The notes under the pieces: model-generated
The model's input: the letters and a program-made list of their open reading frames with translations, nothing else
Told to the model about the DNA's origin: nothing
Databases searched by the model: none
Translations under genes and position numbers: made by a program
Shown: positions 1 through 64,000 of the stretch, piece by piece
Position numbering within the stretch: position 1 is the stretch's first letter
How the letters are laid out: every line of letters begins with the position of its first letter
Origin: the human T2T-CHM13v2.0 reference genome, Homo sapiens
Strand: one strand, 5' to 3'
Length of the DNA stretch: 64,000 nucleotides
Assembly: GCF_009914755.1 (NCBI RefSeq)
Contig: NC_060935.1

Positions 1-369
1 TTTATCTGGGCCCAAGAACCCACAGGCTGAGCCCCAGGGACACCCGTGCAGCTGTACTGGCTCCCAGGGGCTTGCCCGCCATGCTGTCCCTGCTGCCACC
101 TGCTCTTGAGCTTAGGCCTTTCTCAGTGGCCCACTTCAGTGCCGCCCTCGGAGAAGGAGCACCGGGAAGTGCACAAACTGAACTGAGTTACCGCTGGGGC
201 TGGCAGGGGGGTCAGCGGGGGGGGATTTCCACTTTTGACTTGATGAACTTTCACCTAGTTTGCATGTTTTCAAACATGCACTTGTTCCTTCTATGATGTT
301 TAAAATAAATTAAAATACATGGAAAAACAAGACACTTACTTAAAAAAGAACAAAGTTCTACTTCTTTAG

Positions 370-1109
<740 letters not shown>

Positions 1110-1450
1110 TGGAAAAATCCTATTTGAACAAGGTGTAAAGGATTCTGACTCAGAGCAGAAGATGTGAATTCTAGTCTTTACTCTGCCTCCTATTAAGTAG
1201 GTCGCTGGCCCTTTAAGCCTCGATTTCCCAGCCTGCTTTAACGCATGCCAAGTCCCTCCACCTGCCTAATGGAACTGCTCCAAGCATCCAGTGAGCTAAA
1301 GTCTATGTGACGGTGTCCCCAAGCCTTAAGTACCATGGAAACAGGTAAGTGATATGCAGTCGCCAGTCTGAAACACGTAGACCTCAATAGCAGCCAGAGC
1401 CCCGTTCTTAGATATTAAAAGGCATACTGTGTAGATTTCAACAAATCTCA

Positions 1451-1717
<267 letters not shown>

Positions 1718-1843
1718 TTAACAGATTTAATACTTTTCATCAACAGACCAATTCCATCACCACAGCTGGCACCCCCTTGCCTGTCCACCGCTACAAAGAC
1801 AGTCGCCACCTCTGCTTAGAGCCCCAAGATGATCATCAGGAGT

Positions 1844-2174
1844 CAGGCCCGTGGTACCCCAACCCTGGCCCTGGACATTCCCTGGAACCACGCCTCCAAG
1901 CCAGCATCCAGGCCCGTGGTACCTCAACTCTGGCCCTGGACGTCCCCCAGAACCACGCCTCCAAGCCAGCATCCAGGCCCGTGGTACCCCAACCCTGGCC
2001 CTGGACGTCCCCCGGAACCATGCCTCCAAGCCAGCATCCAGGCCCGTGGTACCCCAACCCTGGCCCTGGACATTCCCGGGAACCACGCCTCCAAGCCAGC
2101 ATCCAGGCCCGTGGTACCCCAACCCTGGCCCTGGACGTCCCCCGGAACCACGCCTCCAAGCCAGCATCCAGGCC
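1844..2174. repeat. 65-bp VNTR, 5 copies
   Basis: GGCCCGTGGTACC recurs at 1846, 1911, 1976, 2041 and 2106 (exact 65-bp period). Confidence 0.95.
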
Positions 2175-2878
2175 ACACCTACTGACGTAAAGCCCACGGC
2201 GCTTCAGCAACTCGCACAGCACAGACAAATCTCAATCTTGCAGCCAGGCCCTTGGAGGCTGGCATTAGAAGAGGCCCAGAGTGTCCACGCAGGAGTCCAC
2301 GAAGGAGCCCACGACAGCCCTAGACTCTGAACTTCGAGCGCAGATCAATCCCAAATGCCTCTGCCTCTGGTGTCTGTGTGGCTGCTCTTTCGAGAAACTG
2401 TTCTAGGGTTTCGGAGAGACCCACGAAGACTCCATGAGTCATATGCGCAGACACCTCAAGAATGGGTGTCCACAGACGGAGCGGGCCTTCTTCCTTGGAG
2501 GCAGCGGCTGAAACGGAACGTGCCTTGGCGGCCCCACGGGCTAAACGGATCCCGGGGCGCTGCAGTCCAGACCCAAGCACAGCCCCTGGGGAGAGCATCC
2601 CCTGGCCGGCTGCAGAAAACTGCTTCCGGATCTGCTACATTCTTCCTGTACCCTTCATCCTGGCTCCGGCCGCCTTCCTTCAGGCTCCTTGGCACAGCCG
2701 CTCAGCACAACACAGCCCACCCCCATCCCCTCCTGGACCCCCCGGGGTGGTGGCTCCTGCCCTTCTCACGGTGCCTCCTCCACCTCCTCCCAAGCTGCCT
2801 GCCACAAAGTACTAAATGGATAAAAGAGAAGCTAAGAGGAAAAAACTTTCAAGGACCATAATAAAAATCCAAAAACTC

Positions 2879-3306
2879 GTGTGTGTGTGTGTGGTGTGTG
2901 TGTGTATACGTGTGTGTGGTATGTGTGTGTGGTGTGTGTGGTGTATGTGTGTGGTGTGTGCGTGTGTGGTGTGTGTGTGTGGTGTACATGTGTATATGTG
3001 TGTGTGGTGTGTGTGGGTGTGTGTGTGGTGTGTGTGGTTGTGTGTGTGGGGTGAGTGTGTGTGGTGTGTATGGTGTGTGTGTGGTGTGGGGGGGTGCGTG
3101 GGTGTGTGTGTGGTATGTGTGGGGGGTGGGTGTGTGTGTGGGTGTGTGGTGATGTGTGGTTGTGTGGGGGTGGGTGTGTGTGGGTGCGTGTGTGTGGTTG
3201 TGTGTGTGTGGTGTGTGTGTGTGGGTGTGTGGTGATGTGTGGTTGTGTGGGGGTGTGTGTGTCTGTGTGTGTGTGTGTGGTGTGTGTGTGTGGGTGTGTG
3301 TGCGTG
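2879..3306. repeat. Long degenerate (GT)n/(GTG) microsatellite
   Basis: ~430 bp composed almost entirely of G and T. Confidence 0.95.
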
Positions 3307-3736
3307 TTCTCACCACAGGATGATTTTCCTGTTTTCGCCCACTGATGCCCTCTGAAGGTGAGATCAAAATCAGTGGCTATCACAGTTTCAAAGATCCCCT
3401 GTTACAGAAATCAGCCTGACTCAGTCCTCCACCAGCCAAAACACAGAACCATCCGCTGGCAGGCCCTAGAAAGGCACCCGACTTCAGACATCTGTCCATA
3501 TTACAAATATTTGTTGACTGCCTCCAACGTGCCAGCCGAGGAGAAGAGCTGCACACCAGCAGAAAAGGTCCCTCTGCCCTCCCACAGCTTAGACCGGGCT
3601 AACAAGCAACGCAGGAGCAGTGCTCTGGTGCAGGAAGGGGAGAAGCCGAGGGGACCTCTCAGGAGACAGGGAAGCCAGGAGAAGGAGCAACCATGGGAAG
3701 AGCAGGCAAGAGCTGGAGGCAGGAAGGGCAGGAGGA

Positions 3737-4040
3737 TGGGGTCAAGGGCAGGAAGCTGGGGTCAAGGGCAGGAGGCTGGGGGTCAAGGGCAGGTGTCTGG
3801 GGTCAAGGGCAGGTGGCTGGGGTCAAGGGCAGGGTGGCTGGGGGTCAAGGACAGGCTGTTGGGGGGGGGTCAGTGGCGGGACAGCTAAGGTCAAGAGCAG
3901 GCCAGCGGGGTCAAGGGCAGGGTGTCGGGTCAAAAGCAGGTGTCTGGGGTCAAAGGCAGGGTAGCTGGGGTCAAGGGTAGGGTGTCTAGGGTCAAGCGCA
4001 GGTGGCTGGGGTCGACAGGGTGTCTGGGTTCAAGGACAGG
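3737..4040. repeat. ~20-21-bp G-rich minisatellite (GGGGTCAAGGGCAGG...), ~14 copies
   Basis: Repeated GGGGTCAAGGGCA cores, e.g. near 3738, 3758, 3780, 3799, 3819, 3907. Confidence 0.9.
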
Positions 4041-4640
4041 GGGCCTAGTTTGGAGAGGAAGGCAGAGGCAGCCGGTGGGAGGTGGCAGGGTTTTGTGCTA
4101 GCAATGGAGAAGCATCCAAGGGCCCAGAGAAAGGGGAACCTGCCACTGTTTCTTTTCTAAAGACCACTCTGGCTGCTGTATGGAGTATGGATGGGGATGG
4201 GGAAGCAGGACCAGTTAAGAAGCTGAGGCTGTCTTCCAGGAAGGTGCATGGGCCTGGCCCACTCTGTCAGTGACAGGGACAGTGACAGTGTGGACAATGA
4301 CCCACACAAGACAGTCTGCAGAGGCACCTTGAGCTGCACTTGCTGGTGAAATGGGCCCTCGGGCTCCTGTCTTGAGCCACCCACTCAGTGAAGCCAGGTA
4401 CTGACAAGGGACAGTCTCAGGGAGGGAAGGAGGCAGGCTGGGGCAGAAGCTGAGAATTCATGCCTGGACCTGCCACATGTGAAATGTCACCAGGACATCC
4501 GGGTGGAGATGCCCCACATCGCCAGAGCAAGGGAGGAGCTGGGCAAGACGACACACCCGGGAGGTATCAGCACAGAACCTGCCAGCTCTGCCTCAATGAC
4601 TCGGAAAGAGTAATTTGGCAAAACTACATTCCACCAGCTA

Positions 4641-5499
<859 letters not shown>

Positions 5500-6097
5500 T
5501 AACTCTTAGCCCCCTTCCCCATCAAAGCCTTCGCAGTAACCATGAGGAAGGCATCCCAGAAGAGGACTCTGCAAAGCATGCACGGTGGCAAATAAAGTGA
5601 CGTGACTGGCTACCTCTGCACGATTGATAAGATCTCCTGGGCTTCATACAGAACACAAAGGCATTATTCATGGCAGTGGATTAAATATAGCGTCTGTAGC
5701 CAAGTCCCTCCAAAGTTATGTATCCAACACTTGCTCAGAAATCTAACCTCTGATAGGAAGAGTCAGACTGGAGGTAATTATAGTGTCCTTTCTAGGAGTG
5801 AAACGCCCTCGCAGAGCGATCTGAGTTTAATGAAGGACTTGTTTATTTGGACTGGTTCAGGGTAACCCTAAGAGTTCTAAATGCCCCTAAGGTGCACAAT
5901 TTGTTTTTCTACTTCTGCAGGAGCTGAGATGGGCTGTCCTGACCTAGCCTCTCCCTCTTTGAGCCATGAGCAGAAATGAGTGAATCCAACAAGGGCCAGA
6001 GGAGCTCCCTGTGCAAATGTAATGAGCGCAAATCCCACCCTGGGTTCTGGCCTGGATCAGTGGCCTTATGCTTAAAAACACTGATATAGCCGCACCT

Positions 6098-7981
<1,884 letters not shown>

Positions 7982-8029
7982 AAGTGTAAGACTGCCTCCT
8001 GTGGCCAATAGGGAGTGCAGATCTAAACC

Positions 8030-10600
<2,571 letters not shown>

Positions 10601-10685
10601 CTCATTCAAAACAACTGTTACCTCATGGCATTAAGGAATTTCTGTGAATTATCTTTTAGGTATTACAAGATATTGTGGTTATGTT

Positions 10686-11195
<510 letters not shown>

Positions 11196-12226
11196 TAATT
11201 TTATCTTTTATCATATCTGGGACTTGCTTCAAAATCACTTGGGGTGGGAAAAATGGAGGGACGGGTAGGAAGGAGCCATGTGTGAGAACGGGTGAAGGGC
11301 AGGGCTGTGCAAGCCCGGTAGGTAAGTGTCTCTTCTACGCACATTTGAGATCTCCTGATGTTTTAGAATGTGTTGAATGAAATGAAACATTCATCTGCTG
11401 CAATTGGAGCTCAAAAATCTCATGTTTGGAGAGCTCCTCAGATACTCCAAGTGCCCCAGGTGCCCACCTCCCAGGAAGGGAAGCACACACTTCTCACCCC
11501 ATAGCCCACCCAATACAACAGGGCTGGCAGCAGAGAAACGGCGTAACCCATCCGGAGCCAGGGAAGATAAAACCAGGAGGAGCAAAGGTTTCCGGGGCCA
11601 GAGCATGTGGAAAGTTGGCCATGCCCAAGCCCCCTTACCCCGTCCCCACTACCCACAATCTGGAAATACCTGAACAGTCACCACCTGCTTGCCCAACCCA
11701 ACAGGATTTTTATGACCCTGGTGTAAAAAGGATGAGAAAGGAAAAGCAGGGCCTCCCCCCAGTGCCCGCCTCCCCGAGTGCCCGCCTCCCTCCAGTGCCT
11801 GCCCCCCACCTCACCCAGCCAGCCTCTTCCAGGTGCTTCCTCTTCAGGCAGGAGGCCACACTCCTGGCCCACGCAGGGACTTCACCTCTCCCCAGAAGGG
11901 GGCACACCTGCTCCCTGCCTTTCACCCAGCTGGGAGTGGATGCAGAGTGGCAGCTTCTCCCACCTCTGAGTCACCGGAAACAAAGCCGGGGGACTGCAGA
12001 AGACACGGGCACCATGGCTTCACAGAGGCCAACCCACCCCAGTGAGTGCCACCCAGCTCCTGGGCCAGCCTCACTCACTCCAGACACAGGGCAGAGGGTT
12101 CCTAATGTCTCTAAAACCGAGGAACTCATAAGAATGGTAACCAGATAAAGCCATTCGCACCACACCCGCCTTCCCTCCCTGGCCCTGGAGAGTAGAGGGC
12201 CCCAGACCAGAGTCTGAGAGTGGTCA

Positions 12227-12902
<676 letters not shown>

Positions 12903-13180
12903 TTAGCACAAACGGGATTCCTCAAAGTAAATCGGGTCTGCGGCCTCACCACACTGGCATAAACAGGACTGGGACTACAGGTGGCTAACCTCACCTTCCT
13001 GGAAACAGACAGCAGCCAGGTGAGGCAGGTGAGCAGCTGAGACTGGGATGGGCAGACGACAAGCCCAGGGCCAAGGGCGCAAAGCTCTTCCAAGGACCTG
13101 GTGCTTAGGGAGGAGGAGTGGGGGTGAGGTGGGGTGTCCAGGTGGAAGAACGCCAGTCACTAATAAATTCCTGGACCTCA

Positions 13181-13780
<600 letters not shown>

Positions 13781-16109
13781 TGCAAAAATTTCTAAGATGC
13801 AATAGATACAACCTCCTCTCCCTGTCCCCAGAATGCGGGGCTCATCTTTCCCTACGTATTTGAGTATCTACAAGTGCATACAGTGCCACCACACACGTGC
13901 GAGGCACACACAAATGCTGCCTACTCTGTGCGCGGTCCTGCAACTTGCTTCTCGTCCACATTGAGTTCCAAGCTGCCCCACGCCCACCTACACAGCCCTG
14001 GCCCTGCTGTCCTGCACCCCCCTGCTGGCAGGAACCAGTCTGCTCTTGTGTCCCTGCTGGGGCTCAGGGAACTTCTCTGTTCACTTTTTCACTGTTGCAA
14101 ACAAAGAAGCAGACAGTGGCCTTGTCCATGTTGCAGCATCGTATTTTAATGGGAGTAGAAAAAGAGCATAGTGTTCGTGGGCACCCCTGGCCTCTGGGGC
14201 AGACTTCCTTATGCCTGCCCTGCCCTGCCTGCTCTACCAAAGTTCCAGCTCCTTCTTGATGTGGTCATCCTGCCCTCTTTGCCCTTGCTGAAGTCCCACC
14301 AGCTGCTCGACACCCCATCTCCCTGTGTCTCCCAAGTCAGCTTTCCCAAGGCGTCTGAGTGCCCTGCCCACCTCGCCATCGCTGCCACATCGGCCCCAGC
14401 CAGGGGCTTCTTGGAGAGGGGGGCATACTCCACCACTTTGCAGCCTGTGTTCCTTCCGCTTCTGTGTGTCCAGAATGGGCCACCTGTCCGCTACAGCCAG
14501 GCCTGGGTCAGGGCCCCCCCCACCTCCCACCTGCGTGGGAGTCCCTCACCAGGCTCACTGCGTCTTCCCCTCCCCAGCACCTTTCATCGAGGGCAGGAGG
14601 CCAGGGCACCCATATGTTACAACTCCCCTTCCCGGAAGCCTTCCCTGGGGTCTTGGGCACACCCTGCCAGACTGGGCACTGTGGCTGGGAGCCCCAGCAC
14701 GCTGGGAGAAGGGCCCTTAGGCCAGCTGGCAGCCAGGCCTGCGTCTGGATCCAGGCCACCAACACTGGGCAGCCTCTTTGCTCACCCCTTCAGCCTTCCT
14801 GAGGCTGTAGTGAGGAGGGTGGCAGGGGCATGGCATGGCCTGAGGCTTGGGCAAGCAGGCGTCCGCCTCCTCTGGCTGGTGGGGGCTCTGCCACATCCCA
14901 CTCACGGTGTACAACTAAACCGTTAGTCTCTGTGGGCCAGCCCCACTTCCCGTTCCTTCTTCCTCCTGGGGGAGGCCACCAGGCACGCAAGCTGGCCCCG
15001 GTCCATCTGCTGCTGCCTTGGGCCCCTCTGGCTTCTGAACTAGTAGGTGGCTCCCCCTGCACCCTGGGAGTCAGCCAGCCCCCCAGGACTTTAGCTTCAA
15101 CCTGAGCACACTGCACCTGACCTTCCAAGCACGTCTTCACCCAGCCAAAACTTCACCAGCTGACAATGAATCTCACCACCTGTCCACGTGCCCGCATCCT
15201 CCCCAGGGTTTCTCTTACTGAGAACACCGGCACCTGCCCTGCCTGGGAAGAAGCAGGGATGGACTAGGGGTGTTCACTCCAGTCCCCAGAACCTGCTGAT
15301 GTGAAGGTCCCCGGGCCGCGTGTCCCACCAGCAACACGTCCGCTCTACAGCCCAGCCTTCCTTTCTCCAAGCCACCCCCATACAGAGACTTCCCAGAGAG
15401 ACCTGCCCAACGGCTCTTTAATCCACGTCACCCCAGGGGCCGGCCTATCTGCAGCCCCTCTCCTTCTGTGATTTTCTTCCATGCCCAGGTATCGGAGACA
15501 TATCACAGCCCTGGTGGGAAAAGGTGGTGTCCCGGGGGACAAAGTTTACACAGCGTGACCATTGGGATCCAAGCTGCACGGCAGGGCGTGCACCTGTGCC
15601 CCAAGTTCAAGGATGGCTAGAGGAGAGAACGCTTTTACTGGAAAGGCAGAAAAGAGGAGGAAGAAAAGTTAAAAGGAAGAAATGAGAAAATACAGAAAAA
15701 TACAGATGGATGAAAAGGGAACTTAACCTCTCCCCTGTCACTCACTCGTTCTCACAAATCATCGCGGAGCCCTCGGACGGGAATCCCGAACTAGCCCTGG
15801 GAATGGACTCGTGGAGGAGGCAGCTCTGGGTAAGTAAAACAGGAGGACCCTTGGGTGCTGTTCCTGACCTAAGACCCCTCCTTGCTGTGTGCCCCTGGGC
15901 CAGCTATGGAGTAAATCGGAGGTGGCGGCAACACCCCGGCGGCCTCCACCACACCAAAAACAACACATCGTCTGGCATTGTCATGGGGCCGCGGATGTGT
16001 CTATTTTCACTGAAAGTACAGAAATCACTTCTGAGAAGCTGGCATGGTGGCTGGGGCCTGGCCTGTACCTCTGCCCCAAGTGGACACGAGCCCTGAAAGG
16101 CTGAGTGGG

Positions 16110-16405
16110 AGGCCAGGTGCAGTGGCTCACACCTGAAATCCCAGCACTTTGGGAGGGCAAGATGGGAAGATTGCTTGAGTCCAGGAGTTCAAGACCAGCC
16201 TGGCCAACGTGGCAAAACTCCTTCTCTGCCAAAAATACAAAAAATTAGCTGGATGTGGTGGCGCACACCGGTGGTCCTAGCCATTCTGGTGGCTGAGGTG
16301 GGAAGATTTCTTGTGTCTGGGAGGTCGAGGCTGCAGCAAGCCCGGACTGTGCCACTGCACTCCAGCCTGGGCAACAGAGTGAGACCCTGTCTCAAAAAAA
16401 ATAAA
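16110..16405 (+). mobile_element. AluJ-like element
   Basis: Alu consensus with TSD GAAAGGCTGAGTGGG. Confidence 0.88.
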
Positions 16406-17440
16406 AGAAAGGCTGAGTGGGGTTGGGGGATTGGGGGTGGAGATCGCCCACCTGGAGCCCACCTGCTGGGAGCTCACACAGACCTCCTTGCCCGGAGCAC
16501 ACGGGGTGCCCACCAACTCCCAGGTGGAGCATGGGAGCCAGGCCACATGCCATCCTGGAGGCTATGATGGGACTCATCACTGAGGTCTGTGCCATAGCAC
16601 TTAAGCACCTTATGCTAATCTGCTCTCGGAACCACACAGAGATGCAGAATAAGAGGCCCCAGCCAAGGCTGCAACCCCTTCATCACAATTGTCACAAATC
16701 CGCTGTCCCGTCTCCAGCTCACCTATTCCATGGTTGTTCCTACCACCTTCCAAGCTCAGCTCTCCCTGTCACCTGCCCCTCCGCCAGGCCCACCAGCCTT
16801 GACCTATGCCACTAACTGGCTCGCAGCTGGGAAGTCTTCAGCTCTTTTTCCATTTCTGTTTTCTCCTTTCTTCATACTTAGCTTAAAGCTCCCAGCACTT
16901 TAGGGGGCAGCCCACGAATCCAAACTCCCCAAGAAATTCTACAAGAGACATTTAGCAATGTCACCTGCACCAGCTGGCAAATGACCTTCACTTGTGAGTT
17001 ATGTGTCCAGTCTTCCAAATACACTTCTCAAGGACATGAATCCTTGTGTCATCCGAATTGAATCCTGAAGACTATGGACAGTTCTCCAACGCTGAATGCT
17101 ACATCAACAATCGTGGGGGGGAAGGTGATAACACATCTTCAATTTTGCTTACGATTAACTTCATTTTAACAACTTTGCTCAATATCCCCCAAATCCTTGG
17201 CCAATAAACTGCTCTGGTACTTTGTTTTTTGAAAGTGTTCACTTTGTTCCCTTTCTCCATAATCAATTCCTTTTAACCAAAACCTTTCACCTCTTTCGAA
17301 GTCATTGGCCTATGAATCCTAACACTGGCCACGTAATCAAGAAGACACTCAACACAGGTCCCTATGCCCTTTGAGCAAACCTCCCCACTCCTGCACCCCC
17401 AGTCCTGCAGAGCTGAGACAGGCAGGTGGCTGAGGAAAGC

Positions 17441-17453
17441 AGGTGAAAGGTCA
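17441..17453 (+). promoter_or_regulatory. Second intronic DR1 (AGGTGA-A-AGGTCA)
   Basis: DR1 with one mismatch and AAGC 5' flank, in unique sequence; motif match only. Confidence 0.4.
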
Positions 17454-17709
17454 GCTTGATGCACCGTGCATTGCCAGGTTTCAAAACACGCCCAAGGAAA
17501 ATGGAGATATGGGACTTGCCTCTGTAATATAAAACAAACAATAAAACTTGATACGTGACAACGGACTTCCAAGAAAATGGTCTTTATAGCAACTGAAATA
17601 TGTAAATAATTTCTGAGTGGGGCAGAAGTCTTTCAACACAGCCTTGCAATCAACACGTATGGAGATACTAATAGATAGGTGTGTGGGAAGGTAGGTAGGT
17701 AAGACATAA

Positions 17710-18670
<961 letters not shown>

Positions 18671-19591
18671 CTACTTAGGATTCCTAAAGTTACAACACAG
18701 ATATAAAATTAGGTCACTGTTGTAACCAAAATGATGAGATTGCAGCCAGCAATAAAACTCCAGTAAGTATAAACACCATCAGTGCCAACTGTAAAATTAT
18801 TCACATGCTGCAGTCTTCCCACTAGCATTGCACAGTGCCCATGCACACAGGAGCAGGCTCTGCTTTCTATTCAAACCTAGCTAACAGCTGCCCATCTCCT
18901 CCAGCGGTAAACAACTATGTTGGAAATCCTCTGAGAAAATGTTACCCATGGGAAGCGACAGCTTAGCTCAGCAGGAATACCAGGCAGGGCCTCTAGGAAC
19001 AGAGAAAGTGTGAGGCTGGATGACATGGGCCTCATCCCTGGAAAAACTGGAGAAGGCGCTGTAGGCAGGGTCAGAAGCAGTGTCTCTGGCGAAGGGCAGG
19101 GCAGTTATCTCATCATCTACAACACATTCTTGGATGCCCGGGTGACCAATGCCTGGGAAGATTCTGCTTCGCTAGAAAGCTAGTGCCAGCCTCCGGGACT
19201 GGCTCCAGCTCGGGGAAACCACCTTCACAACATGCATGATTTCCAAGGTGGCAAAAATCTGGCCTGGCCTCCTCACTGCTGCCCAAAGAACTTCAAGGGA
19301 AGTACCAGGAAGGCTCTGGAAGGACAGCAGCAGCCCAGGGGGTTCCCTAGAACTAGCACACATGTGCAGTAAAGTTCATGGCTCTTCTGAACTGAGATGC
19401 AGGCAAAAATTAGCAATAATGGGAAGGAAGAAAAGCAGCAGCTCCTCTTCTCCAGGCAAGTGTGGGTGTGCGCTCTCTGCACTGTATGAGCCACATCGTT
19501 ATTCAATTGCAGATATGCACATCTGTAATGGTGCCCTTGTACTTTTCCAGTAAATGTGTATACACACAAACAGAAGTTGTTTCCCAAACTT

Positions 19592-21130
<1,539 letters not shown>

Positions 21131-22181
21131 TAAGCCAATTCAAATTTAGACCTTATAGTGCACCACGTCAATAAGTAATGGTTAGATAAATACAGACAAA
21201 TATGATCTTAGAAAAAAAATTTGGAAAAGCCACAAAGATTCACAATTTTATAAAGAAGATAGCCAACGTATTGACAGACCCAGTTATCTGACCTAGCTAT
21301 TCAGAAGCCCACCAGAAGTTTAACAGCTGCTACTTCTTTCCCACTGTGCCTGCCCTGCCTCTAGCCAGCATCGGCACTCGGGCACGAGCTCAGACTGCAA
21401 GGAGGAGACCTGCACCTGCCCAAAGGACATCCTAAACCTCCTCTTCGTACCAGTATATTGTTCCCACAAATGTCCCTAAGACAACAGGAGCGGTGTCCCC
21501 TGTATCTCCCATGCATATTCTTCACCTTTGCACAGAATATAACAACTTGAACTTCTAATTCAAACTGAACTTGAACTGAACTTCTAATGTGGGGACTGCA
21601 AAATACATTGGTGTCCCTAAATGCCGCCTGCAGCCAGGACATTGTTTGCTAGAGCCTGTATTTACTTTACACACTCAAAACTCTCTTCACATCTGACCTC
21701 TGATTGGATCCTCACAAAACTCGTGTGACATGGAATGACAGGTTCAGACCCACCACCTTACAGATGAGGAAATGGAAACCCAGAAACCCTAGAGGCGGAT
21801 TCAGTGCCACACCCAGTCTGCATGGGGTAGGGAGTGGGGGCCTCCAAAACCCAGGCCCTCTGGCTGCCCAGTGGTCTGGGAAGCAGCCTGGGAAAGGGAA
21901 AGAAAACACACAGATCTGGGTTCAAATCCCAGCTCTACCAATTACTCAGACCTGTGACCTTGAGCAAGTATTTGCCTCACATAAAGTATGCAGGACGCCC
22001 TTACCTCCTCCGGCAAACTGCAGGAGGACGTGGCAGCCAGCTCTGACACCTGTTAGGTCTTTACTGCAGGAACACGTTCTTTGTCCCTTTCCAACTGTAG
22101 CCCTGTGGTGCCAATGCAAACCCTCTAGGAATGTGGATTTCTCTTCCTACCTGTTGCACCCCCACCCCATGCCAAATCTCA

Positions 22182-24985
<2,804 letters not shown>

Positions 24986-25495
24986 CCCATCTGTGCCTCT
25001 TTAACTTTGCATCGTATGCTTATATCGCTTATTTGTAAAAACAAAACAAAACAAAAGTCTTCACAAGAAAAGCTCAAGACTGGCAGAAGACAAGTGAGGC
25101 CTCTTTAAAGTGTGTTGGAGAGATTCTCGAGAGATTCTCTCCAACACACTTTAAACAAACAATCTCGAACAGCCATTTTAATTCTTAAAGCACCAATTCT
25201 TCCGGAATTCAAGTTCAGGCTTCCACCAGCAACAGAATTCTGGCCTGCCAATAATAACCATGCAGAGTGACTAAACATTTTTTCCAACAAAGGAAAAAAT
25301 GCAAACGATCAAAGTGCAGAAGCAGCCCTTGGCCCGCGCAGGCTCCGGTTTCCGCCTCCCGCCGCCGCTGCCACCGCCCCTGCGCCTTTAGATTTCGGGC
25401 AGCAAGTTTAATTGCTCGCTTGGAAAGCGTCCTCGGAAGGGCACCGCCAGCAACTGCGGCTTCGCGCCCCGCCCCTTCCCCCAAGCCCCGGGCGG

Positions 25496-25507
25496 CGTCA
25501 CGTGACG
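25496..25507. promoter_or_regulatory. Palindromic E-box CGTCACGTGACG (USF/TFEB CLEAR-type, with CRE half-sites)
   Basis: Perfect 12-bp palindrome containing GTCACGTGAC. Confidence 0.6.
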
Positions 25508-25515
25508 GCTGAGAA

Positions 25516-25532
25516 AAGTAGGGGAAAGGTCA
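25516..25532 (+). promoter_or_regulatory. PPAR response element (DR1) AAGT-AGGGGA-A-AGGTCA
   Basis: DR1 with A-rich 5' extension typical of PPAR/RXR sites. Fatty-acid/PPARalpha induction of CPT1A through an intronic element is established; that this is the same site is inference. Confidence 0.75.
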
Positions 25533-25671
25533 GCAGCAGCCCCGCCCCCAGGCTGGCGCGTCCCAGGCGCTCGGATCCTGTTCCACCCGCCGTGCCCACA
25601 GAGACCTTCCGGAGCGAGTTGGCGCGCGTCCCTGTGGCCACCCCAGCGACAGCGGGAGAAATGCAACGCAC

Positions 25672-25802
25672 CTCTCCGTGGGAAGGTCGAGCCCTGCGGT
25701 GCCCAGCTGTGGGGACAGCTCGGTGCTCAGTGCTTCTGATGACAGATGCTGCATCCAACGAGCCAGAAACGCAGGCACCGCGCTCAAGAGCCCAGGGCGC
25801 GT
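25672..25802 (-). other. CPT1A: Candidate alternative 5' exon ('1b') with ATG in frame with CPT1A
   Basis: Donor GAG|GTGCGT (GT at 25671-25670); possible acceptor CCCCTTTTAG|AC at 25803-25804; ATG at 25754 is 83+13=96 nt upstream of the main ATG with no stop; lies in a CpG-rich patch. Confidence 0.55.
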
Positions 25803-27283
25803 CTAAAAGGGGCTCACTGTGAAGCCTCAGTGAAAACTGACGGTGTTTTTATGAATGAGCACTCGGGGCCAGGGTTGGGTAAGGGCAGGCCCTCGTTCCA
25901 GGGCTCCCCGGAGGCCCAACTTGACCGCTCGGTGACCACTGGTCCGGGGCCGGGGCCAAACGCAGCAGCCGCAGCAGTATCGGAAGGGACCCAGTTTAAT
26001 TCTCTTCCCCTCCAGGGTAGGCGGCTTGTTTTTAGTACCAACTCGAAACGTTATTTTGGCCTGTGCATGATGCCAACTTCTGCCACTTTGAAACAAAGTG
26101 TGTGCACTCCCAAACCTGGCCCTTTTTATTGTTTGATTCCAACTGTTAAGATAGGGTTCAAGTGCAAGGTCTAGGCTAGCAATGCTTCACAGGAAGGAAA
26201 CCAGTAATTTACATGCGAAAAGCAGTCCACAGGCTCTTGGTATTGAGGCAAAACCAATCCAAAGAACCAGCTGCGAATGCTGATAGTCCCCAGACCAACT
26301 GACAGCTGGATGTTCGCTGGCCTCAGCGGTGTGCATTCTCAGCGACACTTATGTCCTCAATTTATTGCTACGTTCACTCGGTCAGAGTCGCCTTAAAGAA
26401 TTTGGAAAGGCCCGGGGGTGGGGGTGCTTCCTGGCATAAATAGAAGACCAGTGCTCAGCCATTTTTTATTCACTTGGTTTGTGGCTTAGAATGAAATAAA
26501 CATGCTTGCATATCTGGAATGACCAGAAACCGGACACCTGTGGAAGAAAATGGTGTAACAAAATACAACGTTGCAAAAGGTAAAACCGATTTTCATTTTA
26601 TTCGGTAACTTACAAAGTTACCAGCTTCCTACTAAAATCTGCCCTTAAATATTTTATAACACACGGAGCCGAGAGGAACCGAAAGCCTGTGCCGAGTTGG
26701 GAATATTAACTTTGTTATGTATTTAACCTGGTAGGTAGTTGGGATTTTTAACTCTCTGAGTTGTTTTCTTTTTTTAAAGTAAGATCGGCCCTCATCTTTG
26801 AGTTCTGCGGCTTTAACGAAAGCCAAGGGCGGATTTACATTATAAAGACGCTGACCCATGGCCTCTCCTGACAAACCGAAAGAAGCCGGCTGTTGGCTGG
26901 CCGCGGCGGTGGCTCCGAGAAGGGGCTGCCCCGCGTGGCCCTGACCGCACCGTCGGGCTCGCAGGCCAAGTTCGCCAGGGCACGGCCACGTGACACCCCC
27001 ACCCTCCCGCGGCCCCGCCGCTCCCAGCCCGGCACGACCTTGGGCACATGCTCCGCGCCCACCCGCCCTTGACCCAGCGCTGCACGGGAGAGGCTGCGGG
27101 GCGCTCCCAAGCAGGCACTGGGCCCGGCACCCTCATCCTGCTCACGGCAGCGCTCGGACCGCGCCTGGAGTCCCTGCGCCAAGGGCGTGTCCCGACGGCT
27201 GCACCGCGAGGGCGGGCATGGGGAGGGGGACCGGGGAGACGGACGCTGGGATGGGGTCAGCGGCGCCCTGCCGAATCCCGAGG

Positions 27284-27680
27284 GCCGAGCACCCCTCCCT
27301 CAGCCGCACTGCACCTGCCCGTAGGTGACCAACCCACGGGCGGACCCCCAGACCCAATCCTCTCCAGAGCCAGGGTGGGATGGGCAGGGACAGGAGCCGG
27401 AGGCCCTACTGGCCCCGGGCGAAGGCATCCTGGAAAGCATCCAGAGCGTCCAGCATCCCTCCCGCGGCCACCCGCAGGCTGACCGACCCCTGGGCAGACC
27501 CTCAGACTCAATCCAGTCCAGGGCGGATTAAGGAGTGGGAGACAAGGGAGCCGGTGGCCCCGCTGGCCCCGGGCCGGAGGCGTCCAGCCAAGTCCGGAGG
27601 GCCGAGCATCCCTCCCGCGGCCGCACGGGACCCGCCTGCGGATGGACCGACCCCCGGTGGACCCTCAGACCCAATCCCCT
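27284..27680. repeat. Degenerate ~155-160-bp triplication inside the CpG island
   Basis: GACCC(C/T)CAGAC(C/T)CAATCC at ~27343, ~27497 and ~27660; AGCATCCCTCCCGCGGCC at ~27452 and ~27606. Confidence 0.75.
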
Positions 27681-27894
27681 GGGGAACATGGGGAGCCCCG
27701 GCCTCTTTCTGGGTTCAGGATCTCCACAACCCCGCCGTCCGGGGGGAATACCGGGGTTCCTCTCGGCGCCCCGGTTCCGGCGGCGTCCCCCACCCGGTCC
27801 GGTTCCCGGCAGCCCCGCGCCCCGCCCGTCCCCGGCCCCCGCAGCCCGCAGGGCCGCCCCGCCACCCTCCCCACCGCGGGCGACCGGGCCTCAC

Positions 27895-28036
27895 CGAGTC
27901 AGCTACGGAGGTGCGGCAGCGGCAGCGGCAGCGGCGGCGGCGGCGGCGGCGGTGGAGTGAACGAGCGGCGAGCGGGAGCCGGGGAAGGAGGGCCGCGGGC
28001 GAGGCCGAGCGCACCCGACGCCGGCAGCAGCGGATT
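27895..28036 (-). other. CPT1A: CPT1A non-coding exon 1 (5' end approximate)
   Basis: GC-rich, ATG-free segment in the CpG island ending GCTGACTCG|GTGAGG; contains a GCC repeat. An in-frame TAG lies upstream of the CPT1A ATG after splicing. Confidence 0.85.
27913..27951 (-). repeat. (GCC)7-(GCTGCC)3-type repeat in the 5'UTR
   Basis: Plus strand reads (GCGGCA)3(GCG)7. Confidence 0.9.
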
Positions 28037-28457
28037 GGCTGAGGCGGGTCCGGCTGCGGCGCCTGCAGGCGGGTGACTCCCGGCGCGCGGAGGGCGGGCC
28101 CGGGGCCTCGGCGGGGCGGGGCGTCCGCGGGGCTAGGAGGGGAGGGAAACTGAGGCTCGAGCGGGTGCTCGCGTCCTCGACCTCTGCCGGAATGGGGTCT
28201 AGGACGAGATTCCTCACCCTCCGAGCCTCAGTTTCCTCATCCGTAAAACGAGCCATCTCGTGGAGGCCGTGCGCATAAAATCGCTTAGCTCCGTGCCTGG
28301 CTGATCCTCGCGACTTATCTATCGGCATTGCCCCGTGTAATGCTCCAGGCACCCCCTGATGGTATTCACCCCTGACTCTTTCATGCAGACAAGGGTCGCG
28401 GGCCAGGAAATAAGTTACCCCACATCACCGAGCTGAGAAGCAACCGATCCACAGGGA

Positions 28458-28570
28458 GTGGTGGGGCGCGCCTGTAATCCCAGCTACTCGGGAGGCGGGA
28501 AGTCGCTTGAAGCCAGGAGTTCGAGGCCAGCCTGGGCAACGTAGCGAGACCCCGTCTCTAAAAAAAAAAG
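28458..28570 (+). mobile_element. Alu monomer (FLAM/FAM-like)
   Basis: GCGCGCCTGTAATCCCAGCTACTCGGGAGG...CAGCCTGGGCAAC...poly(A). Confidence 0.75.
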
Positions 28571-29599
28571 CGCGGGGAAGTGATAGATCGGACATTGGGT
28601 CCAGATCTGATTCCACAGCCCATGCCCCAAATCAGACCTTATACCACGAGTGGCAGTCATCGCGATCCAGAGGCAGCGTGGCTCCTCCTCATCTAGCTAG
28701 GATAAAAATGCCTCACTTGGGGGGCTTTGGTGAGATTTACTAAAATAATTCTTCCAGCGTCAAGAACATAATAGGTGCTGGGAGAGGAGTAGCTAGAGGC
28801 CAGGGCAGAGCGACCGAGAGACCCTTGTGCTGGAGCTCGGGAGAGGGGCCGGGAGCGGGAACTGAACATCCACCGGTCCCAGGAGTCTAGGGCGAGCGCA
28901 GCTGCAGGGGACCCAGGGGGTTGAGGGGGAGGGAGAGGGGCCCCAAGCGTAACAGGAGGGCCAAGGGGGTCTTCCTGACCGGGAGCCACCCCTCCCCTAT
29001 CTTTGCCCGCAATGCTTCCAGGCGCGAGCTGGCGGCTCTGCATACAGCAGGTGCTCCATAAATGCACCGATGTTATGAACAAAGACTCTTTTAAACCTCT
29101 TTTATGAACCCTGCTCTTTTTAAGTTCGACCACTTCTTCTAGTTATGAAAAAATCCATGTTTGCAACCATCCTTCTTTCTGTATCATTTAGTTGTTACCG
29201 CAGAAGAATTTAGAAGAGAAAATGAAAGTTCTCCTTTGATCCCGCCCCCCACCACCGCTGCAGTTAACTCTCCCTGCGGTTCCCGGGCTCGCTGTTTTAA
29301 AGGAAGGCTAGGATGCAAGCTGTCTGTAAGGCTGTTTTGTTTTCACTTGGCTTACGTCGTAGACAGGTCTCTGCTGGGGGACGGAGATGACCACCGGCCT
29401 TCCCAAGGCTGCATAAGATTTCCTTTGACTATGCTGTGATCCATTTACGCGGCCCCCATTGGACAATTAGGGCCTCCTCCCCGCCCCCCACCCCACCATT
29501 GCAGGTATAAATAAAAGCTGCGTTGGCCGTCGATGTACCTCCTGGAGCTCCTGATTATCCTGTAGGATAGATCCCTGGAGGGGAAGCAACCAGGCACGT

Positions 29600-30480
29600 G
29601 CGACATTTTGGTGACACAGGCCAAGCTACCATGCCGAAAAGTTTACCAACTTCCACTGCCACCCGCGCGTGCAAGCGGGGCCCTGTCTCCGATTATGGAT
29701 TATTTTAATCTTTGCCAATCCTAAAAGGAGGGGTGGGGGAGGGAAGAATCTCTCATCTCTCCTTTTAATTTGCATTTCTTTGAGGTTAGAAGTTGGGGGT
29801 TTGTCCCCCTGCTTGCGCTTGTCTGGACCACCAGTGAGCCCAGGCACTCGACCCCCGCAGATTTCACCGCCCCAAGAGGCCAGTGGGCTGGGCCAGGGCA
29901 CACGTTCCTGACGCGCGGCTGCACCCCACGAGCCCGGGCGGCTCTCGCGCGTGAGGCTCTCCTTGCACGTGGGCCTTCGCGGTTTGCACTACGGAAGCTG
30001 GACTGTCATTCTCACCGCAAATGCCCTTCCCTCCTTTCCCTGGAACCTCAGCCACCGACAGGTCCCCGCTCCAAGGTCATTTCCTCCCTCGCTCAGCGCC
30101 CCGGTGCGCGCCCAGCTGGGATTGGCCCCGCGCCCTGTCTGTTCCCAGGGCTCTTCGGCCTTGACCGTGCGCCCTTCCCTGCGCGCCGCCTAGGTGCCAC
30201 CTGCAGGCCGGGCGGGGCAGGGACAGGGACCCAGTCTGTGGGGACGCCGAGGCGCCACGCTCACCTGTGCCATGGTGGCCGGGCTCTCGGCAGCTGCAAC
30301 GAGCCCGCGCCGGCCTGCAACTGCAGCCGCACTGGGGAGGCCTTATTCCCCTCCCGCCGACCACGCTGCAGCTCTCCTGCCCGGGTCTGCGGCTCCCGCG
30401 GCTGCGTAGCTGAGTCTATTAATAAAGAAGCAGAGAACGAGGCCTCCCGGGGAGCTCCGGGCCTGAGCCTCAGTTCCCTG
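29600..30480. promoter_or_regulatory. Upstream CpG island (alternative promoter candidate)
   Basis: CpG-dense, GC-rich, non-repeat block ~2 kb upstream of exon 1. Confidence 0.7.
30265..30400 (-). other. CPT1A: Candidate upstream alternative first exon of CPT1A (5' end approximate)
   Basis: Consensus donor CAG|GTGAGC (GT at 30264-30263) preceded by GCCACCATGG, inside a separate CpG island. Confidence 0.6.
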
Positions 30481-30719
30481 GGGCCAAAAACGTCTCCATG
30501 TCTGCCTCTGAAACTAGAGTAATCTTTCTCAAGCCTTGTTTTTTACAGATTCTGCCCCAGTTTGAATACTGTAGCAATTGCCTACCATAGCTACAAGAAA
30601 AATTTTCTTTTTAATGCAGGTAATGTTTTTATTTACCGCTAAGATTTCTCTTTTTACTCAAAAAATACTTTTTTATGGAAAAATCCAAACCTTTTTATTC
30701 ATTCGTTCATTCATTCATT

Positions 30720-33248
<2,529 letters not shown>

Positions 33249-33869
33249 TCATTTATTTGGAGAAGCAGTCATATTCTGGTGTTGGGAGTGTGAACTCCAG
33301 AACCACTCAGCCTGGGTTCAAATCCTGTCTCTGCCACTTACTAGCCGAGTGATCTTAAACCTCCCTGCACCTCAGTTTCCTCATCTGTAACATGGGAAAG
33401 AAATGGAAGCTGCCTTGGAGAGTTGTAATGAAGATGAGTAACTGCCGGGAGTGCTTAGAGCTTTCCCTGGTACACAGTAGGTGCCACATAAGCTTTAGCT
33501 GTGATTATTATTCCCCCGCATCCTGTCATGAGTCCATGTTTTAAAAGCTGTTGCCCTCCCAGATCAGAGAATGCTGGAAAAAAAGGAAAAAATGTCTAAA
33601 CGAATAAACAAAAACACTGTTGCCTATAAACAGTACGTTTAATGGGGGAATAAATAATTTCCCTGAGCATACAGCAGAAATATGCAAAACTGCCACCTGG
33701 AGCCTACAACCAGCATAAAATTTGCTCATTCCTTTAAAAGATGCTTATCAATAAGCACAGTGGCTGCCGGGACACCGTGTACTGCCAGCCAAGAACCAAA
33801 AAGCTGGGCATTTTGATCTATACAGGTTAATTTCAGATAGATGAGGGGCCTCTTTAAGGCCATTTGAAG

Positions 33870-33892
33870 TGGTCAGAATAGTTCAAAGGTCA
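33870..33892 (+). promoter_or_regulatory. Composite nuclear receptor element TGGTCA-n4-AGTTCA-n1-AGGTCA (DR4+DR1)
   Basis: Three RG(G/T)TCA-like half-sites in direct orientation; motif match only. Confidence 0.45.
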
Positions 33893-34314
33893 CTATTACT
33901 CCCTCCTCAGTTTCCCCAGTCATCTCTGAGGCCCCCATCTACCTAGCCTACTTAGAGAGTATGCGTTCAGGCCAGGACCTGAGCTTCTTCATGGGATCAG
34001 AGCAGCGTGCTGGGCCCAGTGCAGGCAATGCCTTAATGGATGCTATCGAAGTTGGTATCTCGACTTGCCCAACACCAGGGCCAGGGCAGTCTTGCTCCTG
34101 ACCGCTGTGCTGGCAGCCCAGACACTGGGACTTCATGCACAGGGAGGAGGTGACCCTCCTGTAGCTCATTTTAGCAGACACCTGAGTTTTTAAATGAGAG
34201 CATTGGCAAAAGGTCTTCTATGTTAAGGACATAAATCCTCCCCTTTGGAGGTGGAGGTAGAGGTAGAAGGAGAACGAGAGAGGCAGGTAATAACTTGAGT
34301 CTTTATAGTTTTTA

Positions 34315-34792
<478 letters not shown>

Positions 34793-35084
34793 TCACTCCA
34801 GTCGTGACCCTTCCAAGACGTGTCTATAGCCTCCTGCCCCACACAGGTTAAGAAAAAATATCCAAAACTTGGAAATGAGGCAAAAGCATGTCTGAATGTG
34901 ATTTCAGTGTCACACTTGATCATTGCCTAACCGTCCCATTCAAGGATTCGCTTATTTTCTAGGGAACAGTAACTTGGACAAGGCCCCAGAGTCTGTGAAG
35001 TTACATGTGAGCTGGTAGATTTTTGCCCAACAGAAATTCAAAGGATTTCCAGTTGATAGAAAAAAGAATTCCCCAAGGTTATGA

Positions 35085-35363
<279 letters not shown>

Positions 35364-35560
35364 TGATCCCCTTAAATCCTCACTAGAGCCCACCCTTACC
35401 CCCCATCCCTACTGCCACCCCCAGAGAAATGACTTCATTCACTTGTTCCCTGGGGCCAAGTTACCCACCGGGAGAAGTCAAGTCTCGGTTGCCAGCAAAG
35501 CAGGACCACAAAGAAAAGAAAAATTAGGGTGTGTGGGTGTGTGTGTGTATGTGTTTTCTA

Positions 35561-36200
<640 letters not shown>

Positions 36201-36264
36201 TGATCTGCCCGCCTCGGCCTCCCAAAGTGCTGGGATTACAGGCGTGAGCCACCGCACCTGGCCA

Positions 36265-37115
<851 letters not shown>

Positions 37116-37643
37116 TTTCAAATTACATATGAAGAGGTTGCCATAATCCTTTTAGCAGTTAGGACCTGGAACGATTTTTTGTTGTTTGTTTTTTGAGACA
37201 GGGTCTCCCTTTGTCACCCAGGCTGGAGTGCAGTGGTGCAGTGGCACAATCTCAGTTCCCTGCAGCCTCGACTTCCTGGGCTCAAGTGATCCTCCTGCCT
37301 CAGCCTCCCCAGTAGCTGGGACTATAGGTGAATGCCACACCTGGCTAAGTTTTATATTTTTAGTAGAGACAGGATTTCACCATGTTGCCCAGTCTGTAGG
37401 TCCTGGAAAGAGGAAAGATCTAAATCTGGCCCTGGTCTTACCCATATTCACTCATTGGATCATGCATTCATGCATTCTGCAAATATGTATTGAGCCCCCA
37501 TACTTGTGCCAGCACTATTCTAGACACTGGGACTCTCAGGGAGTGAACAGAGCATTTTAACCAAGCTACAAATTCTAGTGAGAGAGGTGGTCAAGAAACA
37601 GATTCATGTGAAAAGTGCAAAGGAGGCCAGATGCGGTGGCTTA

Positions 37644-38012
<369 letters not shown>

Positions 38013-38481
38013 TTACAGATTTGATAGACCATAAGCCCCCTAGGGCTGGAAACCCTGGAAACCAGAACCAGATACATAACTTGGGTTTCAGAAATGTTAG
38101 CTGAATGACTGAGTGATGGTTGGGATGGACGGGTGGAGGGTTGGGGCTCTGCAGGCTTAGCTGCCTGGTGCCCCTCCATCTGGCCCTTCCCTTCCAGGCC
38201 CTCACCCCATTTCCATGTCTCCCACAGGAACCTCTAAACTGTCCCCATGTGTGCCCTTCTTCGCGGTCACCTTCTGTGCCCCAACATCTTTGAGGCAATC
38301 TGTGGCCTCCAGGCAGAACAGGCTTCAAAATTTGTCAAGCAAAGTGAAATGAAGGCTGAGACCTTTGATCAAAAACTATGAAGAATTTCAAGCTGAGGTG
38401 GGAAGATCGCTTGAAACCAGGAGTTTGAGACCAGCCTGGGCAACAAAGCCAGACCTTGTCTCTACCAAAAATAAAAAATTA

Positions 38482-38787
<306 letters not shown>

Positions 38788-39197
38788 TCAGGCAGGCCGG
38801 AAAGACCTCCTAGAGATCTGTGCCCAAACGACCTTTCCAACCTGGGCTCACAAACCTCACTGGGCTCTGTGCTCCCTCCACTGAAAACCTCACCCCACCT
38901 CCTGCCTCTGAGCATCTGTTCTCGCTGTTCCCTCTGCCCAGCGTGCCTTTCCACTCACTTCTTCTTGTTTTTGTGCACAGCCATGGATCAGGTGCCAGGA
39001 GAGGAGACGGAGGCAAAGCAGGGCCAGTCAGCTCTCCAGAGAAGACACTCTCAGAGGGCAGCTGCAGCCTTGCTCCACTGCAAGGCTCAAGCAGAAGCTT
39101 CCTCTGCTGCAAAATGGAGCAGCCATAAGAACCACGATGCAGGATCTGAGGTGCAACTCTGCTAAGCTCTCTGTCTTTTTTTTTTTTTTTTAGATGA

Positions 39198-39554
<357 letters not shown>

Positions 39555-39829
39555 TAGTAGAGAAGGGGTTTCTCCATGTTGGTCAGGCTGGTCTCGAACT
39601 CCCAACCTCAGGTGATCCACCCACCTTGGCCTCCTAAAGTGCTGGGATTACAGGTGTGAGCCACTGTGTCTGGCCATTTGTGTATTTTTAGTGGAGATGA
39701 GGTTTTGCCATTTTAGCTAAGCTGGTCTCGAACTCCTGACCTCAGGTGATCCACCCGCCTCGGCCTCCCAAAGTGCTGGGATTGCAGGTGTGAGCCACTG
39801 CGCCTGGCCCTGCTAAGCTCTCTTTTTTT

Positions 39830-40260
39830 TAATCTACTGAGATTTGACTCACATACCATAAAGTTCACTGTTTTCAAGTGTACAATTCAATCGATTTTGG
39901 TATATACACAGGGTTGTGCAACCACCACCACAATCTAATTTCCTAAACATTTTCCCCTAAACAAAACACTCAACCCATTAGCAGCCTTTCTCCCCATGTT
40001 CCCCACCCGGGGCAGCCACCAGTCCACTTTTTGTCAAATTCACATATGGATTTGCCTATTTTGCACATTTCATAGGAATGGGATCCTACAACATGTGGTC
40101 GTTGGTGACTGCCTTTTTTCACTGAGTATCATGTCTTCAGGGTTCACCAATGTTGTAGCCTGGGTCGGTGTTTCACTCCTTTGTATAGCTGAATAGTACT
40201 CTGTTTGTCCGGACAGACCACATTGGATGCGTCCATTCATGATAGGACAGATGCGCACAG
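39830..40260 (-). mobile_element. Old L1 (L1M) 3' fragment
   Basis: Typical reverse L1M 3'UTR (AAGTGTACAATTCAA...TTGTGCAACCACCACCACAATCTAATTT). Confidence 0.7.
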
Positions 40261-40679
40261 TACAGCACTTTCAGTCTGCCTGGGAGGTGGGTGTGGGTGC
40301 CCGGACCTCCCACGCTGACCTTGATCCTGAAATATAACCCAATGGCTGTCTCCTTTCCCTTCTGGAAGATTCCCACTCAGCCTTCAAGGTCCACTCGGAG
40401 GTCACTTGCGTCCCCCCATTACCCCAAATAGACATAATGCCTTCCTCCGCTGTGCTTGCAGTGAGGCTTCTTCCTTGTCTAAGACCCACCCGTCTCTCCC
40501 CCCTCGCCGCTCCAGTCCGAAACTGCGATTGTCCTGTTTCTGGGGTCCTGGGCGTCTCCAACCCCCCAAAACGTTTGTGCATTGGAAAAATGGGGAATTG
40601 GCTGGGCGCTCATTGGCTGCCGGAGAAGCTAATTGTTTCCTTGAAGTCACAGGTTTCGGACGGAGGAAAGAAGAGTTGG

Positions 40680-41910
<1,231 letters not shown>

Positions 41911-42374
41911 CTGCTCCAAGCCCCCTTTATTAGAAGCATTCCTTGTGGAAAAACAGGAAACACTGACCTGTAAAACAAAACGCTTATTAAAATCGCCTGG
42001 AATCTTGTTGCCTGATTAGCATGCCGCTCTGCTTCCTGTTTTTGGTCTGTGCTACTTTCCATATAGTTTTCTCAACTCTTTTTGTGCGCGCTAACAAAAT
42101 GGAAGTCACTTGGTATATAAGCGTTTCTGCTCGTTATTTTTTAACATTTATATTTATAAACGTTGTTTTCCTCGAGTAATAAATACAATCTCTTGAGAAG
42201 ACACCGAAACTGAACAGCGAAGCCCCGTGGCCCCTCTCCCTCCCACACCCTTCCACTCCCCCTCTGGAAGTAAGCACAGTTGTGAGTCGGCTGTGTATTC
42301 TCCCAGTCTTTTTCGCATTTTATGTACCGTATATATATCTAGAAATACATAGTTTTATTTAGGAGTCGCTTTAA

Positions 42375-43430
<1,056 letters not shown>

Positions 43431-43905
43431 GTATCTAGAGAAAAGTCTTACTCCCATCCCTGGCCTGTATGACACATGGTCTCTCGTGTATCCATCAGAA
43501 TTTACTTATGAAAATATAAGCAAAAACGAGTGCCTGTATGTGTTTGCTTCCTTTCTTATGGTAAAGGGAGCACGCTATCACCCGTGCTCTGTGCTTGCAT
43601 TTTAGAATCTACTTCTGTGTCTGGGTGCTCATTTCCATTAAGGTTCATTAACTTTATTTATATATGCTGCCTAAAGGGACAAAGTGCTCCATCATAAGGA
43701 TTTATCTTACCACAATCATTTGTTCCCTGTGACACAAGAGTCTTCCCAGTCTTTTGCTCCTATAAACATTGTTGCAATGAATAACTGTACAAAGGTCATG
43801 TTTTCACCTGTAGGCCTCATCCCTTGGGTGGATTCCCAGAATTGTGATTGCTGAGTCAAGGCCATGTGTACAGACAGTGTTGACGTCCTTCACCGAGTTG
43901 CCCTC

Positions 43906-43969
43906 TGTATTAGTGAAGACCTCAAGAGAAACAAATCCTATGGGATATATGTGTACATATGCACACACA

Positions 43970-44005
<36 letters not shown>

Positions 44006-44401
44006 ATGGGAAGGTGGGGAGAGAGAGACTGAGATTTATGGTAAGGAATTGAGAAATGACTCCCTAAATTATGCAGGCTGACAGTCCCAAGATCTGCAGT
44101 TGGCTGCTAGAAACCCAGGAGAGCAGATGCAGGGAAAGAGCCATGTCCCCCTTCCAAAGCAGTCAGGCAGCAGGAATTCCCTCTTGCTTGGGGGAAGATC
44201 AGCCTTTGGTTCCACTTAGACCGTCAACTGACTGGATGGAGCCCATCCGAGGTAGCAGGGCCCTCTGCTCTCCTCAGTCTGTGGATTTCAATGTTCATCT
44301 CATTCAGAAACAGCCTCACAGGCACACCCAGGATCATGTTTGACCAAATATCTCGGCACCCTGTCGCCCCATCAGGCTGACACATCAGAGTAACCATCAC
44401 A
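43906..44401. mobile_element. MLT2-like (ERVL) solo LTR with internal (CA)n
   Basis: TGTATTAGT... start and ...GACCAAATATCT...TGACACAT...TAACCATCACA end, typical of MLT2. Confidence 0.7.
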
Positions 44402-44556
44402 TCTCCTCGTGGGGATTGTCCTGTTCCGTAGTCCCCTTGCCCAGGTGTGAGGGTTTGCACAGGCCTGACCAGAGTGCCTGCCGAAATGTGGACATTCCTC
44501 TGTCTGAGAAGTGAAAAGTGGTATCTTGGGGGCAGTTTGCACGCGCATTATTTTCA

Positions 44557-46129
<1,573 letters not shown>

Positions 46130-46277
46130 ATTTGCTTTTTTTAATGTAGACTTTTTCTGTAGTCAAACACTTTATTCTTTTATGGTGTCTGAGTTTTGAG
46201 TCATAGATAAAATTGTCCCTGCTCTAAGATTCAAAACAAACTTCCCCATATTCTCTTCTAGGACTGTTATGCTTTCA

Positions 46278-48480
<2,203 letters not shown>

Positions 48481-48968
48481 GAAAACTTGGATCCACGTGG
48501 ATTTTATTCTGGTGTCGGACGTGAAATATGCATAACTTTCTTCGATTTTCCCAAGGTTGTGCCGTGTGTGTCCCTGGCAACCTGGAGGAAAGGATTTGGT
48601 CGGGCAGTTAGCCCAGTGTGGGGAGGTGACATTTGCAGAGACTGAAGACAGGAGGCACAGTCTCCTCCATACACAGAGACCACAGACGGAGAGAGCTGCA
48701 TGTGCAAAGGTCTCAAGGTGGGAGGAAGCTTGGCTCATTCCCAGAACAGCAAGGCCAGTGCGGCTGTAGGTGCTGGGGAAGCAAGGAGGACAGGGATGGG
48801 TTCCTGGAGGGGCCAGCCCAGGTAGGACCTAGTAGGTAACTGTGGAGTCTGGCTTGGATTTGGGCTCTAATGGTACCGAGGAGCTGCAGGCAAGATCTTT
48901 AAAACTGTTCACTTGATAAGATAAGACCCAGACGGGAAACTGGGGGGCCTAAGGTTATGGACAGTTCA

Positions 48969-49328
<360 letters not shown>

Positions 49329-50814
49329 TCACCTTTCACTTGATGTTATTTCCGTATCATTTGCTATTTTATTAAATATTTCTGAAGCATGGTTTTTAAT
49401 AACTGCATGGTTTCTTAAAAAACATATTTATTGAGATATAGTTGATATATAGTAAACTATACATATTTAGAGTGTACAGTTTGATAAGTTTTGACATCTG
49501 TATATACCTGGGAAACCATGACCACAACCAACATAGTGAACACATCCATCGCCCCCAAAAGTTCCTCGTACCCCATTGGGGTGTTTCCCTCCTGCCACCC
49601 CCTCCCCAGGCAGCAGCCCTTCTGCTTTTTGGTAATGATTGCCTGGTGCTTCTCACCATATGGCTGCCTTGTAATTATTTGAGCATTCCTCTACTGTTAG
49701 ACATCCATGTTTATCCCATTTTTGCTACTTCGGCTAGGAAGAGCATTCTCATACATACAGATATCTTCATATACTTGACTATTTCCTTACAACAAATTCT
49801 AGAACTGGTATCTCCAGACCAAAGGTTATGAATGTTAAGAATTTGGAAGCAATTTGCCCAATCTTGTTCACAAGGCTTGCTAGGTATGACATGCACTTTC
49901 CATTTGATTTTCTTTCTGAAAAGTTGAATCATCATAATGCCAAAAAAAAAATACTAACCCTCCAAGCGTGGCTCAGATATTTCTGCTTGGACCTAAGAGG
50001 TGGCTATTTTTGGAAAGGTCCTTTTGTGGCTGTGAAGGAAACAAATATTCCCTCTTCCTTCAGATCCTAAAGTACTCAGTACCTTTGTGGAGTTTGCTGT
50101 GGGAGCACCCAATAGCCTGCCCTCAGCCATTTCCCTTCCTGCAGAATTCAGGAGGCTTCTGCAGCAAGGATAGTTCAACCCCCTTCAACTCTGCAGGCTT
50201 CTCTGGTGGAGGCAGGGACCTCCAGAGTGACTGACAGTAGTTCCAAGGCAGGCGGAGTGGGAGAACTGGCCTCTCTGTAACCTTACCTGCCAGGGGCCCT
50301 CCACTTCCCAGGTGTGGAAACTGAGGCTTAGAGAAGGGTGAGGACTGGCTGAAAAATCCCATAGCAGATGAGCAACAGAACTGGAACCCAACCCAGCTCT
50401 GCTCCACTCTGACGGCCACAACAGCCCAGCAGGTGGTCTGAGTGGTGCTGGGGACACCAGATGTGACTCAGGTGAGATATGAACACATGGGCTTTATATC
50501 CACAGCCAGGTATTTATTTTAATGTGTATCAATAAGTAGCTGTGACATCGAGGCTACGATTTCACAGCTGCAGTGATGTATGACAAGGTTAAAGGAGGGA
50601 TTTAAGCTAAAAAGTGAAAGAAATGAGGCTGGGTTCACACCTCTAATCCTAGCACTTTGGGAGGCCAAGGCGGGTGGATCCCCTGAGGTCAGGAGTTAGA
50701 GACCAGCTTGGCCGACATGGTGCAACCCTGTCTCTACTAAAAAAATACAAAGGCCGGGTGTGGTGGCTCACACCTGTGATCCCAGCACTTTGGGAGACCA
50801 AGGCAGAAGGATCA

Positions 50815-51287
<473 letters not shown>

Positions 51288-51939
51288 TCACTGCTCCACC
51301 TTGACTCGGGCAAGCCCTTCCCCCTTGCAAAGACACCAGGTAAGATGGGTGGCTGCAGGTGGCAGTCCTGGGCTTGCAGGTGCCCCATCCTCACACACGC
51401 GCATACGCATGCAGGGGCACACACTGCAGAGGCCGCAAAACAGGCCTCCTCTCCAGCCCTACACCTGACCTGAGCTTCTCCCCACGCTCCAGGGAAAGAT
51501 AATGACCACTGGTCCCAGGTGCCAGGTGCACGTGGCCACGTGGAAGGCTGGGGACGTGACAAGAAGGAGGCAGGGCTGGGGAGGAGTCTCTAGGGGTGAC
51601 AGGGTGTTTAGAGGCCCTTAGGTGCTCTATCCCCCACGTCCAGGTGGGTCAACACTGGTGGGCTTTGTCTTGAGAGGATGCCAGGATGAAGGACAGGACT
51701 CCGGGCCCGTGCCTTGTCACAGCAACACCAGCAGGCCCTCCTTGGCCCCAGCCTTCTGATCACCCTGGCCTGTGGGAGCTCTGGGCCTTCCCGAAAGCCT
51801 CCCACTGCTACCGGCACTGGGCACTGCCAACAGCCCGCCAGGCTGCTTTACCTGTAAACTGCTCCGGAGGATTACCAATACGGTAGTTTCCTTTCGCCTG
51901 TTCTACACTGTACATCCTGTACCACAATTCCCATGCCTT

Positions 51940-52122
51940 TTGCTTCCTTCTTTCCCTCCTTTCCTATCTTCCCTCCTTTCCTACCTTCCCTCTGTCCCTC
52001 CCCTTTCCCCTCCCTCCTTTCCTCTTTCCTTTCCTCCCCTTCTCCTCCCCTTCTCCTCCCCTTCTCCTCTCCTCTCCTCTCCTCTCCTCTCCTCTCCTCT
52101 CCTCTCCTTCCTTCCTTCCCTT
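51940..52122. repeat. Polypyrimidine (CCTCT/CCTT) tract
   Basis: C/T-only run with (CCTCT)n. Confidence 0.85.
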
Positions 52123-52211
52123 CTGTCTGCATTTGGTCAGTTACTCTCTACCTTTTTGTTGCTGTTCTCACACCATTGGGCCCTACTTTCATTTTGATTT
52201 CTTACTCTTTA

Positions 52212-53048
<837 letters not shown>

Positions 53049-53543
53049 TGATCTGCCTGCCTTGGCCTCCCAAAGTGCTGGGATTACAGGCATGAGCCAC
53101 TGCGCCTGGCCTATCTCCCCGTGTTTTAGACAACCCATGTTTCAGTTCAATTGCCCATTCCAATTTTTTGCCCAACTATTCCCCTGAGGATAACTCTCTG
53201 CCCATCGTTGGACATGATGGGGTGCACAGGATGTTCCTCGGGCTGAGGAAATGTGACCCCACCATCCAAATTGGTGCAGTGTCTTCTGTTCTCCTTCTTT
53301 TATGCACTCTGAGCATTTGCATCCACCACCAGGCAAGCCAAGCCCAGTCCCGAGCCGACACCCAGGGCTCCGGCATCAGCCTGACTTGCAGCTGTGTCCA
53401 GGGCCTACCCCAGGGAATTGGCCACACAGCCAGCAGCAATGTCTGTCTCTGTTGCTGGCTGACAGCACTGTCCTTATTGGCATTTTATGCCTCAGACGGT
53501 GCAAGAGAGACACTGACTAGGGGCATTTACTCACTTGCTATCA

Positions 53544-54150
53544 TGAGGCAGAAATTTAAATAATAATAATAATAATAATCAGTACTGCATTTATTCACGC
53601 CAAGAAAAGTAAAAGCTAAGGCCCAGAATATGGCAAGGCAAAGGCTAAAAAGAAAAGAACAAGTTTTCCTCTTGCCTAGCAGCTCACTTTAAGGACAGTT
53701 AGAAGATAACGCTGTCCAAATAGCCAAGGCCAAAGGAATGGGCTCCAGACACCCCCCTCCCTTCCAGAGCAAGCTTGAAAGAAAAAAAAGAAAGACAGGT
53801 TCTTTTACTGTTACTCTTTTCCCAGGCTTCTTAAGCATGATTAGCATGATTATGTTTTACAAATGTCTGTATTTAGCCAGTTCTTGTTTTTCTTTCAATG
53901 CAGCTACAAGGCCACTGGCTAGGTCACAAATTATGTTATGCTATAGATTACGTGACCTGTTACTGTATGATTAACTGCTTTTATTTTGCTACTGCTTTTA
54001 TTTTGCTCCTGTAAGGCTGTTTATAAAAACACTGCTCTTTGTTCAGGGCTCAGCTTTTGGATGTGAATCCTCTGAGCCGGTGCGTACCTAAAATAAACAA
54101 ATCCTTCTGTACTGCAAATTGGTTTTTCCGTTCCTCAGTTTACCGCAACA
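53544..54150 (+). repeat. 5' LTR
   Basis: TGAGGCAGAAATT...CGCAACA; TATAAAA at ~54022 and AATAAA at ~54092; direct repeat of 60101-60701. Confidence 0.93.
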
Positions 54151-54154
54151 TTTT

Positions 54155-54172
54155 TGGCAACCACGAAGGGAC
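54155..54172 (+). promoter_or_regulatory. Primer-binding site, tRNA-Arg type (TGGCAACCACGAAGGGAC)
   Basis: 18-mer starting TGG 4 nt after the 5' LTR; complementary to the 3' end of tRNA-Arg(TCG)-like tRNAs (tRNA sequence recalled, not looked up). Confidence 0.75.
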
Positions 54173-54957
54173 TGGAGACGGCAGGCTTACTGTCTCCTTT
54201 GCCTCTGGGGGCTGGAGCGAGGGTCTCAGGAAACCTGTGACCCCAGGTGCCACTGGGAGAACTTCAGCCTGGGGGGGAGATCAGCTCTCCTGTGACCTGG
54301 CACCCCTACCCAGCAGCGAAACGGAACCTAAAGAGGGACTACAGGATGATTTCAGAAACAACGCGCTTCAGGAACCACAGTAAGGTTTTGGGGGCTCAAG
54401 GCAGGACCCGTCCCTTGGACAGAAGGGAGCCTGATCATCTCCCGGGGTGTGCCAAATAGTCCGAACCAGAGGGGCTGGGGGTGACTGGAGTGGCTTGTCA
54501 ATTTGGATGAAACTCACACCCCGCCGACACAGGATGCAAGAGTGGCTCGCCAAGTCGGCTAGGGAACTGGAGGTGGCAAGAGTGGCTCGCCACCCCAACT
54601 GGGAACTAGAGGGGGCGAGAGTGGCTTGCCAACCCAGTTACAAACATGGGAACTGAAGGTGTGTGGAAGTGTGTGAATGAAAAGGCCTCATTAGGCGCAT
54701 CAGCTGCGAAGTGAAGAGTCACAGATCCCTTAGTGTAGACTGTGTGCTCCGAGAAAGGGTGGGGCCGACTAAGACTAGTGGTGATCTGCATATGGCTAAT
54801 AGGAGCTGCCCTACAGCTCAGAGTTGCAGCAGGAATAAGGACCTCTCCAAAGCCAAGCAGCATCTGAAAACCCCCATAATAGGAGACAGTGTGGTTGGTC
54901 GAAACGAGAGGAAGAGTGAGTAGGCAAGAGTGAATGTGCTGCGTTGTAAAGGGAGGA

Positions 54958-57770
<2,813 letters not shown>

Positions 57771-57977
57771 AGTTGCTGCTGAGGACAACAGCCCTGCTCT
57801 AGTCACTCTGGAGGCTGACTAGTCTACGCACGGCTGAAACTTGAGGACTTGTCAAGCAAGTAATGTAGCTAAAATCTTAAGACTAGTGGTTTTCGTGTAC
57901 ACTAACTGTTTTACTATTGTTCTGTCGCTGTGCTCAACCTTTTTCCCAGGTAAGGACCTTTTTTGTCCTTGCTGGAT

Positions 57978-60066
57978 ATGAATATGCTGTACATTGTTTT
58001 GTTGTTACCCCCCTTAACCATGTAGAAGAAACACCTACAGAAGGTGTCCCCACTGTACACATACTACTTGGTCAGGGAACAGTATAACTAGAACCCTATT
58101 GCACTATACTTATTATGAGTGTACAGGGACTCGCTTAGGAACTTGTACTTATAATCAAACCACCTATTCAACCTGTGACCCAGGAAATGGCCAGCCTTAT
58201 ATATGCTATGACCCTAAGTGTTTACCTGGGACTTGGTTTGAGATTCATACCGAGTCAAAGGGAGGAAGTTTTGTAAGTTGAACCCAAGCCTCTCTTCCCG
58301 GGGGCGGGGGGTGGGGTGGCTATATCCATATACTTTGATATTTGTCAGTTAACATCCATGAACCAGAGATTGTGAACTATCTCACAATCTCTGGTCCTAC
58401 AGGGTACTATACAAACTGCCAGTACAAAATTGCATGTGCACCCCGTTTGCCCCTCCGAGGCCCTAGCGATAGCTTGCTGGAACCGCACAACGCAGTTCAC
58501 TGACCGATCATCACCGAGGCTAAAGCCAATCTTGCTCATCAAAGTGCCAGCAAAACCGGATTGTAAGACAAGCACTTGCAATCCTGTAAATCTTACTATC
58601 TTAAAGCCAGATCTACCTATATAGACTGCAGGTTACTCCATGGCATTACAAAGCTACAGTCAAAAAACTAAAATAACTTTGTATATTCTAAAGAGGACTC
58701 AAACCAAGCGGTCAGCTCAGCAGCAATTCCGAGTCTTTAAGTCATTCTTTGAGCATATAAACCAAAAGTTACCAGAGCCTCCTCCTTTAGCCAAAAACCT
58801 ATTTGCTCAGCTGGCTAAAAACATTGCATGCAGCCTAGGCATTTCCTCATGTTATGTTTGTAGAAGGACTAACATGGGAGACTAATAGCCTCAGGAAGCA
58901 AAAGAGTTAATGCCTCAAGATAACTTTACTCTGACTCTCTCTTTCCCCAAACAGACACGCACAAGTTCAAGCGTCTAGCTCTTAAAAACTTCTATTATTA
59001 GCAGATACTGTGTTGCTCCCTAGGGAAAAGTTTTTACAGACCCAGTAGGAGAACTAACCTGCTTAAGACAGCAATATTATAATGAAACATTAAGGAAAAC
59101 TTTGTGGCAGGGCAGAGATGACTACAAAGCACCTCATCCAAATCTGTTCTCCTGTTTCTCTTCTCTAAACCACACTTGGTATCAACTTGAAGCTCCAAAT
59201 ACTTGGCAAGCACCCCCCGTCTTTATTGGATCTGTAGGCTACAGGCATATTGACAGTTGCCAGTTAAATGGACAGAGGTGTGCTTAGAACGATTAGACCA
59301 TCTTTCTTCCTACTCCCACTGCAACAGGGAAAAACTTCAAGGTACCCTGTCTATGATGAAGTTAGAAGAAGAAACAAAAGAGATGCAGACACAAAGAGGT
59401 ATAAAAATAAGAGATTGAAAAGGCACAAATTAGCCCCCTGAAAAAATAATTCCATACTATAGGCCAGCTACCTGGGCACAAGATAGGTCATAGGGAGACC
59501 GCACTCCTATCTACATGCTTAACCGTATCATAAGATTGCAGGCAGAACTTGAAATCATCACCAATGAAACAACAAATGCATTAGATGTACTGGCCCAGCA
59601 AACCACAACATTGAGAAACGCTACCTATCAGAACAGATTAGCTTTAGACTACCTCCTAGCCCAGGAAGGAGGAGTATGTGGAAAGTTCAGTCTAACTAAT
59701 TGTTGCCTGGACATCGATGACAGCGGAAAAGCAATTATAGAAATAACTGCAAGAATGAGAAAATTAGCCAGTGTTCCAGTTCAAACTTAGAAAAGGTGAT
59801 CCCCAGATTCTCTCTTTGGAGACTGGTTTTCATTTTTTGGAGAGTTCAAGACTTTAATAGGAGTAGTGCTGGCCACACTGGGAAGCTGCATAATACTCCA
59901 TTGTCTCTTACCTTTCCTTGTTAGAAGTATTCAATCAACTATAGAGGCAATAGTAGCCAGGCAAACTACAACTCAGCTAATAGCTCTGTGTAAATATCAA
60001 CCTTTGTCTAAAGAAGAAAACTTGTCTCTTCAGGCAGAACTAAGTAATAGTGATGCCTTTTATTAA
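57978..60066 (+). pseudogene. Defective env (ERV3-like)
   Basis: [12 protein letters not shown]...CYVC; furin-like RRNKR (~59365); [10 protein letters not shown]...[20 protein letters not shown] and CX6CC; multiple stops. Confidence 0.88.
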
Positions 60067-60100
60067 ACTTATTTCATAAAAGGCATCAAAGGGGAGAAAC

Positions 60101-60701
60101 TGAGGCAGAAATTTAAATAATAATAATAATAAATACTGCATTTCTTCACTCCAAGAAAAGTAAAAGCTAAGGCCCAGAATATGGCAAGGCAAAGGCTAAA
60201 AAGAAAAGAACAAGTTTTCCTCTTGCCTAGCAGCTCACTTTAAGGAAAGTTAGAAGATAACGCTGTCCAAATAGCCAAGGCCAAAGGAATGGGCTCCAGA
60301 CACCCCCCTCCCTTCCAGAGCAAGCTTGAAAGAAAAAAAAGAAAGACAGGTTCTTTTACTGTTACTCTTTTCCCAGGCTTCTTAAGCATGATTAGCATGA
60401 TTATGTTTTACAAATGTCTGTATTTAGCCAGTTCTTATTTTTCTTTTAATGCAGCTACAAGGCCACTGGCTAGGTCACAAATTATGTTATGCTATAGATT
60501 ACGTGACCTGTTACTGTATGATTAACTGCTTTTATTTTGCTACTGTTTTTATTTTGCTTCTGTAAGACCGCTTATAAAAACCCTGCTCTTTGTTCAGGGC
60601 TCAGCTTTCGGATGTGAATCCTCTGAGCCGGTGCGTACCTAAAATAAACAAATCCTCCTGTACTCTGTATTGGTTCCTCTGTTCCTCAGTTTATCGCAAC
60701 A
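60101..60701 (+). repeat. 3' LTR
   Basis: Direct repeat of the 5' LTR following the PPT. Confidence 0.93.
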
Positions 60702-61110
60702 GTCATACATTGATTGAAGCTACCCCATGACTGAAGGACATAAAATCATCTTGAAACCTGAAATACCTACAAATATCTTGGGTGCCATCAGAGAAACCCC
60801 CTAGTGGGGATGGCAGTGCCAAGAAGAGTTTCCTAACAACATGGAAATGGTTTGTACAGGATGGTGCCACCTGGGGAAGGAAACCTACTCATCAGCAGGG
60901 TTCAGTTCAGCCCATCCCTGCACTGCGGCAGTTCCCCCCACACCCATTCATTTCGCGGTCCCAAGTGGTGGCCACGTTAAGCCAGTACGCACAAGTTCTT
61001 CTGATGGGCATCGATGTGTCCTACTTGAAGGAACCCCCACATTTCCACAGGGCCGCGCCCCACGTGGCCACCCCTTCAATAAGCCAGGTTTCTACCACCC
61101 TCCTGCCTGA

Positions 61111-61452
<342 letters not shown>

Positions 61453-61733
61453 TGATCTGCCCACTTTGGCCTCCCAAAGTGCTGGGATTACAGGCGTGAG
61501 CCACTGGGCCCGGCCTACCTTTCAATTCTTCCACCACTGCCAGGAAAACAGTGTGCAGTTCAGCCCACCAAGCTGATTTGTTTCCACCCTTCTTTGATCA
61601 CAGTGGCATCCCTCCAGACCGGATGTTTCCTATTCACCACTAACCAGGCAGCTCTTTCCTGGCCAGTTGACAGCTGTGTATGGGGCATTCCCCAAGCGAT
61701 GATAAAATCCGGCAGCTCAAATGAGAATTTATG

Positions 61734-62937
<1,204 letters not shown>

Positions 62938-63277
62938 ACATCCAGCAGCTCCTCACACAGTTCCAGAGTCAGTCCCAGGGGATTCTCCCTGCTTGTGAGT
63001 CTCCTCCTTGCCTTCCCCAGCAAGGAGTCCCCATCCTTGCCTTCATATAGGATGGTTCACCATCCTATATGAACCATTTTCGTGTTGTTACGGAACTTTT
63101 CTTGGCGCTGTCATCTCCATTAGAGGGTTTCTGTGATGTCACCCAAGGTATTGTAGGTATTTCAGGTTTCAAGATTATTTTATGTCCTTCAGTCATGAGG
63201 TAGCTTCAATTAATGTCTAACAGCAAGTTAGTAAATGCCCCTCCAATGGAAATTTTCTAGTCCAAAGTCCCAGGTAG

Positions 63278-63680
<403 letters not shown>

Positions 63681-64000
63681 TCAAATGGCTTGTGTTCAAA
63701 TCTGATGAGCTGCTCCGTCTGAGACATTTGACTTGGCATGTAGACGAGGAAAGGAACAGGGACCTTTCTCAGGGTACACAGACCCTACAGTGACTTTTAC
63801 CCAGTCCAGCAGTCCAGCTGTCCCCTTGGGAGTCACCTCCTGCGTGTCTGAATCAGGGACAGCTCCCCGTGATTGTCCCATGGTGAGCTGCGGGTGCTGT
63901 GTCAACCCAAACACACTCTTCCACCCTGCAGCATTTAAAACTGAAGACACTGATCCTAAATCAGCTACTGCCAGAATCCATTTTCCTAAAGGCGCCCCAG

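What the first reader, a model, noticed from the sequence alone, without database searches (positions are those of the whole stretch)
25672..30280. Possible splicing-controlled translational switch: one perfect-Kozak ATG is either a repressive uORF or the start of a +51-aa CPT1A
Seen: the upstream CpG island reads (minus strand) GCCACC ATG GCA CAG|GTGAGC, a textbook Kozak ATG 9 nt before a consensus donor. A 131-nt candidate exon (25802-25672; CCCCTTTTAG|...GAG|GTGCGT) is stop-free in one frame. The sum 9+131+13 (exon 2 UTR) = 153 nt = 51 codons, so the three-exon junction reads [56 protein letters not shown]..., in frame with CPT1A. Skipping the middle exon puts the same ATG out of frame. Established: the cytosolic CPT1A N-terminus (e.g. 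Glu3) governs malonyl-CoA sensitivity. Inference: the first 25 added residues lack acidic residues and are Arg/Leu/Ala/Ser-rich, like a targeting presequence, so localisation or regulation could change. Frame agreement has a 1-in-3 chance probability and the acceptor's pyrimidine tract is short.
Basis: partly seen in the sequence, partly recalled or inferred. Interest (0 to 1): 0.82.

Follow-up and report, generated by a model that had tools for sequence, protein, structure and literature searches.

The report
Upstream ATG in alternative CPT1A leader
The strong upstream ATG in an alternative first exon of human CPT1A is most likely the start of an ordinary short upstream reading frame, and the proposed 131-base exon that would fuse it to the enzyme looks like a chance construct.

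Summary
The letters and the arithmetic are right. GCCACCATGG lies 9 nt before a GTGAGC donor in the annotated exon 30265-30397. With 25802-25672 and 13 nt of exon 2 it gives 153 nt, 51 codons open into the CPT1A Met.

The middle exon is not supported:
- Its donor is the annotated end of an 866-nt RefSeq exon (25672-26537), which starts at a much better acceptor.
- No exon listed for the 10 RefSeq transcripts starts at 25802.
- The proposed acceptor AG is the last two bases of the in-frame TAG that closes the CPT1A frame, so the exon is stop-free by construction.
- It scores 1.66 bits on a crude matrix, against 6.3-17.4 for all 5 annotated acceptors in the window. 498 of 2034 intronic AGs score as well or better.
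- At its own splice scores, 5 of 71 candidate exons in the same intron are also in frame and stop-free.
- The "presequence-like" composition occurs in 104 of 655 GC-matched open windows.

With either downstream exon it could join, this ATG opens a 26-codon upstream ORF. RNA-seq, Ribo-seq and primate alignments could not be consulted. Interest is low.

The parts
30265..30397 (-). Annotated alternative first exon of CPT1A (133 nt), upstream of the canonical promoter
   Evidence: Hub annotation table. Sequence read. It holds a single ATG. GC is 0.729.
30270..30279 (-). GCCACCATGG: upstream ATG (30273-30271) in full Kozak context, 9 nt before the donor
   Evidence: It is the only match in the window; 0.45 are expected by chance.
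30259..30264 (-). Donor GTGAGC of the alternative first exon
   Evidence: It scores 10.93 bits on the crude matrix, the best donor scored.
25672..26537 (-). Annotated 866-nt internal exon of other RefSeq transcripts. It shares its donor with the proposed exon and starts at the acceptor TTTTCTTCCACAG|G.
   Evidence: Hub table. The acceptor scores 10.42 bits with an AG-free zone of 73 nt. With it the leader holds 9 uATGs after the upstream first exon, or 8 after the canonical one.
25672..25802 (-). Proposed 131-nt exon. Its 3' end is a real annotated donor; its 5' end is unannotated.
   Evidence: The acceptor scores 1.66 bits, and 498 of 2034 intronic AGs score at least as high. 2 of 3 frames are open.
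25803..25805 (-). TAG: the in-frame stop that bounds the CPT1A-frame open stretch. Its AG is the proposed acceptor.
25752..25754 (-). ATG in frame with CPT1A and open to it (+32 codons) inside the annotated 866-nt exon. Weak context CGTTGG|ATGC.
1539..1610 (-). Exon-2 part of the 26-codon overlapping uORF. It passes the CPT1A ATG (1597-1595) out of frame and stops at TGA 1541-1539, 82 nt before the exon-2 donor.
27895..28036 (-). Canonical exon 1 of NM_001876.4. It has no ATG, and the CPT1A frame is closed by a TAG with 7 codons between it and the start.

Best explanation
The ATG at 30273 starts a short upstream ORF on the minor CPT1A transcripts that begin at the upstream promoter (5' end 30397). 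It does not start a longer enzyme.

Shown from sequence and annotation: spliced to exon 2, the ATG opens a 26-codon ORF. That ORF runs out of frame across the CPT1A start codon and ends 59 nt beyond it. Spliced to the annotated 866-nt exon, the ATG opens a different 26-codon ORF, followed by eight more upstream ATGs.

Inferred from the scanning model of initiation: the ATG is the first one in the leader and has purine at -3 and G at +4. Most scanning ribosomes should therefore start there. In the exon 1'-exon 2 form they pass the CPT1A ATG while elongating and cannot reinitiate at it. CPT1A would then be made only by leaky scanning. Termination 82 nt upstream of the exon 2/3 junction could also expose the mRNA to nonsense-mediated decay.

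The canonical leader has no ATG and escapes all of this.

The 131-nt exon is a chance construct that uses a real donor and a stop codon's AG.
For: - The ATG, its context and the donor are in the sequence.
- The two 26-codon uORFs and their stops are computed from the possible joins of the annotated exons.
- The canonical exon 1 has 0 ATGs. This agrees with Table 1 of PMC3178533 (passages seen), which lists NM_001876 with 0 uORFs.
- The donor at 25672 belongs to an annotated 866-nt exon with a good acceptor (hub table).
- The proposed acceptor scores 1.66 bits, against 6.31-17.43 for all 5 annotated acceptors in the window. Its nearest upstream AG is at -12, against -35 to -73 for the others.
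- The acceptor AG is the end of the in-frame TAG.
- 5 of 71 comparable candidate exons in the intron are also in frame and open.
- A search of 5.8 billion proteins with the 43 exon-encoded residues gave 1 hit among 68 candidates. It is a 189-residue ORF call that reads straight through the donor into the intron, not a spliced CPT1A.
Against: - No transcript, ribosome or peptide data could be consulted, so use of the upstream promoter, of the uATG and of the junctions is not shown.
- The hub table does not say which exon 30265 is joined to.
- My splice matrix is built from recalled approximate frequencies and is crude. It gives the constitutive exon-2 donor (AAG|GTTTTC) only 0.17 bits, so a low score does not exclude a real site.
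- The proposed acceptor does have 8 pyrimidines directly before the AG and a plausible branch site (TTCAC) about 18 nt upstream.
- The donor it would pair with is really used.
- The protein database may hold few spliced eukaryotic proteins, so the empty result is weak.
Confidence: 0.72

Rival explanations
1. A cassette exon 25802-25672 is included in some upstream-promoter transcripts. The ATG at 30273 then starts a CPT1A with 51 extra N-terminal residues, which could change targeting or malonyl-CoA sensitivity. Skipping the exon makes the same ATG a repressive uORF.
For: - The frame arithmetic holds and the join is open.
- The donor is annotated (hub table).
- The ATG context is optimal.
- The first 25 residues carry 2 Arg and no acidic residue, with a hydrophobic moment of 0.416.
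- The N-terminal 1-42 is a regulatory domain.
Against: - The acceptor is not in the RefSeq exon list, is weak (1.66 bits, 75th percentile of all intronic AGs) and has upstream AGs at -12 and -16.
- Openness comes by construction from the TAG.
- 5 of 71 comparable exons pass the same test.
- 16% of GC-matched control windows have the same composition.
- The exon-encoded peptide is in 0 papers of the library.
- No spliced protein carrying it was found.
Confidence: 0.04
2. An N-terminally extended CPT1A (+32 residues) is made from the annotated 866-nt-exon transcripts. It would start at the in-frame ATG 25754-25752, and no new splice site is needed.
For: The ATG is in frame and open into CPT1A on annotated exons.
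Against: - The context is weak (T at -3, C at +4).
- It is preceded by 7 or 8 other ATGs in a leader of about 1 kb, two of them in strong context when the upstream first exon is used.
- No protein with this N-terminus joined to CPT1A was found.
Confidence: 0.05
3. The upstream-promoter transcripts are rare by-products of a nearby CpG-rich enhancer or promoter. Their uATG has no measurable effect on CPT1A output.
For: - The selected RefSeq transcript starts at 28036.
- RefSeq marks enhancers at 29678-29817 and 29858-30067, next to the upstream exon (hub table).
- A Kozak match is expected by chance 0.45 times per window.
Against: - The exon is annotated and has the best donor scored (10.93 bits).
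- A TATA-like TATTAA lies 22-27 nt upstream of its 5' end.
Confidence: 0.19

Closest known systems
Repressive uORF in the 5' leader of the paralogue CPT1C (Lohse et al. 2011, PMC3178533; passages seen)
   Same: An upstream ATG in the leader of a CPT1-family mRNA would lower translation of the main ORF.
   Different: The CPT1C uORF was tested with reporters and lies in the main transcript. Here the uATG lies only in an alternative first exon, overlaps the main start out of frame in one splice form, and is untested. That paper lists the canonical CPT1A leader with 0 uORFs.
Alternative 5' non-coding exons that change translation efficiency (SHBG exons 1A/1B PMC2973947, PPARdelta PMC2045109, NOD2 PMC2228316; seen only as titles and abstract starts in the listing)
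   Same: Promoter or 5'-exon choice decides whether the leader carries upstream ATGs, while the protein stays the same.
   Different: No expression or reporter data exist here. The comparison is by kind only.
N-terminal extensions that add a mitochondrial targeting signal through alternative initiation (the screens of Kazak et al. and Ly et al., as described in the review PMC13656305; passages seen)
   Different: CPT1A is already an outer-membrane protein with a cytosolic N-terminus. The extension needs an unannotated exon. Its composition is not distinctive. The review's CPT1A passages concern a different matter, overlap of gene lists.

Membership tests
Upstream ORF (uORF / overlapping uORF) of an mRNA leader | ATG upstream of the main start codon, inside annotated exons of the same gene and strand | tested here: met
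   The ATG 30273-30271 is in annotated exon 30265-30397 (hub table).
Upstream ORF (uORF / overlapping uORF) of an mRNA leader | An in-frame stop makes it a separate ORF from the main CDS | tested here: met
   It is 26 codons with either possible downstream exon. The stop is at 1541-1539, or 807 nt before the main ATG.
Upstream ORF (uORF / overlapping uORF) of an mRNA leader | Ribosomes initiate there and main-ORF output falls | not testable with these tools
   No Ribo-seq or reporter data. A strong context is the only indication.
Cassette (alternatively included) exon | Functional 3' splice site: AG preceded by a pyrimidine tract and an AG-free zone back to the branch point | tested here: inconclusive
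   The score is 1.66 bits, against 6.31-17.43 for 5 annotated acceptors. 14 of 20 bases are pyrimidines, and the nearest upstream AG is at -12. The matrix is crude and recalled; MaxEnt and SpliceAI were not available.
Cassette (alternatively included) exon | Functional 5' splice site | tested here: met
   GAG|GTGCGT is the annotated end of the RefSeq exon 25672-26537. It scores 8.17 bits, and 17 of 1579 intronic GTs score as high.
Cassette (alternatively included) exon | Both junctions seen in transcripts or annotation | tested here: not met
   The hub table of exons of all 10 RefSeq transcripts lists 25672-26537 but no exon starting at 25802. RNA-seq could not be consulted.
Cassette (alternatively included) exon | Frame and splice sites conserved in related species | not testable with these tools
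   No primate or other mammalian genomes are held.
Mitochondrial matrix-targeting presequence | Positively charged N-terminal amphipathic helix free of acidic residues | tested here: inconclusive
   The first 25 residues have 2 R/K and 0 D/E, with two prolines. The maximum hydrophobic moment is 0.416. 104 of 655 GC-matched open control windows also have no D/E and at least 2 R/K. TargetP and MitoFates were not available.

The most novel reading that the evidence does not exclude
A rare, perhaps tissue- or state-specific, CPT1A mRNA from the upstream promoter uses the weak acceptor at 25803 (or the nested one at 25749, which is also in frame). The strong ATG at 30273 then yields a CPT1A whose regulatory N-terminus is buried behind 51 (or 33) extra residues. 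This would change malonyl-CoA sensitivity or membrane insertion. Exon skipping turns the same ATG into a repressor of the normal enzyme.
Probability: 0.04. Interest if true: 0.6.

Novelty: new member of a known kind. Interest (0 to 1): 0.15.

Why it matters
CPT1A sets the rate of mitochondrial long-chain fatty-acid oxidation, and its first 42-47 residues set its sensitivity to malonyl-CoA. An isoform with a masked N-terminus would therefore be a real regulatory novelty, but the evidence here does not support one.

What remains is modest. Transcripts from the upstream promoter probably make little CPT1A protein per mRNA, because a strong upstream ATG captures the ribosomes. That matters mainly for reading expression data: mRNA counted from this promoter may not mean enzyme. 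It also matters for interpreting variants that create or destroy this ATG.

Tried and rejected
- The search for homologous proteins with the 43 exon-encoded residues, longer proteins only, gave 1 hit among 68 candidates. It is a 189-residue ORF call that reads through the donor into the intron, so it says nothing about splicing.
- Literature, all 10 searches used. These were CPT1A with uORF (27 papers, 15 listed), alternative first exon (3), alternative promoter (45, 20 listed), N-terminal extension (10, 9 listed), upstream open reading frame plus ribosome profiling (15, 12 listed) and translation initiation site (20, 15 listed). By title and abstract start, none of the listed papers deals with a CPT1A uORF or an extended CPT1A. 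The unlisted ones were not seen.
- The peptide search found 0 papers. Supplementary tables, where MS peptides and Ribo-seq ORF lists usually sit, are not covered by that search.
- Searches were badly framed: min_terms let the CPT1A term drop out. They returned nothing on CPT1A.
- Rfam found no family in 24000-31500.
- I did not fold or dock anything. The extended protein is a spliced product and not a letter-for-letter reading of the window, and a structure would not decide whether the exon is used.
- I considered whether the 131 nt is coding-like from openness alone and rejected it, because 2 of its 3 frames are open.
Full report
**What is in the sequence**

Read on the minus strand, the annotated alternative first exon of CPT1A (30397..30265, 133 nt) ends with GCCACC ATG GCA CAG, followed by the donor GTGAGC. 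The ATG (30273-30271) is the only one in that exon.

The stretch 25802..25672 is 131 nt, preceded by CCCCTTTTAG and followed by GTGCGT. Exon 2 (1610..1457) has 13 nt before the CPT1A ATG at 1597-1595.

Joining the three by coordinates gives 153 nt, which is 51 codons without a stop running into the CPT1A start. Leaving the middle piece out gives a 26-codon ORF in another frame. That ORF crosses the CPT1A ATG and stops at TGA 1541-1539.

The coding part of exon 2 matches residues 1-42 of the solved CPT1A regulatory domain, PDB 2le3 (E 1.5e-24). Passages of the review PMC10076611 describe residues 1-47 as the regulatory region, with two conformations that set malonyl-CoA sensitivity. The premise about the N-terminus is therefore sound.

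**What the annotation adds**

The donor after 25672 is real. It is the 3' end of a RefSeq exon, 25672-26537 (hub table). On the minus strand that exon starts after TTTTCTTCCACAG, so it is an internal 866-nt exon with a good acceptor.

No exon in the table of all 10 RefSeq transcripts starts at 25802. If the upstream first exon is joined to this 866-nt exon, the ATG at 30273 opens a different 26-codon ORF. Eight further ATGs follow in a leader of 1012 nt. The canonical exon 1 (28036..27895) has no ATG. This agrees with Table 1 of PMC3178533, which lists NM_001876 with 0 uORFs (passages seen).

**Why the 131-nt exon is probably a construct**

1. Reading upstream from the real donor in the CPT1A frame, the first stop is TAG at 25805-25803, and its AG is the proposed acceptor. 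Any open stretch bounded by TAG offers such an "acceptor". An exon cut there is stop-free and in the CPT1A frame by construction. Only the 9 nt in exon 1 had to agree, which is a 1-in-3 event.
2. 2 of the 3 frames of the 131 nt are open, as expected at 65% GC.
3. I scored splice sites with a position matrix written from recalled, approximate human frequencies. It is not MaxEntScan.
   - The proposed acceptor scores 1.66 bits. 498 of the 2034 AGs in the intron 30264..1611 score at least as high.
   - The five annotated acceptors in the window score 17.43, 10.42, 6.31, 11.81 and 7.09. Their nearest upstream AG lies 35 to 73 nt away, against 12 nt for the proposed site.
4. At the candidate's own thresholds the intron holds 71 AG...GT candidate exons of 40-300 nt.
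   - 31 are frame-compatible and 5 are also stop-free. These include the candidate, a nested one (25748-25672) and 10161-10019, which scores better at both ends.
   - With the donor threshold lowered to 6 bits the count is 20 of 410.

The matrix has clear limits. It gives the constitutive exon-2 donor only 0.17 bits, so a low score alone cannot exclude a site. The proposed acceptor also has eight pyrimidines right before the AG.

**The presequence argument**

The first 25 residues of the extension have 2 Arg/Lys, no Asp/Glu and two prolines. The best 18-residue hydrophobic moment is 0.416.

As a control I took all non-overlapping stop-free 25-codon windows of similar GC (0.58-0.72), in all six frames of this 64-kb window. 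104 of 655 (16%) also lack acidic residues and have at least two basic ones. The composition is what GC-rich non-coding DNA gives when translated.

**Searches for the product**

- The 43 exon-encoded residues (P0001) were searched against 5.8 billion predicted proteins, longer proteins only. The search gave one hit among 68 candidates.
- That hit is a 189-residue ORF call that starts at the internal ATG and reads through the donor into the intron. It is not a spliced CPT1A.
- The database may hold few spliced eukaryotic proteins, so this result is weak.
- The tryptic peptide of the extension occurs in 0 papers of the library. Supplements are not covered by that search.
- Six CPT1A literature searches listed no paper that, by title or abstract start, treats a CPT1A uORF, an alternative CPT1A leader or an extended CPT1A.
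- Two further searches were badly framed and returned nothing on CPT1A.

**How it most likely works**

Shown: whichever of the two downstream exons it is joined to, the first ATG of upstream-promoter transcripts has purine at -3 and G at +4 and opens a 26-codon ORF that is not CPT1A.

Inferred from the scanning model:
- Most ribosomes start at this ATG.
- In the exon 1'-exon 2 form they translate across the CPT1A ATG, which lies 22 nt downstream, and terminate 59 nt past it. They cannot reinitiate at the CPT1A ATG, so CPT1A comes only from leaky scanning.
- The stop lies 82 nt upstream of the exon 2/3 junction, so nonsense-mediated decay is possible.
- In the 866-nt-exon form, nine upstream ATGs make the leader a poor template.
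- The canonical leader has no ATG and an in-frame TAG close to the start, so it is unaffected.

The outcome is that promoter choice, not a cassette exon, decides whether the leader is repressive. This is an ordinary arrangement, and untested here.

**What could not be done**

The tools hold no human RNA-seq, CAGE, Ribo-seq or proteome data and no primate genomes. SpliceAI, MaxEnt, TargetP and MitoFates were not available. My verdict rests on annotation, sequence logic and chance controls.

**Verdict**

The +51-residue isoform is unsupported; I put it at about 4%.

Noticed in passing
window 25752-25754 (-), within annotated exon 25672-26537: An ATG in frame with CPT1A and open to it would add 32 codons on already annotated transcripts. 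Its context is weak, and it is preceded by 7 or 8 other ATGs in a leader of about 1 kb.
   Followed up: partly
window 30265-30397 plus 1598-1610 (-): The exon 1'-exon 2 leader has no stop in the CPT1A frame over all 48 codons. The canonical leader is closed by a TAG with 7 codons between it and the start. Only one in-frame near-cognate codon (AAG) has purine at -3 and G at +4.
   Followed up: partly
window 27913-27952: There is a GCG/GCC trinucleotide array in the canonical 5' UTR exon: period 3, 13.3 copies, 83% matches.
   Followed up: no
window 30419-30424 (-): A TATA-like TATTAA lies 22-27 nt upstream of the annotated 5' end (30397) of the alternative first exon. This fits a real start site.
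   Followed up: no
window 10019-10161 (-): A 143-nt AG...GT stretch in intron 1 would also join the upstream ATG to CPT1A in frame without a stop. It serves as a chance example and is not annotated.
   Followed up: no
protein P0002; corresponds to window 25754 downward (-): The large protein database holds a 189-residue bacterial-style ORF call on a 147-Mb contig. It reads from the internal ATG through the splice donor into the intron. This is an artefact of ORF calling on eukaryotic DNA.
   Followed up: yes
window 1451-1459 (-): The constitutive donor of CPT1A exon 2 is AAG|GTTTTC. It is far from consensus at +3 to +6 and scores 0.17 bits on my matrix.
   Followed up: no

What the first reader, a model, noticed from the sequence alone, without database searches (positions are those of the whole stretch)
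30265..30280. Upstream first exon creates a 26-codon uORF overlapping the CPT1A start
Seen: splicing 30265 directly to exon 2 puts the strong-context ATG 22 nt upstream of the main ATG, out of frame, encoding [26 protein letters not shown] with TGA at 1541-1539 inside the CPT1A CDS. Established: overlapping uORFs in optimal context strongly repress the main ORF and can trigger NMD. Inference: switching to this promoter would give mRNA but little enzyme, unlike ATG-free exon 1. Use of the AG immediately before the main ATG (TGAAG|ATG) would instead give in-frame MAQ-MAEAH.
Basis: partly seen in the sequence, partly recalled or inferred. Interest (0 to 1): 0.7.

Follow-up and report, generated by a model that had tools for sequence, protein, structure and literature searches.

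The report
Translation-blocking alternative start of CPT1A
An already annotated upstream first exon of the human fat-burning gene CPT1A carries its own start codon, which would divert ribosomes into a short dead-end frame if the exon is spliced to exon 2, but that start codon appears not to be conserved, so this is likely a minor, poorly translated transcript and not a dedicated off-switch.

Summary
The arithmetic is right. The RefSeq-annotated upstream exon 30397-30265 ends in GCCACC|ATG|GCACAG and a strong donor. Joined to exon 2, its ATG lies 22 nt before the CPT1A ATG, out of frame, for 26 codons (TGA 1541-1539). Not shown: that this junction is made (an acceptor-flanked exon at 26537 is an alternative), how much of this RNA exists, or that the uORF is translated. 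It is absent from one Ribo-seq catalogue, which also misses 2 of 3 control genes. New evidence: two unnamed homologous ORFs from other genomes show that the exon region and donor are conserved but the uORF start is not. One has a pyrimidine at -3, the other cannot encode ATG there, and both probably carry a different ATG 73 nt upstream. Best reading: a minor, translationally handicapped 5' leader of a known kind, LUTI-like in layout, with regulation unproven. No support was found (0 of 197 proteins).

The parts
30265..30397 (-). Upstream alternative first exon of CPT1A (here called 1U), 133 nt, 73% G+C
   Evidence: Hub annotation row (exon of other RefSeq transcripts); single copy in the genome (1 match)
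30270..30279 (-). uATG (30273-30271) in perfect Kozak context GCCACCATGG
30259..30267 (-). 5' splice site CAG|GTGAGC, 7 of 9 matches to the donor consensus (main exon 1: 5 of 9)
   Evidence: the residues of both homologues are compatible with a kept GT
30417..30424 (-). TATA-like TATTAATA, 27 nt before the annotated start; the only 1-mismatch TATA match between 29518 and 30539
   Evidence: the 7 residues of homologue P0198 across it need no base change
30344..30346 (-). ATA in human where both homologues probably have ATG (an upstream start inferred to be lost in human)
   Evidence: inferred by back-translation
1598..1610 (-). 13-nt untranslated leader of exon 2; it sets the uATG out of frame
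1539..1541 (-). TGA that ends the overlapping uORF inside the CPT1A CDS
1457..1597 (-). CPT1A codons 1-47 = the whole Pfam CPT_N domain (PF16484, 1-47 of 47); main ATG itself in strong context (A at -3, G at +4)
27895..28036 (-). Main, ATG-free first exon, 2.2 kb downstream, which a 1U transcript reads through
   Evidence: matched by the N-terminal extension of a cat gene model (tblastn E 2e-13 in a 38-kb search)
25672..26537 (-). Annotated exon with a pyrimidine tract and AG at 26537: a rival splice target for 1U; holds 8 ATGs

Best explanation
Exon 1U is an annotated upstream first exon of CPT1A whose ATG sits in perfect Kozak context and out of frame with exon 2, so mRNA spliced from it to exon 2 would make little CPT1A; the ATG appears lineage-recent, so this is likely a minor, translationally handicapped leader and not a selected switch. 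Steps. (1) A TATA-like, CpG-rich promoter 2.4 kb above the main one fires: annotation shown, strength and tissue unknown. (2) The strong donor splices to exon 2: inferred. (3) Scanning ribosomes start at the uATG, read 26 codons past the CPT1A ATG and stop, so they cannot reinitiate on it: frame shown, repression follows from established rules, untested here. (4) Residual enzyme would come from leaky scanning to the strong main ATG; some NMD is possible: inferred. (5) Because the main promoter supplies the enzyme, ATGs in 1U would come and go with little selection: inferred from two homologues.
For: Frames and contexts. Promoter-like features. Homologue P0198 has Leu over the codon whose middle base is position -3, which forces a T there. 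In P0199 Trp replaces the CAT codon, and no synonymous choice gives ATG at that site. Both align well on either side and keep Gly-Thr-Gly over the donor. Both probably have another ATG at 30346, as turnover would give, and 71-83% of null sequences of this make-up hold an ATG. No CPT1A row in the Ribo-seq ORF table of PMC10032668, where the CPT1C uORF is listed. The main exon 1 is ATG-free and matches a cat gene model.
Against: Only 2 homologues, unnamed, read through protein back-translation. The perfect 10-mer is rare locally (0.05-0.16%). All three lineages seem to hold some out-of-frame ATG in this exon, which also fits selection for a repressive leader. The promoter region is conserved. 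The Ribo-seq negative is weak: MDM2 and ATF4, 2 of 3 control genes, also had no row in that table. No expression data were available.
Confidence: 0.55

Rival explanations
1. Regulated LUTI-type off-switch: induced transcription from 1U runs over and dampens the main promoter, and its own mRNA is undecoded because of the uORF.
For: The layout matches: distal promoter 2.4 kb upstream, uORF only in the distal leader, ATG-free proximal leader. TATA-like element and conserved region. An out-of-frame ATG is probable in all three lineages; in P0198 the upstream ATG is 63 nt above, and so in frame with, the human uATG site. The paralogue CPT1C has a regulated repressing uORF (PMC3178533).
Against: The uATG and its context are not kept in 2 of 2 homologues. 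No inducer, no chromatin data and no paper found on a regulated CPT1A distal start. Having some out-of-frame ATG is near the chance rate.
Confidence: 0.2
2. The 30265-to-1610 junction is not the real one: 1U mostly splices to the 26537 acceptor, or reads on unspliced as an enhancer-type RNA, so the overlapping uORF does not exist. The RNA would still be poorly translated.
For: 26537 has a good pyrimidine tract and AG and must be fed by an upstream donor. That route closes the uORF after 26 codons inside the exon and adds 8 more ATGs. RefSeq enhancers lie at 29678-30067 next to the donor (hub).
Against: The main exon 1 donor could equally feed 26537, and 866 nt is long for an internal exon. The exon 2 acceptor is strong.
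Confidence: 0.12
3. 1U is a tiny coding first exon. Its three codons end in phase 0, so skipping exon 2 and joining exon 3 gives an in-frame CPT1A without residues 1-47. Acceptors at 1597 or 27902 would give in-frame short extensions instead.
For: Exon 2 holds exactly 141 coding nt and the 1U-to-exon-3 frame is open over 49 codons. The lost piece is exactly CPT_N (PDB 2LE3 covers residues 1-42). A perfect Kozak context suits a real start. In-frame at 1597 and 27902.
Against: Phase agreement has a 1 in 3 chance. 0 of 197 retrieved CPT1 proteins start with MAQ, although these are cluster representatives and only the best 120 of 1676 and 120 of 404 hits were shown. The start is not conserved. No protein of 162-2000 aa matched 1U read in the main frame (0 of 477 candidates).
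Confidence: 0.08

Closest known systems
LUTI (long undecoded transcript isoform) repression; human MDM2 distal/proximal promoter toggling (PMC6469420, PMC8153250; search listing and start of abstract only)
   Same: Distal promoter gives a uORF-bearing leader, proximal promoter an ATG-free one, with the same CDS downstream.
   Different: No shown induction, transcriptional interference or translation block. 1U is a spliced alternative first exon with one overlapping uORF, and its start codon is not conserved.
CPT1C repressing uORF (PMC3178533; passages read)
   Same: Same gene family; an AUG uORF in a 5' leader.
   Different: The CPT1C uORF is in the main transcripts, present across mammals, tested in reporters and listed in the Ribo-seq table. 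That paper states that no annotated mammalian CPT1A has a uORF, but for human it tabulated only NM_001876, so the 1U leader was not covered.
Overlapping out-of-frame uORFs (uoORF/oORF; ATF4 uORF2 as type case, recalled)
   Same: Strong-context ATG whose frame runs past the main ATG, which excludes reinitiation on it.
   Different: No short upstream uORF to allow stress-dependent bypass as in ATF4; confined to a non-selected transcript; translation not shown.

Membership tests
overlapping uORF (uoORF) | AUG upstream of and out of frame with the main AUG, stop inside the CDS | tested here: met
   conditional on the 30265-to-1610 junction
overlapping uORF (uoORF) | The spliced mRNA exists | not testable with these tools
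   The exon is annotated (hub) but the next exon is not given; no RNA reads were available
overlapping uORF (uoORF) | Translated (ribosome footprints in its frame) | tested here: inconclusive
   No CPT1A row in the PMC10032668 table, but only 1 of 3 control genes had one; larger catalogues not examined
conserved regulatory uORF | Start codon and context conserved across mammals | tested here: not met
   -3 purine lost in P0198, ATG impossible at the site in P0199; n = 2, from protein back-translation
LUTI | Gene-distal promoter upstream of the productive promoter | tested here: met
   30397 against 28036; TATA-like at -27 (hub)
LUTI | uORF(s) only in the distal leader | tested here: met
   1 ATG in 1U, 0 in main exon 1
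LUTI | Main ORF poorly translated from the distal isoform | not testable with these tools
   Predicted from context only
LUTI | Distal transcription represses the proximal promoter in cis, in a regulated way | not testable with these tools
   Needs CRISPRa/i and chromatin data
NMD substrate | Stop more than 50-55 nt before a downstream exon junction | tested here: met
   82 nt; the short-ORF escape rule (recalled) works against it

The most novel reading that the evidence does not exclude
The upstream promoter changes the enzyme, not only its amount. The Kozak-perfect ATG is in frame with exon 3, so 1U with exon 2 skipped (or reinitiation at Met70/Met73 after the uORF) yields a CPT1A lacking the N-terminal regulatory domain, hence a malonyl-CoA-insensitive fatty-acid import gate chosen by promoter use.
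Probability: 0.06. Interest if true: 0.75.

Novelty: new member of a known kind. Interest (0 to 1): 0.3.

Why it matters
CPT1A sets the rate of fatty-acid oxidation and is often measured by mRNA alone. If the 1U leader is abundant anywhere, mRNA would overstate enzyme, and the published statement that CPT1A has no uORF (PMC3178533) would need a qualifier. As it stands, uORF-bearing alternative leaders are common (about half of human transcripts have a uORF; start of the PMC3964959 abstract), and this one looks young. Only the regulated-switch or the domain-skipping reading would be of real note.

Tried and rejected
Protein search with 1U read in the main CPT1A frame: 0 of 477 candidates at E up to 1, lengths 162-2000 aa only. 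N-terminal extensions: 11 of the 120 proteins; 8 were tested against the window, and the only clear match was the cat model to main exon 1. A porpoise extension looked like 1U by eye but scored 20.6 at best against shuffles of 21.0 +/- 1.9: rejected. Of 197 proteins, 11 lack exon 2: 8 short unnamed ORFs and 3 gull models, all ending in acceptor-like residues, so read as intron read-through. P0200, the third of 3 hits (E 1e-4, 651-aa repeat protein), was dropped as spurious. Pfam: no family for three non-canonical frames. In-frame CTG/GTG/TTG codons in 1U have weak contexts and are not proposed as starts. Inverted repeat 27896-27925 / 30387-30416 is taken as chance in GC-rich DNA; no test was run. 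Literature: searches listed no title on a CPT1A uORF or distal promoter; only PMC3178533 was opened from these lists, and one search showed 20 of 27 papers. The classic CPT1A gene-structure, promoter and deletion papers and the newer Ribo-seq catalogues (for example the supplements of PMC13275300) were not seen and may bear on novelty and on translation; bioRxiv supplements were not seen either.

Full report
1. Observation. On the minus strand the exon annotated at 30397-30265 ends GCCACC|ATG|GCACAG and a GTGAGC donor. Exon 2 starts at 1610 with 13 untranslated bases before the CPT1A ATG at 1597. Joined, the uATG is 22 nt upstream, in frame +1, open for 26 codons, with TGA at 1541-1539, 59 nt into the CDS and 82 nt before the next junction. 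Main exon 1 has no ATG. The main ATG is itself in strong context. The 251-nt region has one match in the genome.

2. Chance. In null sequences of this length and make-up an ATG occurs in 71-83%, a strong context in 21-23%, and the full GCCRCCATGG in 0.05-0.16%. It is the only such 10-mer in the window, and 37 of 100 shuffles hold at least one. The donor matches 7 of 9 consensus bases against 5 of 9 for main exon 1; donor-like 8-mers are at chance density in the window (15 found, 13.25 expected). So the perfect context is locally rare but chosen after the fact.

3. Is it a real start? The hub's RefSeq table lists the exon and ends the gene there. The region is CpG-rich (68% G+C, CpG obs/exp 0.71 for 30001-30500). 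TATTAATA lies 27 nt above the annotated start. It is one of 24 one-mismatch TATA matches in 3251 nt, but the only one between 29518 and 30539. Annotated enhancers adjoin it (hub). Level and tissue of use are unknown.

4. Where does it splice? The table does not say. Routes computed: to 1610, the overlapping uORF; to 26537, which has a good acceptor, a 26-codon uORF that closes inside that exon, followed by 8 more ATGs; unspliced, 27 codons; to 1597, in frame, but a weak AAG behind a strong CAG; to an AG at 27902, in frame through an 8-nt piece of main exon 1. Of 14 AGs tested between 28200 and 27896, only this last gave an open fusion with the CDS. That this segment governs malonyl-CoA sensitivity, and that enzymes truncated there stay active, is recalled and was not read. 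No database support: 0 of 197 retrieved proteins begin with MAQ (best 120 of 1676 and best 120 of 404 hits, cluster representatives only), and 1U in the main frame matched 0 of 477 longer candidates.

5. Conservation. No mammalian genomes are offered, so I searched 1.84 billion protein representatives with the 112-codon genomic frame that crosses the uATG and donor. There were 3 hits: P0198 (E 3e-29, 85%), P0199 (E 4e-13, 52%) and a spurious P0200. Both real hits are unnamed ORFs that read through the donor into the intron, so they show conserved DNA, not splicing; their divergence fits other mammals (inference). Codon by codon: P0198 has Leu at the codon whose middle base is the -3 position, forcing T instead of A, while its His codon allows ATG or ACG. 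P0199 has Trp at the CAT codon; no synonymous choice of Ser-His-Trp-Gly contains ATG. Both keep Gly-Thr-Gly across the donor. At 30346, where human has ATA, P0199 begins with Met (7 minimal changes in 30 nt) and P0198 has Asn-Glu, which gives ATG if the Asn codon equals the human one. In P0198 that site is 63 nt above the human uATG site, so in the same frame; in P0199 it would be frame +2 given a 13-nt leader. The 13-nt phase appears kept in cat, seal and whale models (read from the extensions; inference). So the exon region is old, the particular uATG with its perfect context is not, and some out-of-frame ATG is probably present in all three. That fits neutral turnover, and less strongly a conserved repressive leader. 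The sample is two.

6. Translation evidence. The supplements of PMC10032668 (6 files searched, one cut when stored; 7,264 ORFs by its abstract) have no CPT1A entry. The CPT1C uORF is listed, but MDM2 and ATF4 have no row in the ORF sheet, so the negative is weak. Newer catalogues were not examined.

7. Mechanism. Shown: frames, contexts, splice signals. From established scanning rules: few ribosomes would leak past GCCACCATGG, and those that stop inside the CDS cannot restart at the main ATG, so a 1U-exon 2 mRNA should yield little full-length CPT1A. Downstream ATGs are an out-of-frame one 14 nt after the stop, and Met70 and Met73 at 148 and 157 nt, so any reinitiation would give a truncated protein. 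NMD is possible by the junction rule but doubtful for an 81-nt ORF (recalled). Inferred: the isoform is minor and the uATG unselected (0.55). Rivals: regulated LUTI-type switch (0.2), different splice route (0.12), in-frame coding first exon (0.08).

8. Known systems. It works like a LUTI or uORF-bearing distal leader such as MDM2 (PMC6469420, PMC8153250; listing and start of abstract only). Two layout features are met; repression in cis and poor translation are untested, so it is not filed as a LUTI. It fails the test for a conserved regulatory uORF. PMC3178533 (passages read) describes the CPT1C uORF and says annotated CPT1A has none, tabulating only NM_001876 for human. Searches listed no title on this CPT1A leader; searches gave nothing I could use on N-terminal deletions (listings only). 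Subscription papers on CPT1A gene structure were not seen and may already describe the exon.

9. Verdict. Real feature, annotated exon, apparently unreported uORF of a common kind, start codon not conserved, function unshown. New member of a known kind; interest 0.3. Boldest open reading: promoter-selected CPT1A without its regulatory domain (probability 0.06, interest 0.75).

Noticed in passing
window 25672-26537 (-): The annotated exon has an ATG at 25754 in frame with CPT1A (32-residue N-terminal extension if joined to exon 2), behind 7 other ATGs.
   Followed up: partly
window 25520-25532 (+): DR1/PPRE-like AGGGGAAAGGTCA with an AAAGT 5' flank, 2 mismatches, about 2.5 kb into intron 1; one of 5 DR1-like hits in 7 kb. 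An intronic PPRE in human CPT1A is recalled from the literature, not checked.
   Followed up: no
window 27895-27902 (-): AG at the end of a GCC/GCT repeat tract, 8 nt before the main exon 1 donor; used as a micro-exon it would put the uATG in frame. No evidence of use.
   Followed up: partly
window 30344-30346 (-): Human ATA where both homologues probably have ATG: a possible loss of an older upstream start in the human line.
   Followed up: partly
window 30261-30542 (-): The main CPT1A frame is open without ATG for 92 codons through exon 1U and upstream, with in-frame CTG/GTG/TTG codons in weak contexts.
   Followed up: partly
window 27896-27925 and 30387-30416: 30-nt inverted repeat, 80% complementary, linking the 1U start with the 3' end of main exon 1; probably chance.
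   Followed up: no
window 28223-28250: CTCAGTTTCCTCATC stretch just upstream of the main promoter that resembles a MIR repeat core (label recalled).
   Followed up: no
proteins P0137-P0139: Three gull CPT1A models (748 aa) replace exon 2 with a 25-residue N-terminus ending in acceptor-like residues; possibly an annotation artefact.
   Followed up: no
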